Of a stretch of DNA of 64,000 bases, positions 1 through 64,000 are shown one piece after another. Below the pieces are notes generated by a model, which was not told the origin of the DNA, made no database searches, and was given only the letters and a program-made list of their open reading frames with translations. Position 1 is the first letter of the stretch; each line of letters opens with the position of its first letter. Made by a program: the position numbers and the translations under genes. Source of the DNA: a phage. The stretch is from the NCBI GenBank assembly GCA_017686895.1, contig GCA_017686895.1_4521.1; one strand, 5' to 3'.

Positions 1-299
1 ACAAGATTGAAATTTATGGCATCCCTGAAGAAGTTGGACGTTGTCCAGGATGTTATACTGTTACAAAACTTTTAAAGGAGCTCAATGCTCCTTATACATT
101 TTATAAAGTCCTCACTAATAATGGTAAGATTGAATATGACCGTCCTTTAATCGTATCTCTTGCTAAACGTGCAGGATTCACTTCACTTAATATTCGTTAT
201 CCTGTCATATTTTTAAATGATAAGAAACAAAAGAATATTGCAGAGTTTAAAAAGTCCTTGATTTCATTAGGATACGACTCTGATATCATAGAAGATTGA
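1..299 (+). CDS. thioredoxin/glutaredoxin-fold protein (NrdC/NrdH-like), 5' end outside window
   Basis: Frame open from window edge (first full codon at 3); CPGC redox motif in IYGIPEEVGRCPGCY; stop at 297-299; absent from ORF track because no start in window. Confidence 0.5.
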   Translation, partial: KIEIYGIPEEVGRCPGCYTVTKLLKELNAPYTFYKVLTNNGKIEYDRPLIVSLAKRAGFTSLNIRYPVIFLNDKKQKNIAEFKKSLISLGYDSDIIED

Positions 300-371
300 C
301 CAGGTGCCGCCTGGTCTTCTTTATCCTATTTCTAATATAATCCATTAGAATCTTCACTTCACTATCTCCTT

Positions 372-647
372 GTGCCCCTCTCAAATCAAAAATATTTTCA
401 TAAACCAGTTTACATCCTCGATAGATATGTTAAGATTAAACCATCTGCTATAGAGGAAAACAAAATGACAATTGAAGATAAAGAAATTAAGGTTGACCAG
501 TATTATTCTGTCAATGGTAATGCAGTACGGATAACCAGAGTTTCAAGCCTGGATGTTTGGTACCGTTCAATCAAATATCCAGAAATTGGTGAAATGCTTT
601 GTGACCGTAGTATCTTCTGTTCAATTGCGAAGGAAATTAAGCCATGA
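372..647 (+). CDS. hypothetical protein (GTG start)
   Basis: 91-aa ORF in densely packed + strand block; no recognisable motif. Confidence 0.25.
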   Translation: MPLSNQKYFHKPVYILDRYVKIKPSAIEENKMTIEDKEIKVDQYYSVNGNAVRITRVSSLDVWYRSIKYPEIGEMLCDRSIFCSIAKEIKP

Positions 648-892
648 TTAGTTTAGATTCAAAGAAGGTTGTTCTAACCCTTAAAGTTAATGACGAGCAT
701 CCGGTATTCATTACCATTTCAGATTTGCATGTTGAAATTGCTAATGGCGTTCGTACTTATCAAGCAAATAAAACTCATTGGGATTATATCCCGATGTTGA
801 CGCTTACTCAGCGTTTAGAATCAATCGGTCTTAAAGACCTTTCAGTAAGTGAAGTGAATTTTATCAAACGTGTCGTATCAATCAACCTCTGA
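644..892 (+). CDS. hypothetical protein
   Basis: 82-aa ORF; ATGA start/stop overlap with upstream ORF. Confidence 0.3.
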   Translation: MISLDSKKVVLTLKVNDEHPVFITISDLHVEIANGVRTYQANKTHWDYIPMLTLTQRLESIGLKDLSVSEVNFIKRVVSINL

Positions 893-1193
893 GGTACTTA
901 TGGGTAAAACATATCGTCGTAAAGATTTGAAAGTTCGCGATTATGACTATTTTGGTAAGCGTAAAGCTCCTGACGGTGTTAGCCACAAAGACATGGTTGA
1001 AAACATTTTCCGCTCAGATAAATGGAAACGTATGAAAGGAGTTGATTCTGAAGTCAAGAATGAAATGAATCGACAACTCCGCAAAGAGGTTCGTAAGTTG
1101 AAAAAAGATGTTTACAGTAAAGAAGAGTATGATTATAATACTTCTCATACTGAAGCCAAACGTAAAGCTAACGAATGTTATCGTTACAGTTGA
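870..1193 (+). CDS. hypothetical basic protein
   Basis: 107-aa Lys/Arg-rich ORF; likely true start at internal ATG (MGKTYRRK). Confidence 0.35.
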   Translation: MSYQSTSEVLMGKTYRRKDLKVRDYDYFGKRKAPDGVSHKDMVENIFRSDKWKRMKGVDSEVKNEMNRQLRKEVRKLKKDVYSKEEYDYNTSHTEAKRKANECYRYS

Positions 1194-1200
1194 GGAAATT

Positions 1201-1335
1201 ATGAATATTAAACGAATGCTTTTTAAGCAAGGATTATATACTTTAAATGTTAATCCAAAGGGTGATACAACTAAATGGTCTGTAAATGACTGGATTAAGT
1301 TCATCGATGAAAATGGGGCGTGGAATACAAAATGA
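1201..1335 (+). CDS. hypothetical protein
   Basis: ATG at 1201 preceded by GAGGAAA Shine-Dalgarno; track ORF starts earlier at 1108. Confidence 0.35.
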   Translation: MNIKRMLFKQGLYTLNVNPKGDTTKWSVNDWIKFIDENGAWNTK

Positions 1336-1532
1336 ATCCTGAATCTATGTTATCGCAAAAGCTTCGTGAAGAACGTGCCGAATTCTTTGCCAATATGAAA
1401 CTCAACGGCGTTGAGGATGAAGACTTCTTACGCTGGTTCTGGATTTACAAATACAAAGAATGCCAGCACGCTGTACTATTGACTTGTGCAGCTATGTACG
1501 AAGGCTGGAAAGGCGCTAAAAAGTTCGGTTAA
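1332..1532 (+). CDS. hypothetical protein
   Basis: ATG overlaps upstream stop (ATGA coupling). Confidence 0.3.
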   Translation: MNPESMLSQKLREERAEFFANMKLNGVEDEDFLRWFWIYKYKECQHAVLLTCAAMYEGWKGAKKFG

Positions 1533-1535
1533 TAA

Positions 1536-1576
1536 TGTACAACGATAGGACGACATGTTATTATCTTCCTATCGTC
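1536..1576 (+). promoter_or_regulatory. early-promoter-like element with 9-bp inverted repeat flanking the -10
   Basis: TGTACA -35-like, TATTAT -10, arms acgatagga / tcctatcgt. Confidence 0.4.
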
Positions 1577-1595
1577 TTAAAATGAGGAAAATATC

Positions 1596-1835
1596 ATGGC
1601 CCAAGAATTAGATTTTATCAAATTCAAAAAACACCTCGACGTTAAAATTGGGGATTCAATTGTTAGGATTGAGTATGACATTTTAACAGATGCTATTACT
1701 GTTAGTTGTGATGGAAATAGTTTCAGCTTCGATACAACCGAAAACAAATACCCAATCTATAAAGGCATCTTTGATATGGGTGTTGATATTACTCCACGTG
1801 ATACAAATTACTTACTTTTCATGCTTAAAAAATAA
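1596..1835 (+). CDS. hypothetical protein
   Basis: 79-aa ORF preceded by promoter-like element and GAGGAAA SD. Confidence 0.4.
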   Translation: MAQELDFIKFKKHLDVKIGDSIVRIEYDILTDAITVSCDGNSFSFDTTENKYPIYKGIFDMGVDITPRDTNYLLFMLKK

Positions 1836-1873
1836 TATACAACTCTTGAGAGATGAGTATAATTCTCTCGTTG
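1834..1873 (+). promoter_or_regulatory. early-promoter/stem-loop cassette (PeSL-like), copy 1
   Basis: acaactcttgagagatgagTATAATtctctc; GAGAGA/TCTCTC arms flank -10; near-identical copy at 47384-47423. Confidence 0.45.
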
Positions 1874-1900
1874 GATAATAAAATAACCGAGGAAAATAAT

Positions 1901-2233
1901 ATGTCTACTAAAATCAAAAACGTAGTTAATTCTTTCGCTTTCGATAAAGTTGTTGCTCTTCTGGAATCCGGCAATATTGTTACTCCTCAAGTTCTTGACG
2001 CGTGGGAATTCCGTCTTTATGAAATCATGCAAAAACACGACCAGAAAATTGGACGTAATTCTATTCGCGAAATTCTAGTGCAATATATTCTTTCTGAATT
2101 TGACGTTGCTGCATTTGGTGTTGAATCTAAAGCTTATCAGAAACATGAAATCTCTGAAAAGACTATCCGTCGTATGAAAAATCAACGTAAGAAAAAATTC
2201 GTTGACCTTAAAATTGTTAAGGCGGTAAAATGA
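1901..2233 (+). CDS. hypothetical protein
   Basis: ATG at 1901 after GAGGAAA SD; downstream of promoter-like cassette at 1834-1873. Confidence 0.4.
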   Translation: MSTKIKNVVNSFAFDKVVALLESGNIVTPQVLDAWEFRLYEIMQKHDQKIGRNSIREILVQYILSEFDVAAFGVESKAYQKHEISEKTIRRMKNQRKKKFVDLKIVKAVK

Positions 2234-2457
2234 GCGTATTAACAGAAACTTTGATTAATGACCTGCGTCTAGCTGGTTACGAAGTTGGTACAAATAGCCT
2301 AGGTCTTCCTCAGATTGAAGGTCCTGGATTTATTCTAGAATACGAATTCAAACAATGGTGGTTATATGCTACGGTTGATGATGCATTGAATATTGATTTC
2401 GTCGACCAATTTGATTCATTGGATGCTGCTTTATTTGCCGCAAAGGAAATAGAATGA
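2230..2457 (+). CDS. hypothetical protein
   Basis: 75-aa ORF, ATGA overlap with upstream ORF. Confidence 0.35.
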   Translation: MSVLTETLINDLRLAGYEVGTNSLGLPQIEGPGFILEYEFKQWWLYATVDDALNIDFVDQFDSLDAALFAAKEIE

Positions 2458-2612
2458 AACTATCTCGAATCGCTATAACCGAAGAAAAGTATGGTGAATT
2501 TTAAGTCGACAACTTTATGAAAGTTACGTATCTTTGATAGTATCTCGTGCTTTAAGATAGGTCTCTAAATATTATGATATAATAGACCTATGAATTGAGC
2601 TAAGAGGTACTT

Positions 2613-3170
2613 ATGACTGAACAAAAACCTAAAAATAACTATGTGAATAATAAAGAGCTTCTCGCCGCTATAATCGAGTGGAAAAAGGAGCTCTTAAATA
2701 ATAAAGACCCAAACAAAATTATTCGTCAGAATGATACCATCGGTTTAGCAATTATGCTTATCGCCGAAGGCCTGTCCAAACGTTTCAACTTTTCAGGATA
2801 TACCCAGTCTTGGAAGCAGGAGATGATTGCAGATGGGATTGAAGCCTCTATTAAGGGACTTCATAATTTCGACGAAACTAAGTACAATAACCCACATGCA
2901 TACATAACTCGAGCTTGTTTTAATGCTTTTGTCCAACGTATCAAAAAAGAACGTAAGGAAGTTGCAAAGAAATATAGTTACTTCGTTCATAATGTCTACG
3001 ACAGTCATGACGATGATATGGTAGCGTTGGTAGATGAAACGTTTATTCAAGACATCTACGATAAAATGACGCATTATGAAGAATCCGCTTATAAAGCTCC
3101 TGGGGCTGAAAAGAAGGAAGTTGTTAGCGATTCGCCTAGTTTGGATTTTTTATATGAGGATGACAATTGA
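2613..3170 (+). CDS. 55: late-transcription sigma factor gp55
   Basis: N-terminus [27 protein letters not shown] closely matches T4 gp55 as recalled; 185 aa; synteny 55-47-46. Confidence 0.9.
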
Positions 3171-3369
3171 CATCTCTAACTACTTAGAAGAACCTTTTGA
3201 CGAAGCAATCCCTTATTTGGTAAAACTGTTGGGTCGTGAATTTAAAATTAATTTTGACATCGACCCTTTGAACCCACATGACGTGTCATTTTCAATAAAT
3301 GGGACTCCAGTTGAGTACGAGTTCTGTATTGAAGAGGATGGACGTTTTTATTTTAATTTAATGAGATAA
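3160..3369 (+). CDS. hypothetical protein
   Basis: ORF at the position where T4 has alpha-gt; start chosen at ATG after GAGG. Confidence 0.3.
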
Positions 3370-3370
3370 T

Positions 3371-3694
3371 ATGACTACCGATATTATTGAAAATAAAGAA
3401 GCAGAAGATGCAGTAGCTAAAATGCTACAAGAAATCCAAAAGAAAAATGAAGCTGAAGCACGTAAAAAATCCGAAAAGATTCTTAAAAAGAATCGTTTTG
3501 AACTAAACCGTCTTTATGCACATGCTCAAGAAGCAGCAATTCAAAACAACTTCGAAGCTTACGAATATGCTATTAAGAAATCTCGGGATATTCTACGACA
3601 ACCATATAATGACAAGTTAATTAAAATCCAGTGGATTACTACTCGTCAGGCTATTGAGGACATCATTAATGGCGCTAGTTCAAACAAAGTTTAA
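3371..3694 (+). CDS. hypothetical protein
   Basis: 107-aa ORF, charged helical-looking sequence. Confidence 0.4.
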   Translation: MTTDIIENKEAEDAVAKMLQEIQKKNEAEARKKSEKILKKNRFELNRLYAHAQEAAIQNNFEAYEYAIKKSRDILRQPYNDKLIKIQWITTRQAIEDIINGASSNKV

Positions 3695-3875
3695 ACGTCT
3701 GAAGCTGAACGCAGGGTTCACCCTTAAATTGGGAGGTCCTCTTTGTGTTAAAATTTCTGAAAAGGAATATCACGACGGTTCTATTACAGAAATTTGTCCG
3801 CCTATTGTAAAGGCGGACCCAAAACAACTCGTGTGGGTCGATTCATTTCAAGTTAAGAAATGGTGGAAACGATGA
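3669..3875 (+). CDS. hypothetical protein
   Basis: ATG at 3669 with GAGGA SD; overlaps end of upstream ORF. Confidence 0.3.
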   Translation: MALVQTKFKRLKLNAGFTLKLGGPLCVKISEKEYHDGSITEICPPIVKADPKQLVWVDSFQVKKWWKR

Positions 3876-3913
3876 GAGAAATCGATTTAGGTATTTTCTG
3901 AGAGGTGCTTATG

Positions 3914-4087
3914 CGTGACGAACATCCCGACTTCTGAAAATTTCGATAAAATCCGTAAAGGCAAAGCAGAAAGAACGAGACGTTTTAAAGAGTCTTATGA
4001 TAAAGCTAAAGCCGAAGGAACTATTACATACAAGCCCATTCGATTTAAAAGTTCAAATGAGCCTCTGTACGGTGTACTATGTGGATA
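3914..4087 (+). CDS. hypothetical small basic protein (GTG start)
   Basis: 57-aa ORF hand-translated; GAGG SD upstream; followed by terminator hairpin; below the track size cut-off. Confidence 0.2.
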
Positions 4088-4088
4088 G

Positions 4089-4112
4089 GAACTCTTCGGA
4101 GTTCCTTTTTTG
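4089..4112 (+). terminator. intrinsic terminator-like hairpin (UUCG loop) + T-run
   Basis: ggaactc-ttcg-gagttcc followed by tttttt. Confidence 0.55.
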
Positions 4113-4135
4113 CTTTATAAACGGATGATAGAATG
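4111..4135 (+). promoter_or_regulatory. middle-promoter-like element (MotA box + -10) upstream of gene 47
   Basis: TTGCTTTA then 11 nt then TAGAAT. Confidence 0.5.
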
Positions 4136-4157
4136 AATTAACTAATGAGGAAATAAT

Positions 4158-5177
4158 ATGAAAATTTTGCACTTAGGCGACTTCCATATCGGAGTCAAAC
4201 AAGACGACCCATGGGTTCAAGATATTCAACGTGATGGTATTCGACAAGCAATTGAATACTCTAAGAAACACGGGATTAAAACTTGGATTCAGTACGGTGA
4301 TTGGTTTGACGTCCGTAAAGCAATAACACATCGTACAATGGAATTCAATCGTGAAATCGTTGATATGATTTCTAAAGCAGGCATTCACGTTCATGTCACG
4401 ATAGGAAACCATGACATGGCGTTTAAGAATACAATAACACCTAACACTGTTTCTGAATTGTTAACTCAATTTGAAAACTTTACTATTTACGAGCATCCAA
4501 CTACTGTAGATTTTGACGGATGTCTGATTGATATCGTTCCATGGATGTGTGAAGAAAATACAGGTGAAATCTTAGAGCACATCAAGACTTCTTCTGCTGC
4601 GTATTGTGTTGGTCACTGGGAACTGAACGGCTTTTATTTCTATAAAGGAATGAAGTCCCATGGGCTTGAACCTGATTTCTTAAAGACTTATAAACAAGTC
4701 TGGTCCGGCCACTTCCACACAATCTCTGAAGCTGCTAACGTCAAATATATTGGGACACCATGGACCCTTACTGCAGGTGATGAGAATGATCCTCGCGGAT
4801 TCTGGGTATTTGACACTGACGTTGAACGTATGGAATTTATTCCTAATGAAACAACATGGCATCGACGAATCACTTATCCATTTAAAGGCAAAATCAATTA
4901 TTCTGATTATACTAATCTAGCCGTACGTGTTATAGTATCAGAAATTGATTCAGAGTTGACTAAGTTTGAATCTGAACTTGAAAAAGTAGTTCACTCTCTT
5001 CGTATGGTTTCTAAAGTTGATAACAGTGTTGAATCTGATGACGACCAGGAAATCGAGATTAAATCACTTCAAGATATCATTAAAGAATATATTGACGCGA
5101 TTCCAGATATCTCAGACGAAGACAGAGAAGCGCTGGTCAAATATTCCAACGAACTTTATATTGAGGCAACACAATGA
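4158..5177 (+). CDS. 47: recombination endonuclease subunit gp47 (Mre11-like)
   Basis: MKILHLGDFHIG phosphoesterase motif; high similarity to T4 gp47 along its length as recalled. Confidence 0.92.
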   Translation: MKILHLGDFHIGVKQDDPWVQDIQRDGIRQAIEYSKKHGIKTWIQYGDWFDVRKAITHRTMEFNREIVDMISKAGIHVHVTIGNHDMAFKNTITPNTVSELLTQFENFTIYEHPTTVDFDGCLIDIVPWMCEENTGEILEHIKTSSAAYCVGHWELNGFYFYKGMKSHGLEPDFLKTYKQVWSGHFHTISEAANVKYIGTPWTLTAGDENDPRGFWVFDTDVERMEFIPNETTWHRRITYPFKGKINYSDYTNLAVRVIVSEIDSELTKFESELEKVVHSLRMVSKVDNSVESDDDQEIEIKSLQDIIKEYIDAIPDISDEDREALVKYSNELYIEATQ

Positions 5178-5431
5178 CTTTAGATGAATTTAATAATGCT
5201 GGGCTCGGGCTTGAAGTTGAAATAGACGTTAAAGATGATGATGGATTCGAGAACACTATCAAGTATTGGATTGAGCCATTACGCGTTGAAGGCAATGAAG
5301 TTAAAGCAGTTCATGTCTGCACCGACTGGGCTATTGAATTTAGCTTTAATATAATGGACAACGATACTCCTGGCTCTATTCTTAAAATGGCTGAAGCGTG
5401 TATTGAGGATGCGTATAATGACGAAGACTGA
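5174..5431 (+). CDS. hypothetical protein
   Basis: 85-aa acidic ORF between 47 and 46. Confidence 0.4.
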   Translation: MTLDEFNNAGLGLEVEIDVKDDDGFENTIKYWIEPLRVEGNEVKAVHVCTDWAIEFSFNIMDNDTPGSILKMAEACIEDAYNDED

Positions 5432-5657
5432 CTATGAAATCCATCGTCACGAATTTAGTATTGGTGACGGTTATATTGGTATCGTTGAATGGACTGAGAA
5501 TTACGAGGAATCAACTCCTCGTTTCTTTGGAACAATGTATGTTACCTGTGAGTACGCACCAGGTGTTGTTATGTATGCAGAACTAGATGAATATTTTGCT
5601 GATAGGGATGACATGTTAAAATATGTAGAGGACTTCACTCGAAGAGAATACATATGA
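5403..5657 (+). CDS. hypothetical protein
   Basis: 84-aa ORF between 47 and 46. Confidence 0.4.
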   Translation: MRMRIMTKTDYEIHRHEFSIGDGYIGIVEWTENYEESTPRFFGTMYVTCEYAPGVVMYAELDEYFADRDDMLKYVEDFTRREYI

Positions 5658-7342
5658 AATCATTTAAATTAAATCGTGTTCGTTATCAAAACATCATGTC
5701 GGTAGGTGGGAATCCTATTGATATCCAATTAGATAAAGTCCAAAAGACATTAATCACTGGTAAAAATGGTGGTGGTAAATCTACGATGTTAGAAGCCATT
5801 ACTTTCGGACTTTTCGGTAAACCATTTCGTGATGTTAAGAAAGGACAAATCATTAATAGCACGAACAAGAAAGAGCTCTTAGTTGAGCTTTGGATGGAAT
5901 TCGATGATAAAAAATACTTCATTAAACGAGGCCAAAAGCCCAATATTTTCGAAATCTCCGTTGACGGTGTTCGTCTTGATGAATCTGCCAGCAGTCGTGA
6001 CTTCCAAGAAGAATTTGAACGTAGCATCGGAATGTCATACGCGTCTTTTAAACAGATCGTTGTGCTTGGGACGGCAGGGTATACCCCTTTCATGGCTCTT
6101 AGCACCCCTGCTCGCAGAAAGCTTGTTGAAGACTTATTAGAAGTTGGAACACTAGCTGAAATGGATAAAATCAATAAGTCTCAAGTTCGAGAACTTAATT
6201 CCCAGGGACAAGTTCTCGATGCCAAGAAAGATGGTATTATCCAACAAATTAAGATTTATAACGAGAATATCGAGCGTCAAAAGAAATTATCTGGCGATAA
6301 TGTAGCGCGTCTACAGAATATGTATGACGACCTAGCCAAAGAAGCTCGTTCATTAAAGGCTGAAATCGAAGAAGCTAATGAGCGTCTACTTAATATCGTT
6401 CTTGACGAAGACCCTACTGAGGCATTCAACAAGATCGGACAAGAAGCATTCTTGATTAAATCTAAAATTGACTCATATAACAAAGTTATTAAGATGTATC
6501 ATGATGGCGGTACATGTCCTACTTGTGCATCACAGTTGCACCAGGGTGATCCTATTGTCTCTAAGATTACCGATAAGCTTCATGAATGTAATCACTCATT
6601 CGAGCAACTTACCTGCCACAGAGATAATCTGAGTGTCCTAGTGGACGAATATAGAGCTAATGTTAAGACTAAGCAGGACCTTGCATCTGATATTCGTACC
6701 AAGAAACAAGCAATGATTGCCACTATTGATAAAGCTAAGAAAGTTAAAGCTGCAATAGAACAAGCCTCGGCGGAATTTATCGACCATGCCGATGAGATAG
6801 CTTTGCTTCAAAAAGAACTTGATAAAATCATTAAAACAAAATCGGATATCGTTCTTGAAAAATACCATCGTGGTATTATCACAGATATGTTAAAAGATTC
6901 TGGTATTAAAGGTGCTATCATTAAAAAATATGTGCCTCTGTTCAACAAGCAGATTAACCATTACCTTAAAATCATGGAAGCTGATTACGTGTTTTCTATT
7001 GACGAAGAATTCAATGAATCTATAAAATCACGTGGCCGTGAAGAGTTCAGTTATGCTTCATTTAGTCAAGGCGAAAAAGCGCGTATCGATATCGCATTGT
7101 TGTTTACATGGCGAGATATTGCTGAAAAGGTCTCTGGTGTTAGAATCAATACATTAATTATGGACGAAGTCATGGATTCCGCGACTGATTCTGAAGGTAT
7201 TAAAGCTATTTCAACAATTCTTAACTCTCTAACCGATGCAAACGTGTTTATAATTAGTCACAGAGACCATGACCCACAAGCTTATGGACAACATCTTCAA
7301 ATGAGCAAAGTTGGACGATTTACTGTAATGACTGTTTCATAA
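5654..7342 (+). CDS. 46: recombination endonuclease subunit gp46 (Rad50/SbcC-like ATPase)
   Basis: Walker A GKNGGGKST, coiled-coil middle, CPTC zinc hook; matches T4 gp46 as recalled. Confidence 0.92.
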   Translation: MKSFKLNRVRYQNIMSVGGNPIDIQLDKVQKTLITGKNGGGKSTMLEAITFGLFGKPFRDVKKGQIINSTNKKELLVELWMEFDDKKYFIKRGQKPNIFEISVDGVRLDESASSRDFQEEFERSIGMSYASFKQIVVLGTAGYTPFMALSTPARRKLVEDLLEVGTLAEMDKINKSQVRELNSQGQVLDAKKDGIIQQIKIYNENIERQKKLSGDNVARLQNMYDDLAKEARSLKAEIEEANERLLNIVLDEDPTEAFNKIGQEAFLIKSKIDSYNKVIKMYHDGGTCPTCASQLHQGDPIVSKITDKLHECNHSFEQLTCHRDNLSVLVDEYRANVKTKQDLASDIRTKKQAMIATIDKAKKVKAAIEQASAEFIDHADEIALLQKELDKIIKTKSDIVLEKYHRGIITDMLKDSGIKGAIIKKYVPLFNKQINHYLKIMEADYVFSIDEEFNESIKSRGREEFSYASFSQGEKARIDIALLFTWRDIAEKVSGVRINTLIMDEVMDSATDSEGIKAISTILNSLTDANVFIISHRDHDPQAYGQHLQMSKVGRFTVMTVS

Positions 7343-7384
7343 ACGCTTTAACATGATGTGGTTATAATGACCACATCAAATTAA

Positions 7385-7585
7385 ATGGAGAACAACATGG
7401 AGTATTCAACCGGACAACATCTTCTTGTTGTCCCTGAAATTAAAAAATATGTTTTGACCAATATGTTTTCAGGTGAAGAACATATTGTTACTGAACAAAT
7501 GCTCAAATCTGCTTTTAAAGATGAGTATAATAAAATAATGTCTAATCGCAATTCCGCATGGACAGTTACCGACTTCTACGAATAA
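7385..7585 (+). CDS. hypothetical protein
   Basis: 66-aa ORF. Confidence 0.35.
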   Translation: MENNMEYSTGQHLLVVPEIKKYVLTNMFSGEEHIVTEQMLKSAFKDEYNKIMSNRNSAWTVTDFYE

Positions 7586-7597
7586 GAGAGAAATAAT

Positions 7598-8014
7598 ATG
7601 TTTACTACTGCTAAAGGTTTTACCGCTGCTGATCTGAAAGTTACTTCTATCCGTACTGACGCTAACCCGCATAACCATAATCGTGTTCGTAAAGCATGGG
7701 TCCTGCATTGTGATGACGCAAGTGCTAAAAAGCTTCAATCTTTGCCACAAGAAACTCGTTTTATGATTTATGGTTTTATTGATAACGATGTATCTGATAT
7801 GTGGATTCATCTGATGCGTAAGCACTATAAAGATTCTATTGAAGCAGGTGGAAAAATCGTTCTTGATAAAGATGGTTCTGAGCGCCTGGAAGATTTCTAC
7901 TGTGTTGATGCCGACGAACAATTAATTGCAGCTGGCGAAATTGTTGCTTCTAAAATTCCAGAATATATTGAATCACTGCCTGAAGCTATTAAAAAGCAGA
8001 TGGTCGCTGCTTGA
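7598..8014 (+). CDS. hypothetical protein (possible RpbA by position only)
   Basis: 138-aa ORF upstream of gene 45 where T4 has rpbA; sequence identity not verified. Confidence 0.35.
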   Translation: MFTTAKGFTAADLKVTSIRTDANPHNHNRVRKAWVLHCDDASAKKLQSLPQETRFMIYGFIDNDVSDMWIHLMRKHYKDSIEAGGKIVLDKDGSERLEDFYCVDADEQLIAAGEIVASKIPEYIESLPEAIKKQMVAA

Positions 8015-8910
8015 TAATTATGAATTTAATATATCTTATAACCTTTTATAATCGTGAGATTAAAAATGAATACCCGTGTTATTATATAGGTTCTAAAGTT
8101 TCGTGTCATTTTAATGGAAAGGATATTATTGAAGATTCTACCGGTAAAATATATACCGGTAGTGTTAATTCCTCGTATTCTCCTTTATATAACAGATTAA
8201 TAGACCAAGGCGAATATTCTGTAAAAATTTTAGGCGAAACCACATTAGACCCTAGAAGAATAGAAAGACTATTCCAACTCAATGTTAAAGCCGTTTCAAA
8301 TGAAAAATATTTTAATAAGGCTTATGCTAACGAGAAGTCTAGAATATCAGCTAAAGGATATGCACCGTATAAAAATTTAAAAACAGGCAAAATAGTAAAA
8401 CTTTCTAAAAACGAAATAAACGAAGATTACGTCGGTGTTAGAAAAAATTGCAAATTGTCGGAGAATCATTTAAACGCAATTAGAGAATTTCAAAAAACAT
8501 ATTGGACCAAAGAACGAAGAGAGAAAGTTTCTATTCGTTCTAAAAAAATGTTTAACGATAGAGATTTTGCTTTAAAATTTAAAGATATAATGAATTCTCC
8601 TAATGTTAAAGATAAAATAAAAATATCTAAAACATTGTATTGGTCTAAACCTGAAAATAGAGCAAAGGCCTCTATCGCAGCTTCGAAAAGAAATGCAACC
8701 AAAGAATTTAAGGATAAATTCAGAAAATCTAAAGCTAGAGGTACATGGATATTTCATGAACAAAAATTAAAGGAATTGTGGATTGCTTTAGGAAAACCAA
8801 GTTATATTACATTTAGAAAACATGCAATTCAGCATGGTTTTAATGATGAATCATACCAAGGTGCTATCCGGTCTTGGACAAATTATTATGCTAATAGGAA
8901 ACCTAAATGA
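8011..8910 (+). CDS. homing-endonuclease-like protein (GIY-YIG-like N-terminus, NUMOD-like C-terminal repeats)
   Basis: N-term LIYLITFYNREIKNEYPCYYIGSK resembles GIY..YIG; Lys-rich C-terminal S-x-x-x-K/R repeats; markedly AT-rich relative to flanking genes. Confidence 0.5.
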   Translation: MIIMNLIYLITFYNREIKNEYPCYYIGSKVSCHFNGKDIIEDSTGKIYTGSVNSSYSPLYNRLIDQGEYSVKILGETTLDPRRIERLFQLNVKAVSNEKYFNKAYANEKSRISAKGYAPYKNLKTGKIVKLSKNEINEDYVGVRKNCKLSENHLNAIREFQKTYWTKERREKVSIRSKKMFNDRDFALKFKDIMNSPNVKDKIKISKTLYWSKPENRAKASIAASKRNATKEFKDKFRKSKARGTWIFHEQKLKELWIALGKPSYITFRKHAIQHGFNDESYQGAIRSWTNYYANRKPK

Positions 8911-9593
8911 AACTTAGCCGTGAAACCGTAAATATTCTGAAAAACTTCGCTTCTATTAACTCTGGCATTCTGCTGAGTCAAGGTAAATTTATTATGACTC
9001 GTGCAGTTAATGGCACCACTTATGCGGAAGCAAATATCTCTGATGAAATTGATTTTGACGTAGCACTTTATGATTTGAATAGCTTCTTAAGCATTTTGAG
9101 TCTAGTGTCTGACGATGCTGAAATTTCAATGCACACTGATGGTAATATTAAAATTGCAGACACACGTTCCACAGTTTATTGGCCTGCCGCTGACAAGAGC
9201 ACCATTGTTTTTCCTAATAAGCCAATTCAATTCCCAGTGGCTTCTGTGATTACTGAAATTAAAGCCGAAGACCTTCAACAATTGCTTCGAGTTTCACGTG
9301 GTCTTCAAATTGATACAATTGCTATTACAAATAAAGATGGTAAAATTGTTATCAATGGCTATAATAAAGTTGAAGATTCTGGACTAACTCGTCCTAAGTA
9401 TTCTTTGACTCTTACCGATTATGATGGTTCTAACAACTTTAACTTCGTAATCAATATGGCTAATATGAAAATCCAGCCAGGTAACTATAAAGTAATGTTG
9501 TGGGGAGCTGGTGATAAAGTTGCAGCCAAGTTTGAAAGCTCTCAAGTAAGTTATGTTATTGCAATGGAAGCCGATTCTACTCACGACTTCTAA
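8907..9593 (+). CDS. 45: sliding clamp gp45
   Basis: MKLSRETVNILKNFASINSGILL matches T4 gp45 as recalled; 228 aa. Confidence 0.93.
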   Translation: MKLSRETVNILKNFASINSGILLSQGKFIMTRAVNGTTYAEANISDEIDFDVALYDLNSFLSILSLVSDDAEISMHTDGNIKIADTRSTVYWPAADKSTIVFPNKPIQFPVASVITEIKAEDLQQLLRVSRGLQIDTIAITNKDGKIVINGYNKVEDSGLTRPKYSLTLTDYDGSNNFNFVINMANMKIQPGNYKVMLWGAGDKVAAKFESSQVSYVIAMEADSTHDF

Positions 9594-9625
9594 GTCAAAG
9601 CTTTACGTTTAATGTAGTACGATTA

Positions 9626-9643
9626 TGGAGGAGAAATCCTCCA
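9626..9643 (+). other. RNA hairpin with GAAA tetraloop between genes 45 and 44
   Basis: ggagga-gaaa-tcctcc; no T-run. Confidence 0.35.
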
Positions 9644-9668
9644 GATTAATGATAATGAGGAAAATTAC

Positions 9669-10631
9669 ATGATTACTATCAATTCCAAAGAACACATTCT
9701 AGAACAGAAATATCGTCCTTCTTCCATTGACGAATGTATTCTGCCTGCGTATGACCATGAAACATTCAAGTCTTTAGTATCTAAAGGAAAACTTCCTCAT
9801 ATTATTTTGCACTCTCCTTCTCCTGGTACCGGTAAAACAACCGTAGCAAAAGCATTATGTAATGATATCAATGCCGAAATGATGTTCGTCAACGGCTCTG
9901 ATTGTAAGATTGATTTTGTGCGTGGTCCGTTAACTGCATTCGCTCGTTCAGTCTCAATGGAAGGCAAGCCTAAAGTTATTGTTATTGATGAATTCGACCG
10001 TAGTGGTCTCGCCGAATCACAACGTCACCTTCGTACGTTTATGGAAGAATTCTCTAGTAACTGCTCTATTGTTATTACTGCTAACAACATCGATGGAATT
10101 ATTGAACCATTACGTAGTCGTTGTCGAGTTATCGAATTCGGACGTCCAACCGAAGAAGATAAAATCTCGATGATGAAGAAAATGATTCATCGTATGGTTG
10201 AAATCTGTAAGAACGAAAATATCGAAATCGCTGATATGAAAGTTGTTGCAGCTCTGGTTAAAAAGAACTTCCCGGACTTTCGTCGCACAATCGGCCAATT
10301 AGACCAGTACTCGTCTAAAGGTGTTCTTGATGCAGGTATTCTGTCTATCGTAACTAATGATCGTGGCACAGTCTCTGATGTTATTGAAGCAATGAAGAAC
10401 AAAGATATCAAACAACTTCGTGCATTAGCTCCAAAATATGCTGCAGATTATTCATGGTTCATCGATAAATTAGTTTCAGAATGTTACGACCAAGTTGCAC
10501 CTGGTAAAAGTATTATTTCGCTTTACGAAATTGCAGGCGAAAATAATAAGTTTCATGGACTAGCAAGTAATATTGAATTACATGTTATGTATATGCTTCT
10601 TCAACTGACCTGTGAACTGACTTGGAAATAA
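9669..10631 (+). CDS. 44: clamp loader large subunit gp44
   Basis: Walker [11 protein letters not shown]; matches T4 gp44 as recalled. Confidence 0.92.
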
Positions 10632-10632
10632 T

Positions 10633-11196
10633 ATGAACTTATTCGATGATGACGTCCAGCTTAACGAGCACCAAATTGCATGGAAGTCTAATGACGCTGA
10701 TGCGATTCAAAAATGTGCTGATATGTTTAAAGAAAAACCTGAGAATGAATTCTTTAAAATCATTAATGCTATTAATGAAAAGAAATCTATGTCAATTGCT
10801 CAGGTCGACTACTCAAAATTTATGGTTGAGAACTCATTATCCCAGTTTCCAGAATGTATGCCAGCTGTTTACATGATGAACTTAGTCGGTTCTGAATTAA
10901 GCGATGAAGCGCACTTCAACTATATGATGGCGGCAATTCCGCGTGGTCGTCGATTCTCTAAATGGGCTAAACTAGTCGAAGACACTTCAGAGTTACTAGT
11001 TATCAAACTGTTGATGAAACATTACACAATCAACATGAATGACGCCACTGAGTATAAGCGGCTCCTTGAAAAAAATAACAAGTTGCCAATAGTCCTTAAA
11101 GAACTGAAGGCCATGGTCACTGATGAATTTCTCAAAGAAGTTACCAAAAACGTGAAAGAACAAAAACAATTTAAAAAATTAGCATTGGAATGGTAA
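10633..11196 (+). CDS. 62: clamp loader small subunit gp62
   Basis: 187 aa; matches T4 gp62 as recalled; synteny 44-62-regA. Confidence 0.9.
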
Positions 11197-11198
11197 AA

Positions 11199-11567
11199 AT
11201 GATTGAAATTAAATTGAAGAACCCCGAAGATTTTCTGAAAGTCAAAGAGACTTTGACCCGTATGGGCATCGCTAATAACAAGGATAAAGTCCTTTACCAG
11301 TCTTGTCATATCCTCCAAAAGCAAGGTAAATATTACATCGTCCACTTTAAAGAAATGCTGCGTATGGACGGACGTCAGGTTGATATTGATGGTGAAGACT
11401 ATCAGCGACGTGATTCGATTGCTCAGTTGCTTGAAGACTGGGGCTTGATTGTTATTGAAGACTCTGCTCGTGAAGATCTATTTAGCCTGACTAATAACTT
11501 CCGAGTTATCTCTTTTAAACAGAAAGATGACTGGACTTTGAAAGCAAAATATACAATTGGTAATTAA
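11199..11567 (+). CDS. regA: translational repressor RegA
   Basis: MIEIKLKNPEDFLKVKETLTRMGIANNKDKVLYQSCHILQK matches T4 RegA as recalled. Confidence 0.88.
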   Translation: MIEIKLKNPEDFLKVKETLTRMGIANNKDKVLYQSCHILQKQGKYYIVHFKEMLRMDGRQVDIDGEDYQRRDSIAQLLEDWGLIVIEDSAREDLFSLTNNFRVISFKQKDDWTLKAKYTIGN

Positions 11568-11573
11568 AGCAAT

Positions 11574-11587
11574 GGGACTTCGGTCCC
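11574..11587 (+). other. RNA hairpin (UUCG loop) between regA and gene 43
   Basis: gggac-ttcg-gtccc; no T-run, abuts TATAAT at 11596. Confidence 0.35.
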
Positions 11588-11648
11588 ATTTGGAGTATAA
11601 TGAGTTCATCAACAAACAAAAGACAATAACTCGTCTAAAGGAAATTAA

Positions 11649-14360
11649 ATGAAAGAATTTTACTTAACGGTTGAACAGATTGGTGATTCAATTTTTGAAC
11701 GTTACATCGATTCTAATGGCCGTGAACGTACTCGTGAAGTAGAATATAAACCATCACTGTTTGCTCATTGTCCAGAAAGTCAGGCTACGAAATATTTCGA
11801 TATCTACGGTAAGCCGTGTACTCGTAAGTTGTTCGCTAATATGCGTGATGCCTCCCAATGGATTAAACGCATGGAAGATATCGGACTTGAAGCACTTGGC
11901 ATGGACGATTTCAAATTGGCGTATTTGTCTGACACTTATAACTATGAAATCAAATACGACCATACAAAAATTCGTGTGGCTAACTTCGACATCGAAGTAA
12001 CATCTCCGGATGGGTTCCCTGAGCCGTCACAAGCAAAACATCCAATTGATGCTATCACCCATTATGACTCAATTGATGACAGGTTCTACGTATTTGATCT
12101 ATTGAATTCTCCATATGGTAATGTAGAAGAATGGTCTATTGAAATCGCTGCTAAGCTTCAAGAACAAGGTGGTGATGAAGTTCCATCTGAAATTATCGAT
12201 AAAATCATTTATATGCCATTCGATAATGAAAAAGAATTGTTGATGGAATATCTCAACTTCTGGCAACAGAAAACTCCTGTCATTTTGACTGGATGGAACG
12301 TTGAGTCATTTGATATTCCATATGTGTATAACCGAATCAAGAATATTTTTGGCGAATCTACTGCGAAACGTTTATCACCACATCGTAAAACTCGTGTTAA
12401 AGTTATCGAAAACATGTATGGTTCTCGTGAAATCATTACATTGTTCGGTATCTCTGTTCTTGATTATATCGACCTTTACAAAAAATTCTCTTTCACAAAC
12501 CAACCGTCGTATTCTCTGGATTACATTTCAGAATTTGAATTGAATGTCGGTAAACTGAAATATGACGGTCCTATTTCTAAACTTCGTGAAAGTAATCACC
12601 AACGATATATTTCTTATAACATTATCGACGTGTATCGTGTATTGCAAATTGATGCTAAACGCCAGTTCATCAACTTGAGTTTGGACATGGGTTATTATGC
12701 TAAGATACAGATTCAATCTGTGTTTAGCCCAATTAAAACATGGGATGCTATTATTTTTAATAGCCTTAAAGAGCAGAACAAGGTGATTCCACAAGGTCGT
12801 TCTCACCCGGTTCAACCTTATCCTGGCGCTTTTGTTAAGGAACCTATTCCAAATCGATACAAATATGTAATGAGTTTCGACCTTACATCTCTGTATCCAA
12901 GTATTATTCGCCAAGTGAATATTAGCCCAGAAACAATAGCAGGAACGTTTAAAGTAGCTCCATTGCATGATTATATTAACGCAATCGCTGAACGTCCTTC
13001 AGATGTGTACAGTTGCTCTCCTAACGGCATGATGTATTATAAAGACCGTGACGGTGTAGTTCCAACCGAAATCACCAAGGTCTTTAATCAACGTAAAGAA
13101 CATAAAGGTTATATGCTTGCTGCTCAACGTAACGGTGAAATAATTAAAGAGGCATTGCATAATCCTAATCTTTCTGTTGATGAACCATTAGATGTTGATT
13201 ATCGTTTCGACTTCACTGACGAGATTAAAGAAAAGATTAAAAAGTTGTCTGCTAAATCTCTTAATGAAATGTTGTTTAGAGCTCAACGTACTGAAGTTGC
13301 AGGTATGACTGCCCAAATTAACCGTAAATTGCTCATCAACTCGCTTTATGGTGCACTTGGCAACGTTTGGTTCCGTTATTACGATTTGCGTAATGCTACT
13401 GCAATCACAACATTTGGTCAAATGGCTTTACAATGGATTGAACGTAAAGTTAATGAATATCTGAATGAAGTTTGTGGTACAGAAGGTGAAGCTTTCGTTC
13501 TTTATGGTGATACAGACTCTATTTACGTATCTGCTGATAAAATTATCGATAAGGTTGGTGAATCTAAATTCCGTGATACCAACCATTGGGTAGACTTCTT
13601 AGATAAGTTCGCACGTGAACGTATGGAACCAGCTATTGATAAAGGTTTCCGTGAAATGTGTGAATACATGAACAATAAACAACACTTAATGTTCATGGAC
13701 CGAGAAGCTATCGCTGGTCCTCCGCTTGGTTCTAAAGGTATTGGTGGATTCTGGACTGGTAAGAAACGTTATGCATTAAACGTGTGGGATATGGAAGGAA
13801 CTAGATACGCTGAGCCTAAACTCAAAATCATGGGTCTAGAGACTCAGAAATCTTCGACCCCTAAAGCAGTACAGAAAGCTCTTAAAGAATGTATTCGTCG
13901 TATGCTTCAAGAAGGTGAAGAATCATTACAAGAATATTTTAAAGAGTTTGAAAAAGAATTCCGTCAATTGAATTATATTAGCATCGCGTCGGTATCTTCT
14001 GCGAATAACATTGCTAAATATGATGTAGGTGGATTCCCTGGTCCTAAATGTCCGTTCCATATTCGTGGAATTCTGACATATAACCGAGCTATCAAAGGTA
14101 ATATTGATGCTCCACAAGTTGTAGAAGGTGAAAAAGTATATGTTCTGCCTTTACGTGAAGGAAACCCATTCGGTGATAAATGTATCGCATGGCCTTCTGG
14201 TACTGAAATCACAGATTTAATTAAAGACGACGTACTTCATTGGATGGACTACACTGTTCTCCTTGAGAAGACATTTATTAAACCACTTGAAGGATTCACA
14301 TCAGCAGCGAAACTCGATTACGAGAAGAAAGCATCTCTGTTCGATATGTTCGATTTTTGA
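11649..14360 (+). CDS. 43: DNA polymerase gp43 (family B)
   Basis: MKEFYLTVEQIGDSIFERYIDSNGRERTREVEY matches T4 gp43; exo motif FDIE and pol motif YGDTDS present; 903 aa, uninterrupted. Confidence 0.95.
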   Translation: MKEFYLTVEQIGDSIFERYIDSNGRERTREVEYKPSLFAHCPESQATKYFDIYGKPCTRKLFANMRDASQWIKRMEDIGLEALGMDDFKLAYLSDTYNYEIKYDHTKIRVANFDIEVTSPDGFPEPSQAKHPIDAITHYDSIDDRFYVFDLLNSPYGNVEEWSIEIAAKLQEQGGDEVPSEIIDKIIYMPFDNEKELLMEYLNFWQQKTPVILTGWNVESFDIPYVYNRIKNIFGESTAKRLSPHRKTRVKVIENMYGSREIITLFGISVLDYIDLYKKFSFTNQPSYSLDYISEFELNVGKLKYDGPISKLRESNHQRYISYNIIDVYRVLQIDAKRQFINLSLDMGYYAKIQIQSVFSPIKTWDAIIFNSLKEQNKVIPQGRSHPVQPYPGAFVKEPIPNRYKYVMSFDLTSLYPSIIRQVNISPETIAGTFKVAPLHDYINAIAERPSDVYSCSPNGMMYYKDRDGVVPTEITKVFNQRKEHKGYMLAAQRNGEIIKEALHNPNLSVDEPLDVDYRFDFTDEIKEKIKKLSAKSLNEMLFRAQRTEVAGMTAQINRKLLINSLYGALGNVWFRYYDLRNATAITTFGQMALQWIERKVNEYLNEVCGTEGEAFVLYGDTDSIYVSADKIIDKVGESKFRDTNHWVDFLDKFARERMEPAIDKGFREMCEYMNNKQHLMFMDREAIAGPPLGSKGIGGFWTGKKRYALNVWDMEGTRYAEPKLKIMGLETQKSSTPKAVQKALKECIRRMLQEGEESLQEYFKEFEKEFRQLNYISIASVSSANNIAKYDVGGFPGPKCPFHIRGILTYNRAIKGNIDAPQVVEGEKVYVLPLREGNPFGDKCIAWPSGTEITDLIKDDVLHWMDYTVLLEKTFIKPLEGFTSAAKLDYEKKASLFDMFDF

Positions 14361-14400
14361 TATAATACCATGGACGGTAAACTAATTAAATGAGAGAAAT

Positions 14401-15036
14401 ATGAAAACTACACCAATCACTATCGCTATTGACGCAATCGTAAAACAAGCTTCTTCTTTGGCTACTATGGCCAAAGTAATTAGTCAAAACCCTGCTCGTT
14501 ATAATGCTATTCTAGAAACTCTTCGACGCCCTGGACTGAGTAATTATGAAAGCCGAGTAATTATTACAGGTGTTGGTAAGAACGCTAATATCGCAACTAA
14601 AGCTTCCGAGACTTTTGCTTCACTAGGTATTCCTAGCATGTATTTGAACACCGGGCATTATTCTCATGGCGACGCAGGGTTTATTGCACCTAATGATGTA
14701 TTAGTTCACATCAGTCGTTCTGGTAAGACTGAAGAAATGATAGGTGTTGCTAAACATCTTCGTATGATTCGTCCTCAGGTTAAACAGATTCTGTTACATT
14801 GTAACCCTGACATTCCGCAAGAATACGAAGCTCTTTTTGATTATACGTTCTGTACAGGCATCGCGGTAGAGGTTGATGAGAATTCTCTGGCTCCGACCAT
14901 GTCCACTACATTGTTGTTAGCGCTTATCGATACGTTTGCTATCAACCTTTCGTCTGAACGTGGATTTACCTCTAATGACTTCCTTAAGTTCCACCCTGGT
15001 GGTGCACTAGGTGCCATGTTACGAGGCGAACAATGA
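14401..15036 (+). CDS. SIS-domain sugar-phosphate isomerase, arabinose-5-phosphate isomerase (KdsD/GutQ)-like
   Basis: Motifs ETFASLGIP, HGDAGF, ISRSGKT resemble KdsD SIS domain; no CBS domains. Confidence 0.7.
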   Translation: MKTTPITIAIDAIVKQASSLATMAKVISQNPARYNAILETLRRPGLSNYESRVIITGVGKNANIATKASETFASLGIPSMYLNTGHYSHGDAGFIAPNDVLVHISRSGKTEEMIGVAKHLRMIRPQVKQILLHCNPDIPQEYEALFDYTFCTGIAVEVDENSLAPTMSTTLLLALIDTFAINLSSERGFTSNDFLKFHPGGALGAMLRGEQ

Positions 15037-15176
15037 AAGCAATAACAATAGGACTTTTACTATTGATGCTTGTCATGACTATCTACTGGAGCTTAACGGC
15101 TCCAGTAATGATTCCGACTCTTATAATCGGATGGATTATGATTGGACTACAAACAAAGTATGAATGCTTTAACTAG
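15033..15176 (+). CDS. small hydrophobic membrane peptide
   Basis: 47-aa ORF hand-translated (MKAITIGLLLLMLVMTIYW...); ATGA overlap with upstream stop; below track cut-off. Confidence 0.25.
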   Translation: MKAITIGLLLLMLVMTIYWSLTAPVMIPTLIIGWIMIGLQTKYECFN

Positions 15177-15217
15177 AATAGTGTACAATACACCTACTTA
15201 CCAATGAGGACCACAAC

Positions 15218-16903
15218 ATGAAAAAAGCTGTTATTCTTGGTGCTGGACTGGCAACTCGTTTGTATCCAATAACGCACCATATTCCTAAGGTGCTTGTTAA
15301 CTATAAACAAGACACTATTCTGAGCAATTTGTATACAATTTATTCTGACCTTGGTGCAGATGAAATTATTGTAGTAGTTCATTCAAAATTTGTTGAAACT
15401 GTTCGAGCTTATTGTGAGCAAGAAGGGTTCAATGTGACTATTCGTACAGTTGATGAAGCGTATGGTTCTGCTTATGCTCTTGCTAAATTATACAAAGATT
15501 TAGATGGCCATAACGTAATTGTTAACTGGTGTGATATTATTCCTGATTTTGGTTCATGGTCTTGGAATGTTAACGCAATCTATGTTAAGGGTGATGAATG
15601 TCGATATAATTTCGATGGTGAAAATATCACTAACGTAGGTTCAACAGGCGGTAATGTTGTAGGAATTTATCAGTTCAAAGACTGGGAATTCTATATGGGT
15701 TCTACTGATGAGGAAATTCATGAATACTGCAAAGGGCGTGATTTCGTAGAATTCCTTTACGGCAGTGCATTCAATAAATCAGAGCTTATGAATCTAATTG
15801 ATTTAGGTGATATGCCTAAACTTGAAAAAGCTCATGAAGTTCGTGAACTTAATCGTAGTTTTAATGCAGTTGAAATTGGTGAAGAAACTGTAACTAAATT
15901 CGCATTAACCGAACAGGGACGAGCTCTTCAGAAAGATGAGATTTCGTGGTATCTTAAAGTGAAATCAGATTCAGTTCCTCAGTTAGTTTCTGTTAATGAA
16001 AATAACTTTGAAATGGAACGCATTAAAGGTAAGCCAGCATTTGAATATATTAAATCCAAATCAAGTCTTGCTCGTCCACAAATTGTTGATGCAATTTTAG
16101 ATGCACTGAAATTCAGCACAGACACTTATTTTGTAAGTCCTGAAACTGTTCGTCGTGATTTCACTAAAGAATTCTATACGAAAGTTATTGATCGTTGTGA
16201 AAGCATTCAACCATTGATTGATTCATTTGGTAAAATCACACATGTGAACTACACTAAGATTGGACGTCTGAAGCCAATGCTGAAACAAGCTTTAGAACAC
16301 CTTATTCGTTATCATAACCGTTCTCAGGGACAGTACTCTGTTATTCATGGTGACCCGAACTTCAGTAATACTATGATTACTGATAACGGCGAAGTCAAGT
16401 TTATCGACCCTCGTGGATATTTTGGCGAAACCAAGATTTACGGGCCAAAATTGTACGATGAAGCTAAAGTGCTTTATGCTGTTTCAGGTTATGATGAATT
16501 CAATGCTAATCCGACCTGGGGACAGTTTACTATTGATGAAACAACTTGTAATGTGACTATTAACATCAATCCATTAATTTACAAATATGGAAAGATGAGT
16601 TCGTTTAACGAGTATCATCATTTGGCGGTGGCAATTATCTGGATTGCATTAGGTGGTTATTTCAAGAATAATCCACTTAAAGCGGTAGCCGCATATTATA
16701 AAGGTATGGAACTTCTGACTAAGCAATTACGCAACATGGGCCGTGTACTTCAAGACGGCTCTATTAGTTATGACGTAGCAGAACCTGTAACGGCTACTCT
16801 GATTACAAAAAATCCTGGTAAATGGGTACTAACTGATAAAGAAACTGGTGTTTCCTATCGTCCAATCGGTGGCGATATCACTCATCAATGGGAACGAATC
16901 TAA
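15218..16903 (+). CDS. bifunctional sugar-1-phosphate nucleotidyltransferase / anomeric sugar kinase-like protein
   Basis: N-term AVILGAGLATRL...PK nucleotidyltransferase signature; C-term HGDPNFSN...IDPRG resembles APH/choline-kinase catalytic loop. Confidence 0.65.
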   Translation: MKKAVILGAGLATRLYPITHHIPKVLVNYKQDTILSNLYTIYSDLGADEIIVVVHSKFVETVRAYCEQEGFNVTIRTVDEAYGSAYALAKLYKDLDGHNVIVNWCDIIPDFGSWSWNVNAIYVKGDECRYNFDGENITNVGSTGGNVVGIYQFKDWEFYMGSTDEEIHEYCKGRDFVEFLYGSAFNKSELMNLIDLGDMPKLEKAHEVRELNRSFNAVEIGEETVTKFALTEQGRALQKDEISWYLKVKSDSVPQLVSVNENNFEMERIKGKPAFEYIKSKSSLARPQIVDAILDALKFSTDTYFVSPETVRRDFTKEFYTKVIDRCESIQPLIDSFGKITHVNYTKIGRLKPMLKQALEHLIRYHNRSQGQYSVIHGDPNFSNTMITDNGEVKFIDPRGYFGETKIYGPKLYDEAKVLYAVSGYDEFNANPTWGQFTIDETTCNVTININPLIYKYGKMSSFNEYHHLAVAIIWIALGGYFKNNPLKAVAAYYKGMELLTKQLRNMGRVLQDGSISYDVAEPVTATLITKNPGKWVLTDKETGVSYRPIGGDITHQWERI

Positions 16904-17289
16904 TGCACCGTGTAGAAAACATGCTTAATCTTTGTTTTGATGTCGATGATTGTATAACAGAGTGGAATAACAATCGTGATTACGTGAACTTCAAACCAGA
17001 CGTCGAAATGGTGTCTGCCATTAATGCCCTGTATGATGCAGGGCATACCATAACGCTTTACACTGCTCGTGGTATGAAGTCAGTAGGTCCTGGTCGTATA
17101 GCAATTGACATTCTCCCAAGTCTGATTCAGAACTTGGCAAACATTGGCTTGAAGTACCATAATTTGCTAACACATAAACCAGTATATGATTGGATTATCG
17201 ACGACAAAGCTATGCGTCCTGACGAATTCAAAGCTCTTATGAATAAAGGCGAATTCGAAACATTTAAATCATATAAACCGAATCTATAA
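16903..17289 (+). CDS. HAD-superfamily phosphatase-like protein
   Basis: FDVDDCIT (DxD motif I), LYTARG, WIIDDK; start taken at ATG overlapping upstream stop. Confidence 0.45.
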   Translation: MHRVENMLNLCFDVDDCITEWNNNRDYVNFKPDVEMVSAINALYDAGHTITLYTARGMKSVGPGRIAIDILPSLIQNLANIGLKYHNLLTHKPVYDWIIDDKAMRPDEFKALMNKGEFETFKSYKPNL

Positions 17290-17335
17290 TAATTTAAGTA
17301 AGACCTGCAAAAACCATCGCATCAATTAACGCGAG

Positions 17336-18505
17336 ATGCAAAAAATGAATACTTTTAAAATCGGAACGAATTTTGATTTAGCTCTTCTTGATAAAATCGT
17401 AGAGCTCAATAAAACCTATCCTAATAGCTTGATAAACGAAGTATATGGCTCTACAAGAGAAATGGCTTTTGTAGCAGCCAGACCTGATTTTAGGCTTCCT
17501 GACGTTGACAAAAAGATGTTAGAAGATTACGTTAAACGTTGTAACGAATTAGGTATTTGCTTTAACTATACACTCAACACGATAAATCCTGGTTCAAAAA
17601 GAGAACTAGTTGAGTGGAAGAAGAAAGCTATTCAGGATTATGTTCAGTATCTTTGGTCAATAGGCGTATGGCGTATTACTATCGCTAACCCTGTTGTTAT
17701 GGAAATTGTTCGTGAAGTCAATAAAGATATTGAGATTGAAGTTTCAACAATTCTACATGTCGATGCGGTAACTCAAATCAAATACTTACATGACCAATAT
17801 AACATCAAAAAGGTCTGTTGCGGAATTCATAAGAACCGTTCAGTTTCTTTCCTGAAGCGTGCAGCAGAGTTTTGCAATAAGAACAATATAATATTTGAAG
17901 TTCTTGTAAATGAGTTCTGTTCTAATGCTGGTAAAGGGTATACAACACATTGTAGTTATCGTGACTCTTGCTATATTTTCCATAGTACTGATGTTACAGC
18001 TGATGATGCTAAATCCTTAAATGGATATCCAATGCAACACTGCATTAAAGCTCGTGATACAGACCCATTTAACTGGTTGAGAACTCGTTTTGTTCGTCCT
18101 CAAGATTTGAAACTTTATAATGATATTGGTATCACTCAATTCAAAGTTTCAGGACGTACAGGTAGCACAGACTACATTTTGAAAGTTCTTGAAGCATACG
18201 CTTCTGAAAAGTTTGAAGGTAATTTGTTAGAACTGTGGAAGCCTTTAGAGACTATTTTCACTCTTGAAAATGAGACTGAGTTTTCACATACAGTAAATAT
18301 TGAAACCTCTTTGTTAGATGGCTTTTTAGAAAAAAGGTGGTTCAGACATCCAGATTTTGATTGTGCTAATGAAATCTGTGGGTCAACGTGTACATATTGT
18401 GAAAGGTATTATAAACGTCAATTATCTAAAAACGGGTTAGCAGAAAACTCCATATCTATTATTGATATAACTAACTCTGATGACGCTTTGAGGTACCCGG
18501 AATGA
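17336..18505 (+). CDS. peptidase-U32-family-like Fe-S protein
   Basis: N-terminal layout and Cys-rich EFCSNAGKGYTTHCSYRDSC segment resemble U32 family; C-terminal CxxxCxxC cluster. Confidence 0.5.
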   Translation: MQKMNTFKIGTNFDLALLDKIVELNKTYPNSLINEVYGSTREMAFVAARPDFRLPDVDKKMLEDYVKRCNELGICFNYTLNTINPGSKRELVEWKKKAIQDYVQYLWSIGVWRITIANPVVMEIVREVNKDIEIEVSTILHVDAVTQIKYLHDQYNIKKVCCGIHKNRSVSFLKRAAEFCNKNNIIFEVLVNEFCSNAGKGYTTHCSYRDSCYIFHSTDVTADDAKSLNGYPMQHCIKARDTDPFNWLRTRFVRPQDLKLYNDIGITQFKVSGRTGSTDYILKVLEAYASEKFEGNLLELWKPLETIFTLENETEFSHTVNIETSLLDGFLEKRWFRHPDFDCANEICGSTCTYCERYYKRQLSKNGLAENSISIIDITNSDDALRYPE

Positions 18506-18741
18506 TTTCTAGAAAAAGTTTTAATTATAAACTTAACGAAGAGATTTTGACTATGAAACTGAACACTAACGAACAAATTCTTAAAAAGGCCCTTATGGGC
18601 CTGTTTGAAACCAAAGCGGCTAAAGTGATTAAAGAACCTGTTCAATTGGAATACTACACTGATGCATTCCTTCATAGTGTTCTTGGAAGTATAGATTCTG
18701 AAGCTTTACGTTATATCAACATTGTCAAGAAATTCAAATAA
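18502..18741 (+). CDS. hypothetical protein
   Basis: 79-aa ORF, ATGA overlap. Confidence 0.3.
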   Translation: MISRKSFNYKLNEEILTMKLNTNEQILKKALMGLFETKAAKVIKEPVQLEYYTDAFLHSVLGSIDSEALRYINIVKKFK

Positions 18742-18764
18742 GCTTTATGAATTGAGTATATAAT
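18741..18764 (+). promoter_or_regulatory. middle-promoter-like element upstream of 42-like gene
   Basis: aGCTTTA box, 11-nt spacer, TATAAT. Confidence 0.35.
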
Positions 18765-18783
18765 AAATTGTATTGAGGTAAAT

Positions 18784-19500
18784 ATGGGAAAACATAACAC
18801 AATGAAATATATCAAAGCCGCAGATTTTCAAACCGCATTTAAAGCAGTCAATCGTGAAATTTTAGAAAACCCCGAATTCGTAACTGATTCTCGTATTGGA
18901 CGTTGTAATGAAATTGGGTCTATGACAGTAGTTGTTGACACTCCATCATCATTCAAAATGACCGACCCACGTATTAACCGCATCTCTTATGAATATGCCG
19001 AAGACTTCTGGAAGTTTATGATTTCTGGTGGTACCAACGCAGAAGAAGCGTTTAAGGCATATCCTAATGTCGCTAAATTTATTTCTAAACCAAAATCAGA
19101 TGTTTTGCCGGCGAACTTCAACACTTTCTATGGTCCTCGCATTGCGGCCCAATTACCAACTCTTCTAAAAGAACTTAAAGAAAAACCTAACTCTCGAAGA
19201 GTTGTGTTCCAAATTCTAGAAAGTTCTGATCAGGCTTTGCTTGATTCGGACGAAACACTTGAATATCCATGTACTGACTCAGTAACTTATTATATTCGTG
19301 ATGGTAAGCTTTATACCCACTGTCATATGCGTTCTCAGAACTGTGCTGTTGTTATGCAGTTGGATTTTTATCTCCAAGGAAAATTACTTCATTATATCGC
19401 TAACGAATGCGGTGTAGAAGTTGGTGATTATACTCATACCATGGTAAGTGCCCATGTGTTTGAACGTGATTTTGATTATGTTAAAGGATTCCTTGACTAA
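18784..19500 (+). CDS. thymidylate-synthase-family pyrimidine hydroxymethylase (gene 42-like dCMP hydroxymethylase)
   Basis: PCTDSV and HCHMRSQN resemble TS-family catalytic Cys and (Q/M)RS motifs; position and dCTPase at 29023 support hmC synthesis; divergent from T4 gp42. Confidence 0.65.
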   Translation: MGKHNTMKYIKAADFQTAFKAVNREILENPEFVTDSRIGRCNEIGSMTVVVDTPSSFKMTDPRINRISYEYAEDFWKFMISGGTNAEEAFKAYPNVAKFISKPKSDVLPANFNTFYGPRIAAQLPTLLKELKEKPNSRRVVFQILESSDQALLDSDETLEYPCTDSVTYYIRDGKLYTHCHMRSQNCAVVMQLDFYLQGKLLHYIANECGVEVGDYTHTMVSAHVFERDFDYVKGFLD

Positions 19501-20399
19501 TGGCTATTTTCCGCGTACCAATCTTGAGTATGCGGTCTTATGAAACTGGACAGTATGCTATCCTTAAGGATGGCAACTTCCAACTTCATTTGCACCGTGC
19601 TAATCCAGGTGATGTGATTACATATCCACGTAATGCATCTGATATTAAAGAATGCGAACGTCTTTTCCCAGAATTTAAGTTTGTTCCATTATGGTATAAA
19701 GATAACGCGTATAACACTCGTAAATATTTCTGGTCTGAAAATGAATTTGTGGTTGATTCATTAATTGCTTATTATGATTGTGATTTTCTAATCACAGATA
19801 TCACCGGATATGACGGCGCTTTTGATGTGGAATTCAATTTCAATATCACTGCAGACCCTAATAAACCACGTTTTTATATTGACGAATTCTTAAAAACTGA
19901 TATGTTGTCGGTTAATCGTTCACTTCAAACTACTGTGTTGAATGAACGTCAAAAAGAAGTGCTGGTTAACGCAGGTGCAGATGGTAATAAGATTATCGTA
20001 ACGCAGAAAGTTATACGTCCTTCCATCATGCAGCGTCTTGTAGGTGATTTGGCTCCTATTCATCTAGATGGTATTTTTCATCCATTTCGAATTAGTGACC
20101 CGTGCTATCGTTTTGAACAAGTGGTTGAATGTGCAATTCAATTAGGCCAACCGCTTTATATAACCGATCCAAATAATAGCTTCGACAGAAATAAGTATCC
20201 TGAAGAAGCATTGATTCGAATTTTTAAACCAACTAAAACTGAGTACTATCAAATTCTTAAAGGACGTCCGAAGATTCAATATTTCGAAAATCCTGAAGAA
20301 GTATTCCATCCAGGTCTTGGTGAGTTCATCTACTTTAATGCTTTAATTTCTTCGCCGTATAATATACCTAAATATGAAGATGTCGTAATCGAGGAATAA
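19500..20399 (+). CDS. hypothetical protein at the T4 beta-gt position
   Basis: 299-aa ORF between 42-like and uvsX; no recognisable motif. Confidence 0.45.
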   Translation: MAIFRVPILSMRSYETGQYAILKDGNFQLHLHRANPGDVITYPRNASDIKECERLFPEFKFVPLWYKDNAYNTRKYFWSENEFVVDSLIAYYDCDFLITDITGYDGAFDVEFNFNITADPNKPRFYIDEFLKTDMLSVNRSLQTTVLNERQKEVLVNAGADGNKIIVTQKVIRPSIMQRLVGDLAPIHLDGIFHPFRISDPCYRFEQVVECAIQLGQPLYITDPNNSFDRNKYPEEALIRIFKPTKTEYYQILKGRPKIQYFENPEEVFHPGLGEFIYFNALISSPYNIPKYEDVVIEE

Positions 20400-20400
20400 A

Positions 20401-20949
20401 ATGGCTAAAATTATTTTAGTAGATGGCCCGGATAATGCTGGTAAAACAACTTTCATTAATGACATAATGGAAATTAGTGAAAGATATGTAAAGATTGATT
20501 TCCCTAAACGAACAGTTGATGGACGTTTCGATGTTAAGTCTCGAAATGAAGTTGGCTGTTTCGAAACTATGTTGAATTATTTAGACCCTACTAAGATTTA
20601 TCTATTAGACCGTGGATATATTAGTAACTGGGTTTATGGACGTATTCGACAAGATGCGGACTCGGTTCTTGACGTTTATGAACAGGATTATGTTCGTCTT
20701 TGCCAAAACCATGATGTGTTCACAATTATTTTAACACGTAACGAAATGACTGAAAGTTTTGAAGACGACCTTATTACTTTGTCTTCATTCGGTTTTAATA
20801 CAGTAATTTCACATTTTGAAGAGTTTGCAATTCATAACGAAATCCAAACGTATCAATTACTTAATCATGATGGTGCTAACAAAGTTATAGGATTTAATGC
20901 AAGCGAACGTAATAATTTGATTACAGAAATCATCAAATGGGCTCGTTAA
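20401..20949 (+). CDS. P-loop nucleoside/nucleotide kinase-like protein
   Basis: Walker A GPDNAGKTT and LDRGY motif resemble thymidylate/dNMP kinase fold. Confidence 0.5.
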   Translation: MAKIILVDGPDNAGKTTFINDIMEISERYVKIDFPKRTVDGRFDVKSRNEVGCFETMLNYLDPTKIYLLDRGYISNWVYGRIRQDADSVLDVYEQDYVRLCQNHDVFTIILTRNEMTESFEDDLITLSSFGFNTVISHFEEFAIHNEIQTYQLLNHDGANKVIGFNASERNNLITEIIKWAR

Positions 20950-21047
20950 GAGCCATTTAAAGTTTTAAATGCTGTATAACCCTTAGTATATAATCATCTT
21001 ATCTTTTAAACATGAGTAAAATATAATGATGCCTATGGAAAAATACA

Positions 21048-22220
21048 ATGTCTGATTTAAAATCTCGTCTGATTAAAGCTTCTACTTCTAAAATGACTGC
21101 AGACTTGACTAAGTCTAAGCTGTTTAATAATCGTGATGAAGTCCCTACTCGTATTCCAATGTTGAATATTGCACTAGGTGGTGCACTGAATGCAGGGTTG
21201 CAATCAGGCTTAACTATTTTTGCTGCTCCTTCTAAACATTTTAAAACGTTGTTTGGGCTGACCATGGTTGCAGCATATATGAAGAAATATAAAGATGCAA
21301 TCTGTTTGTTTTATGACTCAGAATTCGGTGCTTCAGAATCTTACTTCCGTTCGATGGGTGTTGATTTAGACCGTGTAGTTCATACTCCGATTCAATCCGT
21401 CGAACAACTTAAAGTTGATATGACTAATCAGCTTGACGCGATTGAACGCGGCGATAAAGTTATTATCTTTATCGATTCAATCGGTAATACTGCATCTAAG
21501 AAAGAAACCGAAGATGCGTTGAACGAGAAAGTTGTAGGTGATATGTCTCGTGCTAAGGCACTTAAATCTCTTTTCCGTATTGTGACTCCTTATCTGACTA
21601 TTAAAGATATTCCGTGTGTTGCAATTAACCATACTGCAATGGAAATTGGCGGATTGTATCCTAAAGAGATTATGGGCGGTGGTACAGGTATTCTTTATTC
21701 CGCCAACACGGTATTTTTTATCTCTAAACGTCAGGTTAAAGAAGGTACAGAATTGACCGGTTATGACTTCACGTTGAAAGCAGAAAAATCTCGTACAGTT
21801 AAAGAGAAATCTACTTTCCCGATCACGGTTAATTTCGACGGTGGTATCGACCCATTCAGTGGCTTGTTAGAAATGGCAACTGAAATCGGTTTTGTGGTTA
21901 AGCCTAAAGCTGGTTGGTATGCTCGCGAATTCCTTGACGAAGAAACAGGTGAAATGATTCGTGAAGAAAAATCATGGCGTGCTAAAGCTACTGATTGTGT
22001 AGAATTCTGGGGACCTTTGTTTAAACATAAGCCTTTCCGTGACGCAATTGAAACTAAATATAAACTAGGTGCTATCTCTTCTATTAAAGAAGTTGATGAC
22101 GCTGTTAACGACCTTATTAATTGCAAAGCAACAACTAAAGTTCCGGTTAAAACTTCTAATGCTCCGTCTGCAGCAGATATAGAAAACGACCTTGACGAAA
22201 TGGAAGATTTCGATGAATAA
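21048..22220 (+). CDS. uvsX: recombinase UvsX (RecA-like)
   Basis: MSDLKSRLIKASTSKMTADL matches T4 UvsX as recalled; 390 aa. Confidence 0.93.
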   Translation: MSDLKSRLIKASTSKMTADLTKSKLFNNRDEVPTRIPMLNIALGGALNAGLQSGLTIFAAPSKHFKTLFGLTMVAAYMKKYKDAICLFYDSEFGASESYFRSMGVDLDRVVHTPIQSVEQLKVDMTNQLDAIERGDKVIIFIDSIGNTASKKETEDALNEKVVGDMSRAKALKSLFRIVTPYLTIKDIPCVAINHTAMEIGGLYPKEIMGGGTGILYSANTVFFISKRQVKEGTELTGYDFTLKAEKSRTVKEKSTFPITVNFDGGIDPFSGLLEMATEIGFVVKPKAGWYAREFLDEETGEMIREEKSWRAKATDCVEFWGPLFKHKPFRDAIETKYKLGAISSIKEVDDAVNDLINCKATTKVPVKTSNAPSAADIENDLDEMEDFDE

Positions 22221-22554
22221 TCTCGATGATTTAAATCTAGAAATCGTTGATGAATCCCCTTCTTCGGAAGGGGAGGACATTCGCAAAGAACGAGTGTTTA
22301 ATGAATCTCTTAAAATTATCCGTTCAGCAATGGAAAATGTCATTCAAGAGATTCTGATTACACTTGAAGACGGTTCCCATCATATAGTCTATATTACAAA
22401 ACTAGACTGGGTTGATGGTAAAATCGTAATGGACTTTGCAGTTCTTGACCAGGACAGAAAAGCAGAACTTGCACCACACGTTGAAAAATGTGTTACAATG
22501 CAAGTACAACAAGCTTTTAATGAACGAACCAAGAAAAAATTTAAATTCTTTTAA
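22213..22554 (+). CDS. gp40-like protein (by position)
   Basis: 113-aa ORF between uvsX and 41, as gene 40 in T4; identity not verified. Confidence 0.4.
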   Translation: MNNLDDLNLEIVDESPSSEGEDIRKERVFNESLKIIRSAMENVIQEILITLEDGSHHIVYITKLDWVDGKIVMDFAVLDQDRKAELAPHVEKCVTMQVQQAFNERTKKKFKFF

Positions 22555-22563
22555 GGAGTTATC

Positions 22564-24006
22564 GTGGTAGAAATTATTTTGTCTCATCTAGTATACGACC
22601 AGGCTTATTTTTCTAAGGTCTGGCCTTATATGGATTCTGACTATTTTGAGCGTGGACCGGCAAAAAATGTCTTTAAAATTATAAAGAGCCACGTTAACGA
22701 ATATAATGCAATGCCATCTATCAATGCGTTAAAGGTGGCTTTAGATAACAGTTCTTTAACTGAAGCCGAATATAAAGGAACTTCAGACCTAATTGAAAAA
22801 TTGGCTGATACTCCTGAAGACCATGAATGGTTGGTTAAAGAAACTGAGAAATATATCCAGCAAAAAGCGATGTATAATGCTACATCCAAAATCATTGAGA
22901 TTCAGTCTAATGCTGAACTACCTCCGGAACAACGTAACAAGAAAATGCCTGACGTAGGAGCTATTCCTGATATTATGCGTCAAGCACTTTCAATTTCGTT
23001 CGATAGTTATGTTGGGCATGACTGGATGGAAGACTATGAAGCACGTTGGCTTTCTTATCTAAATAAAGCACGTAAGGTCCCGTTCAAATTAAACATTTTG
23101 AATAAAATCACCAAAGGCGGCGCAGAAACAGGTACACTAAACGTTTTAATGGCTGGTGTTAACGTCGGTAAATCTTTAGGCCTTTGTTCACTTGCTGCAG
23201 ATTATCTTCAAACAGGTCATAATGTTCTTTATATTTCCATGGAAATGGCTGAAGAAGTTTGTGCTAAGCGTATAGATGCAAACATGCTTGACGTATCACT
23301 CGATGATATCGATGATGGTAACATATCTTATGCTGAATATAAAGCCAAGATGGAAAAATGGCGTTCAAAAACAACATTAGGACGTTTAGTAGTTAAACAG
23401 TATCCTACTGGCGGAGCTAATGCTAATACATTCCGTGCATTGCTTAATGAGTTAAAACTTAAGAAGAACTTTGTGCCATCTGTAATCATGGTTGATTACT
23501 TAGGTATTTGTGGGTCTTGTCGTATCAGAGTTTACACTGAAAATAGCTACACATTAGTTAAAGCTATCGCAGAAGAACTTCGTGCATTAGCAGTAGAATC
23601 TGAAACAGTTCTATGGACTGCAGCTCAAGTAGGACGTGCAGCATGGGATGCTTCAGACATGAACATGAGTGATATCGCAGAATCAGCAGGTTTACCAGCA
23701 ACGGCAGATTTCATGTTGGCTGTAATTGAAACCGAAGAACTTGCACAAGCTGAACAACAACTTATCAAACAAATCAAATCACGATACGGCGATAAGAATA
23801 AGTGGAATAAATTCCTGATGGGTGTACGTAAAGGCAATCAGAAATGGGTTGAGATTGAGCAAGAAGGCATGAACACACCTAACACAGTAAATGAAAACGC
23901 AGGTGCTCAGATGCGTCAGGCAGAGGTGAATCGTACGGAACGCGTAGGTAAAGCCAAAGCAACACGTGCTGACCTAGATAGCTTAGCCAATGAGTTAAAA
24001 TTTTAA
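22564..24006 (+). CDS. 41: replicative DNA helicase gp41 (DnaB-like)
   Basis: GTG start with AAGGAG SD; MVEIILSHLVYDQAYFSKVWPYMDS matches T4 gp41; Walker A GVNVGKS. Confidence 0.93.
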   Translation: MVEIILSHLVYDQAYFSKVWPYMDSDYFERGPAKNVFKIIKSHVNEYNAMPSINALKVALDNSSLTEAEYKGTSDLIEKLADTPEDHEWLVKETEKYIQQKAMYNATSKIIEIQSNAELPPEQRNKKMPDVGAIPDIMRQALSISFDSYVGHDWMEDYEARWLSYLNKARKVPFKLNILNKITKGGAETGTLNVLMAGVNVGKSLGLCSLAADYLQTGHNVLYISMEMAEEVCAKRIDANMLDVSLDDIDDGNISYAEYKAKMEKWRSKTTLGRLVVKQYPTGGANANTFRALLNELKLKKNFVPSVIMVDYLGICGSCRIRVYTENSYTLVKAIAEELRALAVESETVLWTAAQVGRAAWDASDMNMSDIAESAGLPATADFMLAVIETEELAQAEQQLIKQIKSRYGDKNKWNKFLMGVRKGNQKWVEIEQEGMNTPNTVNENAGAQMRQAEVNRTERVGKAKATRADLDSLANELKF

Positions 24007-24012
24007 TAAAAA

Positions 24013-24028
24013 GGAGACTTCGGTCTCC
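24013..24028 (+). terminator. hairpin (UUCG loop) after gene 41
   Basis: ggagac-ttcg-gtctcc then ttt. Confidence 0.4.
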
Positions 24029-24035
24029 TTTCGGG

Positions 24036-24065
24036 GTTTACATCTTCCTCTAGGCATGATATGAT
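24036..24065 (+). promoter_or_regulatory. early-promoter-like element
   Basis: GTTTAC -35, 18-nt spacer, TATGAT -10. Confidence 0.45.
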
Positions 24066-24094
24066 GTACTTACACAAACCAAGAGGAAAACATT

Positions 24095-24469
24095 ATGAAT
24101 ATGTCTCAAGCAATTTTTACTGCAATCACCGAAAACACAACTGTTGAAGTAGTTTCTCCGCTGGCAACCTACGTTATTCTTGCTCCTAAAACTATTGTAT
24201 CTCGTATGGAAAACACAGGCAAACGTATCGTACAAATAGTTGGAGCTGGAAATCAAAAACTTGATTATCTACGAACCATCAAAGCTTACGAACATTTCCA
24301 ACTCGAAAAAGGTTCTCCTATCCAGGTAGAACTCGTAAATGGTGATATCGTTCGAGCAATGTTCCATCATTTCTATGCATTGAATGACCCATCTAAAGCG
24401 GTTCGTTTAATTGCATATGACGCAAACCAAAACGAAATCAACGCAGATATATCTAAATTACATTTTTAA
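24095..24469 (+). CDS. hypothetical protein
   Basis: 124-aa ORF downstream of early-promoter-like element. Confidence 0.4.
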   Translation: MNMSQAIFTAITENTTVEVVSPLATYVILAPKTIVSRMENTGKRIVQIVGAGNQKLDYLRTIKAYEHFQLEKGSPIQVELVNGDIVRAMFHHFYALNDPSKAVRLIAYDANQNEINADISKLHF

Positions 24470-24518
24470 GTTTACTTCTCCAGTAGTTGTGTTATTATAG
24501 ACCTATCAACTACTGGAG
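24470..24518 (+). promoter_or_regulatory. early-promoter/stem-loop cassette (PeSL-like)
   Basis: GTTTAC -35, TATTAT -10, 12-bp arms ctccagtagttg / caactactggag flanking -10; right arm carries the SD. Confidence 0.5.
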
Positions 24519-24524
24519 AACAAA

Positions 24525-24842
24525 ATGAAAACCATCGATTGTAAAGCAGAATTTAAGATTTTTTATCACGGTTCAAGTAGTTCAGCTAACATCGAAAACA
24601 TGCTTTGTCCTCCTGAAGAAACAGGAGTTCTGTCTGAAACTGGACGTAAGAAAAACTTGGATCGTGTATTCTTTACTGAAGATATCGGTTTAGCAAAGAT
24701 TTATGCAGGACGAGCAGCACGCTCTTATGGAGGTGAACCACGTCTCTATCGAGTAATTTCTCCGGTAGATGTAGTTCAAATGAATGATACTAAAGGCGCT
24801 ACAGTTTATCACGCTGAATGGGCATTTTGCGAGGAAATATGA
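24525..24842 (+). CDS. hypothetical protein
   Basis: 105-aa ORF downstream of promoter/stem-loop cassette. Confidence 0.4.
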   Translation: MKTIDCKAEFKIFYHGSSSSANIENMLCPPEETGVLSETGRKKNLDRVFFTEDIGLAKIYAGRAARSYGGEPRLYRVISPVDVVQMNDTKGATVYHAEWAFCEEI

Positions 24843-25030
24843 GCAAATTAACTAAAGTTACTTTTATCGGTTGGTTTAAAAGCGGTGAGATGTTCACTAA
24901 AGATATCATGTTATCAGGTGATCGCGAAGAAATCGAGTGGGTTACGGTACAACTTGCTGAAGTGAACAATGCATTAGTTAAAGCATTTATTAATGACGAG
25001 AAAGTTTTTGAAGCTGATTTCAGAGGATAA
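24839..25030 (+). CDS. small protein, possible Dmd-like antitoxin (tentative)
   Basis: 63 aa; near gene 41 as dmd is in T4; identity rests on uncertain recall. Confidence 0.4.
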   Translation: MSKLTKVTFIGWFKSGEMFTKDIMLSGDREEIEWVTVQLAEVNNALVKAFINDEKVFEADFRG

Positions 25031-25031
25031 T

Positions 25032-25244
25032 ATGTATTCAACTGTGTTTAAACCATCAACATACGAATTTGCATCAACTACACAATGGAAAGCTCTTATT
25101 CTGGAAGGATGGGAACTAATGATGGACTGCGAAGCATCTGAAAAGTTTCCACACGGCAAAGTGGACTTCGTTAAATTTGCTGTACGTCCGACTAAACGAC
25201 AGATTCGTCAAGAAAAACGCAAATTTCGAAAAAGTTTAAAATAG
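25032..25244 (+). CDS. hypothetical basic protein
   Basis: 70-aa ORF with basic C-terminus. Confidence 0.35.
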   Translation: MYSTVFKPSTYEFASTTQWKALILEGWELMMDCEASEKFPHGKVDFVKFAVRPTKRQIRQEKRKFRKSLK

Positions 25245-25246
25245 CT

Positions 25247-25276
25247 GTTTACAAGCACCACATACTGTGTTACTAT
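25247..25276 (+). promoter_or_regulatory. early-promoter-like element
   Basis: GTTTAC -35, TACTAT -10 upstream of lipoprotein gene. Confidence 0.45.
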
Positions 25277-25304
25277 CTTTCTATCAACTACAGAGGAAAT
25301 TGAA

Positions 25305-25673
25305 ATGAAAAAATTAATCGCTTTAGCAATGGTATTTGGATTAACCGGATGTGGTGCCCATGGCTTTATCCCTAATAACGTCGGCCAATTGATTTACAAT
25401 CCGAATGTTAAACAGTACGACCAACCTAAAGTTGAAGTGGAAGACCCGGTTACTGTAGGTAATCGAATGATTCAAGCTGATGCCCATGCTCAACGTTATC
25501 GTGACTCTGATACCGTAGCATTGTCAAAAGAACAACGCGTTAAAGAACATTGTCTACAGGCTACTGAAATCGCATTCATTCGCTATGTTGAAACAACTGG
25601 TAAAGAGCCTACCCAGAAACAAATCGCGAATAACTACGTCCAGTGTATTGAACGTTTAAACAAATTTAATTAA
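25305..25673 (+). CDS. putative lipoprotein
   Basis: Signal peptide plus lipobox MKKLIALAMVFGLTGC. Confidence 0.5.
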   Translation: MKKLIALAMVFGLTGCGAHGFIPNNVGQLIYNPNVKQYDQPKVEVEDPVTVGNRMIQADAHAQRYRDSDTVALSKEQRVKEHCLQATEIAFIRYVETTGKEPTQKQIANNYVQCIERLNKFN

Positions 25674-25676
25674 TTG

Positions 25677-25706
25677 GTTTACACCAAAGTTAAAATAAGA
25701 TACTAT
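25677..25706 (+). promoter_or_regulatory. early-promoter-like element
   Basis: GTTTAC -35, TACTAT -10 upstream of imm-like gene. Confidence 0.45.
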
Positions 25707-25734
25707 AAACATAACAAATCAAGAGGAAATTAAC

Positions 25735-25983
25735 ATGGAATTATTCGTAGCTAGTTCAGTAGCAGTTTTAATCGCAGGTATTGGTTCAATCATCATTTAC
25801 ATGTTGCCTTGGGTAATCGCACTTATTCGTGGCACAAAAAGCACAACAGCAATCTTCTTTGTATCTTTACTCTTTAACTGGACGATGGTTGGTTGGATTG
25901 GAACTTTAATTTGGTCTATCGTTGCCGAAAAGAAATCTGCTCAGCAGCCTCAACAAGTAATTATTATTCGCGAAAAAGAATAA
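25735..25983 (+). CDS. imm: superinfection immunity protein Imm-like membrane protein
   Basis: 82 aa, two predicted TM helices; LPWVIALIRG...LLFNWTMVGWIGTLIWS resembles Imm family. Confidence 0.6.
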   Translation: MELFVASSVAVLIAGIGSIIIYMLPWVIALIRGTKSTTAIFFVSLLFNWTMVGWIGTLIWSIVAEKKSAQQPQQVIIIREKE

Positions 25984-25987
25984 ACTT

Positions 25988-26026
25988 GTTTACATTATAG
26001 ATGGACTATAGTATAGTAGTCCTATC
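25988..26026 (+). promoter_or_regulatory. early-promoter-like element
   Basis: GTTTAC -35, TATAGT -10, conserved agtcctatc start region. Confidence 0.45.
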
Positions 26027-26046
26027 AAATTAACTAAGGAGTTAAA

Positions 26047-26340
26047 ATGAAAAAGTTATCATTGGCAGCAATCTTACTTGCAGTATCATGTGCACCGGCT
26101 CCAGTTACGGCAGGTTATGATAAAGACCTCTGTGAGTGGTCAATGACTGCAAATCAAGAAGATGTTGAACAACAAATCTTCTCTGATATCATGAACATCA
26201 CTAAACGAGACCGTCCTAATATGGTTAATAAAGTTGTTGAACAACTTAAGTCTGGCGGTATCATGCAGTACAATTATGTTTTGTATTGTGACCCTAATTT
26301 CGATAACAAAGATATCGTAACCGAAATCACAGGTGAATAA
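26047..26340 (+). CDS. sp: periplasmic Spackle-like protein
   Basis: 97 aa with signal peptide; AGYDKDLCEWSMTA...QYNYVLYCD resembles T4 Sp as recalled; adjacent to gene 61. Confidence 0.5.
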   Translation: MKKLSLAAILLAVSCAPAPVTAGYDKDLCEWSMTANQEDVEQQIFSDIMNITKRDRPNMVNKVVEQLKSGGIMQYNYVLYCDPNFDNKDIVTEITGE

Positions 26341-26341
26341 T

Positions 26342-26992
26342 ATGATTTATTACATGCACAAAAACGCACCATTTAAATATGGTAAATTTCCTAATGCACA
26401 ATGTTATAATATAACGCCGAACGAAAATAATAACGGATATCATATTGGTGTAATTTTTGTAATTGTTAAAGATAACGAAATCGTTGCCTGGGCCGATTTT
26501 AAAGGTACAACATATGATGTTAATCCTGTGCCTTTCACATATTACAATATAATGGATTTGGCATATGATTATAATTGGTTTAATCATGACGCGTTGGCTC
26601 ATATTGAAGGTGTAGGATTTGACATCTCTTATTCTAGCTATTCATTATGTCCTATGAGCAGGGCTCATGGTAAAGATGCATCATATCTTTCATTTCGGAA
26701 ACGTGTAAACTTCAAACGTAGTACAGAGTATGTTGGCGGACTCTTTGTTAAAGATAATAAAATAACCCGTATTAGTTATCCTTTAAGTGTAGGTCAAAAA
26801 GATGTTGATGTTGATTTAGACTTAACTGAAAATAACATTAATCGTATTGCTTCTGTATATTTTGATATCGATGAAAAAATTGTAGTGTGTGGATACGAAT
26901 TACCACCTGAAGAAAAGGCTGAAGCAGTTGAAGTCGAATTAGAAATTTCTGTTGATGACCAAATATTTAATGCATTTATGAATCGAGGTTAA
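26342..26992 (+). CDS. hypothetical protein
   Basis: 217-aa AT-rich ORF. Confidence 0.4.
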   Translation: MIYYMHKNAPFKYGKFPNAQCYNITPNENNNGYHIGVIFVIVKDNEIVAWADFKGTTYDVNPVPFTYYNIMDLAYDYNWFNHDALAHIEGVGFDISYSSYSLCPMSRAHGKDASYLSFRKRVNFKRSTEYVGGLFVKDNKITRISYPLSVGQKDVDVDLDLTENNINRIASVYFDIDEKIVVCGYELPPEEKAEAVEVELEISVDDQIFNAFMNRG

Positions 26993-26993
26993 A

Positions 26994-27191
26994 ATGACTA
27001 CTGCAATTTGCACTGGTTCTAAAATTAGTGTTTTTACAAGTTTTGAAGATTATGAAGTTGTTTCAAAACACCAACGCCATATTAGCGTAAAAGCTAATGA
27101 CGGTGTAATTTGGAATATTCCACAGTATGAAGGCACTACATATGAAGTCACAGATATAAATGGTGACAAAGCAATCTTTGTAATTGATTAA
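26994..27191 (+). CDS. hypothetical protein
   Basis: 65-aa ORF. Confidence 0.3.
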   Translation: MTTAICTGSKISVFTSFEDYEVVSKHQRHISVKANDGVIWNIPQYEGTTYEVTDINGDKAIFVID

Positions 27192-27210
27192 ATATACTCA
27201 GGAGGTACCT

Positions 27211-27678
27211 ATGGGTATTATTAACACTGCAATAGATTCTGTTTACGCATATAAGTTTATTCGACTAATGCAAAAACCTTTTACTGAATGGAAAGCGTAT
27301 GAAGCCAAAATCATCGATGAACGTGGGAGTGTTCTTAAACGCCCTTCCACTCCTGAAGAGAAAGCGGCTTATACACCTTTTCATGCTTCAGTTCGTTCAA
27401 TGAAGCGAATGATGAGCACTGTTCCAGGTCTTAATGGAATGGCCTCAATGATGTCTGCCTGGAGTGCTGTAGCTTCACGCTATAACATTACGGAAGAACA
27501 ACAGAAAGAAATATTTAAAGAACTCCCTTTATTTGAGGATATGGTTGCTGGTGATTCAGGTGGCAGCCCTCAAGCTATTGCATCAGGAACAACTACAGGT
27601 GCAGTAGTAAATAAAGGTCCAGAACAAATTCCTTCCAAGAAAAGAAAGCGAATTAAAGTAAATATTAATAAGTTGTGA
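27211..27678 (+). CDS. hypothetical protein
   Basis: ATG after GGAGGT SD; basic KKRKRIKV C-terminus. Confidence 0.4.
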   Translation: MGIINTAIDSVYAYKFIRLMQKPFTEWKAYEAKIIDERGSVLKRPSTPEEKAAYTPFHASVRSMKRMMSTVPGLNGMASMMSAWSAVASRYNITEEQQKEIFKELPLFEDMVAGDSGGSPQAIASGTTTGAVVNKGPEQIPSKKRKRIKVNINKL

Positions 27679-27717
27679 TATGATGGCCTTATTAATTTAA
27701 GGCCTCTGGAGAATACT

Positions 27718-28740
27718 ATGGCTGAATGGATAGATAATGAATTTGCTTATCGTGCGTTTTCTCACCTACCTCGTTTTAGACAAATCAATAATTCAAGCAC
27801 ATTTAAATTAACATTTCGATGTCCAGTTTGTGGCGACTCCCAGACAGATGCAATGAAAGCTCGCGGATGGTATTATGGTGGAACTCCAGGTAATGTGCAT
27901 TGCTATAACTGTCAATATCATAATACAATTTCCGGATACTTAAAAGAGTATGATGAAGAGCTTTATCGCGAATATCTAATGGAAGTTCGTAAAGAAAAAG
28001 CTAGAATGGAACCAAAGATTGAAAAGGTTCCTGAAGCTAAGCCGGAACCAGAGAAAAAGACTATAAATTCTTTGCCGTCTTGTTCTCGTCTGGACAAGCT
28101 GCCCGAAGAGCATCCTATTGTGAAATATGTTAAGTCTCGGTGTATTCCTAAAGAATCATGGAACAGATTATGGTTCACATTAGAATGGCCTAAATTGGTC
28201 AACAAGATTCAACCTGGTACGTATAAGAAAGAGATTCCCGAACCACGTTTAGTGATTCCTATTTTTAATAAAGATGGGAAGGCCGAGTCATTCCAAGGAC
28301 GTGCACTTCGTAAAGATGCTCCTCAGAAATATATCACTATTAAAGCGTTTGAGTCTGCAACAAAAATTTATGGTGTTGAACGTGTTAAGGAAGGGGACGT
28401 CTGGGTAATGGAAGGCCCTATTGATAGTTTATTCATACCCAATGCAATCGCTATTACAGGCGGCTCGATAGATTTAGATGTGGTACCATTTAAAGAACGT
28501 CGGGTATGGGTAATGGATAATGAACCTAGGCATCCGGATACTATAGCTCGTATGAAGCGATTAGTTGATGCAGGCGAACGTGTCATGTTCTGGGACCGAG
28601 CTCCATGGAGATCAAAGGATGTGAATGATATGGTAATGAAAGAAAATGCAACACCACAAGAAATTTTAGAATATATGAAACAGAATATTTCAAGTGGGTT
28701 GCATGCTAAAATGAGATTATCTCGTTATTCGAAGATTTAA
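27718..28740 (+). CDS. 61: DNA primase gp61
   Basis: WIDNEFAYRAFSHLPRF and zinc motif FRCPVCGDSQTD match T4 gp61 as recalled. Confidence 0.9.
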   Translation: MAEWIDNEFAYRAFSHLPRFRQINNSSTFKLTFRCPVCGDSQTDAMKARGWYYGGTPGNVHCYNCQYHNTISGYLKEYDEELYREYLMEVRKEKARMEPKIEKVPEAKPEPEKKTINSLPSCSRLDKLPEEHPIVKYVKSRCIPKESWNRLWFTLEWPKLVNKIQPGTYKKEIPEPRLVIPIFNKDGKAESFQGRALRKDAPQKYITIKAFESATKIYGVERVKEGDVWVMEGPIDSLFIPNAIAITGGSIDLDVVPFKERRVWVMDNEPRHPDTIARMKRLVDAGERVMFWDRAPWRSKDVNDMVMKENATPQEILEYMKQNISSGLHAKMRLSRYSKI

Positions 28741-28934
28741 ACAAGCCCTATAATAGCAAAGGCCAAATCAACTACAGTATCCAATGGAACAGAAGGAACT
28801 ATAATACCATGGGCAACTAACAATGGTGCAATCCCGAAGTTCCATGAAATAATGCCACCTACAACTATTGCAGCGATGGCAGTTTTCTTTTTATTGCCTT
28901 TAATAGCGTTGATTAACGACGGAAGTTTAAACAT
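28737..28934 (-). CDS. small hydrophobic membrane protein
   Basis: 65 aa, two hydrophobic segments; GGAG SD 5 nt upstream on - strand; only - strand gene in this + strand block. Confidence 0.4.
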   Translation of the reverse strand: MFKLPSLINAIKGNKKKTAIAAIVVGGIISWNFGIAPLLVAHGIIVPSVPLDTVVDLAFAIIGLV

Positions 28935-29022
28935 AATATCTCCTTAGTTACCTATTATTTATTACGCTTTATAAAATTAATGTTAGAATTAACTCTCTTA
29001 TACTGAATTGAAAGGAAAAATA

Positions 29023-29544
29023 ATGGCGCACTTTAATGAATGTTCACAACTTATTTCTGGTGTTGATAAAGCAGAAGAAGTTTATTTTAATGCTCTGATT
29101 CACGAAGATAAAGACCCACTTCAGGTAATGCTTGATATGCAGAAATCTTTACAGGTTCGTCTGGCAAATGACAAGCCTGAACATAACAAACATCCTGATG
29201 AATTGGCTACTGCTGGTGATGTTGTTGATTGGCTGCGTAATCAGAAAGATTATATTGATGATGAATTCCGTGAACTGTTGACTTCACTTGGTGGTATGAG
29301 CAATGGTGAAAAAGCCGCCAGCAGTGTATGGAAGCCTTGGAAAGCACAACATGCTGAATATCGAAATCGTCGTATCGATGAACTGTCTCCTGAAGACCAG
29401 CTTGAAATTAAATTTGAGATGATTGATATTCTTCATTTCGTTCTGAATATGTTCCAAGGTCTGGGTCTTTCTGCTGAAGAAATCTTTAAACTTTACTACT
29501 TGAAAAACCAACACAACTTTGAACGTCAGGATAATGGTTACTAA
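29023..29544 (+). CDS. 56: dCTP pyrophosphatase gp56
   Basis: MAHFNECSQLISGVDKA...DPLQVMLDMQ matches T4 gp56 as recalled; start at ATG 29023 rather than track TTG. Confidence 0.9.
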   Translation: MAHFNECSQLISGVDKAEEVYFNALIHEDKDPLQVMLDMQKSLQVRLANDKPEHNKHPDELATAGDVVDWLRNQKDYIDDEFRELLTSLGGMSNGEKAASSVWKPWKAQHAEYRNRRIDELSPEDQLEIKFEMIDILHFVLNMFQGLGLSAEEIFKLYYLKNQHNFERQDNGY

Positions 29545-29550
29545 TTAAGT

Positions 29551-29558
29551 TATAAATA
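29551..29558 (+). promoter_or_regulatory. late promoter TATAAATA upstream of soc
   Basis: Exact T4 late promoter consensus about 30 nt upstream of soc start. Confidence 0.55.
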
Positions 29559-29589
29559 CACCTGTAATTAAACAACAAAGGAGTTAATT

Positions 29590-29826
29590 ATGGGTGGTTA
29601 TGTAAACATCAAAACCTTTACGCATCCTGCTGGTGAAGGCAAAGAAGTTAAAGGTATGGAAGTTTCTGTTCCGTTTGAGATTTATTCAAACGAACATCGG
29701 ATTGCAGATTCTCATTACCAAATCTTTCCATCAGAAAAGGCAGCTTATTCTACTGTAGTTTCTAATGCAGCTGACTGGAAAACTAAGAACGCTGAAATGT
29801 TTACCCCTACACCAGTAAGTGGTTAA
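29590..29826 (+). CDS. soc: small outer capsid protein Soc
   Basis: GYVNIKTF...HYQIFPSEKAAYSTV matches T4 Soc; TATAAATA late promoter upstream. Confidence 0.85.
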   Translation: MGGYVNIKTFTHPAGEGKEVKGMEVSVPFEIYSNEHRIADSHYQIFPSEKAAYSTVVSNAADWKTKNAEMFTPTPVSG

Positions 29827-29835
29827 ATAATTTAA

Positions 29836-29859
29836 GGAATCCTTCGGGATTCCTTTTTT
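29836..29859 (+). terminator. intrinsic terminator after soc
   Basis: ggaatcc-ttcg-ggattcc followed by tttttt. Confidence 0.6.
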
Positions 29860-29869
29860 CGTTTCTAGA

Positions 29870-29899
29870 GTTTACATCCACTAAAAACTATGTTAAGAT
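29870..29899 (+). promoter_or_regulatory. early-promoter-like element
   Basis: GTTTAC -35, TAAGAT -10. Confidence 0.4.
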
Positions 29900-29927
29900 A
29901 TTCTTACTTACTCAAGAGGAGAACATT

Positions 29928-30155
29928 ATGTTAAATCGTTGGATTAAACCTAATAACACATTAGGTGCTTTGATTGCTCAAGAAGTTTCGTTGAAATACG
30001 GCCTTGGATATTATGATGACGTAGTCGTACACTCATTCATGATGGATGGTGAAGACGTCAAATTTAATGCCGAAATCCGTTGGGATGATGGTGGTGTTCG
30101 TTTTGTTCGAGGAACAATTAATGCTTACGATGCTGAAGAAGTTATTTGTTGTTAA
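29928..30155 (+). CDS. hypothetical protein
   Basis: 75-aa ORF after early-promoter-like element. Confidence 0.35.
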   Translation: MLNRWIKPNNTLGALIAQEVSLKYGLGYYDDVVVHSFMMDGEDVKFNAEIRWDDGGVRFVRGTINAYDAEEVICC

Positions 30156-30168
30156 ACCAGGCGAAGGT

Positions 30169-30357
30169 ATGATGCCTATTCCTGATACACATGAAAAAAG
30201 TTGGGAATATATTGGTGACGGCATGATGGAAGAAGTTATTCGTCCTAAGTCTGCTTCAAGCTCTTCAAGTTATAATCATTCTTACGTATCATCCTGGTCT
30301 GGAGATTCTGGTTCAAGTTATTCTGATTGTAGTTCGGACTCAGGGAGCTGCGAATGA
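30169..30357 (+). CDS. hypothetical protein with Ser-rich low-complexity tail
   Basis: Start uncertain; C-terminal SASSSSSYNHSYVSSWSGDSGSSYSDCSSDSGSCE. Confidence 0.25.
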   Translation: MMPIPDTHEKSWEYIGDGMMEEVIRPKSASSSSSYNHSYVSSWSGDSGSSYSDCSSDSGSCE

Positions 30358-30533
30358 ACAGAATAGTAAAATGGTTTAAAAGCTGGAATGATGGAGTCGG
30401 ACCAGAAGATTGGTTAGATGCTCTTGAAGAGAATATGGCTAAAGAATTCCAGAAACATGAAGAAAAACTCGTCGAAGATGAAGGCGAACGTATTGTAAAA
30501 CTTTATATGGGTGAACCATCGAGGAAATTATAA
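30354..30533 (+). CDS. hypothetical protein
   Basis: 59-aa ORF hand-translated, ATGA overlap; below track cut-off. Confidence 0.25.
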   Translation: MNRIVKWFKSWNDGVGPEDWLDALEENMAKEFQKHEEKLVEDEGERIVKLYMGEPSRKL

Positions 30534-30997
30534 TGGATGCTATGTTATTTAAAATGTATTTGCTTGAAGCCAAGTCATTTAAACATATACCAGTAGAAGA
30601 TAAGACTCCACTAGAAATAGCTATTCTCATTAACAAAAGTCTAAATAATCCGCAATATATCGTAGAAGAATTCTGCAAATTGCAGATTCCTAAAGGTTAC
30701 AAAATTCGTGTAGAGCGAGTTGGAGCTATTACTCATTCTAAAAATTCTCCGTTTAGTCTTGAAGAAGGCATAAAGGACTTAGGGTATGAATCTACAGAAA
30801 ATGCTGTTTATGTGAATCCTGAAAAGCGTTTAGACCTGTTTGAAAAGCGAGACCATACGTATTTTGCCAAAAAATACTTTATTACATCATTAGCAGATTT
30901 AATCCATTTGCAACGAGCTATTTGGAAATTTTTTAAGACAAAAGGTGTAGCACTAGAAACATTCTCTGAACCTGCTAGTTTTTATTTAGGTGAATAA
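30533..30997 (+). CDS. hypothetical protein
   Basis: 154-aa ORF. Confidence 0.4.
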   Translation: MDAMLFKMYLLEAKSFKHIPVEDKTPLEIAILINKSLNNPQYIVEEFCKLQIPKGYKIRVERVGAITHSKNSPFSLEEGIKDLGYESTENAVYVNPEKRLDLFEKRDHTYFAKKYFITSLADLIHLQRAIWKFFKTKGVALETFSEPASFYLGE

Positions 30998-30998
30998 T

Positions 30999-31178
30999 AT
31001 GGACCTTATGAGTATGTTTGACGAGCCTGAAGTTGAGGCTCCTAAAGTGCATCGTAGTGAACTTGTTGATGAACTAGATAGTATTATACAACGACACGGC
31101 TTTAGTTTACCATTAGATGTCCTGAAAGACCTCGCCTCTTATTATGATGACCCTCCACCATGGAGTCCTTGGAAATGA
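30999..31178 (+). CDS. hypothetical acidic protein
   Basis: 59-aa ORF. Confidence 0.3.
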   Translation: MDLMSMFDEPEVEAPKVHRSELVDELDSIIQRHGFSLPLDVLKDLASYYDDPPPWSPWK

Positions 31179-31339
31179 AAGAGAAATTGAAAGAGAAATT
31201 CTTACTAGAAATCAAGGAAAAAGACTTTGAGACATGGTATCGAATGGTGAAAGGGTTGACATTGCTTTTTAAAGCATCGTTATTCGTGTTAGAACAACCT
31301 GGCCCTGATGGACCTTTAGTAGGAAAGCTTAAAAAGTAG
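31175..31339 (+). CDS. hypothetical protein
   Basis: 54-aa ORF hand-translated; contains 12-bp tandem duplication gaaagagaaatt. Confidence 0.2.
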   Translation: MKEKLKEKFLLEIKEKDFETWYRMVKGLTLLFKASLFVLEQPGPDGPLVGKLKK

Positions 31340-31367
31340 TTTACATTCCCTCCTCTCGTGTTATGAT
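31339..31367 (+). promoter_or_regulatory. early-promoter-like element
   Basis: GTTTAC -35, TATGAT -10 upstream of modB-like gene. Confidence 0.45.
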
Positions 31368-31394
31368 AGGCTTATCTTTAAATGGAGGTCTATC

Positions 31395-31976
31395 ATGACA
31401 TGTCAATCTGAACTTCAAGAACGCGAATATCTCGCAGCACTAATTGATGATAAATTCACTAAACAAGAACAAAACATTCTCTGGGCTTGCACTGATTATA
31501 AGGAAGACCCGGATTTCCACTATGAATTAGACCATCTTGTTCGTAAGCATATGACTTCTACAGTACCAGTAGAACTCTACCGTGGTGTAACTCCAGAAGA
31601 AGTAGAACGTCTTTCCCTTCTTTCTGTTGGATGTCATTGGTCTCCCGGACGAGTAACATCGTTTACAACAGACTTTGGTACGGCCAGACAGTTCTCTGGG
31701 AGTTGGGAATATCAAACGTACACTATTCTTAGTCTCAGGAATGCTCCGTTCATTTTCGATTACTACCAAAACATGGTTAACATTGTACTCGCCGGAAAGA
31801 ACCCTAAGCATGTTATGGAAGAAAAACGTGTTGACGTCCTAGATATGATTGAATCTGAACAAGAATACATGGTCTCAGGTATCTCTAGATTTGAGATTGT
31901 AGAAATTGAAGACTTAGAATATGACCCTTTATCTCGGTTATACAAAATCATTCATTTGAAAATGTTGAATTTTTAG
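31395..31976 (+). CDS. ADP-ribosyltransferase-like protein (ModB position)
   Basis: Arg (YRG), S-x-T (SFTTDFG) and acidic EQEY motifs in R-S-E order; paralog of next ORF. Confidence 0.5.
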   Translation: MTCQSELQEREYLAALIDDKFTKQEQNILWACTDYKEDPDFHYELDHLVRKHMTSTVPVELYRGVTPEEVERLSLLSVGCHWSPGRVTSFTTDFGTARQFSGSWEYQTYTILSLRNAPFIFDYYQNMVNIVLAGKNPKHVMEEKRVDVLDMIESEQEYMVSGISRFEIVEIEDLEYDPLSRLYKIIHLKMLNF

Positions 31977-32033
31977 TGTACAAACTCTTCCGATGATGAT
32001 ACTATACCTTTATCAACCACAGGAGAAACCTAA

Positions 32034-32642
32034 ATGTTTATGCCGTATAACGAGTGTGAAATTGAAGAAATGGTTCGTCGTGCTCAAAACCCCGAATATC
32101 AAGATGTATTGCAGTACGAAATTGATAGTCAATTCAGCGACATTGAACAAAGTGTACTGTGGCAGTGTATGGAAAACAAGCCAGTCTGTATTCAACAGGA
32201 GTTAAGTTCAATCGTTCGTAGAAATTGGACGTCTTCTGTTCCTGAGACAATGTATCGTGGAATCTCTAAGAAAACTATGGCCGCACTCGATGATAAAGGC
32301 ATTGGTAGTATTATTAAATTTGACAGAGTAATGAGCTTCAGCCCAGTGTTCGGTGTAGCACGTAACTTTGCTTCGTATAATTTTTACGGAACATTTAATA
32401 TGTTCTGCATCAAAGATGCACCGTTTGCTTTCAACTTCCGTGAACATATGCTTAACATGATTCTGGCTGCGCCATCTTGTGAGTTCAATGGAGCTTTCCC
32501 TGAAGCGACAAGACGGTCTAATGCTAGACTTATATCTGACGAATGTGAATTTATGCTCCCTATAGGGACTACACTGCGTGTAGATTCTATTATTCAAGAT
32601 GGACGTTATACAATCTGGAATCTGTCTATTGTCAGTTACTGA
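32034..32642 (+). CDS. ADP-ribosyltransferase-like protein (ModA position)
   Basis: YRG, SFSPVFG, DECEF motifs; paralogous to 31395-31976. Confidence 0.5.
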   Translation: MFMPYNECEIEEMVRRAQNPEYQDVLQYEIDSQFSDIEQSVLWQCMENKPVCIQQELSSIVRRNWTSSVPETMYRGISKKTMAALDDKGIGSIIKFDRVMSFSPVFGVARNFASYNFYGTFNMFCIKDAPFAFNFREHMLNMILAAPSCEFNGAFPEATRRSNARLISDECEFMLPIGTTLRVDSIIQDGRYTIWNLSIVSY

Positions 32643-32794
32643 CTGAATTGGAATAACCGGATGGAACTCAGAACCATTATAACACATAAAAAATTAAAGC
32701 ATTTTATGAAAAAAGAGTGTACACTACCTGAGGGCATGATATTATAAGCTTATCAGCTAAATGACCTAACGTCCGTAAGACAGAGGAAAATATT

Positions 32795-33541
32795 ATGTTA
32801 TCAAATAATAAAATTAACAAAATCAATCGTCGTCTTGACCACACCAGAGCTTCTGCGAAGAGACACTCTAAGGATTTTAACTTGGACTTTAATTACCTTA
32901 AAAACATTCTTGATCAAAAGGTCTGCGCTTACTCAGGTGAATCTTTTAATAACTCTGTTGAAGGTGAGAAATTATCCTTAGAACGTTTTAATAATGATAT
33001 AGGCTACATTAAAGGTAATGTTATCCCGGTTAAGAAAAAATATAACACGGCTCGTTCTGATTTAACATTAGAAGAACTTATTGAGAAACGTGATGCCATT
33101 GCAAGACGTATCGCTAATCCTTCTGCCCGTAAAGTAGAGAAACTTAATCTCGACGAGAAGAAATGGGCCCAAATTAAAAAGGTTTATGGTGCTATTTTAA
33201 AAATCCGAGCAAAACGTGAAAATCGTGTTAAGCATATGGCGAACATGATGAAAAATCAACCTTTATCTAACGAATCTAAACTTAGAATTGTTGCTTTAAA
33301 AGCACGCATTAATGGCTCACATCAAGCAGAAGGCCATGAACTTACTAAACTCAACGTTCTTCTTAAAGGCTCTGACTGGAAAACTAAAACTAAATTAACT
33401 GACGCTGAATCGCTTTTCGATACATATGATAAAGTTATCCAAGGTCTGCAACGTTTTGAAAAGATTGGTTTCATTGGTAAATTAAAATTGAAACGTGGCT
33501 TACCACTTAACGCATCATTATTCCAACTGATTAAAGGTTAA
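32795..33541 (+). CDS. basic protein with degenerate HNH-like motif (Srd position)
   Basis: VCAYSGESF...LSLERFNNDIGYIKGNVIPV resembles HNH core but lacks the catalytic His. Confidence 0.35.
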   Translation: MLSNNKINKINRRLDHTRASAKRHSKDFNLDFNYLKNILDQKVCAYSGESFNNSVEGEKLSLERFNNDIGYIKGNVIPVKKKYNTARSDLTLEELIEKRDAIARRIANPSARKVEKLNLDEKKWAQIKKVYGAILKIRAKRENRVKHMANMMKNQPLSNESKLRIVALKARINGSHQAEGHELTKLNVLLKGSDWKTKTKLTDAESLFDTYDKVIQGLQRFEKIGFIGKLKLKRGLPLNASLFQLIKG

Positions 33542-33543
33542 TT

Positions 33544-33855
33544 ATGGTTTATGTATATGCAATAGTTTATCGAGATATGGAAGGATTTACTGTCCCGGTC
33601 CCACTTGATGAGCATCGTCCTGCAGTATTTTTTAGAAAGGATATTGCAGATAAAGTTTTCGATACTTTGAAAACACAGTATAAAACAGATTTAAAAACGG
33701 GAGTTCTAAGAATGGTCGAAACTCCGCGTAAGTTCTGGTTTAATAAGCTTGAAATGAAACACGTTAAACTAGATGCGGAGACGCAAAGATTGTATCAACG
33801 AATCCTGGACACAGGCCGTATTGTTAGTATTCCAATTGCAGGGACTTTACGATGA
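33544..33855 (+). CDS. hypothetical protein (dda.1 position)
   Basis: 103-aa ORF immediately upstream of dda. Confidence 0.4.
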   Translation: MVYVYAIVYRDMEGFTVPVPLDEHRPAVFFRKDIADKVFDTLKTQYKTDLKTGVLRMVETPRKFWFNKLEMKHVKLDAETQRLYQRILDTGRIVSIPIAGTLR

Positions 33856-35165
33856 CATTTGATGATTTGACTGAAGGCCAGAAAAACGCCTTCAACGTTG
33901 TTATGAAAGCTATTAAAGAAAAGAAACATCACGTAACTATTAATGGGCCTGCCGGTACAGGTAAAACAACCCTTACTAGATTCATCGTTGAAGCCCTTAT
34001 TTCTTCTGGAGAATCAGGTATTATTTTAGCAGCCCCTACACACGCTGCTAAAAAGGTTCTAAGCAAACTTGCAGGTCAAGAAGCATCGACTATTCATAGC
34101 ATTCTTAAAATCAACCCAACTACATACGAAGAAAACGTATTGTTTGAGCAGAAAAAGGTTCCCGACTTAGCCTTGTGTCGTGTACTGTTATTTGATGAAG
34201 CGTCAATGTGCGACCGTCCTCTGTTTAAAATAATGTTAGCTAGTATCCCTAAATGGTGTACAGTAATTGGAATTGGTGACAGATGCCAGATTCGACCGGT
34301 AGACCCAGGCGAATCCACTGCGTATCTAAGTCCTTTCTTCACTCACAAAGACTTCGTGCAATGCAACCTTACAGAAGTTAAACGTAGCAATGCGCCAATT
34401 ATTGATGTTGCGACTGATATTCGTAATGGCAAATGGATTTACGATAAAGTAGTTGATGGGCATGGTGTTCATGGATATACAGACCTTAAATCGTATATGA
34501 TGAACTATTTTAACGTCGTTAAAACTCCTGAAGACCTTTTCGAAAATCGAATGATGGCATTCACAAATAAGTCGGTGGACAAGTTAAATTCAATTATTCG
34601 CCGAAAACTTCTTGAAACAGAAAAACCATTTATTAAAGACGAAGTCATTGTTCTACAAGAGCCATTTACTAAGACATATAAGCTAGACGGTAAAAATATG
34701 ACCGAAATGCTTTTCAATAATGGGCAATTCGTTCGTATTCGAGATGCTGTAGAAACGTCTACATTCGTTAAAGCACGTGGTGTTTCAGGCGAATATATGA
34801 TACGATACTGGAATCTTACAGTAGAAACATATGGTGATGATGAAGAATACATCCGCGAAGATATAAAGGTTATTTCTTCTGAAGAAGAGCTTTATAAATT
34901 CAATTTGTTTTTGGCTAAGACCGCAGAAACATACAAATTTTGGAATAAAGGTGGTAAAGCTCCATGGAGCGAATTCTGGGATGCTAAACGTATGTTCACT
35001 AAGGTGAAGGCGCTACCAGTATCAACCTTCCATAAGGCCCAGGGTATGTCTGTTGACACAGCCTTTGTTTATACACCGTGTATCCATTATGCTGATTCAG
35101 AATTAGCTAAACAGTTGTTGTATGTCGGCACAACTCGTGGTCGTTTTGACGTCCATTTTATTTGA
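33852..35165 (+). CDS. dda: DNA helicase Dda (SF1B)
   Basis: MTFDDLTEGQKNAFNVVMKAIKEKKHHVTINGPAGTGKTT matches T4 Dda as recalled. Confidence 0.93.
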   Translation: MTFDDLTEGQKNAFNVVMKAIKEKKHHVTINGPAGTGKTTLTRFIVEALISSGESGIILAAPTHAAKKVLSKLAGQEASTIHSILKINPTTYEENVLFEQKKVPDLALCRVLLFDEASMCDRPLFKIMLASIPKWCTVIGIGDRCQIRPVDPGESTAYLSPFFTHKDFVQCNLTEVKRSNAPIIDVATDIRNGKWIYDKVVDGHGVHGYTDLKSYMMNYFNVVKTPEDLFENRMMAFTNKSVDKLNSIIRRKLLETEKPFIKDEVIVLQEPFTKTYKLDGKNMTEMLFNNGQFVRIRDAVETSTFVKARGVSGEYMIRYWNLTVETYGDDEEYIREDIKVISSEEELYKFNLFLAKTAETYKFWNKGGKAPWSEFWDAKRMFTKVKALPVSTFHKAQGMSVDTAFVYTPCIHYADSELAKQLLYVGTTRGRFDVHFI

Positions 35166-35174
35166 GAGAAAATT

Positions 35175-35852
35175 ATGAGCACTGATGTTATTATAGATTT
35201 TGAAACATTCGGCAATACATCAAAAGCGGCTGTTATTGACCTTGCGGTTATTGCATATAATTCAGACCCTGAAGTTGTTGAATCATTTGAAGAACTTGTT
35301 CAACGAGGTAAGCGAATTAAATTTAATTTAGCTTCTCAAAAAGGGAAGCGAGTTTTCGCTAAATCCACTATGAAATGGTGGAAAGAACAATCAGCAGAAG
35401 CACGTAAAAACCTGGCCCCATCTGAAGACGATGTCACTACGCTTGAAGGCATTAAAATCTTTTTAGATTATTGTCGAGCTAATAAAGTTGACCAATGGAA
35501 ATCACAGATGTGGTGCCGTGGTATGAGCTTTGACTTCCCGATATTGGTCGATTTGATTCGTGACCTCTATCGTGATGAAGGTGTTCTTGAACCAGATATT
35601 GATACCGATAAATTAGAACCTGTTAAATTCTGGGCTCAACGCGATATTCGTACGGCAATCGAAGCTTACTCGTTGACACGAGGATTAAGTATGTGTCCAT
35701 TACCGATGGGTACTCTAAAAGGATTCGTTGCCCATGATAGTATTCATGATTGTGCTAAAGATATTTTGATGTTAAAATATGCTCAGCGTTATGCGCTTGG
35801 TCTTGAAGATGTACCTGAGAATCCTGACCCGTTAAGTGTAAAACAGCGATAA
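35175..35852 (+). CDS. dexA: exonuclease A (DexA)-like protein
   Basis: 225 aa immediately downstream of dda as in T4; DFETFG N-terminal acidic motif. Confidence 0.6.
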   Translation: MSTDVIIDFETFGNTSKAAVIDLAVIAYNSDPEVVESFEELVQRGKRIKFNLASQKGKRVFAKSTMKWWKEQSAEARKNLAPSEDDVTTLEGIKIFLDYCRANKVDQWKSQMWCRGMSFDFPILVDLIRDLYRDEGVLEPDIDTDKLEPVKFWAQRDIRTAIEAYSLTRGLSMCPLPMGTLKGFVAHDSIHDCAKDILMLKYAQRYALGLEDVPENPDPLSVKQR

Positions 35853-35857
35853 AACCA

Positions 35858-35888
35858 GTTTACAACCAAGGATGGTTGGAGTATAATC
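35858..35888 (+). promoter_or_regulatory. early-promoter-like element
   Basis: GTTTAC -35, TATAAT -10. Confidence 0.45.
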
Positions 35889-35917
35889 TTTCTATCTTAA
35901 CCAAACAGGAAAACATT

Positions 35918-36412
35918 ATGAATATCAATACTACGGCTACTTACATCCTGAAAGATGAAAAACAAATCAACTGGTACGGTGCTTCAGTGCGAGCTTATGA
36001 AAAGTTTTGTGAAATTTTAGGTGCCACTCAAGGTAATAGTTTCACTATTGTTAACTTCATCAAACAAGTTGAAGGCCCTTGGTTATTCTTAGAAATTAAA
36101 AATTCATATGGTACAATTTCTACCACCGCCCTTCCAAGCACCGACTTTGAACTGTTGATTGAAGAAGTAGAACCCGTTAAAGATATCTGTATTGATATGG
36201 ATATCGCTTGTATGTACGGTACTCTGATTAAGCCTATTGAGCCTACTGATTTGTTGTGTAAATATGTTTCAATTCGACGCCCATTCGCTGGTCCAGTAAA
36301 TGGATGGGTGACTGATCAGTGGATTGAAGACGGTGTTGAACTTCTGAACGTTGTTCATGCAGGTGATTTTAGTGTAGTTCCACGTAGTGCTGTGGTTAAT
36401 ATCCTTAATTAA
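35918..36412 (+). CDS. hypothetical protein, paralog family member 1
   Basis: C-terminal GWVTDQWIEDGVELLNVVHAGDFSVVP shared with next two ORFs. Confidence 0.45.
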   Translation: MNINTTATYILKDEKQINWYGASVRAYEKFCEILGATQGNSFTIVNFIKQVEGPWLFLEIKNSYGTISTTALPSTDFELLIEEVEPVKDICIDMDIACMYGTLIKPIEPTDLLCKYVSIRRPFAGPVNGWVTDQWIEDGVELLNVVHAGDFSVVPRSAVVNILN

Positions 36413-36473
36413 TGTTGTACATCCAAGGACGGGTGGAGTATAATGAATTCAACTTAAACAAAGAGAGAAAATT

Positions 36474-36959
36474 ATGAATCTTGGTATTATTGGTGAAATC
36501 GTTCGCGTATCTAACAAATCTCGTTCTAAAGCAGCAGGAAAATTGGTCGAAGTTGTAAGTATTCAACTTAAAGAAGGCGTTAAAGATGAAGATTCTGAGG
36601 TAAAAGTTCGTATTATTCCTAGTCTTGGGTCGAGGGAAACTCAGTTCGCTTATGTTCGTGCAAAGTTCTTGGAAACTCCTGCGAGTAGTGCTTTTGCTTC
36701 AAGAGAAAAAGTTGAATCCACAGAGCCTAATGTACAGTTCAAATGGGCCTTGTGTAAAGGTGTTGAATTCCAGACTGATAAAGAATTTGACTTCATCGAT
36801 GAATATGGTTATCCAAGCACAACTGATACCATGTGTGGCTTCATTAGTGACCAATGGGTAGAAGATGGTGAAAAGTTATACAATATCGTATTCTTAGGTG
36901 ACTTCCGAGTTGTTAAAGAATCCGAAATCACTCGCTATGTGTCTCCTCGTAAAGCTTAA
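36474..36959 (+). CDS. hypothetical protein, paralog family member 2
   Basis: SRSKAAGKLVEVVS and GFISDQWVEDGEKLYNIVFLGDFRVV shared with neighbours. Confidence 0.5.
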   Translation: MNLGIIGEIVRVSNKSRSKAAGKLVEVVSIQLKEGVKDEDSEVKVRIIPSLGSRETQFAYVRAKFLETPASSAFASREKVESTEPNVQFKWALCKGVEFQTDKEFDFIDEYGYPSTTDTMCGFISDQWVEDGEKLYNIVFLGDFRVVKESEITRYVSPRKA

Positions 36960-36968
36960 GGAATTATT

Positions 36969-37388
36969 ATGAATATTGTAAATCTCTCTACAGGTGATTA
37001 CGTATATGTATCTGTTGCTTCTCGCTCTAAAGTTGCCGGGAAGTTGGTTGAAGTTCTTTCTGTGAGTGATCCGGTTTTTGGTCGTAACCAAGTTAAAGTT
37101 CGTGATGCTAATGGTAATATTGGCTACGTCTCAAGCCAGTTCATTGAGCCAGAAGAAAAAGCGTTCAAATGGGGACTATGCAGATCAGTTTCTGTTGAAA
37201 AAGACCATGAATTCACTATTGCTGCGGCAACTGATGGAACGCCATGGAAAACTAAGCAAATCGCCGGATTTATTAGCGACCGTTGGGTAGAAGATGGTGT
37301 TAAGCTTTATAACATCGTTTTCGCTGGTCAGTTCATGGTAGTTCCTGAATTCCAAATTAAAAAATATAGCCCAGCTGCTTTCGCATAA
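36969..37388 (+). CDS. hypothetical protein, paralog family member 3
   Basis: SRSKVAGKLVEVLS and GFISDRWVEDGVKLYNIVFAGQFMVV shared with neighbours. Confidence 0.5.
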   Translation: MNIVNLSTGDYVYVSVASRSKVAGKLVEVLSVSDPVFGRNQVKVRDANGNIGYVSSQFIEPEEKAFKWGLCRSVSVEKDHEFTIAAATDGTPWKTKQIAGFISDRWVEDGVKLYNIVFAGQFMVVPEFQIKKYSPAAFA

Positions 37389-37392
37389 AGTT

Positions 37393-37442
37393 GTTTACTT
37401 CTCCTCTGGTTTTGATATTATAACCATATCAACCAGAGGAGA
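37393..37442 (+). promoter_or_regulatory. early-promoter/stem-loop cassette (PeSL-like)
   Basis: gtttacttctcctctggtt..TATTAT..aaccagaggagaa; 11-12-bp arms flank -10; related to cassette at 24470. Confidence 0.5.
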
Positions 37443-37447
37443 ATAAT

Positions 37448-37972
37448 ATGTTAGTTTACCGCGTAGAACGTAGTTTTTGCACTCAACGTGAATCATTACC
37501 AGGAATTGCTATCGAAGACGGTAAAGCCGTCAGAATTTGGGAAACCTCTTGGAATAAAGAACCTCGTTCGCCATACGGTTGGTCGGGCACCGACAACTCT
37601 GAAGAAACATGGGAGTTCCTTGATAAGCATGGAATACTCTCAGGTAACTTCTACCATCACGGCGACAACTATAATGTCCCTAATCGTCCTACAGTAAATG
37701 AAGACAAACTTCTTGAACAAAATATCTTAAGATACCATAGAATTGAGTACACATTTGAATTGAGTGAAGATTGGGCTCAAGGGTTCTATTTTGGATTTGA
37801 AAGCGTTGACGCGGTTTATGCATGGTTTGATGACCAGGTGGATGTTGAACTCTTGAAAGCTAAAGGATACTACATCGCGGTCTATGAAGCACCTGATTTC
37901 ATCCTCGGAAGTTGTCAATTAATGTTTAGACGTTCATTGGCAGAACAAGTTGATTTTATTTTGCTAAAATGA
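37448..37972 (+). CDS. hypothetical protein
   Basis: 174-aa ORF after promoter/stem-loop cassette. Confidence 0.45.
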   Translation: MLVYRVERSFCTQRESLPGIAIEDGKAVRIWETSWNKEPRSPYGWSGTDNSEETWEFLDKHGILSGNFYHHGDNYNVPNRPTVNEDKLLEQNILRYHRIEYTFELSEDWAQGFYFGFESVDAVYAWFDDQVDVELLKAKGYYIAVYEAPDFILGSCQLMFRRSLAEQVDFILLK

Positions 37973-38029
37973 TGTACAACAACTATGGTCTATGATACTA
38001 TAGACCTATCAAAACAAGAGGAGAATATT

Positions 38030-38257
38030 ATGAAACGTCAAATCATTAAAAACGTAACTACTGATTCAAACATCGATGAGTTTGAAGATGTTCTGTTTAA
38101 TCCTGATTTAGTTGTTGTACAGAAAAACTGGACCAGATTTTTATGCTACACCGAAGTGGTTTACGTTTACGAAAAACTCGGCGATGAAATGCCTATCTAC
38201 GGTATCTTCCGTGAAATCACTGAAAACGGTACAACTTATTGGAAGGAAACTTACTAA
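38030..38257 (+). CDS. hypothetical protein
   Basis: ATG at 38030 after GAGGAG SD. Confidence 0.35.
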
Positions 38258-38667
38258 TGGCTAATAAATTCCGCGTTAACTCGTGGTACCAATTTAAAGA
38301 TAAACGTGCCCAAGAAGAGTTTATTAAAAACCACACTGATAATGGGATTTATGCACGACGTCTTGGCATGGAACCATTTAAAGTATTAGATGTTGACCAT
38401 CTTGGTCGTCCTACTAAAATTGTGACATCTACTGGCACGGTTGGATACGCAACAGGCGGTGATATCCTTGATGAAAACTTTATCTGGCTCTCCACGAATG
38501 AAGCAGAATTCTTTGACGAAGTTGGAAATCCGTATCAAGCGTCCGAAGAGCAAGATTCTGGTGAACTTGACGAATTGTCTGAATTTCCGGTGATGACAAT
38601 TACTATCGAAAATAACGACCAGGCATGGTCTTTGTATCAAATGTTGAAAGCACATTTTAAGGAATAA
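38257..38667 (+). CDS. hypothetical acidic protein
   Basis: 137-aa ORF, ATGA-type overlap. Confidence 0.4.
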
Positions 38668-38669
38668 TA

Positions 38670-38849
38670 ATGCCGTTATACGACTATAAATGCCAATCTG
38701 AAGATTGCGGACATGAATATGAAAAAATTAAAAGGATTTCTGAACGAGAAAACGATGTTTGCCCTGAATGTCATCGTCTGTCTACTCGTCGGGTTTCTGC
38801 TCCTAAACATGTGAACGGTGGTTTTTACGACTTACTTAAGAAGGGTTAA
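38670..38849 (+). CDS. zinc-ribbon small protein
   Basis: 59 aa hand-translated: MPLYDYKCQSEDCGH...CPECH, two CxxC pairs; below track cut-off. Confidence 0.4.
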   Translation: MPLYDYKCQSEDCGHEYEKIKRISERENDVCPECHRLSTRRVSAPKHVNGGFYDLLKKG

Positions 38850-38851
38850 TT

Positions 38852-39277
38852 ATGGCTTTTAAAGGTTTTGAAGTTGGTAAGAAATATCGTATTATCAAAG
38901 GTCAAGAAGATAATTTCTTGAGAATTCTTAATACGACCGGTAAACGTCTTAATACTAATCTGCATACTACTTTATTGTCCAAAGATTTTATTGTGGAAGA
39001 GATGATTGGTTACGGTGTTTCGGTTATTGCTGTAGAAGCCGTAGGCGATTATGGTCGAACTATTCATAGTATGCAAGGTGATATTCTGCTTTATGGTGCA
39101 GAATTTAAATTCTTTGAAGAAGTTCCGGAACCAGATACATCTGTCGATTTCAAAAAAGGCTCTATAGAATTTGTTGATGGATCGGTGATCGTATCAGGCG
39201 ATGTGGTCATTACAGTTAAAAGTGAACAAGGGCGTTTGGCTGTAATTGATGCACTTCAGAAAATTAAATTTAAATAA
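38852..39277 (+). CDS. hypothetical protein
   Basis: 141-aa ORF ending at terminator hairpin. Confidence 0.45.
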   Translation: MAFKGFEVGKKYRIIKGQEDNFLRILNTTGKRLNTNLHTTLLSKDFIVEEMIGYGVSVIAVEAVGDYGRTIHSMQGDILLYGAEFKFFEEVPEPDTSVDFKKGSIEFVDGSVIVSGDVVITVKSEQGRLAVIDALQKIKFK

Positions 39278-39294
39278 GGGCTTCGGCCCTTTTT
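39278..39294 (+). terminator. intrinsic terminator upstream of gene 39 promoter
   Basis: gggc-ttcg-gccc followed by ttttt. Confidence 0.6.
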
Positions 39295-39318
39295 GCTTTA
39301 GATTTCGGATGATAGAAT
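39293..39318 (+). promoter_or_regulatory. middle-promoter-like element (MotA box + -10) upstream of gene 39
   Basis: TTGCTTTA then 12 nt then TAGAAT; near-copy of the element upstream of gene 47. Confidence 0.5.
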
Positions 39319-39340
39319 ACCTTCATAACGAGGAGACAAC

Positions 39341-41158
39341 ATGATTAAAAACGAAATTAAGGTATTGTCAGATGTAGAACATATTAAGAAACGTAGTGGT
39401 ATGTATATTGGTTCTTCGGCTAAAGAAGCACATGAGCGTTTTTTGTTTGGTAAATATCAACAAGTTGAATATGTTCCTGGTCTGGTTAAATTAATCGATG
39501 AGATTATTGACAACTCGGTTGATGAAGCTATTCGTACATCATTTAAGTTTGCAAATAAAATTGATGTGCAAATTAAAAATAATCAAGTTTCGGTGGAAGA
39601 TAACGGACGTGGTATTCCTCAAGGTTTAGTTACTGACCAAACAGGTGAACAAATTCCTGGGCCTGTAGCAGCCTGGACTATTCCAAAGGCCGGTGGTAAC
39701 TTTGGTGATGATTCTGAACGCAAGACTGGTGGTATGAACGGCGTCGGGAGTAGTTTAACTAATATCTTCTCTACGTTGTTTACAGGCATCACGTCAGATG
39801 GCGAAAATGAAATCACTGTTAACTGTTCAAACGGAATGGAAAACAAATCATGGTCTTCTAAGAAATCTAAAGGTAAAGGCACTAAAGTAATCTTCACTCC
39901 TGATTTCACTTCATTTGAAGAGAATAATTTATCTCAAATTTATTTAGATATTACTTTAGACCGACTTCAAACATTGGCAGTTGTTTATCCTGATATCAAG
40001 TTCACATTTAATGGTAAAAAGGTTGATGGTAATTTTAAACGATTTGCTAAACAATTTGGTGAAGATAACATCATTCAAGAAAATGATAAAGTCTCTATAG
40101 CATTCACAACATCACCAGATGGCTTCCGTCATTTAACTTATGTGAATAACATCCATACTAAAAATGGTGGTCATCATGTTGAATGTGTAATGGATGATAT
40201 TTGCGAACATCTTTTACCGGGTATTAAAAAGAAATATAAGGGTATTGAAGTCACTAAAGCTCGTGTTAAAGAATGCCTCACAATGTTGATGTTTATTAGA
40301 GACATGAGCAATATGCGTTTTGATTCTCAGACTAAAGAACGTTTAACGTCAACGTATGGTGATATTCGTAATCATATCCAATTAGATGCTAAGAAAATTG
40401 CTCAGGCACTTCTTAAAAACGAAGCCTTGATTATGCCTATTGTTGAAGCAGCATTAGCTCGTAAATTGGCAGCAGAAAAGGCTGCAGAAACTAAAGCAGC
40501 TAAAAAGGCAACTAAAGCTAAGGTTCATAAGCATATTAAAGCTAACCGATGTGGTAAAGATGCAGATACGACATTGTTTTTAACAGAAGGTGATTCGGCA
40601 ATTGGTTATCTCATTGATGTTCGTGACCGTGAACTACACGGTGGATTCCCATTACGTGGTAAGGTGATGAATAGCTGGGGTATGTCATATGCTGATATGA
40701 TGAAGAACAAAGAGCTCTTTGATATCTGTGCTATCACAGGTCTTATTCTTGGTGAAAAGGCAGAGAATACGAACTATCGTAATATTGCAATTATGACTGA
40801 TGCAGATCACGACGGTCTTGGAAGTATCTATCCGGCTTTGCTTGCTTTCTTTAGTAATTGGCCTGAATTGTTTGAACAAGGACGTATTCGCTTTGTTAAA
40901 ACGCCTGTAATTATTGCACAAATTGGCAAAACTCAAAAATGGTTTTATACTGTAGCTGAGTATGAAGAAGTTAAAGATACACTGCCTAAGCATAGTATTC
41001 GATACATCAAGGGATTAGGCTCCCTTGAAAAGTCAGAATATCGTGAAATGATTCAGAACCCTGTGTACGACGTAGTTAAACTTCCTGAAAATTGGAAAGA
41101 ACTCTTTGAAATGTTGATGGGTGATGATTCAGAACTTCGTAAAGAATGGATGTCCTAA
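39341..41158 (+). CDS. 39: DNA topoisomerase II large subunit gp39 (GyrB-like ATPase), continuous 39+60 equivalent
   Basis: 605 aa; MIKNEIKVLSDVEHIKKRSGMYIGS; Toprim region present; single uninterrupted ORF. Confidence 0.92.
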   Translation: MIKNEIKVLSDVEHIKKRSGMYIGSSAKEAHERFLFGKYQQVEYVPGLVKLIDEIIDNSVDEAIRTSFKFANKIDVQIKNNQVSVEDNGRGIPQGLVTDQTGEQIPGPVAAWTIPKAGGNFGDDSERKTGGMNGVGSSLTNIFSTLFTGITSDGENEITVNCSNGMENKSWSSKKSKGKGTKVIFTPDFTSFEENNLSQIYLDITLDRLQTLAVVYPDIKFTFNGKKVDGNFKRFAKQFGEDNIIQENDKVSIAFTTSPDGFRHLTYVNNIHTKNGGHHVECVMDDICEHLLPGIKKKYKGIEVTKARVKECLTMLMFIRDMSNMRFDSQTKERLTSTYGDIRNHIQLDAKKIAQALLKNEALIMPIVEAALARKLAAEKAAETKAAKKATKAKVHKHIKANRCGKDADTTLFLTEGDSAIGYLIDVRDRELHGGFPLRGKVMNSWGMSYADMMKNKELFDICAITGLILGEKAENTNYRNIAIMTDADHDGLGSIYPALLAFFSNWPELFEQGRIRFVKTPVIIAQIGKTQKWFYTVAEYEEVKDTLPKHSIRYIKGLGSLEKSEYREMIQNPVYDVVKLPENWKELFEMLMGDDSELRKEWMS

Positions 41159-41186
41159 GCTCCTTCGGGAGCTTCATTTTAATTTT
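41159..41186 (+). terminator. terminator-like hairpin after gene 39
   Basis: gctcc-ttcg-ggagc then T-rich tract. Confidence 0.5.
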
Positions 41187-41200
41187 AATAAGGCTTAATT

Positions 41201-42301
41201 ATGAAAGTTATGTTTATCCCATCTCGTGCAGTCCCATTTAATCCTGACCGTGTACAAGGTGGTCTTGAAGCAGTACATTTAAATGTGTTGAAATATCTTG
41301 TGTCCATCGGTGCTGATATTGATTATATCGGCTTTGATAATGACGTGTTTGGTGATTGGAAAGTTACACACCATCCTGTCGGCCATCTGACTAAATTCAG
41401 TCTAGGTATGAGTTATACTATGGCTCGTAAGATTGTTGAACTAGCCGGCATCCATGAATACGATTTTGTTGTTACTATGGAACCGACTAAACTAACCGTT
41501 CAGGCAATTAAAGACGCAGGTCTCTCTAAAGTTCATAAGAATTTTATGGCAACACCATTTGAACCGGTATCTCGTGGCATTGTTCAAATTTGGGACCAGA
41601 CTATTCAAATTCATAAGAATGGTGGTAAGAGTTATGCTCCTACTAAAGCCTTCCGTGAATTTGAACGCAAATATTGTTATATGACTTCAGGTCTGACTGA
41701 CAAAATTGATTATGATTATTGGCGAGCAAATCCGTTGTTTGAAGCCGAAGATTATCCGGTTATTTGTTTGAATGAGAAACCTGAAGTTCTTCCGGCGACT
41801 GATCTGATTATTAGTGCACAACGTTATGACACTAAAATGCGTCGTACTGATGTTGCTCTTGAAGCGATTAAAGCACTAGGCGAAAATGGTGTAGGATACT
41901 GTCCTAGTAAATGGGCGCCACCGGCTAAGTATCCTGTTATTATTGATGCTCCACATAGTGAAATCATGGAACGTCTTAAAACAGCTAAAGCACTTATCAA
42001 TACGTGTCCTGACACAGGTACGGTAGAGAATAGTTCTATTGAAGCCATCTCTAAAGGTGTCCCTGTAATCCAGTTAGTTTTTAAGGATTATCCTCATGCG
42101 ACATTTGAATACGACCCAGATACTGTGCGTGTAGAAATTGATTCCTCTACTCCTAAGAAAGAAGTAGTTGCGCTTTACACAAAAGCTGTATTAGAATTCA
42201 CTGACACATACGAAGCTCGAGTTAAACGTGCTGAAGCCGTATGGAAGAAGTATAACCGAGATGCAGTTGTTGCGATGTGGGATAAAATCTTCACAGCGTA
42301 A
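41201..42301 (+). CDS. GT-B fold glycosyltransferase (GT4-like), candidate DNA sugar transferase
   Basis: N-term MKVMFIPS...QGGLEAVHLNVLKYL and C-term TGTVENSSIEAISKGVPVI (E-x7-E motif). Confidence 0.55.
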   Translation: MKVMFIPSRAVPFNPDRVQGGLEAVHLNVLKYLVSIGADIDYIGFDNDVFGDWKVTHHPVGHLTKFSLGMSYTMARKIVELAGIHEYDFVVTMEPTKLTVQAIKDAGLSKVHKNFMATPFEPVSRGIVQIWDQTIQIHKNGGKSYAPTKAFREFERKYCYMTSGLTDKIDYDYWRANPLFEAEDYPVICLNEKPEVLPATDLIISAQRYDTKMRRTDVALEAIKALGENGVGYCPSKWAPPAKYPVIIDAPHSEIMERLKTAKALINTCPDTGTVENSSIEAISKGVPVIQLVFKDYPHATFEYDPDTVRVEIDSSTPKKEVVALYTKAVLEFTDTYEARVKRAEAVWKKYNRDAVVAMWDKIFTA

Positions 42302-42393
42302 ATCCTGAATAGCCTGAGGCACTATTACACATAAGATGATAGATTATATGGTCTTTAGTAATAGTGCCCTAGGAATCTACTGAAGAGAATATT

Positions 42394-42594
42394 ATGAGAA
42401 CATATAACGTGGACTTGGAACTTTTTGATAAAGCAGTGCTCCGGGAATTCCGGCTTATCCAAAGATTTTTTGATATTGAGTCAGCAGAGTCCTTTAAAGA
42501 ACGCTTTAAAGAAATTCGATATAAAATACAAACCGATACAGCTACTAAAGAAGAACTTCTTGAAGTAGCAGAAATTTTTAAACGTAACTTGTGA
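42394..42594 (+). CDS. hypothetical protein
   Basis: 66-aa ORF upstream of rIIA. Confidence 0.35.
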   Translation: MRTYNVDLELFDKAVLREFRLIQRFFDIESAESFKERFKEIRYKIQTDTATKEELLEVAEIFKRNL

Positions 42595-42606
42595 TGAGAG
42601 AAAAAT

Positions 42607-44820
42607 ATGATTATTGAAACGGCTAAAGAAACGATTATTGGTTCAGGCGGTAAGAGCACAGCATTTACTATTCAAGGCAATAGCAAAGTTTATAAGATTT
42701 TGTCTAATGACCTTTATACAAACAAAGAATTGGCTTGTGTACGTGAATTAATTACAAACTGTATCGATGGACAAATTCTTAACGGTTGCACTGATAAGTT
42801 TATTATTCAGGCTCCAGGTCGGTTAGACCCGCGCTTTGTAGTTCGAGACTTTGGTCCTGGTATGAGCGATTTCACCATTAGAGGTAATGACGAAGAGCCA
42901 GGAATTTATAACTCATATTTTGCTTCAACTAAAACATCGAGTAACGATTTCATCGGTGGATTCGGACTCGGCTCTAAAGCTCCGCTAGCATATACCGATA
43001 CGTTTAACCTTACGTCTTATCACAACGGCGAAGTTCGTGGTTACGTAATCTACCAAGATGACACGGGTCCACAAATTAAGCCGACCTTTGTAGATAAGAT
43101 GGGTCCTGATGACCGTACTGGTGTAGAAGTAGTTGTACCGGTTAACCCGGAAGATTTTGAAAAGTTCGCATCCGAAATTGCATATGTTATGCGTCCTCTA
43201 GGTGATATTGCAGAAGTTCGTGGTGTTAAAGATATTAAATACTTCCCTGAATTTGACGATGTATATTTGGCCAAGGAAGCTCCATGGGGTGAACGCGGTA
43301 ATATCATGGCTGTTTATGGCGGTATTGTATATCCAATCGGAAGTGTTATTAAAGAACAAACATGGATGATGACTCGATGCACTACAGCTTATATTAAATT
43401 CCCTATGGGTGAACTAGACGTAGCTCCGTCTCGTGAAGCATTGTCATTTGATAAACGTACAGTAGCAAATATCCATAAACGCGTTGCAGAAATCGATGCT
43501 AAATTGTTCGCTGAAGATTCTAAGAAATGGATTGATTGTAAATACCCGCGTCATGTGTTCCGTGAAATTGATTCTCTTGGCTATACCGCTCGTAAATACA
43601 TGGAAAAGGCCGGGTCTAATATTGAATCGCTGAAATACTCCAAAGAACAACTAACTTATTCTGAGTTGTACAAACGTTTTAAAATGGGGCCTGAGTGGTG
43701 TAATCTTGGCGTAGTATACGATATCGTTGAATCCCCTCGTCTTCGTCGTATTCGTGAAAGTGGTAGCTCAACGGCAACCATTTCAATTAACAGTCTGATT
43801 GGCATTAACATTAAAAATGTTGAAATTGTTATTGACGACGTTAAGGGACGCGTTCCATTAATGCGAGCTCTTAATTCAATTGAAATGTCTAAAGACGAGG
43901 TTAAATTAACTGGTAAAGTTCCACGCGGTTTTGGTAAAAGTGTACTATTCGTTGACCCTACAGACGAAGATGCAATGAAACTTCTGGAACGCCTTAAAGT
44001 TATCTTTGATGGCGACAATATTAACATGTACAAGACTTCAGAGCTTTTACAAATCGTTAAGCCATGGATTGAAGTCAGGAAACGGACTAATGAGCCTCGT
44101 CCTAAATCGCCAAGTGCTCATCGATTCTTTAAGAATGAAAATGATGTTTGGGTATCAGAAGACCTCTTTATTCCGGCAAGTGAAGCAGATGAAATCCAAG
44201 GTTATGCTATAGTTCGTAATCGTTCTAATGCTGAATGTCTTGACGCAGATAAAGGTTGGTTGAACTATGACTCCAATTTCTTGACCCGTATTGCTGATTT
44301 GTCAGGTATTAAAGAGTTCACTGTAGTTCGTCCGCAGATTGCTAAGAAAGTTCGTAAACTTGGTGAAGTAGAATGCTTGTTCGAAAAATCAATTAATGAC
44401 TATATTACGCTAATCGATAAAGTGGATTATGATGAGTATGTATCACCAAGTCGTAGAGCACAGCCTTATTTGAATCATATTACTCGTAATGAAGAGCTTA
44501 ACTTCCTTAGTAAGTATTTTAGCTCTAAGAACAAAGAAATCAGTAAAGACTTTGCAAAACTCTCAACAGTAAATAATCGTTGGGGATGGAATCGATTCGC
44601 AGGTGCTACTAATACAGACCTGAATAAGAAGTTAGAATTGTGTGCTAAAATTTTCGATAAGCTTAAAGATAATGCTTACGATAATGATGATAAAATGGTT
44701 ATTGAATTCGAAACCAATTATCATATTGTGTCAGACTACATGGGACGACGTGGTACTCTTTCTAAAGAACAAGTCGCTCAAATCGTTAAATTCATGAAGG
44801 CTGTGGAAGCAGCCAAATAA
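42607..44820 (+). CDS. rIIA: rIIA protein
   Basis: MIIETAKETIIGSGGKSTAFTIQGNSKVYKILSNDLYTNK matches T4 rIIA as recalled; 737 aa. Confidence 0.93.
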   Translation: MIIETAKETIIGSGGKSTAFTIQGNSKVYKILSNDLYTNKELACVRELITNCIDGQILNGCTDKFIIQAPGRLDPRFVVRDFGPGMSDFTIRGNDEEPGIYNSYFASTKTSSNDFIGGFGLGSKAPLAYTDTFNLTSYHNGEVRGYVIYQDDTGPQIKPTFVDKMGPDDRTGVEVVVPVNPEDFEKFASEIAYVMRPLGDIAEVRGVKDIKYFPEFDDVYLAKEAPWGERGNIMAVYGGIVYPIGSVIKEQTWMMTRCTTAYIKFPMGELDVAPSREALSFDKRTVANIHKRVAEIDAKLFAEDSKKWIDCKYPRHVFREIDSLGYTARKYMEKAGSNIESLKYSKEQLTYSELYKRFKMGPEWCNLGVVYDIVESPRLRRIRESGSSTATISINSLIGINIKNVEIVIDDVKGRVPLMRALNSIEMSKDEVKLTGKVPRGFGKSVLFVDPTDEDAMKLLERLKVIFDGDNINMYKTSELLQIVKPWIEVRKRTNEPRPKSPSAHRFFKNENDVWVSEDLFIPASEADEIQGYAIVRNRSNAECLDADKGWLNYDSNFLTRIADLSGIKEFTVVRPQIAKKVRKLGEVECLFEKSINDYITLIDKVDYDEYVSPSRRAQPYLNHITRNEELNFLSKYFSSKNKEISKDFAKLSTVNNRWGWNRFAGATNTDLNKKLELCAKIFDKLKDNAYDNDDKMVIEFETNYHIVSDYMGRRGTLSKEQVAQIVKFMKAVEAAK

Positions 44821-44829
44821 GGAAACATT

Positions 44830-45777
44830 ATGTACAATATTAAATGCTTGTCTCAAGAAGAACAGTTAGAAGCTTACGGCCTGGTTGAATCAGGCAAATG
44901 GACTCGTAAAGAAATTGCCGATTACTTCGACATTTCAACAGATACTCTTCGTAAGATTGTTAAGAATTTTAAAGCAGAAGGCGTTGTCCCTGAAGCAAAC
45001 GATGCCTCTTATGTAATCGAAGAAGTTCCAGAAAATGATGAACCTATTATCGGCGGACATCGTCCAGAAATCGTATGGAACGCATCATCTAAATTTATTT
45101 CAATCATTGAAGGACGCGTAGCATACAATGCGACCCCATCAAGTCATGCAAATTTTGAAGAAATTAAAGCTAATCTGGTCGCAGGAAACCTTAGTAAAGC
45201 TGTCGAACTTATTAACATCAAGAAAGCTATTACTAAGTTTGTTGATGGTAATGTTACTATTGAAGGTGGTAGTTTATTTTATCAAGGTATAGAGATTCGT
45301 TCAGGGCTGGTTAACCGTATTATTGATTCCATGGAAAAAGGTGAAGACTTTAAATTCTATCTGCCATTCCTTGAAAACCTGTTAGAAAACCCAAGCGAAA
45401 AAGCTGTACAACGTTTATTCGACTTCTTGGTTGCAAATGATATTGAAATCACTGAAGATGGGTATTTCTATGCGTGGAAAGTAGTTCGTAAAGACTATTT
45501 AGATTGTTATAGCGGTACATTTGATAACTCACCAGGTAAAGTTGTTTCAATGCCTCGTACTCGTGTTAACGATGATGATACACAAACCTGCTCCCGCGGT
45601 CTACATGTTTGCGCTAAATCATATATTCGTTACTTTGGTTCAAGCTCAGATAAAGTTGTTAAGGTTAAAGTTCATCCACGTGATGTTGTATCCATCCCAG
45701 TTGACTATGGTGATGCTAAGATGCGTACTTGTCGTTATGAAGTAATTTCAGACGTTACTGAATTATTTGCAGAATAA
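44830..45777 (+). CDS. rIIB: rIIB protein
   Basis: MYNIKCLSQEEQ...; C-terminal half nearly identical to T4 rIIB as recalled. Confidence 0.93.
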   Translation: MYNIKCLSQEEQLEAYGLVESGKWTRKEIADYFDISTDTLRKIVKNFKAEGVVPEANDASYVIEEVPENDEPIIGGHRPEIVWNASSKFISIIEGRVAYNATPSSHANFEEIKANLVAGNLSKAVELINIKKAITKFVDGNVTIEGGSLFYQGIEIRSGLVNRIIDSMEKGEDFKFYLPFLENLLENPSEKAVQRLFDFLVANDIEITEDGYFYAWKVVRKDYLDCYSGTFDNSPGKVVSMPRTRVNDDDTQTCSRGLHVCAKSYIRYFGSSSDKVVKVKVHPRDVVSIPVDYGDAKMRTCRYEVISDVTELFAE

Positions 45778-45782
45778 TAATT

Positions 45783-45806
45783 GGGGACTTCGGTCCCCTT
45801 TTTCTT
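45783..45806 (+). terminator. intrinsic terminator after rIIB
   Basis: ggggac-ttcg-gtcccc followed by tttttcttt. Confidence 0.6.
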
Positions 45807-45817
45807 TAGGGGTAATT

Positions 45818-46105
45818 ATGATTCATCCATTTGACGTATCAGAATCCAAAATTGCTAATCTTCGTGGTCATCATAAGTGTAAATCAGTTTATTGTGCTAA
45901 ATTGGTAAAACATCCTGGTGATGCACACTACGGCTGGTTAGAATGCGACGAAGTTGTTATTGAAATCCCACCGGTAGATGCTAACTATCTTGAAGAAGGA
46001 GACCGCATTTATTTTGGCGAACTACACATCAGAGGTATCTATGGTAAAGACGAACTTGGGACTGTTGAGACTGAAGAATCTTCCGACATTTATCCTGTCG
46101 AATGA
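45818..46105 (+). CDS. hypothetical protein
   Basis: ATG at 45818 after terminator hairpin and SD. Confidence 0.35.
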   Translation: MIHPFDVSESKIANLRGHHKCKSVYCAKLVKHPGDAHYGWLECDEVVIEIPPVDANYLEEGDRIYFGELHIRGIYGKDELGTVETEESSDIYPVE

Positions 46106-46121
46106 GTTTTTGACTAGTGAA

Positions 46122-46598
46122 ATGAAAGTGAAGATTGCTGACACTGCTCGGTATTCACTAAGCCAAAATCCAGACCAAAACAAAGAAGATGTAGTTCGAC
46201 GTTGTAAGGTTGCAGTCTTTGCAGAGTATGTAGTAGCAAATTGGCTAGACGGATATGTTAATAAAGGTATTGAAGATGTAGAAGACCCGTACACGTATGC
46301 ATGGGACGTGTTAGCCCATCCCAAATATTGTGGAATTCGTGTAGAAGTCAAGACACATCAGATGGATTCTAAATGGATTTCTGTTACCACAGGATACAGT
46401 GGTGATTATCCGGGTGGCAACGGAATCAACATAGGGCCCTTCCTTAATCATCGAGTCGCTGACTGTATTATTATATTGAATGTCAAAGAAACCTCACCTG
46501 ACGTCTTCTCTTATTCTATAAAGTTCGTTGGAGACCATGAAGACCTAAAGAAAATCGTCCGCAAGAGCAACTACAACGGGTGGTATCTTCATCTTTAA
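46122..46598 (+). CDS. hypothetical protein (denB position)
   Basis: 158-aa ORF between rIIB and ndd, where T4 has denB; identity unverified. Confidence 0.35.
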   Translation: MKVKIADTARYSLSQNPDQNKEDVVRRCKVAVFAEYVVANWLDGYVNKGIEDVEDPYTYAWDVLAHPKYCGIRVEVKTHQMDSKWISVTTGYSGDYPGGNGINIGPFLNHRVADCIIILNVKETSPDVFSYSIKFVGDHEDLKKIVRKSNYNGWYLHL

Positions 46599-46610
46599 TT
46601 TCATAAAAGT

Positions 46611-46649
46611 GTTTACAACTAAGTAGGACTATGATATAGTAGTCCTATC
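46611..46649 (+). promoter_or_regulatory. early-promoter-like element
   Basis: GTTTAC -35, TATAGT -10, agtcctatc start region. Confidence 0.45.
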
Positions 46650-46666
46650 TAAAAGAGGATAACATC

Positions 46667-46930
46667 ATGAAATTTAAATTTTTCTACGCAAAACATAAAG
46701 TGACTGGTGAGTTTGTTTCAATGTACAACACTGCAGATGACGAAGGGATGATTTATACTCATTTAGGTCTATCTCATTGGGACTCAGACGTGCCTTATAT
46801 GTCATCCGAAGCCGAAATAACTCGTTTAGTTAATGGACATATGAATGACCATTTTGGTGTTATTCTTTCTAAAGACCTTAAAGAGGTTATCAACAAAGGA
46901 TATATGGAACTCGCGGAAGTTGAGATATGA
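46667..46930 (+). CDS. hypothetical protein
   Basis: 87-aa ORF after early-promoter-like element. Confidence 0.4.
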   Translation: MKFKFFYAKHKVTGEFVSMYNTADDEGMIYTHLGLSHWDSDVPYMSSEAEITRLVNGHMNDHFGVILSKDLKEVINKGYMELAEVEI

Positions 46931-47122
46931 GCTCTAAAATGTGGATTGGAATATGGTTGCTTAGTATCCCAATGATTTGTATAATATTTTCAATTGTGTT
47001 GAGGTACTTATGAAAAATGCACTTCTTATTGTACTAAAAACAATTTGTGATACTGGTTTTTACATTGCATGTTCGTTCACTGGAACATGGCTGGCTTTAA
47101 CATATTTTAATGTAATTTAATT

Positions 47123-47160
47123 GTTTACATCATGGTAGGATTATGGTATAGTAGTCCTAT
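47123..47160 (+). promoter_or_regulatory. early-promoter-like element
   Basis: GTTTAC -35, TATAGT -10, agtcctatc start region. Confidence 0.45.
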
Positions 47161-47180
47161 CAAAACACGAGGAATACAAA

Positions 47181-47381
47181 ATGGCTAAGCTTTTTAAAGA
47201 TGTTGAAATTGGTGAAAAATTTGTCCTGAATAATGGTCAGCAGCTTATTCGTGTAGCTTCTATAGCCGGACAAACTCATAACTGCATCGCCCCAACGTGT
47301 TGGACCCGATTCTTTATTGAGGATGACACCGAATGTTTAACCGTTGAAGAGCTTTTTGAACGTTCTGATATGACCGAATAA
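47181..47381 (+). CDS. hypothetical protein
   Basis: 66-aa ORF after early-promoter-like element. Confidence 0.4.
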   Translation: MAKLFKDVEIGEKFVLNNGQQLIRVASIAGQTHNCIAPTCWTRFFIEDDTECLTVEELFERSDMTE

Positions 47382-47383
47382 AA

Positions 47384-47423
47384 TTGTACAAACTCTTGAG
47401 AGCAGAGTATAATGCTCTCATGG
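47384..47423 (+). promoter_or_regulatory. early-promoter/stem-loop cassette (PeSL-like), copy 2
   Basis: acaaactcttgagagcagagTATAATgctctc; near-identical to 1834-1873. Confidence 0.45.
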
Positions 47424-47457
47424 ATTACAAAAACATTAATCAATTGAGGAAATTAGC

Positions 47458-47904
47458 ATGTCCAAATATTTAACTCGTAAAGACCTTCTGGCCGTTGGCG
47501 GTGAAGTTGTTGCAGTAGTTCGTAATGGTGAATACGGTTCCGAAGTTTCTAAAGAGTTTCGTTCTCGTGAAGGTTTTTACTTCTTTGTTAAAGGTTCATC
47601 TGACTGGCGACAAGTAGCAGCACGATTCTTTGTAGGACGTCAACGTTCTAAACAAGGGTTAGATGCAATTCTTTCTCACATTCGTCAAGGCCGTTCACAA
47701 CTAGCTCGTACCATGGGTACTAATAATATTGAATATGACGTAATTTTTGTTTCAGCCAAGAACATGAAACCTCTGACCACTGGTTATGGTAAAGGTCAAT
47801 TGGCTCTGGCATTCACTCGCAATCATTCATCAGAATATCAAACACTCACTGAAATGAACCGTCTCCTGGCTGATAATTTCAAATTCATTCTGCAGAGTTA
47901 CTAA
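47458..47904 (+). CDS. ndd: nucleoid disruption protein Ndd
   Basis: QRSKQG...[14 protein letters not shown]...[22 protein letters not shown]...LADNFKF matches T4 Ndd as recalled. Confidence 0.85.
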
Positions 47905-47911
47905 TTTATAT

Positions 47912-47945
47912 AGGCCTATTAAGTTAGGCCTTTAATTTATTTTTG
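47912..47945 (+). terminator. terminator-like hairpin after ndd
   Basis: aggcct-attaagtt-aggcct then T-rich tract. Confidence 0.35.
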
Positions 47946-47956
47946 AGGTAATTAAA

Positions 47957-48103
47957 ATGGTAGCATGGATTATTGCATTGCTGTGTTGGTCGTTTTTATT
48001 CGTTAGCACTTTAGTTACAGGCGAAACAACAGTATTTCAACAGGCCGTATCACAAGGTACCTTAGCGGTCTTAGCTCTTATTAACGTGTTAAAAGGCGAG
48101 TAA
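47957..48103 (+). CDS. small membrane peptide
   Basis: 48 aa hand-translated (MVAWIIALLCWSFLFVSTLV...); below track cut-off. Confidence 0.3.
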   Translation: MVAWIIALLCWSFLFVSTLVTGETTVFQQAVSQGTLAVLALINVLKGE

Positions 48104-48243
48104 TGATTAAGAAAATCTTAGCAGGAGCCTTCGGGCTCTTGTTGTTGCTTACGGTTCTGTATTATGGTGTGATGTTTGGACTAATCCAAGTGGTGCTTTT
48201 CATTTCAGATGTTATAATGGTTATTCGTTCATTAATATGGTGA
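48103..48243 (+). CDS. small membrane peptide
   Basis: 46 aa hand-translated (MIKKILAGAFGLLLLLTVLYYGVMFGL...); position of ac/stp-type genes. Confidence 0.3.
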   Translation: MIKKILAGAFGLLLLLTVLYYGVMFGLIQVVLFISDVIMVIRSLIW

Positions 48244-48247
48244 AAAT

Positions 48248-49573
48248 ATGCAATTGAATTCTCGTAATCTAAAAAGTATTATTGATAACGAAGCCTTAGC
48301 ATATGCGATGTACACCGTTGAAAACCGTGCAATCCCAAACATGATTGATGGATTTAAGCCGGTTCAACGTTTTGTTGTTCATCGGGCATTAGATTTGGCT
48401 CGTGGTAATAAAGAAAAATTTCATAAACTTGCGTCAATTGCAGGAGGTGTTGCAGATTTAGGTTATCATCATGGCGAATCTTCTGCACAAGATGCAGGTG
48501 CATTGATGGCTAATACGTGGAATAACAACTATCCACTGTTAGACGGCCAGGGCAACTTTGGTTCTAGAACAGTCCAAAAAGCTGCAGCATCTCGTTATAT
48601 TTTTGCTCGTGTAAGTAAAAATTTCTATAATGTCTATAAAGATACTGAATATGCTCCAGCACATGAAGATAAAGAACACGTTCCACCAAAATTCTATCTT
48701 CCTATTATTCCGACAGTTCTTTTGAATGGCGTCTCTGGTATTGCAACCGGTTACGCAACAAATATTCTGCCTCATAGTTTTAAATCAGTTAAAAAGGCTG
48801 TATTACAAGCTCTTCAAGGTAAAAATGTCACTAAGCCAAAAGTTGAATTCCCAGAATTCCGTGGTGAAGTACATGAAGTTGATGGGCGTTATGAGATTCA
48901 CGGAACATATAAGTTCACATCTCGCACTCAAATGCAGATAACTGAAATCCCATATAAATTCGACCGTGAAACGTATGTGAGTAAGGTTCTTGACCCGTTG
49001 GAAGACAAAGGTCTAATCTCATGGGAAGATGATTGTGGTGAACACGGCTTTGGGTTTAAGGTGAAGTTCCGTAAAGAGTACTCGCTTCCAGATGACGAAG
49101 AGCTACGTCATGAAAAAATCATGAAAGATTTTAGTCTCATCGAACGTCGTTCACAAAACATCACAGTGATTAATGAAAAGGGTAAATTGGCGGTCTACGA
49201 TAACGTAGTGGACTTAATCAAAGATTTTGTTGAAGTCCGTAAGACTTACGTTCAGAAACGTATTGATAACAAAATCCTTGAATCTGAAAAAGCATTTAAA
49301 CTTGCTTTTGCTAAGGCACACTTCATCAAAAAAGTTATCAGTGGCGAAATTGTGATTCAGGGCAAGACTCGTAAAGCTTTGACTGAAGAGCTAGCACAAA
49401 TCGAAATGTATAAAGAACATGTCGATAAACTGGTAGGTCTTAACATCTTCCATATCACTTCCGACGAAGCACGGAAACTAGCAGAAGAAGCTAAAGCTAA
49501 GAAAGAAGAAAATGAGTATTGGAAGTCTACTGATGTTGTGACAGAGTACACTAAAGACTTGGAGGCACTTTGA
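48248..49573 (+). CDS. 52: DNA topoisomerase II medium subunit gp52 (GyrA-like)
   Basis: AYAMYTVENRAIPNMIDGFKPVQRF motif; 441 aa. Confidence 0.92.
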   Translation: MQLNSRNLKSIIDNEALAYAMYTVENRAIPNMIDGFKPVQRFVVHRALDLARGNKEKFHKLASIAGGVADLGYHHGESSAQDAGALMANTWNNNYPLLDGQGNFGSRTVQKAAASRYIFARVSKNFYNVYKDTEYAPAHEDKEHVPPKFYLPIIPTVLLNGVSGIATGYATNILPHSFKSVKKAVLQALQGKNVTKPKVEFPEFRGEVHEVDGRYEIHGTYKFTSRTQMQITEIPYKFDRETYVSKVLDPLEDKGLISWEDDCGEHGFGFKVKFRKEYSLPDDEELRHEKIMKDFSLIERRSQNITVINEKGKLAVYDNVVDLIKDFVEVRKTYVQKRIDNKILESEKAFKLAFAKAHFIKKVISGEIVIQGKTRKALTEELAQIEMYKEHVDKLVGLNIFHITSDEARKLAEEAKAKKEENEYWKSTDVVTEYTKDLEAL

Positions 49574-49648
49574 GTGCCCTAGCCTTAGGATTTCTCAGTG
49601 CAATAGCTGCACTAGTGATTTGGCTGTATTGGTTGGACAATCATGATT

Positions 49649-49680
49649 AGGGAGCTTCGGCTCCCTTTTGTGCATTTTTT
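49649..49680 (+). terminator. intrinsic terminator after gene 52
   Basis: gggagc-ttcg-gctccc followed by ttttgtgcattttttc. Confidence 0.55.
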
Positions 49681-49691
49681 CTCACAAAACA

Positions 49692-49730
49692 GTTTACATG
49701 TGCTTCAAACGTGATATTATAGACCTATCA
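49692..49730 (+). promoter_or_regulatory. early-promoter-like element
   Basis: GTTTAC -35, TATTAT -10, agacctatc; near-duplicate of 50013-50050. Confidence 0.45.
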
Positions 49731-49759
49731 AAACAAAACAACCAAATTGGAGAAATAAA

Positions 49760-49975
49760 ATGTCTAAAATGAAATTAACCCAAAACACAACTACTCGTTT
49801 CGGTAAAGTCAAACCCGGTATGAATGCTCTCCGTAAAGCACTTGTTGAAGAATTAAATTTCTTAGAAGTTGAAATCAATTCTTTAGTGGTTCGCGGTTCA
49901 AATGGACATCATTTAGAAAAGCTTCGTTCTAAAAAGGCAAAACTTATTAGCCTTATTAAAGAAATGAGTTTGTAA
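49760..49975 (+). CDS. hypothetical protein
   Basis: 71-aa ORF after promoter cassette duplicated upstream of motA. Confidence 0.4.
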   Translation: MSKMKLTQNTTTRFGKVKPGMNALRKALVEELNFLEVEINSLVVRGSNGHHLEKLRSKKAKLISLIKEMSL

Positions 49976-50012
49976 ATTTTACCAGGGCTTTTGAAAAAGA
50001 GCCCAAAATAAA

Positions 50013-50050
50013 GTTTACTTTTGCTTCAAACATGATATTATAGACCTATC
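50013..50050 (+). promoter_or_regulatory. early-promoter-like element upstream of motA
   Basis: GTTTAC -35, TATTAT -10, agacctatc. Confidence 0.45.
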
Positions 50051-50077
50051 AAACAAATACTAATTTGGAGAAATAAA

Positions 50078-50710
50078 ATGTCTAAAGTTACTTACATCAT
50101 CAAAGCTTCTGAAAACGCTCTGAATGAAAAAACTGCTGCAATAATGGTTTATATCATTAAGAACAACTTCACCACTGCTGCCAATGTCCGTGAAGCTCTG
50201 AAAGCGGAATACAATGCATCGGTTGTTAACTCTAACATTGGTGTATTGATTAAAAAAGGTTTAGTCGAAAAATCCGGTGATGGACTTGTGGCAACCGGCG
50301 AAGCAATGGATATTATCCAAAAAGCTGCAGACCTATTTGCTCAAGAAAATGCTCCAGAACTTCTCCAGAAACGTAACACCAGAAAAGCACGTGGAGTTAC
50401 TCCTGAAATGCATGAACTAGCGAACTTTGTTTTTGAAAATATTAAAGATAAAGTTGAAGTTAAAGAAATTGGTGAAAACCGTAGTAACTTAGAAGTTCGA
50501 TTCGCTAAACGAGTTCTAGGCATTCGCCAAATTGAAATTCGACGAGATGGCGCTCTTAGAATCTTTGCATACAACATGTCAGAAACTGAATCAAAGCTGT
50601 TTACTTCTCTTGAAAATGATGTTAAGATTAAAATCGGTGGTAAATATACTTACATTGACTTCCCTAATGTGTCCAAAGAAATCATTACCCTTGTAACTAA
50701 CGTACTGTGA
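50078..50710 (+). CDS. motA: middle-transcription activator MotA
   Basis: MSKVTYIIKASENALNEKTAAIMVYI...NSNIGVLIKKGLVEKSGDGL matches T4 MotA as recalled; 210 aa. Confidence 0.9.
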   Translation: MSKVTYIIKASENALNEKTAAIMVYIIKNNFTTAANVREALKAEYNASVVNSNIGVLIKKGLVEKSGDGLVATGEAMDIIQKAADLFAQENAPELLQKRNTRKARGVTPEMHELANFVFENIKDKVEVKEIGENRSNLEVRFAKRVLGIRQIEIRRDGALRIFAYNMSETESKLFTSLENDVKIKIGGKYTYIDFPNVSKEIITLVTNVL

Positions 50711-50720
50711 GGAATACATA

Positions 50721-51050
50721 ATGAATAAGCTGAATATTATTAACGAACTTCGTAAATGTGCAGAACCTACTCAGGAAGGATGGGATATTTGGTACCACGG
50801 GGCTTATTTAGGGACAATTGTAAAGATTAAAGCAGGCCAATATACGGTTATTCGTGAAAATAATGACGCGCCATTTGGCCTTCGTAAAAACTACATGGCA
50901 GCGATCAGTTCATTTGTTGATGCAGCTTACGAAATCTATAAAGAAGATTATAAAGAATATCAGCAGTCACAACCGGTTATTCGTTCGATTGGTGTAAATA
51001 AACAAGCACAAAAATCTATTTGGCAACGTATTAAGGAATGGTTTAAATGA
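50721..51050 (+). CDS. hypothetical protein
   Basis: 109-aa ORF. Confidence 0.4.
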
Positions 51051-51508
51051 AATCATTTAAAGAACGTTTAGAGCTATTAGATTTAGCCTTGTCTCGTGAG
51101 ACTCCTGAAAGTCTAGCAGAAAAATTCCAGTCCTACGGTTATAATTATTCTGCTGATGATATAATGAATGAAGTTCCTGAAATCTGTTGGCAAACGTGCT
51201 ATTGGAATAATGACCAAAAAGTTCAACGTGTTATAGTATGTGCAGCTAATAGGTTTAAATTGAAGAGTGGTGGAACTCTGGTTATTCCTGGAGTTCGTCA
51301 TTACTCTAAAGATATGGCTGAAGTACTTGACATAGTTGGTCCTCAATTAGTCTCGCAACAAGTTTGTGGTGACGACCAAGGCTTTATTGACCAATACTCT
51401 AATTACTGGACACGTGAAGAAGCAATGATTATTGCAACGTATGCTGGACAGGTACGTATTGAACGTGGCGGAAGTGAGAAAGAACTTTATTCAGAGGACC
51501 TTTATTAA
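51047..51508 (+). CDS. hypothetical protein
   Basis: 153-aa ORF. Confidence 0.4.
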
Positions 51509-51789
51509 TGAATATTAAACAACTCCAGAAAGATGCTATTGAATCACGTATCCAAGATATCAAACGTCTTAATCATATGATGGAAGAAAACTATGGTATG
51601 TATGCTAATCAGCCTGGTTGGGACGCTTTAGATCATCCTTATTTGGTTAATTTATGTAAAGGTGATACGTTAGCAATTATTCGTGATGGGTTAAAACCTT
51701 TCTTGCGTGACATGTATATTAAAATGAACGAAGAAATTATTAGCTCGTTGCAATATCAATTAAGGAAATTAGATGATGAGAATAATTGA
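51508..51789 (+). CDS. hypothetical protein
   Basis: 93-aa ORF. Confidence 0.4.
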   Translation: MNIKQLQKDAIESRIQDIKRLNHMMEENYGMYANQPGWDALDHPYLVNLCKGDTLAIIRDGLKPFLRDMYIKMNEEIISSLQYQLRKLDDENN

Positions 51790-51991
51790 TTCTAAAGCAG
51801 ATTATTTTAATTCTGTTAATGATAAGAATAAAGCTTTAATTCGCCACTTTATTACTGAGATGGGTTATACTGACTCTAAAGATTTGAAAGAGCACATTAT
51901 CGAATGTTCTGTGGCTAAAAAGTTTTCTTTCACAGACAAATGTTTAAACGAGGTTATAAATCATTATGAACAATCTTGTAGCAAAACATGA
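51773..51991 (+). CDS. hypothetical protein
   Basis: 72-aa ORF. Confidence 0.35.
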   Translation: MMRIIDSKADYFNSVNDKNKALIRHFITEMGYTDSKDLKEHIIECSVAKKFSFTDKCLNEVINHYEQSCSKT

Positions 51992-52074
51992 TTTCAATAA
52001 GGCTTCTGTCCATAAGGACAAGAAGAAATCAGAACTTCAATCTAAGCGTAAACAAAAACATAAGGGTAAAGACT

Positions 52075-52362
52075 ATGTTTACTAAAATCAAAGAAAATCC
52101 TGCCACTGAACTTGTTATTCGTTGTGAAGAACTTGCAGAGCTTTATCAGGTTAACCGAGAAGTGTGTCGTAGTGTTATCGTAGATATGGCAGACGAAGTA
52201 TGTTCTCGTATTCCTTTTAGCGTTGATTTCAATCATATGAAGCCTGGTGAAATCACTATCGTCTTTGGTTCTGACTATACTGAAGAACGGGCTCTTAATG
52301 TCCTAGAATATGAAATGTCGTTCTTTGACATACAGGACTACATTGATAGTTATAAGGAATGA
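52075..52362 (+). CDS. acidic small protein, possible Arn-like DNA mimic (tentative)
   Basis: 95 aa, Asp/Glu-rich; lies between motA and asiA where T4 has arn; identity unverified. Confidence 0.3.
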   Translation: MFTKIKENPATELVIRCEELAELYQVNREVCRSVIVDMADEVCSRIPFSVDFNHMKPGEITIVFGSDYTEERALNVLEYEMSFFDIQDYIDSYKE

Positions 52363-52363
52363 T

Positions 52364-52525
52364 ATGAGCCATAATCTTCAGAACGTAGTAGAGGCAGAAC
52401 GTGAGCGTGAGGCTTTAGTCTATAATGAACTATTAGTCACGTTCTTGGCCTTACACTCGTACGAACAGGAAGACTACACTGATTACGTTAAAAGTGTAGA
52501 AAAAGCCGTTTACAATCAACACTGA
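52364..52525 (+). CDS. hypothetical protein
   Basis: 53-aa ORF. Confidence 0.25.
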   Translation: MSHNLQNVVEAEREREALVYNELLVTFLALHSYEQEDYTDYVKSVEKAVYNQH

Positions 52526-52571
52526 TAATGGTACTATACTCATATCAACCAAATGGAATGAATAAAACGTT

Positions 52572-52844
52572 ATGAATAAAGACATTGAAATCGTACGTGA
52601 AATTATTACTATTGCTTCTATTTTGATTAAATTCTCTAGGGAAGATATTGTTGAAGACCGAGCAAATTTCATCGGATTCTTGAATGAGATTGGAATTAAA
52701 AAAGATGGTCGGCAGCTAAATCAGAATTCGTTCAGAAAACTAATTACAAATTTAACTGCCGAAGAAAAGAAAACACTGATTAGTGAATTCAATGAAGGTT
52801 TTGAAAATATTTATCGCCATTTGACGATGTATTCTAACAACTAA
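52572..52844 (+). CDS. asiA: anti-sigma-70 factor AsiA
   Basis: MNKDIEIVREIITIASILIKFSREDIVEDRANFIGFLNEIG matches T4 AsiA as recalled; 90 aa. Confidence 0.92.
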   Translation: MNKDIEIVREIITIASILIKFSREDIVEDRANFIGFLNEIGIKKDGRQLNQNSFRKLITNLTAEEKKTLISEFNEGFENIYRHLTMYSNN

Positions 52845-53504
52845 TTATTTAGCCCGCCCTAATATCCTTGCTGCTTGGTTGCATATTGCAGCCAAGCGTT
52901 CTTCATTTAGCACATCCGATCCCTTATACCAATACATAGAAACAGTTCCCGCATATATGTTATCCAAATTGAAGTAAGGACAACTATACATATACGCCAG
53001 TTCCGGAGTTTTTGATTTGGTAGGTAAGAAAGCAAAATCTGTTTTAGAAGTAAAGTGAAGTCCACTTAAATGGACCGAATATTCTGCTGTCGTTTTATCA
53101 ACAGGAAATCCTCCCATAGATTTTTCAGTTACTGTGCTAGGTAACTTACCTTCATACGCAATAAGGTCGACGAAATAATTTAGATTTTTAGGTCTGAAAG
53201 AATACACCGAACTAAAATCCGCCCTTGATGTGACGTGGACTATTTGTAGTTGTTCTAAAGCCGCAGATTCAAATCGTGTATTTCTTTCTTTTTGAATTAC
53301 TTCTGTGTAAGTATCATATTTCGACCTCACGTAATAATCCATAAAAATATTCCCTTTGTACCATATTAGTGCCATTAGGAACAAAAGAACTACAACAGCA
53401 ACTCTTGAAATAAGAATATTTCCAGAGGCGTTATCTTTGAAAATGCGGTCTAGCAACCCAAATAAAATATCACTAGGCGAAAATGATACTTTTGGTGCTG
53501 CCAT
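52845..53504 (-). CDS. t: holin T
   Basis: MAAPKVSFSPSDILFGLLDRIFKDNA matches T4 holin; start at second ATG, since the track's extra MGGN codons form the GGAGG SD. Confidence 0.9.
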   Translation of the reverse strand: MAAPKVSFSPSDILFGLLDRIFKDNASGNILISRVAVVVLLFLMALIWYKGNIFMDYYVRSKYDTYTEVIQKERNTRFESAALEQLQIVHVTSRADFSSVYSFRPKNLNYFVDLIAYEGKLPSTVTEKSMGGFPVDKTTAEYSVHLSGLHFTSKTDFAFLPTKSKTPELAYMYSCPYFNLDNIYAGTVSMYWYKGSDVLNEERLAAICNQAARILGRAK

Positions 53505-53523
53505 ATTACCTCCCATTTATCAA

Positions 53524-53531
53524 TATTTATA
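53524..53531 (-). promoter_or_regulatory. late promoter TATAAATA upstream of holin t
   Basis: TATAAATA on - strand, followed by GGAGG SD and ATG at 53504. Confidence 0.5.
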
Positions 53532-53549
53532 ATTGAGAGGTATTATCGT

Positions 53550-54329
53550 TTAAATCCAGGAGCCGTAGATTGTGCCTGTAGCACCCCATGACGGTGAACT
53601 TCCGAATACTGCTCTGCCAGGAGCACCACCGCCAGATCTAGATAAGTGATTACCCCATCCATCTCCGCCACGACCTCCAGCATCACCGCCATTGCCTCCG
53701 CCGAATTGGGAAGTGTAACCGGCCCCGCCCGGGGCGTCATAACTAGCATTACCACCCGGCCAATTAACGCCACCTCCGCCGATGCCAAATGGTCTACCAC
53801 CACCGCCACCTGCTGTAGCATTTGGCGCCCAGCTATTCTGTAATGACACTGCACCACCTCCGCCACCGCCTGATGCAATAACACCATAGTTCCAAATACG
53901 AAGTCTTCCGCCGATATCATTTTGGATTACATCGCCACCATTAGTGCCTGGGTTTCCGTTTACAGTACCGTTACCACCTCGTCCCCACATATGAACTCCA
54001 CCATGAATATTCAAAGTAACATATTCATTTGGCGTATCGCCATACATAAAGAATAATGGAACATCTTTACTATATGATACTAAATTTCCAGTGATATTAA
54101 ACACTATAGGTGCACTACCTGCCTCAAAACATCTATCTCGGAACCATTGACCATTGAAGTTATGGTCTGCTCCAAGTGTGTGAATAATCTCACGAGACCG
54201 ACCAGCAAATTGCGACATTGATACCGGTAGTCCCAATCTTAACTGTCCAGCCGCTGCAGACATCAATCGCTGGCCTGTTTCAGCCACTGCTGATGTTCCA
54301 ATCCAACCAGGAATTCCTACTACTGCCAT
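53550..54329 (-). CDS. 38: tail fibre adhesin gp38 (T2-type, glycine-rich motifs)
   Basis: Several poly-Gly motifs ([38 protein letters not shown]) separated by variable segments; directly downstream of gene 37. Confidence 0.75.
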
Positions 54330-54341
54330 AAAAACCTCCAG

Positions 54342-54355
54342 GGCCCGAAGGCCCT
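54342..54355 (-). other. GC hairpin between genes 37 and 38
   Basis: gggcc-ttcg-ggccc on - strand just upstream of gene 38 SD. Confidence 0.35.
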
Positions 54356-54358
54356 TTA

Positions 54359-57300
54359 TTATAATAATGATTTAATTAATGCTTTCAATTCAGCAATTTC
54401 AGATTTCAATTCCTTGATTTCGTCAGTATGCTCGTTGATAGTAGCAGTATTTAAACCGATAATACCGTTATAGTTTAAACGAAGTAAGCCGGTCTCTTTA
54501 TCTTCAGAAACAAGTTCAGGTAATACTTCTTGAACTTCCTGAGCAATTAAACCTGCGGACGGTTTAACTTCGTCTGTAACAGAGTTTTTAAGCAGATAAG
54601 TATAACCGCCCAATAGTTTAGATTTCTCTTGGGCATTCTCTATAAGCTTAATTTCTGACTTACAACGAATATCAGAACGAATATAAACGTCGTTAACATC
54701 GATGTTATCACGAACATACATACCTGCATTACAGTGGAAGTTAACATCACCGAATGTCTGAGCTAAACCAGGTCTAAAACTAAACACACCTTGGCCGTTT
54801 GCATATGCGTTGAAAATACCATCGTTTTCCCAAAGCAAACCGGTATCGTTATCTCCCAGTACAATACACGGCCCGGCCCATGCAGGGTCACCGCCGCCTG
54901 CTGATACTCTGCCGCTCTTAAGTAAGCTAGGGGCATAAAAAACACCATTATGATGGAATTCATAGATGGCTTGGGGGTCAGAACCGTTTTCCTGGTTACC
55001 TACACGAATAATACCTTGTGCCCAGGTATTAGTAATGCGTTGCATACCAAAATCTACGCCGGATACGTATCCTTCGTTAGTAATACCGGATTTTCCTTTA
55101 ATAATAGGATAATAACTATCATTACCGACATTACCAAAATCTACAAATATAGGAGCTTCTTGGCGCCATTGGTTAGCCCAGTCACCGCCCTGGTGTGCGG
55201 TCCATTGTGTACCGTTTATATGGAGGCGGTCTCTATTAAAATTAAATGTTCCTTGGCCTTGAGGAGAAAGCGATATTTCACCGTTAGTTGTTATGTATAC
55301 ACCGCCTTGTGTAATGTAACTGTAAAAACCTAGACCATTGTCGGCACCGCCTTTACCAATATACCAATTATTGGCCCCGGCCGTATCAGAACGAATAAAT
55401 GATGAATCACTGGCCAAAGGAGGATTAAGAACTATTCCAGCAGCATCTTTATTAATCCAAAGAGTGCCGGTCATCGTATCACCTTCTTTGGCAACACGAG
55501 TAGCTATTGCGTCGCGAATATTAGTTACGTCGCCTGCAGAAGTAAACGTTTTCCAAATATCCGAGAAAATATTACCATTACGAGCAATAGCAGCTTCACC
55601 ACCACCGACCAGAACGTTATCTGGGAAGTTAACAGTACCGTCTTGATTAAAACGAGATGTATGTCCTTGAGTTCCGTCTTCTTTTAAATGATGAATAACA
55701 AATGTGCCTGAATTAATTTCAGTGCCTAAAGACCAAACGGCTTTACCATTTAAAAACTTCTGTTTAACAATAGGATAATATTTGCTTACAGCATCGTCAT
55801 CGATTTCCTGGAAAATAGGAGCCGCTTGAGCATATTGAATATCATAACCGCCGGCACCCGCTCCATGGCCAACAAATTTAATATAGCCGTTCGCAGTGAT
55901 CGTATTGTATTTTGATTGTAAATCTGGAATAGTAACTTTACCAGTATCTAAAGCCATACTAAACGGGCGAAGTGGACCGATATCGCCGTGTTTACCTTCA
56001 CCGTAAGCAGTTGGAATAATATGAAGACTATCTTCTGAACGTCTAAAAATAGCTCCATAATCTGCGTTCCAAATACGAAGAGCATTCACTTCTCCAGATG
56101 AAATTTCACCTGTTGTGTGAACTCCTCTATCTCCAGCAGTAACACCAGATGATTCAAATGAGCCATTAACGTTCATTTCTACTTCGCCAGTAGTAAGTCT
56201 TTGAATATAGCTCATCCAGCTAGTTGCATCAGAAATTTCCATAATGTTTTTACGGATACCTCCGCTTGGATCAACAAACGTATTACCCCAAACTTTAATA
56301 TCCATATTATCAACCGAGCTGTATCCTGTTGTGTTGCCTCTAAACATTAGTGTAGAAGAATTATTTCTACCATCTATATTAACAGAACCGCCAATAACAT
56401 CAATATTACCAGGAGTAACCAACAAACCGCCATGAGTATTAATGTTTGTGGTACCCTTACCACGGAAATAGTGATGATAGTTACCGCCTTGATAATATCC
56501 CAAAAGAGTCTGACCATCTCCAAACGCGTTATTATCGTGATATGTCACAACAGTAGCAAGAGCATAGTTTTCAGTTGGAGGAGTAGTTAAATCGGCTCCA
56601 TTAGTAGAATATCCAGCTACAAATTTTCTTAGGCTAGTTGTTTCGCTAGGATTAAATAAAAACGTTTTTGTTCCATTATTAACGCTGAAATAATATCCGT
56701 CTTGATGCCATTTAAATCCAGTATCATTATCCCCAAGAACAATAGAACCTTTACCTAAGGTTGAATATGTCATAGGCCCTGATTCCATACCTACTGCAAT
56801 CGAATGGCCTGCTTGAAAACCGCCGGAATAAGCAAAAGATAACATATAATCAGTAGGGGTTGAACCAGAATACCAACTGATGCCGTTGTTTTCACAAATT
56901 TCATGGAGCATTGCGGCCGCTGGGTCGGTACGTACAACACGTAAATTATTTTTATCTGTATTAGAATTATTATTTGCTAATGAATAGATGTCATAATCAC
57001 CTGCCTTCTTCCCGTCTGTAATGACTTTGTCAGTCAAAATCTGAGGAGTTGACATAGATTTCCATGCCGATACTTCAGGTGAAATAAATTGTCCACTGCC
57101 TGAAAATGCATAGGTGCTTTCGCTACCAGCTGCGTAGTCTTGAACTCTAATATTAATTACTTGTGTAGTTAATCCATCATTAGCAGGAGAAAAAATGATT
57201 CCACGTTCACGGTCAGCTGAATCATGAAAACGAACATGTGATGTACCTGAACTTTTTGTAATAAGTTCTCCGCCTTCAGTCATAATCTGCCCAGCGGCAA

Positions 57301-57595
57301 TAATATCGCGAGTTACTCGAGCAATACCAGTTAAATTAAAATTACCAGTCTGAGTGAAGACGCCATTTAAAGTATAATCACCAGTTTGATTATAGTTTCC
57401 TATATGAATAACATTCCCGTCAATACTACCACCCTTAGCAAAACCAAGATCAATGATATTTCCTTGGTCGTCTTTAGTAAAAAGTACGCGGTCTTTTAAG
57501 TTTATAGCCAATTCACCTTCGGCTAATACTGAAGCGGCAGGACGTGCTCCTGCAGTTTTGCTTCTTTTAAATTGTATTTGTTTTAAAGTAGCCAT
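54359..57595 (-). CDS. 37: long tail fibre distal subunit gp37 with C-terminal intramolecular chaperone domain
   Basis: 1078 aa; C-terminus [15 protein letters not shown]...[15 protein letters not shown] resembles self-cleaving S74 chaperone domain; synteny 34-35-36-37-38. Confidence 0.88.
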
Positions 57596-57603
57596 AAGTC
57601 CTC

Positions 57604-58260
57604 TTAATAATAGCCGAAATCTTGAACAGAATCCTTAATAACAATTTGATCAAATCGTGGAACATGTGAGGGTTGAGATGCAGGATTCTGTGAGAAAAAG
57701 TTTGGGGCGGTTAGCGCGCCGGTCATCGTATCTCCTGAACGGAGTACACGACTGTTTGCATTAGCATTAACTGTATTTATTTGACTATCAACATAATCTT
57801 TGCGAGTAAGGTCGTAATTATTTAAAGGTGCTAACGTTGTGGCTCTGAATTGAGATGCTTCAATAACGCCTTTAGAACTTATATTACCGGTGCGAGTATC
57901 AATTACAGCAGTTCTTTCACCTGTACCTTGAGATGATTTAAACCCAATACCATACCACGAAACAATATCCATGTTTGTTTGGTCGAATGTCGCAGCGTCA
58001 CCACCACCAGAAAAAATACCATTCGTTTGGTCATCTGCTGTTTTGACTGCAATACCTTCGTTAAAGATTACCTTTTTGAGATATGTCCCACCATTTGCTT
58101 TAGATACGAAATCGTTATCAGCCGCTTTTGGCTTGTTATATTCGGTGTATAATTTAAATGTTTTATATAGGATGTCATCGCCAGCTGGCATTAAAGGAAA
58201 ATTGCCTTGATGCCATATGACGGAACCACCAACTGTACTTCCGGCTTTTAAATCGGCCAT
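57604..58260 (-). CDS. 36: long tail fibre distal connector gp36
   Basis: MADLKAGSTVGGSVIWHQGNFPL and C-terminal PRFDQIVIKDSVQDFGYY match T4 gp36 as recalled. Confidence 0.85.
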   Translation of the reverse strand: MADLKAGSTVGGSVIWHQGNFPLMPAGDDILYKTFKLYTEYNKPKAADNDFVSKANGGTYLKKVIFNEGIAVKTADDQTNGIFSGGGDAATFDQTNMDIVSWYGIGFKSSQGTGERTAVIDTRTGNISSKGVIEASQFRATTLAPLNNYDLTRKDYVDSQINTVNANANSRVLRSGDTMTGALTAPNFFSQNPASQPSHVPRFDQIVIKDSVQDFGYY

Positions 58261-58286
58261 TTCGTGTCTCCTTATTAATATTAAAG

Positions 58287-58294
58287 TATTTATA
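58287..58294 (-). promoter_or_regulatory. late promoter TATAAATA upstream of gene 36
   Basis: TATAAATA on - strand between hairpin after gene 35 and gene 36 SD. Confidence 0.5.
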
Positions 58295-58302
58295 CGCGAA
58301 AA

Positions 58303-58318
58303 GGAGACCGAAGTCTCC
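58303..58318 (-). terminator. hairpin (UUCG loop on - strand) between genes 35 and 36
   Basis: ggagac-ttcg-gtctcc on - strand, then late promoter. Confidence 0.4.
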
Positions 58319-58319
58319 T

Positions 58320-59444
58320 TTATTCTGTGTACTCTTTAAATTCCTGCCCAAATACCTTACCTGTGTCGTTAGATAACTGAGTAGGCAAGTCCATTATATC
58401 ATTACCGGTTAATGATTCATCGATGTAATTAGCACGAATACCATTTAGGCCAAACTCGGCAGGTTTTGCTATACTTCCGTTACATGATACTTCAGTGAAA
58501 ATAACATTTCTTAGTCCACCTTGACCGACTGGGACCGTACGGTAACAATATACTGTAAAGCCATCGGCTTCAGCTGGTATTTCAACGTATTCTTCATATA
58601 GCTTCCACACTCCAGCAGTTCCGTCAAAGTTTATATCTTTAGATGATATAGGAGAGCTAGATGGAGACTTAAAGAAACGAATTGAAAGTCTTGTGGTTCC
58701 TTCCTCTAATAATTCTTCATCAGCCATTAATTGAAATTTCAAATAAAGAAAATCTGTAGGCTTTAATCCATAGTTTGCGATAGGAGTAACAAGGGATGAT
58801 GTAGGCATCCTTTTTATTTCATTGTTAGTTCCTCCAACAGGAGATAAAAACGTTTCTAGAGCTTCATATGTACGTCTAGGATAGCCGGTAGCACCTATAT
58901 CAGCAATAGAGTCATATACAATATCTAATGGAGTTGAGTAATCAGAAATTGTTTTCTTATTACTGTATTTTATGTGTTCTAATGCAATAGTATTTTTACC
59001 TGAAACATAAAACGCCGAATATGAAATATCAACAAGACTAGCAACTTCAATTGACGGTATAACTGAACTCCCAGCAGCTTTAAACCATTCAATTATTTCT
59101 GGCGGCAAATTAAATTTGTTATTAGAAATAAATGCGAAAATGAAATTATCTGCGTATGTATTAACAAACGAAATAAATGCAGCTGAAGTTGCATTATTTG
59201 TAGGCGCAAAATTGTATAATTTACTATCAACTATAGTTCCATTTTCCGGATTTATTACCCTAACATTTAGTCCAATACCAAAAGACTGCAACCCTAAAGG
59301 CTCATTTTGGAACAAAATATACGGATTAGTTGTTGAAAGCGGGCATGAACCCGCTATACTTAGTTTAAATCTAACTGAATTGCTTTCCGATAAAAACGGC
59401 GTTTGGACGTATCCCTGTCCAAACCTTGCCATAAATTTTTCCAT
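58320..59444 (-). CDS. 35: long tail fibre hinge protein gp35
   Basis: 374 aa between 34 and 36; size and position as T4 gp35. Confidence 0.8.
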   Translation of the reverse strand: MEKFMARFGQGYVQTPFLSESNSVRFKLSIAGSCPLSTTNPYILFQNEPLGLQSFGIGLNVRVINPENGTIVDSKLYNFAPTNNATSAAFISFVNTYADNFIFAFISNNKFNLPPEIIEWFKAAGSSVIPSIEVASLVDISYSAFYVSGKNTIALEHIKYSNKKTISDYSTPLDIVYDSIADIGATGYPRRTYEALETFLSPVGGTNNEIKRMPTSSLVTPIANYGLKPTDFLYLKFQLMADEELLEEGTTRLSIRFFKSPSSSPISSKDINFDGTAGVWKLYEEYVEIPAEADGFTVYCYRTVPVGQGGLRNVIFTEVSCNGSIAKPAEFGLNGIRANYIDESLTGNDIMDLPTQLSNDTGKVFGQEFKEYTE

Positions 59445-59452
59445 ATAACCTC

Positions 59453-62400
59453 TTATTCAACCCATATAAATTTAACTGTTTTGTTAACCGGGTCTGGAAC
59501 AATTCTCACATTTCCTAATTGTAAGAAGTCTCGAACAGTAAGGTTTCCAATAACAGCATTATCAGATGGGATAGCACCGACATCGCTAGGTGAAGGTGGG
59601 TTGCCACTATCAAATACCATTGCAAATGAAGTCCAAGCATCTTTATTTTTCTGCCAGGTACGAGTATATCGAATACTACCACCATTTGCACCTGTAGGAT
59701 AACAAATCCAATCCTGATAAAGCGAATCTAAGCTATTGCCGAATTGAGTCAAAGTACCAGGATATTTAATTTCTTGGTCACGGTTACCTTTGTTATCACG
59801 CGTCCAGTATCCAGGGAATTGGCTATATACGGCAGAATCGTTAATGTCAATAGACCAAAAACCTACAGTAGAAGCTGTTGGTTTATCGGTATAAACCGTG
59901 GCAGTTTTAACGCCGTTAGAAATAATCCTGTTATTTACAGTTAACCCACCGGTAGTTATTGTTGCACCACTTGTGATTTGAACACCGTTGTCAAGACGAA
60001 CTAGGCCTGTGGCATTGTTAATCGTGATCGGGCGTAAGTTATTAAACGTCCCGGTCTGGTCACCTGAGTTAGTTAATGCAATATAAGAACTGTCACCAGC
60101 ATTATAAAGCATAACACCATAGTTACCGTTAATAGCTCTGAATGCAATAGGAGAACTAGAAACAATTTCGCCTGTAGCACTAATAGGCCCGGTAAATGTA
60201 GAAACACCTGTAACATTTAATCCATTTGTAGAAACAATACCTGTTGAATAAAGTGTTCCATTAATATTAAATGATACTTTATTATCAGAAGCGCGCTGAG
60301 AATAGAAATGGTATCCGGTTTCGTCACCCGCTTCAAATACTGTATCACGGGCACCATCTGTAGCGCTATTACCCCATGCTCTAACAACGAAATTCTCTTT
60401 ATTACTAAGAGATTGGGTTCCTTTAGTGAAAACTATTTCGGAACCGCTAGAGTCATTAAGAGTTAATCTACGAGTAACAGATGCTTCGGAACCAAAAGAA
60501 GCAGTGCTTGTAGATACTAAAGGAGCACTCAGGTTGGTCTGTTTAGTAAGACTTAAAGAACCATTAACCGTCTGGTCGATGTCTCTACGGATGAACTGAA
60601 GAGAATCTAGACCATCTAACAGATTACTATCTACGGCTTTAGCTTTCAATGGTAAGTAGTTAGCAAGTACACGGTTTAATTCATATGGAGAAATAGCATA
60701 ACTATTTTTCTCATAAAGATTCAGGTCCTGGGTACTACCTTGAGTATCGTCACCAACGAATGTAATAGAACCGGATGAAGTTTTAACGAATCCGCGAATT
60801 GCTGTAGTAGCAGCCCATGTTGGTTCATCCTGGACAATCCATTTTAAATTCTTAGGCGATACAGCAGTATTAGCAGAAGTTCCTGTTACAGTTTCAGCCT
60901 GAGTAGCAACCTTAATTACACCTTCAGATGTTTCAGTGGACTTAGTCCCTAAAAGCTTTTTAGGAGTAATAAGAACATCATCTAAAGTTCCTGCATTAGA
61001 TTCTGCCTGGGTCGCTACACGAAGTGTACCACGTTGTGTTTCATTTGCTTTAGAAATATCAAGAGTATAATGGTTCCACAAGGTTCCTTCTTCAATAAGT
61101 CCGGAATCAGAATTAACACTGGTACGGTCAGAAGAATCAAAATGAGTTTTAATTTTCAGTGGAGACGAGATACGAGTATCGTCAGTTCCAGTATCAAATT
61201 CAACTTGCGTAGCAATTTCGGCTATGCCGGATAATCCTTCCGTAGCTTTCCTATCATTTAACGTCTTAGGCGTTACTGCTCTAGTATAATCAGTTCCAGT
61301 GTTAGTTTCTGCTTGCGTAGCAATTTCAATTAAACCAATACGTCCATCAGTAGAAGTTTTCTTATGCAGAGTTTCAGGAGTCACTACAGCATTAGCCCAA
61401 CCGGTTTGTGATTCACCAGCGATAACTTCACTTTCAATAGCAAGAATTACTGCGCCCTGTTGAGTAGGGGTAGCTTTATACTGGTCAAGAGCCTTTGGAG
61501 AAATAGTTAAATTATCTACGGCTTTGTTATAAACGTTAGTCCCAGCATTACCACGAACAGTAGCCGCTGTAGTACCAGTCGTAGATGTGTATTTTACAAT
61601 ACCAGATAAAACTTCAGAACCTTGACGGGCATCCAATTTCTTAGGAGTAATAATAGTGGTATCATCTATGCCAGCATTAGTTTCATCCTGAGTTGCAACT
61701 TCAGCAACACCTCTACGGGTTTCAGTTGCTGTACGTTCGTTCAATTTCTTAGGAGAAATAATCAAGTCGTCTTGGAATGCAAAATCGGTATTCTGGTTAA
61801 CTTGTGCAGTTGTTGCAATTCGAGCAATACCACGACGAGTTTCAGTTGCTGTACGATTTGCTAATGTTTCCGGAGTAATAGCCAGTTCTTTACCAGGAGC
61901 ATTTTCTAAATCAACATTTGCTTGCGCTTGAGAAGCAAGAGCAATAACACCTAAACGAGCTCGAGTGGTATTGCTCGATGCATCGACTCGTTCGACGGTT
62001 ACGGTGTTTTGTTGAACTACCCAATATTTTGTTTCAGATGAATAATCTTCTATATAAGCTAACTCAAGTACAGGTACATACGAAGTATCACCATTAAATT
62101 CCAGCTCACTAACAGAAACCCATTGTGCATCAGGTGGATACTCTGAACGTTTTGGGAACTGTAATAAAGAAATACTGCTAGCAATTGTATCGCCTTCAGC
62201 AGCTTTAATTTTTACAGTTTGCCCTTTACGCATATAATTCAACGATATTTTAACAGTATCACCAGACAAAATATCTGTAGGCAAAGTAAGATTTACCGTC
62301 GAGATTGTATCATTATTAGTTCCAAAAACAAGAACTTCTTCATTAGGGCGTAAATCAGTATCATTACGAACTATACGTAAACGAGATTTCTGGTCACCTT

Positions 62401-63286
62401 CCCAAACACGCCATAAGCTATTAGCAGAATCATAAACAAAGAATGCTTCTGCAGTATTACGTCCTTCTGCTACATGAACACCGGCTTCTCGTATAGAAGT
62501 TGTATCATCGTAAGTTTTGACAATTGTGTGATATAACGGGTTTAATTTGTCTAAATCAACTAAATTAATAATATCGCCATTATTAGCATTGCGAGGCAAT
62601 GTAATATTAATAGGAGCGGCTGATGTAAAACGTCGAATGATAAAATCGTTAGGTTGCGCCTGATATGGCTTAGCAGGAGTTACTGTGACTGCATTACGTT
62701 CGTAATCAGAAACATACATTTGCCATAGGCGGTTGCTAAAAATGAAGACCATTTTAGATTTTGGGTGCGTCATTAAAACTGAACGAACCTGTTGTCCTCT
62801 AAAGTTTACAATACTTTGAGCCTCTGCAGTAATTTGAACTTTTACATAGCCTACTCTACCGCCAATATCAGACAAAATAACTGTATCGCCATTTAAAGGA
62901 TTTTTAGGCAAAGTGAAATTAATATCAGTGCCAGCTGAAGTATCAACCGCAATAGAGTTACCTACTGATAATTGGAAATCTCCGCCTTGAACTGTAATCC
63001 ATTCTGCATCTGTACGAGTTGCCTTCCATTTAGCCAAAGAGAAAGGGCCCGCCGGAGCTGGAATATCACTTAAAGCTTGATAAAAACGATTATCATAAAG
63101 AACAATAAAATCTTTTGTATACGCGCGCGTATCGTCATAATTCTGTACGGTGTTTTCTTGCACCAAAAAGTCAACGTTCACGCCATCGGTGCCAACTGTG
63201 CGGTCAGCAAGCGCAACGTTAACTATCTTATCACCGCCTGCGTCAAGACCATCTTCGGCCCTGAACTTACGTTTGATGTCAACCAT
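59453..63286 (-). CDS. 34: long tail fibre proximal subunit gp34
   Basis: 1277 aa; internal repeats of ATQAETN(T/A)GTD...TPK(K/T)L type; late promoter upstream. Confidence 0.92.
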   Translation of the reverse strand: MVDIKRKFRAEDGLDAGGDKIVNVALADRTVGTDGVNVDFLVQENTVQNYDDTRAYTKDFIVLYDNRFYQALSDIPAPAGPFSLAKWKATRTDAEWITVQGGDFQLSVGNSIAVDTSAGTDINFTLPKNPLNGDTVILSDIGGRVGYVKVQITAEAQSIVNFRGQQVRSVLMTHPKSKMVFIFSNRLWQMYVSDYERNAVTVTPAKPYQAQPNDFIIRRFTSAAPINITLPRNANNGDIINLVDLDKLNPLYHTIVKTYDDTTSIREAGVHVAEGRNTAEAFFVYDSANSLWRVWEGDQKSRLRIVRNDTDLRPNEEVLVFGTNNDTISTVNLTLPTDILSGDTVKISLNYMRKGQTVKIKAAEGDTIASSISLLQFPKRSEYPPDAQWVSVSELEFNGDTSYVPVLELAYIEDYSSETKYWVVQQNTVTVERVDASSNTTRARLGVIALASQAQANVDLENAPGKELAITPETLANRTATETRRGIARIATTAQVNQNTDFAFQDDLIISPKKLNERTATETRRGVAEVATQDETNAGIDDTTIITPKKLDARQGSEVLSGIVKYTSTTGTTAATVRGNAGTNVYNKAVDNLTISPKALDQYKATPTQQGAVILAIESEVIAGESQTGWANAVVTPETLHKKTSTDGRIGLIEIATQAETNTGTDYTRAVTPKTLNDRKATEGLSGIAEIATQVEFDTGTDDTRISSPLKIKTHFDSSDRTSVNSDSGLIEEGTLWNHYTLDISKANETQRGTLRVATQAESNAGTLDDVLITPKKLLGTKSTETSEGVIKVATQAETVTGTSANTAVSPKNLKWIVQDEPTWAATTAIRGFVKTSSGSITFVGDDTQGSTQDLNLYEKNSYAISPYELNRVLANYLPLKAKAVDSNLLDGLDSLQFIRRDIDQTVNGSLSLTKQTNLSAPLVSTSTASFGSEASVTRRLTLNDSSGSEIVFTKGTQSLSNKENFVVRAWGNSATDGARDTVFEAGDETGYHFYSQRASDNKVSFNINGTLYSTGIVSTNGLNVTGVSTFTGPISATGEIVSSSPIAFRAINGNYGVMLYNAGDSSYIALTNSGDQTGTFNNLRPITINNATGLVRLDNGVQITSGATITTGGLTVNNRIISNGVKTATVYTDKPTASTVGFWSIDINDSAVYSQFPGYWTRDNKGNRDQEIKYPGTLTQFGNSLDSLYQDWICYPTGANGGSIRYTRTWQKNKDAWTSFAMVFDSGNPPSPSDVGAIPSDNAVIGNLTVRDFLQLGNVRIVPDPVNKTVKFIWVE

Positions 63287-63320
63287 GGTAGTCCTCTTAT
63301 CATTATGTGTTCTATTTTAC

Positions 63321-63328
63321 TATTTATA
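63321..63328 (-). promoter_or_regulatory. late promoter TATAAATA upstream of gene 34
   Basis: TATAAATA on - strand about 35 nt upstream of gene 34 start; AAGAGGA SD. Confidence 0.55.
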
Positions 63329-63342
63329 AATGAGTAAAAGAC

Positions 63343-63373
63343 TATTTACGCTTTCGAACTAGTATGTTACTAT
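63343..63373 (+). promoter_or_regulatory. early-promoter-like element upstream of rnh
   Basis: TTTACG -35-like, TACTAT -10. Confidence 0.35.
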
Positions 63374-63406
63374 AGTCCAAGTTGACTAACTGAACAAGAG
63401 GTTCAT

Positions 63407-64000
63407 ATGGATTTAGAAATGATGTTGAATGAAGATTACAAAGAAGGTATTGCACTTGCCGACTTTAGTAACATTGCATTGGCAGCTGCATTAAACAACT
63501 TTGAAGACGGTGATAAAATTACTGTTCCGATGGTTCGCCATGTAGTCTTGAATTCAATTCGTAAAAACGTAGTGATGTTCCGTAAGCAAGGTTATACAAA
63601 ATTTGTATTGTGCATGGATAACGCTACTTCTGGATATTGGCGTCGTGACTTTGCTTACTATTATAAGAAAAATCGTAAAACCGATCGTGAAGCTTCAAAG
63701 TGGGATTGGGAAGGATATTTTACTGCACTTCATCAAGTTGTTGATGAGATTAAGAAATATATGCCATACGTTGTAATGGATATTGACAAATACGAAGCGG
63801 ATGACCATATCGGTGTATTAACTAAATATTTGTCATTAGCTGGTCATAAGGTGTGTATTGTTGCATCAGATGGTGACTTTACACAATTACACAAGTACCC
63901 TAACGTTAAACAGTGGTCGCCACCGCAGAAAAAATGGGTTAAAATTAAGAATGGTTCTGCTGAAATTGATTGCATGACTAAAATTCTTAAAGGCGACCGT
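63407..64000 (+). CDS. rnh: RNase H (Rnh), 3' end outside window
   Basis: MDLEMMLNEDYKEGIALADFS...GYWRRDFAYYYKKNR...YEADDHIGVL matches T4 RNase H as recalled; no stop in window so absent from track. Confidence 0.88.
   Translation, partial: MDLEMMLNEDYKEGIALADFSNIALAAALNNFEDGDKITVPMVRHVVLNSIRKNVVMFRKQGYTKFVLCMDNATSGYWRRDFAYYYKKNRKTDREASKWDWEGYFTALHQVVDEIKKYMPYVVMDIDKYEADDHIGVLTKYLSLAGHKVCIVASDGDFTQLHKYPNVKQWSPPQKKWVKIKNGSAEIDCMTKILKGDR

Follow-up and report, generated by a model that had tools for sequence, protein, structure and literature searches.

In bacteriophage T4, the promoters of gene e, gene 49 and soc lie inside hairpins that mask the ribosome-binding site in read-through RNA. Promoters and stem-loops are also combined in the promoter-early stem-loop (PeSL) cassettes of T4-type phages (Arbiol 2010, PMC2839356; Comeau 2014, PMC4122927), for which ndd.4/.5 served as an example of exchange in the PST/T4 paper (PMC4122927). 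A separate line of work concerns RNA cleavage by RegB/S1. The RegB site consensus in single-stranded RNA is GGAGAAUAAAA / GGAGRAYARAA, in which GGA is invariant, position 4 is G and more rarely U (Durand 2006, PMC1702504), and positions 5-11 follow the A-rich heptamer rule RAYARAA with A at positions 6, 8 and 11, Y at position 7 and no C at position 9 (PMC1702504). RegB cleavage, which takes place between G and A, has been shown for the T4 motB and 55.2 RNAs; the motB block GGAGUAUAAAA is a model substrate that is efficiently cut by RegB/S1, and the existence of the motB promoter has been shown as well, with reverse-transcriptase stops assigned to it 3 min after infection (PMC1702504). Only two T4 GGAU sites, those of orf 55.2 and motB.2, are cut by RegB, and most intergenic GGAU sequences of T4 are RegB-resistant (Durand et al., PMC1702504). 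The RegB sites validated in T4 number 26 (PMC1702504).

The stretch of phage DNA analysed here (64,000 nucleotides, in the following termed the window) is the early region of an RB69-like T-even phage (Mosigvirus). The initial annotation had described a near-identical promoter/stem-loop cassette of about 35 nt at two loci 45 kb apart. The repeat is real: the pattern CTCTTGAGAG-N3-AGTATAAT-N-CTCTC has exactly two occurrences in the window (1843-1869 and 47393-47419) with zero expected, and both copies, acaactcttgagagatgagTATAATtctctc at 1839-1869 and acaaactcttgagagcagagTATAATgctctc at 47388-47419, were confirmed with a separation of 45,550 bp. A search of both strands of the window with CTCTTGAGAGNNNAGTATAATNCTCTC (27 nt with 22 specified bases, up to three mismatches) matched only these two sites, and 100 dinucleotide shuffles yielded no match. 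In a repeat search the two loci pair as a 43-nt direct repeat with 79% identity. The length had been underestimated: the conserved unit measures about 50 nt and extends from the -35 hexamer through an 11-nt GGAU/A-rich block (1836-1883 and 47385-47432). The pattern search found no third full copy within the window; a chimeric 5′ half of the cassette is located at 31977. A scan of the whole window with Rfam at gathering thresholds revealed no known RNA family.

An ORF follows each copy as annotated, but these ORFs, which had been listed as being of unknown function, encode a homologue of T4 gp55.2, a topoisomerase I inhibitor according to the title of PMC4396842, and the nucleoid disruption protein Ndd, which is annotated as ndd in relatives, too. 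The repeat does not stem from duplication of these genes, as the proteins belong to different families (phrog_1475 and phrog_1102) and the DNA similarity between the loci is limited to -1 to +41 of the cassette. The features of both loci are listed in Table 1.

Table 1. Features of the two cassette loci and their surroundings in the window (all coordinates refer to the window).
Feature	Position	Strand	Details
Cassette B, a second and different promoter/hairpin	1536-1575	+	upstream of ORF79
Cassette B -35 hexamer	1536-1541	+	TGTACA
Cassette B hairpin arms	1542-1550, 1567-1575	+	ACGATAGGA, TCCTATCGT; around the -10
Cassette B -10 hexamer	1559-1564	+	TATTAT
ORF79, upstream small ORF	1596-1835	+	79 aa; phrog_11314, unknown function
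Locus 1 -35 hexamer	1836-1841	+	TATACA; 16-nt spacer
Locus 1 spacer block	1842-1848	+	ACTCTTG
Locus 1 left hairpin arm	1848-1853	+	GAGAGA; promoter spacer, about -23 to -18
Locus 1 hairpin loop	1854-1863	+	holds the -10
Locus 1 -10 hexamer	1858-1863	+	TATAAT; in hairpin loop
Locus 1 right hairpin arm	1864-1869	+	TCTCTC; discriminator, -6 to -1
Locus 1 putative RegB/S1-type site	1873-1883	+	GGAUAAUAAAA
Locus 1 Shine-Dalgarno	1889-1894	+	GAGGAA
T4 gp55.2 homologue	1901-2233	+	110 aa, 75% identity; phrog_1475
ndd.1 homologue, ORF upstream of locus 2	47181-47381	+	66 aa
Locus 2 -35 hexamer	47385-47390	+	TGTACA; 17-nt spacer
Locus 2 spacer block	47392-47398	+	ACTCTTG
Locus 2 left hairpin arm	47397-47404	+	TGAGAGCA
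Locus 2 -10 hexamer	47408-47413	+	TATAAT; in loop and last stem pair
Locus 2 right hairpin arm	47413-47420	+	TGCTCTCA
Locus 2 putative RegB/S1-type site	47422-47432	+	GGAUUACAAAA
Locus 2 Shine-Dalgarno	47446-47451	+	GAGGAA
ndd, nucleoid disruption protein	47458-47904	+	148 aa; phrog_1102, E = 1.6e-56
Terminator-like hairpin, then T-rich run, after ndd	47912-47931	+	

We interpret each locus, with a probability of about 0.7, as a portable PeSL-type expression cassette of the family that includes the early promoter and leader of T4 motB. It consists of three superimposed parts: a predicted sigma-70 early promoter, a hairpin and a putative RegB-type site. The promoter and the stem-loop had been recognised in the initial annotation, whereas the third component and the family membership of the T4 motB promoter had been missed.

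The promoter copies have the form T(A/G)TACA, a spacer of 16-17 nt and TATAAT, and at each locus 10 of the 12 hexamer positions match the sigma-70 consensus (TATACA-16-TATAAT and TGTACA-17-TATAAT). The A+T content of the upstream 25 nt is 80% at locus 1 and 68% at locus 2 compared to 63% for the window, which is a weak signal at locus 2. Relative to locus 2, locus 1 has a spacer that is 1 nt shorter and a weaker -35 hexamer (TATACA versus TGTACA), and this weakened -35 together with the 1-nt deletion may make it a poor promoter. From the spacing, the predicted transcription starts lie at about G1870 and A47420. The spacer block ACTCTTG is the same in every family member found; it was required by the pattern search, yet it is also present in seven cassette-bearing orthologues that were found by protein search. 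A MotA-dependent middle promoter was rejected since no TGCTT box is located at -30, and a late promoter since TATAAATA does not occur at the loci (consensus from PMC2988021). Promoters with a stem around the -10 number eight on the + strand of the window compared to 3.8 in shuffles (maximum 12), which is suggestive only.

The cassette is a member of a larger family. The 55.2 orthologues retrieved by protein search, not by motif, carry it in Mosigvirus and JS98-like contigs. With the anchor ACTCTTG-N6-GAGTATAAT, which leaves the arms free, 33 further true copies were identified in T-even contigs, giving 35 together with the two of the window. The copies precede at least nine distinct N-termini, and clustering of the downstream DNA resulted in seven classes. 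A BLAST search with the 53-nt cassette matched 741 phage records; among the matches listed, Mosigvirus genomes carry it in three to four places each and most Tequatrovirus genomes in one. In T4 the same cassette is located upstream of motB. The window's own motB paralogues (36.1-37.4 kb) have a different promoter cassette.

As described in the initial annotation, the hairpin arms flank the -10 hexamer, GAGAGA/TCTCTC at locus 1 and (T)GAGAGC(A)/(T)GCTCTC(A) at locus 2. The stems comprise 6-8 bp with loops of 8-10 nt, and the predicted folding energies are -7.6 kcal/mol at locus 1 (z = -2.4) and -12.6 kcal/mol at locus 2 (z = -4.2), within a family-wide range of -7.6 to -14.6 kcal/mol. Across 18 distinct copies the arms differ in sequence (GAGAGA, GAGAGC, GGGAGC, GGGACC, GGGATC, GGGGTC and GGGGCC were seen), yet all six core positions pair in every copy; the anchors ACTCTTG and GAGTATAAT are fixed by construction in the pattern-based copy set. 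Compensatory double changes are present at four of eight pairs and 98.5% of the cells are paired, although cell counts overstate the number of independent events because many copies are related by descent. None of 500 shuffles reached the observed values, slid controls pair at 35-53%, and RNAalifold independently predicted the same helix. In 11 unrelated sequences that match the anchor pattern only 2-4 of the six positions pair, with one exception. The pairs of the 18 copies include ten G-U and no A-C; this points to the arm pairing being kept as a sense-strand RNA hairpin in read-through transcripts. Masking of the Shine-Dalgarno sequence by ACTCTTG in read-through RNA was considered and rejected, as folding of both window loci predicts no such pairing; a CAAGAG is found near the Shine-Dalgarno in some family members.

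According to the classical PeSL concept, such a stem-loop would be a terminator or attenuator of incoming transcription, and 55.2 and ndd would be expressed only from their own promoter. We consider this unlikely here. PeSL stem-loops of phi1 cut lacZ expression to about the level of the rrnB T1 terminator (PMC2839356), a true UUCG-type terminator occupies the exact cassette position before 55.2 in T4 and some Mosigviruses, the hairpin belongs to the sense strand of transcripts that read through, and in a relative a TransTermHP-based annotation places a terminator at approximately the position of the cassette B hairpin. However, a U tract is absent after both hairpins (the next bases are GUUGGAUAAU and UGGAUUACAA), which makes terminator activity doubtful, since Rho-independent termination without a U tract is atypical; the stems are short and the loops comprise 8-10 nt. 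The terminator consensus scan called neither window hairpin, and no terminator is annotated at either of them in the relatives NBG1 and SA35RD. We therefore rejected an intrinsic terminator as the main explanation and kept it only as the weaker one.

The third part of the cassette is a GGAU (1873-1876 and 47422-47425) followed by an A-rich run, 2-3 nt past the hairpin. At locus 1 the heptamer AAUAAAA equals the consensus exactly, and the complete block is identical to that in the T4 55.2 leader. In T4 this block is probably the one of the two GGAU sequences before 55.2 that RegB cleaves, which would make it one of the only two cut GGAU sites of that phage. At locus 2 the heptamer UACAAAA fits at 7/7 positions on a permissive reading, with the less favoured U at positions 4 and 5; the U at position 5 is tolerated, and the C at position 7 fits Y but is unseen among cut T4 sites. 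RegB-like 11-mers are not enriched in the window (eight on the + strand versus 10.9 +/- 3.3 in shuffles), the argument therefore rests on position and conservation and not on count. In all 18 copies the GGA is located 8-9 nt past the -10 hexamer, with an A-rich part that matches at 5-7 of seven positions. The leaders of the cassettes' own transcripts, taken from the predicted starts, fold with -1.3 and -3.3 kcal/mol, no better than shuffles, and no structure is predicted for them; on read-through transcripts the site follows the hairpin closely on its 3′ side, and RNAalifold adds two weak pairs touching the GG. Mosigvirus Shf125875, with 97.6% identity to the window at locus 2, has an annotated regB gene, and both the RB69 regB gene and RegB cleavage sites of RB69 have been reported in the literature; the regB gene itself is located outside the window. 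From this we infer that RegB might cleave at both loci.

The pair could also have arisen by a recent duplication or gene conversion, with the hairpin and the GGAU block being functionless and travelling with the promoter. The distribution of arm types is compatible with such concerted evolution, as copies of the window lineage share the GAGAG- type and JS98-like copies the GGG- type. But hitch-hiking does not predict compensatory double changes at four pairs with nearly all cells paired, nor the fixed distance of 8-9 nt to the GGA in all copies, nor the retention of a hairpin and a GGA(G/U)-A-rich block in T4 before 55.2 and ndd, where the embedded promoter is missing. We regard it as very improbable.

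Alignments with related phages revealed insertion, deletion and replacement junctions at the cassette borders, as expected from the PeSL interpretation of the initial annotation. Relative to JS98-like phages, a 307-nt module made up of cassette B and ORF79 is inserted in the window immediately before the cassette; ORF79 is missing from T4, the JS98-like phages and some Mosigviruses. Compared to T4-like Mosigviruses, -317 to +28 of the window is absent there, and a terminator joins the same GGATAATAAAAT leader. Similar changes were found between other copies: a module of about 290 nt is inserted at the 5′ edge of the cassette (L055 versus L048), a gene is replaced or deleted at +49 to +59 (L031 and L062 versus L027), and in one case two cassettes 412 nt apart bracket a single ORF (L056). 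Altogether the junctions map to -14/-20, +28/+30 and +49 to +59. Among the family copies, one upstream context can be joined to different downstream genes, and one downstream gene to different upstream contexts.

The clustering of junctions at the cassettes and the position of the repeat around the -10 hexamer, which is classical for operators, would also fit an inverted repeat that acts as DNA, either as a palindromic operator at which a dimeric phage or host protein would repress the promoter or as a cruciform that targets recombination nucleases. Only the complementarity of the arms is kept, though, not their sequence, which is the opposite of what a sequence-specific operator predicts. Furthermore, the ten G-T pairs of the + strand are A-C mismatches on the other strand, compared to no A-C on the + strand, an asymmetry that speaks against the element being a symmetric duplex or a cruciform. 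Cruciform extrusion is also disfavoured for arms of 6-8 bp that are separated by 8-10 nt. A DNA-level function of the repeat is hence hardly to be expected.

The reading that the two sites are alike only as strong early promoters of a T-even phage, with the inverted repeat and the additional identity arising by chance, has a negligible probability: T4 early promoters do share consensus beyond the -35 and -10 hexamers (PMC2988021), and several other promoter families of the window begin with GTTTAC and end in TATAAT-like hexamers, but among these many promoter-like sequences the 27-nt pattern with up to three mismatches is found at two sites only, 10 nt of the spacer are identical in the two copies, and the arms covary in the 18 copies while unrelated sequences with the same anchor do not pair, so that the similarity exceeds what a promoter consensus explains.

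For the three-part cassette we propose the following mode of action. The promoter, with a -35 hexamer T(T/G/A)TACA, a 16-17 nt spacer containing ACTCTTG and then GAGTATAAT, would fire right after infection, and transcription would start at the purine directly after the right arm. The hairpin arms lie in the spacer and the discriminator, the two regions where the promoter is least constrained. Because the left arm is located upstream of the cassette's own start, the hairpin would form only in read-through RNA coming from ORF79 or ndd.1. The RegB/S1-type site, GGA(U/G) followed by the A-rich heptamer, would lie at about +3 of the own transcript. On the own mRNA, removal of the triphosphorylated 5′ end by RegB would be followed by degradation through T4 polynucleotide kinase and RNase E/G, so that 55.2 and ndd would be expressed only during the first minutes of infection. 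Cleavage at this site in read-through RNA would part the two cistrons, and the hairpin might cap and protect the 3′ end of the upstream one. At locus 2 the terminator-like hairpin after ndd closes a short unit of cassette promoter, ndd and terminator. On the DNA level, the approximately 50 bp common to the copies would provide portable homology, and recombination at the cassettes might insert, delete or swap small genes between phages.

A further-reaching proposal, which we put forward as a tentative and rather doubtful one, is that the functional pair conserved in T-even phages is the hairpin plus the RegB/S1 site and not promoter plus terminator, so that the PeSL stem-loops of T4-like coliphages would be RNA-processing boundary elements. 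The hairpin would then be a 3′-end cap after RegB cleavage and may set the presentation of the GGA, while the site would serve to remove the 5′ triphosphate of the transcript that the cassette itself initiates. At T4 55.2 and ndd the pair would have persisted without an embedded promoter, promoters would have been overlaid in other lineages, and the three-part cassette would be what is shuffled between genomes. If this is true, each small gene would be expressed as a self-contained, short-lived unit, irrespective of where its transcript originates.

The cassette joins two literatures in one sequence element, the comparative genomics of PeSL mobile cassettes and the RegB/S1 biochemistry on the T4 motB leader, and the covariation provides evidence for selection on a PeSL-type stem as an RNA structure of the sense strand. 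In Tequatrovirus, Mosigvirus and JS98-like phages, several different early genes (motB, 55.2, ndd and others) are preceded by this one cassette. For the annotation, two predicted early promoters, two probable RegB sites and the genes 55.2 and ndd are gained. The three-part cassette also offers a testable model in which T-even phages would give newly acquired small genes immediate but transient expression.

Compared to gene e, gene 49 and soc, the window loci likewise have a predicted promoter within an inverted repeat; the own transcript lacks the 5′ arm and the structure is confined to transcripts derived from upstream. In contrast, the 3′ arm of those genes contains the Shine-Dalgarno or the AUG, resulting in translational masking, whereas the window hairpin ends before the RegB-type site and the Shine-Dalgarno and masks neither. 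Hairpins of the masking type do occur elsewhere in the window (D2/D5 family).

T4 motB shares with the window cassette the order GTTTACAAACTCTTG, arm, (C)AGAGTATAAT, arm, N2-3 and a GGA(G/U)-A-rich block. It differs in the arms (GGGACC in T4, GAGAGA/GAGAGC in the window), in having GGAG instead of GGAU, in its -35, the window hexamers being weaker, and in the downstream gene, since the window copies precede 55.2 and ndd and not motB. The T4 leaders of 55.2 and ndd have the same order as the window loci, a hairpin, within a few nt of it GGAUAAUAAAA (55.2) or GGAGUAGAAAA (ndd), then GAGGA(A/U) and the ATG. The T4 55.2 hairpin, however, is a UUCG-type terminator and the T4 ndd hairpin is a GC hairpin whose loop has only a decayed -10-like TATTCA, and neither embeds a promoter. 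T4 55.2 was therefore rejected as a promoter-bearing orthologue, as a terminator stands in place of the cassette.

The window cassettes resemble the PeSL cassettes, as the initial annotation had proposed, and this reading is supported at both loci. Stem-loop and sigma-70-type early promoter occur together, the DNA upstream of the promoter is A/T-rich, and the stem-loop overlaps the -10 box, one of the two commonest positions in phi1 (PMC2839356). Both cassettes are intergenic, with the upstream stop codon 5′ (TAA at 1833-1835, directly followed by the -35, and at 47379-47381) and the downstream Shine-Dalgarno and ATG (1901 and 47458) 3′. They are located in plastic regions with small accessory genes (55.x and ndd.x clusters), the junctions coincide with the cassette, and tandem cassette-ORF-cassette arrangements exist in L056 and in the window at 1536-1883, where ORF79 is flanked by cassettes at 1536-1575 and 1836-1883. 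Mosigvirus is not described and RB69 is not mentioned in PMC2839356 or PMC4122927, JS98 only in passing, and neither paper mentions a RegB-type site. The window cassettes differ in that the stem is neither the Gn-loop-Cn of RB49/phi1 nor located just upstream of the promoter as described for PST/T4, in that the hairpin has no U tract and a terminator function is doubtful, and in that the downstream genes 55.2 and ndd are accessory but not ORFans. The element is real but largely of a known kind, so that nothing is overturned; what extends the PeSL description is the conserved RegB/S1-type site as an integral third part.

Both strings quoted in the initial annotation were found in the window, and a scan with CTCTTGAGAGNNNAGTATAATNCTCTC allowing up to three mismatches matched only 1843-1869 and 47393-47419; the same search in 100 dinucleotide shuffles gave no match. 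A repeat search paired the two loci as a family (D17) of 43 nt with 79% identity. More than 140 T-even phage genomes match the first 6 kb of the window at 95-99% identity, the closest being Escherichia phage PECP20 (98.5%). The gene order in the annotated relative SA35RD (genus Mosigvirus, RB69 group) is 55.8 ... 55.3, small ORFs, 55.1, 55, a-gt.3, 47, 46, all on the window + strand, and the neighbourhood of locus 2 reads rIIB, denB, ORFs, ndd.1, ndd, ac, 52.1, 52. These gene orders indicate that the + strand is the direction of early transcription and that each locus lies within a cluster of small accessory early genes.

The ORFs downstream of both copies had been described as being of unknown function; they encode a homologue of T4 gp55.2 and Ndd. 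The title of a published study names T4 55.2 as an ORFan gene whose product inhibits topoisomerase I of Escherichia coli (PMC4396842). A terminator-like hairpin comes after ndd, so that cassette, gene and terminator seem to form a self-contained unit.

Features at the two loci and further cassettes and repeats in the window
Feature	Position	Strand	Remarks
Cassette, locus 1	1836-1883		TATACA-16-TATAAT, -10 end 1863, score 10/12 (simple promoter scan); 6-bp hairpin, -7.6 kcal/mol, z = -2.4
RegB/S1-type site, locus 1	1873-1883		GGAUAAUAAAA
55.2 homologue	1901-2233	+	75% identity to T4 gp55.2
ORF upstream of locus 1	1596-1835		79-aa protein of unknown function, phrog_11314
Cassette, locus 2	47385-47432		TGTACA-17-TATAAT, -10 end 47413, score 10/12 (simple promoter scan); 8-bp hairpin, -12.6 kcal/mol, z = -4.2
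RegB/S1-type site, locus 2	47422-47432		GGAUUACAAAA
Ndd	47458-47904	+	phrog_1102, E = 1.6e-56; same annotation in relatives
ORF upstream of locus 2			ndd.1 homologue
Terminator-like hairpin 3' of ndd	47912-47931
Cassette B	1536-1575		different promoter/hairpin
D1 cassettes	25660-25719, 25971-26030, 37955-38014, 46594-46653, 47106-47165		second early-promoter family
D2/D5 cassettes	408-465, 24470-24527, 37393-37450, 49692-49749; also 25266, 31995		third family
Terminator/RegB-like composite	4087-4133, 39270-39317		two copies
motB paralogues	36098-37385		three in tandem
D16 promoter	35861, 36418		ahead of motB paralogues
Promoter with mixed halves	31977-32027
Direct repeats D3, D4, D18, D19	60869-62920		diverged; spaced at multiples of ~108 nt

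A protein search of viral contigs for homologues of 55.2, independent of the motif, gave 16 loci, which can be sorted by upstream sequence into four groups. The first consists of two close relatives with the cassette, one having the arm type of locus 2 (GGGAGC/GCTCTC), and five JS98-like genomes (~155-172 kb) have GTTTACAAACTCTTGGGACCAGAGTATAATGGTCC(T/C)ACGGATTAT. In seven Mosigvirus-type contigs a UUCG-tetraloop terminator (GGGCTTCGGCCC, then T5-6) replaces the cassette and joins the same leader, GGATAATAAAAT; the remaining two loci show different sequences that contain hairpins. The anchor pattern ACTCTTG-N6-GAGTATAAT, which leaves the arms free, had 48 matches in viral contigs, 33 of them true cassettes in T-even contigs (35 counting both window copies). 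The true cassettes precede at least nine distinct N-termini, and clustering of the downstream DNA yields seven classes. The T4 copy sits between motB.1 and motB (GTTTACAAACTCTTGGGACCAGAGTATAATGGTCCCGTGGAGTATAAAATC...ATG). A BLAST search with the 53-nt cassette matched 741 phage records; among the matches listed, Mosigvirus genomes have it in three to four places each and most Tequatrovirus genomes in one, located at motB in T4 and Sa45lw.

An 8-pair helix was tested on an alignment of 17 distinct cassettes. Altogether, 98.5% of the cells were paired, a count that overstates independent events because many copies are related by descent, compared with 85.6 +/- 1.8% in column shuffles, none of which (0/500) reached the observed value. 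Sliding the 3' partner by 1-3 columns lowered pairing to 35-53%. Changes on both sides were seen at four pairs (G-C/A-U; A-U/G-C; G-C/C-G/U-A; C-G/A-U), and RNAalifold returned the identical helix when no structure was supplied. All six core pairs form in each of the 18 distinct copies, with ten G-U, most of them in the outermost part of the stem, and no A-C, which argues that the structure is read on the + strand, that is, as RNA. In 11 unrelated matches to the anchor pattern 2-4 of the six positions pair, with one exception. This covariation argues that the hairpin is selected for pairing, as a sense-strand structure. Relative to the promoter, its left arm occupies about -23 to -18, 5' of the cassette's own start site, and the hairpin can thus form only in transcripts entering from upstream. 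It is possible that the stem-loop terminates upstream transcription, as in the classical promoter-early stem-loop (PeSL) view, but this is weakened by the lack of a U tract: a T run 3' of the hairpin is absent at both loci, and a terminator scan made no call on either hairpin. A sequence-specific protein operator is disfavoured, since the arms vary yet stay complementary.

The exception among the unrelated matches is an apparently unrelated phage contig (IMGVR_UViG_3300022932_000015, L028, 94 kb). No other non-cassette match has a perfect inverted repeat enclosing this -10 context; here it lies at 8424-8445 on the minus strand (TTGATATA-ggagtataat-TATATCAA) with an ATG downstream, and may represent an independent instance of a hairpin-embedded promoter.

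Every copy contains GGA(U/G) starting 8-9 nt past the -10 and 2-3 nt past the right arm, at about +3 of the predicted transcript, with an A-rich heptamer next to it. The RegB/S1 target is an 11 nt single-stranded RNA (Durand et al., 2006, PMC1702504) with the T4 consensus GGAGAAUAAAA, generalised as GGAGRAYARAA (PMC1702504). Of 30 intergenic GGAU in T4, RegB cuts only two, those of orf 55.2 and motB.2, and according to the authors GGAU needs a strict A-rich sequence after it (PMC1702504). The T4 55.2 leader (...GGGCTTCGGCCTTTTTGGATAATAAAATTTTAACGTAATTGAGGATAATGTATG) has two GGAU, and only GGAUAAUAAAA, which is identical to the locus 1 site, has this strict A-rich sequence; we infer that it is the RegB-cut site of this leader. 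The T4 motB cassette block GGAGUAUAAAA fits the model substrate "motB RNA" (residues in PMC1702504), with U at 5 and 7 and A at 9 and 10. The locus 2 site follows the A-rich rule, but its positions 4 and 5 are both U, a less favoured base there. At both loci the SD, GAGGAA, holds only GGAA, which is very poorly cut by RegB (PMC1702504). regB is annotated in a Mosigvirus with 97.6% identity to the window at locus 2, and for RB69 the gene and cleavage sites have been reported (PMC1702504, PMC3014915). Upstream of T4 ndd the order hairpin, GGA(G/U)-A-rich, SD is kept (GGCCGtgtgtattcatgCGGCC tt GGAGTAGAAAA ... GAGGAAattaatATG) and the loop has only a decayed -10-like sequence; the hairpin and site thus survive as a pair where the promoter is unrecognisable. 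That this pair is the ancestral functional unit and the promoter an overlay seems rather unlikely.

At the T4 55.3/55.2 junction (contig L068, 1300-1380) the annotated 55.3 CDS spans a terminator-like hairpin and GGAUAAUAAAA and stops 13 nt short of the 55.2 ATG. The Mosigvirus counterpart ends ahead of the hairpin (...KKFS*/KKFG*), which probably reflects a ~1-nt frame difference in T4.

The data best support a three-part cassette. Judging from its sequence and the T4 motB member, the sigma-70 early promoter would fire without phage proteins, and the cassette's own mRNA would start 2-3 nt before the RegB site. RegB cleavage would swap the 5' triphosphate of this mRNA for a 5'-OH. T4 polynucleotide kinase converts 5'-OH to 5' monophosphate, licensing RNase E/G decay (reviewed in PMC3014915), and such decay would limit the expression of 55.2 and ndd to the first minutes after infection. 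The same cut in read-through RNA would uncouple the cistrons and leave the upstream fragment with a new 3' end 4-5 nt past the hairpin, and the hairpin could hinder 3' exonucleases there; PNPase acts on RegB products once the 3' phosphate is removed (PMC3014915).

Loci were also compared pairwise, with the A of ACTCTTG as zero. Locus 1 and a JS98-like locus are homologous over the cassette plus 55.2 (-14 to +391) and in the 55.3 gene, and directly 5' of the cassette the window carries an additional 307 nt (1520-1826). This module consists of cassette B and the 79-aa ORF, which is thus bracketed by two cassettes whose sole shared sequence is T(G/A)TACAAC. T4-type Mosigviruses lack window -317 to +28, with the junction exactly at the right-arm end. 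A ~290-nt module is inserted at the cassette 5' edge in contig L055 relative to L048; L031 and L062 resemble L027 in upstream gene and cassette and have a different or missing next gene (junctions +49 to +59). In L056, two cassettes 412 nt apart with one 114-aa ORF between them lie directly upstream of ndd. Context clustering found one upstream context with differing downstream genes, and the converse. The promoter at 31977 looks like a chimera, its 5' half GTGTACAAACTCTT being identical to the cassette and its 3' half GATGATACTATACCTTTATCAACCACAGGAGAA belonging to the D5 family, which suggests recombination within cassettes. The likeness to PeSL proposed in the initial annotation agrees with these data: insertion, deletion and replacement junctions and mixed contexts are what the PeSL model predicts.

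Further cassettes were observed in the window. D1 consists of GTTTAC, a spacer and TAGGACTAT-gata-TAGTCCTA, an 8-12 bp inverted repeat overlapping the -10 TATAGT. The D1 copies at 46594 and 47106 head two small ORFs just 5' of the ndd cassette, making the denB-ndd interval a series of cassette-ORF units. In D2/D5, the promoter spacer holds the left arm (TTCTCCAGTAGTTG), and its pairing partner, the right arm, includes the SD together with a RegB-consensus site (CAACTACTGGAGAACAAAATG); SD and site would be hidden in read-through RNA and exposed in the promoter's own RNA; copies 24470 and 37393 show compensatory differences. T4 motB.2, the other RegB-cut GGAU site, has this architecture. The composite comprises a UUCG-type terminator hairpin, TTTTTGCTTTA-N-A-N3-C, the RegB-like 11-mer GGATGATAGAA, SD and ATG. 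Gene 47 follows one of the copies, close to the T4 region of the 47.1 site, reported to be moderately cut by RegB. The motB paralogues are 27-57% identical to MotB-class proteins encoded after the cassette in other phages and are preceded by the D16 promoter, TACA(A/T)CCAAGGA(T/C)GG(T/G)TGGAGTATAAT, not by the T4 motB cassette. The 60869-62920 repeats look like a repetitive coding region, with the minus strand as the probable coding strand. A "rho-independent terminator" (WebGeSTer/TransTermHP) is annotated in SA35RD (L001, 2043-2086; about window 1536-1580) at approximately the position of cassette B, so automated callers may label promoter-embedded hairpins as terminators in T-even genomes.

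Three points appear to be additions, none of them categorically new: the assignment of both loci and of other Mosigvirus and JS98-like copies to the motB family, covariation evidence for the stem as a putative sense-strand RNA structure, and a predicted RegB/S1-type site as constant third component. RegB is not mentioned in either PeSL paper (PMC2839356, PMC4122927); in T4, the site in the 55.2 leader is probably a RegB site that was already known. The cassette is the same kind of element as PeSL and belongs to the same sequence family as the T4 motB promoter/leader.

Follow-up and report, generated by a model that had tools for sequence, protein, structure and literature searches.

In phage T4 the genes rpbA and 45 are adjacent, separated by a 55-nt spacer, and in RB69 the spacer measures 42 nt. 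In the 64-kb stretch of DNA analysed here (the window), from a phage placed among the RB69-like Mosigvirus, the same two genes are parted by a long AT-rich reading frame. An earlier sequence-only reading had remarked that T4 has no such gene at this position, which the T4 spacer bears out. The locus raises the questions of what the frame encodes, how it came to stand in front of the essential sliding-clamp gene, and how that gene could still be expressed behind it.

The gene between rpbA and gene 45

7598..8014, + strand: rpbA, upstream neighbour
8020..8910, + strand: probable free-standing homing endonuclease gene (HEG), 296 codons and a TGA stop, with an ATG start conserved in orthologues
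8907..9596 (8907..9593 in the ORF listing), + strand: gene 45, sliding clamp, downstream neighbour and presumed target gene

The ORF listing gives the frame as 8011..8910 on the + strand, a 299-aa product that opens at a TTG overlapping the rpbA stop codon; the frame overlaps both neighbouring genes. All orthologues start at the ATG corresponding to position 8020 (MNL(I/V)Y...), and the protein is therefore taken to be 296 aa long. We put the probability at about 0.78 that ORF 8020-8910 is an intact free-standing HEG of the T4 SegG family, belonging to the divergent GIY-YIG branch and inserted at the rpbA-45 site. The gene is probably active, and its target is likely to be the rpbA-45 junction and the start of gene 45.

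Base composition sets the gene apart from its surroundings. Its GC content of 0.292 compares with a mean of 0.374 (sd 0.022) for the window; it is the sole 891-bp stretch in the 64 kb with GC at or below 0.31, and 0.08% of such windows are as low. In each lineage that carries the gene, its GC lies 5-9 points below that of the flanks. The description of the frame as AT-rich relative to the flanking genes was accurate, as this is the window's lowest value, and the wider proposal of a GIY-YIG-type HEG inserted upstream of gene 45 is upheld by the PHROG 7504 and SegG matches and by the patchy presence described below. Minus-strand ORFs within the region (58-70 aa) were considered and found to be without support. 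No second SegG-like gene was found in the 64-kb window, and an Rfam search returned no RNA family across its whole length.

A nuclease domain of the SegG family

8020..8334, + strand: N-terminal SegG-type (divergent GIY-YIG) nuclease domain, residues 1-105, with Y5, R12, Y22-I-G-S-K26, Y45, E82 and F98-N99 all retained

The protein begins LIY...YYIGS and matches PHROG 7504, 'homing endonuclease', with an E-value of 2.6e-16. It is 38.4% identical to T4 SegG over 136 aa (tblastn, E 2e-8; E 1e-13 when the window alone was searched), and the GIY-YIG-like N-terminus noticed from the letters is thus homologous to that of a known Seg enzyme. Across an alignment of 54 sequences, the SegG-family invariants (Y5, Y22-I-G-S-K26, Y45, E82 and F98-N99) are all present in the window copy, which departs from the family at two positions only, S28 (N in 91% of members) and A91 (V in 85%). 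The AlphaFold2 model has pLDDT values above 90 at residues 1-100 and adopts the GIY-YIG alpha/beta fold; a search of BFVD gave 39 matches at E ≤ 1e-3, mostly Seg, GIY-YIG and NUMOD3 endonucleases, and the Foldseek match to 1mk0 (E 2.2) is not significant when taken alone. The elements L-I-Y5, Y22-I-G, E82 and N99 are invariant or nearly so across the SegG family, and motif order and secondary structure, as distinct from a residue-level superposition, suggest that Y5, Y22, E82 and N99 correspond to Y6, Y17, E75 and N90 of I-TevI.

Profile searches for nuclease and NUMOD domains gave a divided answer, with the strong PHROG 7504 match on one side and an empty Pfam result for the window protein on the other. 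Scans of Pfam and NCBIfam returned no match even at E ≤ 10, and PDB searches with the single protein and with the family profile returned chance matches only, with no GIY-YIG entry among them. When the SegG-family profile was compared with I-TevI by hhalign, the NUMOD3 region aligned and the catalytic domain did not. PF19835 (SegE_GIY-YIG) was matched weakly by 3 of the 54 relatives (E 3e-4).

No conserved Arg was found at residues 27-66 in any SegG-family member examined, T4 SegG included; the only conserved basic residues of the family are R12 (K or R in 89%) and K26 (98%). Judged from the alignment, the canonical catalytic Arg (R27 of I-TevI) is without an identifiable equivalent throughout the clade, and this is not a peculiarity of the window copy. 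An Arg that cannot be identified is a feature of the whole family, T4 SegG included, which a review (PMC2988022) counts among the active GIY-YIG HEGs, with gene 32 as its target, and it does not single out this copy as degenerate.

The C-terminal region

8335..8439, + strand: conserved linker and beta-hairpin segment, residues 106-140 (GYAPYKNLKTGKIVKL...YVGV), common to NUMOD3-bearing family members
8500..8724, + strand: Lys/Arg-rich helical repeat region, residues 161-235, with two YW(T/S)K..R.K.SI..SK modules, recognised from repeat statistics and positional alignment to NUMOD3
8746..8907, + strand: residues 243-296, the protein's most conserved part (pN 0.13-0.20, the lowest of three segments), with three predicted helices and invariant columns

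Residues 161-189 (YWTK-ERREKVSIRSKK...) and 207-235 (YWSKPENRAKASIAASKR...) align as an internal repeat with a score of 51, against 24.7 ± 4.8 for shuffled sequences, none of which reached 51 in 2000 trials. Lys and Arg make up 29.5% of residues 141-245. The Lys-rich C-terminal repeats of the sequence-only reading are therefore real, since no shuffle equals them, but their likeness to NUMOD modules is only suggestive: Pfam NUMOD3 (PF07460) has no match in the window protein, and both an ad hoc NUMOD3 HMM (E 0.083) and an hhalign comparison of the close-orthologue profile with the I-TevI NUMOD3 helix (E 0.14) fall below significance. At the level of the family, 33 of the 54 members carry Pfam NUMOD3 at the position homologous to these repeats, and the SegG-family profile aligns to I-TevI residues 168-202, the NUMOD3 helix region, with an hhalign E-value of 5e-5. 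The repeats are probably diverged NUMOD3-type DNA-binding modules, and residues 243-296 presumably form the sequence-specific DNA-binding domain.

In its modular build, the nuclease domain leading and a long helical DNA-binding region coming after it, the protein resembles I-TevI, the T4 td intron endonuclease and prototype of the GIY-YIG group. Unlike I-TevI, which is intron-encoded, the gene is free-standing; its catalytic domain has neither a sequence-level match nor an R27 equivalent, the model predicts a beta-hairpin insertion of about 28 residues after YIGSK, and the protein has no zinc finger and no detectable helix-turn-helix of the I-TevI type.

Junctions and expression of gene 45

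8011..8019, + strand: left junction, with the rpbA stop changed from TAA to TGA, 5 nt before the HEG ATG, and no Shine-Dalgarno sequence for the HEG
8568..8591, + strand: embedded putative MotA-type middle promoter TGCTTTA-N11-TATAAT, 339 nt upstream of the gene 45 ATG
8784..8808, + strand: embedded putative MotA-type middle promoter TGCTTTA-N12-TATATT, 123 nt upstream of the gene 45 ATG
8896..8901, + strand: Shine-Dalgarno sequence of gene 45 (AGGAAA), made by the HEG codons AAT AGG AAA

The insert is closely fitted to both neighbours. In the other lineages the rpbA stop overlaps or abuts the HEG start. At the right-hand end the gene 45 ATG (8907-8909) runs into the HEG stop (8908-8910), and AATAGGAAA at the gene 45 Shine-Dalgarno site is conserved in all four lineages.

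Both embedded promoter candidates fit a pattern in which a MotA box (TGCTTtA) precedes a TAnnnT -10 element by 11-13 bp; the window contains 17 instances of it where 1.76 would be expected, a tenfold enrichment. The motif at 8568..8591 is found at an equal distance in TH15 and VR26, and Sholem has a variant of it. At 8784..8808 the window, TH15, VR26 and L014 share the same two hexamers and show synonymous differences in the spacer. Across lineages the two embedded copies keep their distances of 339 and 123 nt to the gene 45 ATG. In the HEG-less T4 and DalCa, a MotA-type motif lies in the intergenic spacer that the insert replaces. Motif conservation suggests that the two embedded sites act as middle promoters for gene 45. 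Other candidate elements were set aside. A MotA-like site at 8008-8034, at the rpbA/HEG junction, was not counted: its start would fall downstream of the HEG ATG, and it is not conserved. A terminator-like 9-bp hairpin at 8138-8162 occurs in the Mosigvirus variant only and, not being conserved in the orthologues of the other lineages, was rejected as part of the mechanism. As for T4 late promoters (TATAAATA), none lies near the HEG or gene 45, where there are only sites with one mismatch.

T4 SegG (gp32.1) offers the closest parallel to this arrangement. Besides the shared N-terminal domain (38% over 136 aa) with the same invariants, it is free-standing, co-oriented with its neighbours, directly upstream of an essential replication gene, and presumed to have its target in that downstream gene. 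Middle promoters for gene 32 within the segG coding region have been described (PMC2988022); those of the present gene are predicted from motifs. The two differ in locus (59|32 for segG, rpbA|45 here), in length (210 aa for SegG, 296 aa here) and in their C-terminal halves, which are unrelated except for a GW(I) motif.

Distribution and signs of mobility

The gene is absent from RB69, from T4 and from more than 90% of relatives. Of about 151 Mosigvirus records 10 carry it, as do 25 of about 500 from Tequatrovirus and 3 of about 34 from Gaprivervirus; it also occurs in a fourth, metagenomic lineage, and lies at rpbA|45 in every carrier. Comparison of the junction across relatives thus confirmed that the gene is not universally conserved there. 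The four variants are 49-63% identical to one another with full-length homology; the orthologues include VR26 ('putative DNA endonuclease'), SHBML-50-1 and SholemSchwarzbard (both 'homing endonuclease') and the metagenomic P0004. With the window copy they share the order rpbA|HEG|45 with stop and start codons that overlap or adjoin, the Shine-Dalgarno sequence of gene 45, conserved promoter motifs inside the HEG, and HEG-linked alleles at the 5' end of gene 45. Homologues also occur at other loci, namely 59/32, 49/nrdD and uvsX. No account of an HEG at rpbA|45 turned up in the literature searches, and RB69 is reported to be free of HEGs (PMC2993671).

The cassettes of JM17 and G2285 are 99.6-99.9% identical to that of the window, whereas the flanks of these two phages are 95-97% identical to those of the window, and those of the HEG-less RB69 98%; the flanks do not cluster by carrier status. 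A near-identical cassette in diverged backgrounds argues for recent spread. A transposon-like element was considered and rejected, as a repeat search around the insert showed neither target-site duplications nor terminal inverted repeats.

The Mosigvirus variant stands apart as an allele of its own, its dS to the other lineages being saturated. The dN/dS between lineages is 0.13-0.23, and 0.07 for TH15 versus VR26; by this measure the HEG lineage is under purifying selection. Five of the ten GenBank Mosigvirus copies are intact, FL31 and AV116 among them, and five, those of JM17, FL18, G2285, AV111 and AV115, are frameshifted, in every case within an A6 or A7 homopolymer run (8492-8497 and 8543-8549). 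Unless these are sequencing errors, the protein is dispensable in those phages. A rival reading makes the gene a decaying or catalytically dead remnant that no longer homes, its DNA being kept only for the gene 45 promoters, ribosome-binding site and stop/start overlap. The frameshifts, the unidentifiable canonical Arg and the failure of Pfam to recognise GIY-YIG or NUMOD in the protein would agree with this, and the embedded promoter motifs and Shine-Dalgarno sequence would make deletion costly; the same argument for retention has been made for T4 segG (PMC2988022). We nevertheless regard a dead remnant as unlikely. The window copy is intact, as are half of the GenBank copies, all SegG-family invariants are retained, dN/dS is 0.07-0.23, the cassette has apparently spread recently, and the confinement of the frameshifts to A6/A7 runs makes sequencing error a possible source. 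The earlier suspicion that the gene may be degenerate accordingly finds no support in the window copy.

The recoded start of gene 45

8915..8963, + strand: recoded block linked to the HEG, at the 5' end of gene 45, with 13 of 18 nt differing from RB69 at 8915-8932 and 3 more up to 8963

Near this block the background difference is about 1 per 50 nt. Relative to RB69, the stretch TCT AAA GAT ACT ATC GCT has become AGC CGT GAA ACC GTA AAT, so that codons 4-5 of gene 45 read AGC CGT in place of TCT AAA. The 40-nt recoded allele is present in exactly 10 of the 10 Mosigvirus carriers, and the RB69 allele in the 141 non-carriers. HEG-linked gene 45 alleles exist elsewhere too, in Tequatrovirus (20 records, all of them carriers) and in Gaprivervirus (3 of 3), and the signature AGY CGT is common to the Mosigvirus, Gaprivervirus and L014 carriers. 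Unlike the Mosigvirus variant, Tequatrovirus carriers retain TCTAAAGA at codons 4-6, which indicates that the exact target may differ between variants or fall in the replaced spacer. SegG, to go by the title of a 2003 report by Liu and colleagues, reportedly cleaves far from its own insertion site; the recoding linked to the present gene lies 8-26 nt from the junction. The recoded block is presumed, from its linkage to the gene, to be a target-site immunity allele, a co-conversion tract, or both, although the linkage could instead reflect co-transfer from a foreign donor.

This block also bears on whether the gene was inserted at all. An ancestral T-even gene, deleted in most lineages, could by vertical descent have left variants with 49-63% identity at one junction across four genera or lineages, with no flanking repeats or insertion scars. 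Such an origin is very improbable, given that carriers make up only 5-9% of the records of each genus, that the GC deficit recurs in every lineage, that the cassette is more conserved than flanks ungrouped by carrier status, that the recoding adjoins the insert so sharply, and that the homologues at 59/32, 49/nrdD and uvsX are themselves HEGs. Equally improbable is a factor domesticated for DNA binding or exclusion (for instance to regulate rpbA or gene 45 expression, or as an anti-competitor nuclease that does not copy itself), which the strongly conserved C-terminal domain, the tight integration into the rpbA-45 operon and the role of Seg enzymes in marker exclusion (PMC2988022; PMC2993671) would suit, but against which stand the retained nuclease-domain invariants and a patchy distribution with near-identical cassettes across backgrounds, signs that the gene itself spreads; as exclusion and homing are two outcomes of one cleavage, it is in any case not truly distinct from a homing endonuclease.

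Proposed mechanism

For the SegG-type HEG that we favour, homing would begin in a mixed infection with a HEG-less relative, in which the enzyme, using its basic helical repeats and the conserved C-terminal domain to bind DNA, would cut at or near the rpbA-45 junction or within the first codons of gene 45. Recombinational repair off the HEG-bearing genome would then copy in the cassette and, along with it, some 55 nt of recoded gene 45. Carriers would be protected from cleavage because this stretch of gene 45 is recoded and the intergenic spacer is replaced. The HEG itself, having neither its own upstream promoter nor a Shine-Dalgarno sequence, is presumably translated weakly, by coupling to rpbA. 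Loss of the native gene 45 control region would be made good by the two MotA-type promoters in the 3' half of the HEG, by its last codons serving as the gene 45 ribosome-binding site, and by the overlap of its stop with the gene 45 start.

More tentatively, one SegG-clade lineage may have crossed repeatedly between T-even genera to the sliding-clamp gene as a package of nuclease, AGY CGT immunity start, MotA promoters and ribosome-binding site, with a non-canonical active site in which R12 or K26 stands in for the Arg. Direct evidence for inter-type movement of HEGs was said to be lacking (Petrov et al., 2010); if true, this scenario would supply it, along with a natural altered constellation of GIY-YIG catalytic residues.

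Significance

Free-standing Seg-type endonucleases are known from T4, and an element of this kind is ordinary in T-even phages. What is useful is an uncharacterised HEG with the essential sliding-clamp gene as its likely target, occurring in the lineage of RB69, a type phage reported to be HEG-free (PMC2993671). In the flanking genes natural carriers share about 98% identity with non-carriers, so a homing cross is directly feasible. The four variants at one locus form a natural series in which the co-evolution of target specificity, immunity alleles and embedded promoters can be followed, and a clade that lacks the canonical GIY-YIG Arg poses a question about catalysis. The comparative evidence is unusually clean, both for movement of the HEG and for upkeep of clamp gene expression.

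For annotation, names can now be given to the Mosigvirus 'hypothetical proteins' at rpbA|45, several of which are divided into two by frameshifts. Some GenBank records already label orthologues 'homing endonuclease'.

The locus and its reading frame

The window comes from an RB69-like member of the T-even phages, genus Mosigvirus; its region 7400-9600 shares 98.4-98.7% identity with the relatives JM17, FL18, FL31, G2285 and the AV1xx series. The genes run in the order 46, 45.2, rpbA, the homing endonuclease gene (HEG), 45 (sliding clamp), 44, 62 and regA. Mechanical ORF calling gives the following feature:

8011-8910, + strand: ORF of 299 aa from a TTG start that overlaps the rpbA stop codon

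Because of that overlap, and because the orthologues all start MNL(I/V)Y, matching an ATG at 8020, the HEG protein was taken to be 296 aa long. The sequence-only reading had described the ORF as AT-rich and without counterpart in T4 at this junction, and both points hold. Its GC content is 0.292, where the window averages 0.374 ± 0.022, and it is the sole 891-bp stretch in the 64 kb with a GC content of 0.31 or less; in T4, as in RB69, rpbA directly adjoins gene 45.

A literature search for an HEG at the rpbA-45 junction found no description. Orthologues in some GenBank and RefSeq records are labelled ‘homing endonuclease’ or ‘putative DNA endonuclease’, while the Mosigvirus copies are ‘hypothetical protein’. 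RB69 has been reported as free of HEGs, and HEG movement from one T4-related genome type to another was described as lacking evidence (PMC2993671). The gene is an uncharacterised member of a kind already known.

At 8138-8162, where the HEG encodes the conserved GKIYTGS, its sequence CTACCGGTA-AAATATA-TACCGGTAG forms a 9-bp stem without mismatches around a 7-nt loop (-14.9 kcal/mol). This hairpin includes two palindromic ACCGGT hexamers and is missing from the variants in Tequatrovirus, Gaprivervirus and the metagenomic contigs.

Nuclease domain and C-terminal half

The GIY-YIG-like N-terminus noted from the sequence is present as LIY...YYIGS. Profile searches of Pfam and NCBIfam with the HEG protein gave no match; PHROG 7504 (‘homing endonuclease’) covers residues 1-137 (E 2.6e-16), and T4 SegG is 38% identical over 136 aa (tblastn, E 2e-8). 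An AlphaFold2 model built with 54 homologues as input has pLDDT above 90 over residues 1-100. Its top-ranked Foldseek hit was I-TevI (1mk0), at a non-significant E of 2.2, and a search of predicted viral structures returned 39 matches at E ≤ 1e-3, mostly Seg, GIY-YIG or NUMOD3 endonucleases.

The sequence-only reading had found the expected catalytic residues not clearly conserved. The window protein keeps every position that is invariant or near-invariant in the 54-sequence family alignment (Y5, R12, P19, Y22-I-G-S-K26, Y45, G47, E82, F98-N99 and A103), and motif order and secondary structure suggest that Y5, Y22, E82 and N99 correspond to I-TevI Y6, Y17, E75 and N90. The equivalent of the canonical Arg (I-TevI R27) is absent from every family member, T4 SegG included, and this absence is therefore a trait of the clade rather than a sign of decay in the window copy. 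Support for membership of the GIY-YIG family comes from the modelled fold and four of five signature residues; the fifth, the canonical Arg, is lacking, and curated sequence profiles do not recognise the protein. A review of T4 mobile elements lists T4 SegG as an active free-standing GIY-YIG endonuclease, encoded between genes 59 and 32 and targeting gene 32 (PMC2988022); homology, conserved residues and genomic behaviour place the HEG in its family, and the two are predicted to work alike.

The Lys-rich C-terminal repeats, compared earlier with NUMOD modules, are statistically real: residues 161-189 align with 207-235 at a score of 51, reached by none of 2,000 shuffles (24.7 ± 4.8). Pfam NUMOD3 lies downstream of the nuclease domain in 33 of 54 relatives, and the family profile matches the NUMOD3 helix region of I-TevI (E 5e-5) at window residues 170-211. 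Because the NUMOD3 match is not significant for the window protein or its close orthologues, the repeats are graded as probably diverged NUMOD3-type modules. Residues 243-296, with three predicted helices, are the most conserved segment of the protein.

Distribution and recoding of gene 45

Comparison of the junction across relatives showed the insert in some phages and its absence from most. Ten Mosigvirus records carry it, and about 141-144, RB69 among them, lack it with flanks 95-99% identical. At the same site, 25 of ~500 Tequatrovirus and 3 of ~34 Gaprivervirus records have homologues of 60-63% identity, and metagenomic T4-like contigs have a 49%-identical variant there. In every lineage the GC content of the HEG is 5-9 points below that of its own flanks. 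Between JM17 and the window, the HEG is 99.9% identical (one indel) and gene 45 matches exactly over its first 200 nt, against 94.9% and 97.3% in the flanks; for G2285 the values are 99.55% for the HEG and 97.0% for the right flank. Recent horizontal spread would predict this pattern, a near-identical cassette in backgrounds that have diverged. RB69, which lacks the HEG, shares about 98% identity with the window over the same flanks, and the flank SNPs mostly set the window apart from JM17, G2285 and RB69 alike, whatever their carrier status.

At 8915-8932 (gene 45 codons 4-9), 13 of 18 nt differ from RB69, against a background of ~1 per 50 nt; the changes include Ser TCT to AGC and Lys AAA to Arg CGT. 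A 40-nt allele of gene 45 occurs in exactly the 10 carriers and the RB69 allele in 141 non-carriers. The AGY-CGT signature recurs in Gaprivervirus carriers and in the metagenomic lineage, whose gene 45 sequences are otherwise their own. Carrier-only 40-nt alleles also occur in Tequatrovirus (20 records, all carriers), where TCTAAAGA is retained, and in Gaprivervirus (3 of 3). The simplest reading is a recognition or cleavage site that would take in the rpbA-45 spacer together with the opening codons of gene 45, with the recoded block travelling with the HEG and protecting its carriers. Alternatively, the block may have been co-transferred from a foreign donor with no role in immunity.

The dN/dS ratio is 0.13-0.23 between lineages (dS saturated) and 0.07 between the Gaprivervirus phages TH15 and VR26; the protein is therefore maintained by selection. 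In 5 of 10 Mosigvirus copies (JM17, FL18, G2285, AV111 and AV115) the gene is broken by single-A indels, located in A6/A7 runs. This bears on the rival reading of a degenerate remnant but does not apply to the window copy, which is intact, as are those of FL31, AV116, AV109, AV114 and AV118. The breaks are due to the homing cycle having reached its degeneration phase or else to sequencing error in homopolymers.

Operon integration and embedded promoter motifs

In the window, 5 nt separate the rpbA stop from the HEG ATG; in other lineages the two overlap or abut. No Shine-Dalgarno sequence was found for the HEG in any lineage compared; that of gene 45 is supplied by the conserved HEG codons AAT AGG AAA. 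The features at the gene 45 end are:

8568, + strand: distal MotA-type motif inside the HEG, 339 nt upstream of the gene 45 ATG
8784, + strand: proximal MotA-type motif inside the HEG, 123 nt upstream of the gene 45 ATG
8908-8910, + strand: HEG stop codon TGA, overlapping the gene 45 ATG (8907-8909)

The window has 17 copies of the MotA-type pattern TGCTTYA-N11-13-TANNNT, where 1.76 would be expected by chance, which indicates that this Mosigvirus uses T4-like middle promoters. The copies are spread across the window (e.g., 4111, 6804, 15165, 20339, 30252, 39294 and 61046), several within coding regions. The HEGs of TH15 and VR26 have both motifs at the same distances from the gene 45 ATG, the metagenomic locus L014 keeps the proximal and lacks the distal, and in a Tequatrovirus copy both are present as near-variants. 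Between lineages, the spacers vary at synonymous sites. In the HEG-less T4 and DalCa, a MotA-type motif lies in the spacer that the insert replaces. The embedded motifs mirror the arrangement of T4 segG ahead of gene 32, where embedded promoters were argued to favour HEG retention (PMC2988022).

Other candidate insertions and a mosaic patch

Coordinates prefixed L are local to comparison loci. Some Mosigviruses and Tequatroviruses have another SegG-family HEG in the interval from endonuclease VII (gene 49) to nrdD; the example in Mosigvirus AV112 (L007:1001-1822) shares 32% identity with the window protein. The 64-kb window contains no second SegG-like gene. In Enterobacter phage EnC07 (L008:538-2882) and Salmonella phage pSe_SNUABM_01 (L010:28-2513), uvsX is in two halves separated by a SegG-like HEG, which matches the window protein over its N-terminal half at 33-39% identity. 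The upstream half in EnC07 comprises RecA and Hint (intein N-terminal) modules; the downstream half opens with an intein C-terminal splicing motif, and the UvsX C-terminal domain comes after it. The arrangement resembles a split-intein ‘fractured’ uvsX whose gap is occupied by a free-standing endonuclease gene.

G2285 has an extra 238-aa ORF between genes 46 and 45.2 (L002:704-1417, minus strand; ~window 7343-7384) that is missing from the window. Its one weak Pfam match is to a zinc-ribbon, and it is possibly another mobile insertion, one gene upstream. Beside this site, the 3' end of gene 46 (7132-7281) is a mosaic patch, with ~60 differences in 150 nt from JM17 and near identity to RB69. 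The gap between genes 46 and 45.2 is filled in the window by a 19-nt inverted repeat (7347-7385; 84% complementary, 1-nt loop), which could be a terminator or RNA-processing hairpin. Directly downstream of gene 45, Gaprivervirus VR20 has a ‘hypothetical protein’ ORF (L012:1449-1720) in the position that gene 44 takes in VR26; it is possibly one more insertion, in the interval between these two genes.

Follow-up and report, generated by a model that had tools for sequence, protein, structure and literature searches.

The interval between the genes for DNA polymerase (11649-14360) and UvsX (21048-22220) of this phage holds a 6.5-kb block of genes, which raises the question of what chemistry the block encodes and whether that chemistry is already known. 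The window, which is the whole stretch of 64,000 nucleotides that was analysed, belongs to an RB69-like Mosigvirus. All eight ORFs that a preliminary description had placed in the block were found on the plus strand with the coordinates and lengths it gave, and a ninth, absent from its list, lies at 18502-18741 (79 aa, the equivalent of RB69 ORF049c). All nine run in one direction and lie close together, with intergenic gaps of -4, 41, -1, 46, -4, 42, -1 and 1 nt. The block shares 97.3% nucleotide identity with RB69 ORF045c-055c, onto which its ORFs map one-to-one, and the eight main ORFs are about 96-100% identical at the protein level to those of phage HY126. It is 95-99% identical across 154 phage records, at least 80% of it is covered in 152 phage genomes, and homologous proteins occur in other genera with identities down to 37-57%; conservation in the 154 records together with the diverged homologs elsewhere argues that the ORFs are not chance ones. 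The block is almost certainly the gene cluster with which RB69-type phages hypermodify their DNA, where arabinosyl-5-hydroxycytosine (ara-5hoC) takes the place of cytosine. Its organisation between gene 43 and uvsX is gene-for-gene identical to that of RB69 (ORF045c-055c plus ORF003c) and of the HY126 'afh' genes, both phages likewise carry a second glycosyltransferase beside rIIA, and no functional difference from either separates the block; sequencing errors in the RB69 GenBank record break the 561-aa and the 299-aa ORF into two pieces each, and both are uninterrupted in this phage. The cluster is not new since it has been published (Thomas 2018; Mahler 2025; He 2026; Lee 2026), which settles the question of whether the route had been characterised. 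The core outline proposed beforehand, from ribulose-5-P via arabinose-5-P and NDP-arabinose to glycosylation of a modified cytosine in DNA, agrees with the pathway published for RB69 and HY126.

The sugar donor begins with a 211-aa SIS-domain arabinose-5-phosphate isomerase of the KdsD/GutQ type (14401..15036), which is 96.7% identical to RB69 ORF055c and is predicted to convert ribulose-5-P to arabinose-5-P. Membership of the SIS family, set beforehand as a test, is borne out by Pfam (SIS, 8e-10, 39 bits against a cut-off of 25), NCBIfam (KpsF/GutQ 9e-32, KdsD 4e-30) and PHROG 5670 (2e-116). The gene was not found in the compared loci of Bp7, Thanatos-2, Proteus PM2 and Marfa, which makes it an optional member of the cluster. 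It is accompanied by a 561-aa bifunctional AfhE-type kinase/nucleotidylyltransferase (15218..16903), 96.4% identical to its HY126 homolog and equivalent to RB69 ORF053c and ORF052c joined, which were corrected to one ORF by Thomas (2018). The expected nucleotidyltransferase is recognised at residues 3-99 (Pfam NTP_transferase, 37 bits, cut-off 21) and the protein matches PDB 1jyk (2.6e-5), with only sub-threshold APH, fructosamine-kinase and EcKL matches at the C-terminus (residues 308-409). The 133-aa HAD-type phosphatase of AfhF type (16888..17289, RB69 ORF051c) was also correctly anticipated; it matches the capsule-biosynthesis phosphatase family TIGR01689 (NCBIfam, 4e-13) and PHROG 1238 (5e-43), is 100% identical to its HY126 homolog and probably has its true start at 16903, where the RB69 annotation places it. 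In HY126, the AfhE kinase domain turns arabinose-5-P into arabinose-1,5-bisphosphate, the HAD enzyme (AfhF) strips off the 5-phosphate, and the N-terminal domain of AfhE joins arabinose-1-P and UTP into UDP-arabinofuranose without a free pentose intermediate. As in these close relatives, the kinase domain encoded here would form arabinofuranose-1,5-bisphosphate from arabinose-5-P, the phosphatase would remove its 5-phosphate and the N-terminal domain would yield UDP-arabinofuranose; a phosphatase acting before the kinase via free pentose, as first suggested, runs counter to the HY126 order.

On the base side, the predicted gp56-type dCTPase is indeed encoded on the plus strand at 29008..29544 (Pfam dUTPase_2, 1e-6) and has syntenic homologs in Marfa and Bas46 that are annotated as dCTP pyrophosphatase; as in close relatives, it would convert dCTP to dCMP and thus remove dCTP. 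The next enzyme is a 238-aa thymidylate synthase (TS) family protein (18784..19500; Pfam Thymidylat_synt, 2e-15, 57 bits, cut-off 24), which shares 98.7% identity with RB69 gp48 (ORF048c) and about 97% with a 238-aa chain of solved structure, 9IQC (also 9IR2/9IQU). RB69 gp48 makes 5-hydroxy-dCMP with oxygen derived from O2, as traced with 18O2, and binds FMN loosely (PMC13326640). The homolog bears the signature C146, L143E, D169N and N177D and, judged by these residues, is an FMN/O2-dependent 5-hydroxy-dCMP synthase, which would hydroxylate dCMP at C5 via flavin and O2 as its close relatives do, so that the acceptor for glycosylation would be 5-hydroxycytosine. The preliminary description had instead called it a hydroxymethylase and hydroxymethylcytosine (hmC) the acceptor. 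A dCMP hydroxymethylase, arabosyl-hydroxymethylcytosine in the DNA and a donor made via free arabinose with the phosphatase before the kinase was the published view in 2018, and the enzyme does share a superfamily with T4 gp42, but this combination is now highly improbable: N169 stands in place of the Asp (D169) that gp42 retains, identity to gp42 is only 24.8%, RB69 gp48 yields 5hodCMP from O2, the HY126 enzymes proceed through arabinose-1,5-bisphosphate, and NMR and MS of RB69 DNA place the ether link straight on C5. The arabinosyl-hmC assignment of RB69 was termed erroneous in later work and corrected to 5-hydroxycytosine, and for RB69 this view is already refuted. Following the 5-hydroxy-dCMP synthase, kinases would convert 5hodCMP to its triphosphate, from which the phage polymerase would place 5hodC in the DNA instead of C, again as in close relatives. 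The 182-aa P-loop thymidylate-kinase-like (Tmk-like) protein (20401..20949), 99.5% identical to RB69 ORF045c, fits the earlier call of a nucleotide kinase (PHROG 761 'thymidylate kinase', 2e-45; a weak dTMP-kinase P-loop match) and is presumed to phosphorylate the modified dNMP.

The 299-aa protein (19500..20399), equivalent to RB69 ORF047c and ORF046c joined, had been listed as unknown and gave no match in a Pfam search. Its AlphaFold model (pLDDT 94.7) is matched by Foldseek to MshA 3c4q, 9v0w, 6kih and 7qsg at TM 0.58-0.61, and on this model it is a GT-B fold glycosyltransferase (GT299). GT299 is proposed to be the first DNA arabinosyltransferase, which would place an arabinose onto the 5-OH of 5-hydroxycytosine; individual glycosyltransferases were inactive on 5hoC DNA in vitro. 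A second arabinosyltransferase is encoded outside the island (41201..42301, plus strand), with the gene for the topoisomerase large subunit on one side and rIIA on the other. It is 98.9% identical to RB69 ORF003c, matches PDB 9IQZ/9IR0 (2.4e-250, near-100% identity), of which 9IR0 is titled 'phage HY126 glycosyltransferase with UDP', and is proposed to attach the second arabinose. The pathway originally drawn from the locus is thus supported in part: its outline stands, and its hydroxymethylase, hmC acceptor, order of steps and unassigned 299-aa protein do not.

The glucosyl-hydroxymethylcytosine system of T4 (gp56, gp42, gp1, alpha-gt, beta-gt) uses the identical slot, with the order 43, imm.1, imm, 42, beta-gt, segA, uvsX, and the same logic, in which a dCTPase, a TS-family enzyme with dCMP as its substrate and kinases are followed by glycosylation of the newly made hydroxyl in DNA. 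The two systems differ in the group installed (C5-OH in the block, C5-CH2OH in T4), in its chemistry (flavin and O2 against methylene-tetrahydrofolate) and in the sugar, which is arabinofuranose instead of glucose and costs the phage three or four further enzymes to produce the donor itself. Nothing in the window matches T4 beta-gt, in keeping with its reported absence. Acinetobacter phage DLP3, which makes tri-arabinosyl-5hoC, shares gene order with the block across gp76-gp83 at 46-69% identity, namely the SIS isomerase, AfhE-type protein, HAD phosphatase, D169N TS, GT299-type and Tmk-like genes; unlike the block, it has two additional glycosyltransferases inside the cluster and neither a U32 gene nor the 79-aa ORF.

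The U32 gene is also extra in comparison with T4. It encodes a 389-aa Fe-S-type protein (17336..18505, RB69 ORF050c) whose U32 family membership, named beforehand, is recovered by Pfam (Peptidase_U32, 7e-11, 42 bits, cut-off 22), and no gene in the region is better conserved (79-89% identity, while DNA polymerase reaches 65-70%). The predicted model (pLDDT 92.6) has the U32 protein 5d88 as its best PDB match, and 121 homologs share ten conserved cysteines, nine of them invariant and the tenth, C180, present in 98%. The U32 proteins RlhA (ho5C2501) and TrhP (ho5U34) are prephenate-requiring factors for pyrimidine C5 hydroxylation; Fe-S cluster biogenesis is a demonstrated requirement of RlhA, and TrhP, for which E. 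coli has an O2-dependent counterpart in TrhO, is active in the absence of O2. The phage protein has the U32 TIM-barrel, the conserved Glu and the Cys-rich 'C...CYIxH'-type motif in common with RlhA, TrhP and UbiU/UbiV at only 16-21% identity, but it lacks the Peptidase_U32_C domain and carries a clade-specific C-terminal CX4CX3CX2C motif. Alignment to RlhA with hhalign (E=1.6e-5, probability 79%) superposes the essential E161, C169 and C176, whereas in MAFFT the second canonical cysteine (RlhA C176) is Gly and is restored only by hhalign. A deoxynucleotide or DNA is presumed as its substrate, in place of the RNA or quinone of these relatives.

Genome context was inspected in 37 unrelated non-Straboviridae phage contigs with a flank of 10 kb around the U32 homolog. 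Within this distance a Tmk-like kinase is found in 31 loci and a GT299-type glycosyltransferase in 26, the U32 homologs lying in operons, and one locus has a TS homolog, which has the canonical ThyA signature (D169, N177, L143), so that an enzyme of the 5hodCMP-synthase type is absent within 10 kb from all 37. TS-type genes could sit outside the flank in these loci. One operon type consists of an NTP-pyrophosphatase, a kinase, GT299 and U32, in which U32 would fill the hydroxylase slot of the T-even logic. In 5/37 loci a DAHP-synthase/chorismate-mutase fusion, a prephenate-making enzyme, is adjacent to U32 or one gene away. The AfhE-type gene occurs in 57 Acinetobacter phage records, and none of these is among the 60 U32 matches listed, the counts allowing at most 3. 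Acinetobacter is a strict aerobe. Genomic association and homology together tip the balance somewhat towards U32 being a prephenate-dependent, O2-independent pyrimidine C5 hydroxylase. The protein would then act as a second hydroxylase that depends on prephenate and an Fe-S cluster and forms a 5-hydroxy-pyrimidine nucleotide in the absence of oxygen, and such a back-up, if real, would make DNA modification possible in aerobic and anaerobic hosts alike. Against this reading, E. coli Dhakaviruses such as Bp7 live without U32, which means that the gene is no necessity in a facultatively anaerobic host, and many loci also place U32 near sugar-activation genes. Prephenate also feeds carboxy-SAM synthesis, and a chorismate mutase near U32 could serve another pathway of this kind. 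In the literature on the cluster, He 2026 (Nat Chem Biol) aside, no tested function of the U32 protein was found, and with the same exception the hydroxylase reading appears to have no prior account.

The sugar-activation neighbours leave some room, though unlikely, for a role of U32 in sugar chemistry, such as that of a reductase, an epimerase or a comparable enzyme shaping the arabinose donor. AfhE-type genes lie near U32 in 17/37 of the unrelated loci, often with an adjoining HAD phosphatase, and Table 1 of Lee et al. and the Basel collection use the labels 'sugar or heterocycle reductase' and 'UDP-arabinose biosynthesis enzyme'. However, at least 8 loci have the kinase, GT299 and U32 but lack AfhE, SIS and HAD genes over the 10-kb flank, DLP3 produces tri-arabinosyl-5hoC without U32, and three enzymes already suffice to take arabinose-5-P all the way to UDP-Araf. 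The adjoining chorismate mutase has no obvious place in pentose chemistry, and we know of no characterised U32 protein that acts on sugars. It is considerably less probable that U32 hydroxylates host or phage RNA (tRNA wobble uridine or rRNA cytidine) as a translation-reprogramming gene merely located in the island: RNA is the substrate of the characterised nucleic-acid enzymes TrhP and RlhA, but the phage protein has its own tail in place of their C-terminal regions, Peptidase_U32_C included, and across phage lineages its gene consistently lies between the DNA glycosyltransferase and the nucleotide kinase, with dCMP deaminase, dUTPase or MazG-type enzymes and DNA polymerase as neighbours. A collagenase-like peptidase, as the name of PF01136 and most GenBank annotations have it, can be set aside as barely credible, given that the cited characterised members (RlhA, TrhP etc.) are all hydroxylation factors and that conserved Cys clusters in a nucleotide-metabolism context ill suit a protease.

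Two small ORFs complete the block. The 79-aa ORF (18502..18741, PHROG 8601) overlaps the U32 stop by 4 nt and is the most variable gene, with 88.6% identity to RB69 and 42% to Yersinia phiR1-RT; in HY126, where it is shortened and a 123-nt ORF is annotated, only the first half matches (87.5%). No homolog was detected in the remaining compared loci, which include the U32-bearing Thanatos-2, Proteus PM2 and Marfa, and the ORF is probably dispensable. The 47-aa hydrophobic ORF (15033..15176, PHROG 3610) overlaps RB69 ORF054c, is 60% identical to a small ORF after imm in Bp7, and has the look of a small ORF conserved among T-even phages, not of an enzyme of the pathway.

The nine open reading frames (ORFs) that fill the island at 14401-20949 lie co-directionally on the plus strand, are tightly packed with intergenic spacings of -4 to 46 nt and are flanked by the genes for DNA polymerase (11649-14360) and UvsX (21048-22220), a slot which in T4 is occupied by imm.1, imm, 42, beta-gt and segA. 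Eight of them had been listed in the preliminary description, with coordinates and lengths that proved exact and family calls that are upheld by profile searches; the ninth, absent from that list, encodes a 79-aa product (18502-18741) and overlaps the stop codon of the Peptidase_U32-family gene (17336-18505, hereafter U32) by 4 nt. The families supported by profiles are a SIS/KdsD-like isomerase, a HAD-IIIA-like phosphatase, Peptidase_U32, the thymidylate-synthase (TS) family and a P-loop thymidylate-kinase-like (Tmk-like) protein (20401-20949), with SIS and NTP_transferase scoring above their Pfam cut-offs, and the same searches place the 47-aa, 79-aa and 299-aa products in no family. The loss of beta-gt and the presence of a dCTPase, both claimed earlier, also hold: tblastn of T4 beta-gt against the whole 64-kb window gives no match (E<0.01), and a gp56-type dCTPase is encoded at 29008-29544. 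RB69 has no homolog of known glucosyltransferase genes (Thomas 2018). Homologs of T4 imm.1 and imm are displaced in the window to 25311-25980, downstream of gene 41, whereas in T4 they lie between 43 and 42.

Arabinose is present in RB69 DNA and this same module has been named as the likely route to UDP-arabinose (Thomas et al. 2018). The modified base is 5-hydroxycytosine bearing one or two arabinoses, attached to C5 through an ether (Lee et al. 2026, PMC13326640), and the mono- or di-arabinosyl form has been shown to replace cytosine in the virion DNA of RB69, Bas46, NP and HY126; an earlier assignment as hydroxymethylcytosine is termed erroneous in another 2026 paper. From the 97% identity we infer that the virion DNA of the window phage would carry the same arabinosyl-5-hydroxycytosine in place of cytosine. 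RB69 gp48 makes 5-hydroxy-dCMP with oxygen derived from 18O2 and with a loosely bound FMN, and D169N is the diagnostic residue of this type of enzyme (Lee et al. 2026, PMC13326640). The TS homolog of the window (18784-19500) is about 97% identical to PDB entries 9IQC, 9IR2 and 9IQU and 24.8% identical to T4 gp42, and its alignment with E. coli ThyA and T4 gp42 identifies the residues C146, E143, N169 and D177, where gp42 has D169; N177D is the dCMP-specificity residue of the TS homolog in clusters of the RB69/HY126 type. A T4-type dCMP hydroxymethylase, in which Asp169 is retained, is excluded by N169 and the level of identity to gp42.

The 561-aa AfhE-type protein (15218-16903) matches NTP_transferase (sugar-1-P nucleotidylyltransferase) above the Pfam cut-off at its N-terminus, while its C-terminal kinase domain gives APH, fructosamine-kinase and EcKL matches that are all sub-threshold; over its full length it shares 96.4% identity with the HY126 homolog and >99% with RB69 ORF053c/052c. 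According to the account of He et al. 2026 cited in PMC13326640, HY126 AfhE combines arabinose-5-P kinase and UDP-arabinose pyrophosphorylase activities in one protein, and the phosphatase AfhF has the 1,5-bisphosphate as its substrate. The HAD phosphatase of the window is 100% identical to the HY126 protein and matches TIGR01689 at 4e-13, which is below the cut-off of that model. The arabinose-5-P isomerase (14401-15036), which in addition to its SIS domain matches KdsD at 4e-30, is missing in Bp7, Thanatos-2, Proteus PM2 and Marfa (compared loci L004, L005, L007 and L008). These four phages presumably rely on the host enzymes KdsD/GutQ for arabinose-5-P, which would make the isomerase an optional booster and not a core gene of the pathway. 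The route proposed in the preliminary description, leading from ribulose-5-P through a free pentose to an NDP-pentose that glycosylates hydroxymethylcytosine, stands in outline, but not in its base chemistry, in its acceptor, in which of kinase and phosphatase acts first or in the identity of the 299-aa protein it called unknown. That protein (19500-20399) is modelled with a GT-B fold (pLDDT 94.7) and resembles MshA, UDP-Glc:tetrahydrobiopterin glucosyltransferase and sucrose-phosphate synthase in fold searches, through which alone PDB relatives of both this protein and U32 were seen, sequence searches of the PDB having returned no match for either. A second transferase of 366 aa is encoded outside the interval originally described, adjoining rIIA at 41201-42301; it shares 98.9% identity with RB69 ORF003c and matches PDB 9IQZ/9IR0 at 2.4e-250, 9IR0 being titled 'phage HY126 glycosyltransferase with UDP'. 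In RB69, gp46:47 and gp3 are predicted to be arabinosyltransferases (Lee et al. 2026, PMC13326640). Fold and identity lead us to propose two putative GT-B DNA arabinosyltransferases in the window phage, one within the cluster and one beside rIIA.

The island is a real and coherent DNA-hypermodification system that has already been characterised in the literature. Matches to the block with 95-99% identity occur in 154 phage records, every one from an RB69-like Mosigvirus or a relative; RB69 ORF045c-055c share 97.3% DNA identity with it and the ORFs map one-to-one, and the HY126 proteins are 96-100% identical with the exception of the 79-aa ORF, which is matched over its first half only. ORFs that are split in the RB69 GenBank record (053c/052c and 047c/046c) are intact in the window, in agreement with published corrections of RB69 sequencing errors. 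Within the island, conservation is lowest for the 79-aa ORF, which is 88.6% identical to RB69 ORF049c and has no detected counterpart in several U32-carrying phages. Annotation of the island in the comparison locus L001 (PQ572755.1) and in public records is inconsistent and partly wrong; in L001, 'P-loop NTP hydrolase' is given for the 79-aa ORF, 'RNA polymerase binding protein' for the 299-aa glycosyltransferase, 'phosphoheptose isomerase' for the HAD phosphatase and 'dCMP hydroxymethylase' for the TS homolog. Arabinosyl-5-hydroxycytosine protects DNA from many restriction enzymes, as shown for RB69 and DLP3; type IV systems also target it, and protection from CRISPR-Cas is reported of phage DNA modifications generally. 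Many Mosigvirus isolates carry the island, some of them in phage-therapy-oriented collections, and its protective role, its role as a target and its spread are all published. With the island itself already known, U32 is the only enzyme left unassigned, and for it there is a specific and cheaply testable hypothesis, one that reaches well beyond the window phage.

As the known phage hydroxylase requires O2, the question arises of an O2-independent role for U32, for which its relatives RlhA and TrhP are informative. RlhA forms 5-hydroxycytidine in 23S rRNA and TrhP forms 5-hydroxyuridine in tRNA; both require prephenate, a requirement for Fe-S cluster biogenesis has been shown for RlhA, and TrhP is active anaerobically, with the O2-dependent TrhO as its back-up in E. 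coli. The simplest explanation, based on homology and gene neighbourhood, is that U32 acts as a prephenate-dependent, O2-independent C5 hydroxylase of a pyrimidine deoxynucleotide or possibly of DNA, a reading to which we would give slightly better than even chances. No function of U32 is tested or argued in the literature searched, although two relevant papers lay outside its reach and the idea may not be new. The RB69 homolog is tabulated as a 'sugar or heterocycle reductase' (Lee et al. 2026, PMC13326640), and other labels for the gene are 'homologs among peptidases' and 'putative enzyme involved in UDP-arabinose biosynthesis'.

No other protein of the region is as well conserved between phage genera as U32. 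Compared with Thanatos-2, Proteus PM2, Klebsiella Marfa and Yersinia phiR1-RT (L005, L007, L008 and L009), it is 79-89% identical, against 65-70% for DNA polymerase, 71-82% for the TS homolog, 42-66% for the AfhE-type protein and 37-58% for the kinase. All GenBank phage matches to U32 (222/222) are at least 80% identical, and the wider clade comprises about 486 clusters at 50% identity (E<=1e-30), nearly all of them known to date from phage contigs. Neither Acinetobacter phage DLP3, which still makes tri-arabinosyl 5-hydroxycytosine, nor the E. coli Dhakavirus Bp7 has U32; none of the U32 matches listed is an Acinetobacter record, and 57 such records carry an AfhE-type gene. The TS-type flavoenzyme and U32 behave like alternative solutions to one step: Acinetobacter phages and Dhakaviruses carry the TS homolog only, many uncultivated phages carry U32 only, and enterobacterial and Shewanella T4-like phages carry both. 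A strict rule tying U32 to facultatively anaerobic hosts was rejected because the E. coli Dhakaviruses are without it. A conserved two-gene module of U32 and the 79-aa ORF, prompted by a small ORF that also overlaps U32 in Thanatos-2, was likewise rejected, since the Thanatos ORF is not detectably homologous, HY126 matches the first half only and no such ORF is detected in Proteus PM2 or Marfa, both of which have U32.

Outside the T4-like phages, 10-kb flanks were searched in 37 non-Straboviridae phage loci whose U32 homologs are 40-58% identical. Enzymes of the family of the 299-aa glycosyltransferase (GT299) occur in 26 of the 37 and Tmk-like kinases in 31, AfhE-type genes are found in 17 and SIS isomerases in 10, and a TS homolog is present in a single locus (L037), where the canonical ThyA signature L143/D169/N177 rules out the hydroxylase type and leaves none of the 37 with an enzyme of the 5-hydroxy-dCMP synthase type within these flanks. 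The Pfam count over 149 neighbouring gene clusters covers the top 25 families and by itself cannot exclude a single Thymidylat_synt match. Three operons recur, the first composed of primase, SSB, a MazG-like NTP pyrophosphatase, kinase, GT299, U32 and PolIII-alpha, the second of GT299, SIS, AfhE, HAD and U32 with, between AfhE and HAD, an optional kinase and an optional DAHP-synthase/chorismate-mutase fusion (DAHPS-CM), and the third of U32, optional DAHPS-CM, GT299, AfhE and HAD. The first, which has no sugar-activation genes, reproduces the T-even scheme (dCTPase, base-modifying enzyme, kinase, glycosyltransferase), the slot of the base-modifying enzyme being taken by U32. That U32 is instead an enzyme of sugar chemistry is a distinctly less probable reading, perhaps one chance in five, and is weakened by such operons devoid of any sugar-activation gene and by DLP3.

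A gene for a bifunctional DAHP synthase/chorismate mutase type II adjoins U32 or lies one gene off in five loci, all uncultivated phage contigs (L046:8411-9433, L047:9-971, L049:7302-8357, L051:8332-9387 and L060:11085-12203), with CM_2 E-values of 1e-9 to 2e-24; the nearest named relatives are equally named Bacteroidota enzymes with 43-46% identity. The product of chorismate mutase is prephenate, and a phage-borne gene for prephenate supply seems to be undiscussed in the literature searched. Compact operons of Tmk-like kinase, GT299 and U32 were observed in L017, L018, L038, L042, L043, L048, L050 and L064 (~7.5-11 kb in each), on non-T4-like contigs with PolIII-alpha-type replication genes and no nearby TS homolog; in two of these, L017 and L043, a TAGT-family glycosyltransferase is encoded as well, joined at least in L017 by a UDP-galactopyranose mutase. 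These operons suggest novel glycosylated bases. On very large contigs of up to 466 kb (L013:7447-8004, L015:8279-8704 and neighbours), a dCMP deaminase gene is directly followed by a U32 homolog, with genes for a UDG-PolIII-alpha fusion and for a thymidylate kinase close by, and in loci of this type a uracil-derived product (5-hydroxy-dUMP) is as conceivable as a cytosine-derived one. Long GT299 ORFs (550-606 aa) in five loci are picked up by the iterated kinase profile too, reflecting either fusion or profile drift.

At the level of sequence and fold, U32 matches Peptidase_U32 (PF01136) with 42.2 bits against a cut-off of 22.4, and its model (pLDDT 92.6) has the U32 protein 5d88 as top Foldseek match in the PDB. 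Nine of its cysteines do not vary among 121 homologs and one more (C180) is kept in 98%; six of the ten lie in the core (C161, C180, C195, C206, C212 and C236) and the other four form a C-terminal CX4CX3CX2C motif. Alignment to RlhA, in which E161, C169 and C176 are essential, depends on the method: hhalign (E=1.6e-5, probability 79%) places E193/C206/C212 opposite these three residues, within a common "CYIxH" motif, whereas MAFFT gives a different register with E188/C195 opposite E161/C169 and a glycine at the position of C176. RlhA and TrhP have C-terminal domains of their own, whereas U32 shows no Pfam match to Peptidase_U32_C or to an RlhA-type C-terminal domain and the phage clade has the invariant cysteine tail instead, which makes U32 a distinct subfamily and not an ortholog of RlhA or TrhP. 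That U32 hydroxylates RNA, as these two relatives do, is improbable, and that it is a protease, as one published label and the family name would have it, is scarcely credible.

The hydroxylase reading may extend to the whole U32 phage clade, which would then do the work of the TS homolog in many uncultivated phages; we give this broader claim even chances. In these phages, some apparently infecting Bacteroidota, U32 would create the hydroxyl group, a GT299-type enzyme would glycosylate it and in some cases the phage would supply prephenate with its own chorismate mutase. Enterobacterial T4-like phages would use the O2-dependent flavoenzyme and U32 to keep their DNA modified with or without oxygen, a pairing that would parallel NrdAB/NrdDG, TrhO/TrhP and UbiIHF/UbiUV. 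Against the proposed hydroxylase stand the E. coli Dhakaviruses, which manage without U32, and the fact that prephenate has other uses. The gut bacteria infected by these phages are expected to be often anoxic, and an O2-independent route would explain how the modification is kept up in such hosts. U32 would also be a second, unrelated enzyme family that starts DNA hypermodification, where the list of starters is short, and the kinase/GT299/U32 operons would mark a widespread class of glycosylated-DNA phages missed by searches with TS signatures.

Two further regions of the window lie apart from the island. The 219-aa ORF at 26333-26992 matches Pfam AdfA (anti-DarT factor A) over its full length with E=1e-120; it is an anti-defence gene that has no connection with the island. 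The adjacent ORFs at 35876-36412 and 36474-36959 each resemble the MotB family ('modifier of transcription'), with a strong match (7.5e-54) for one and a weak match (1.6e-8) for the other, and look like a tandem pair of paralogs.
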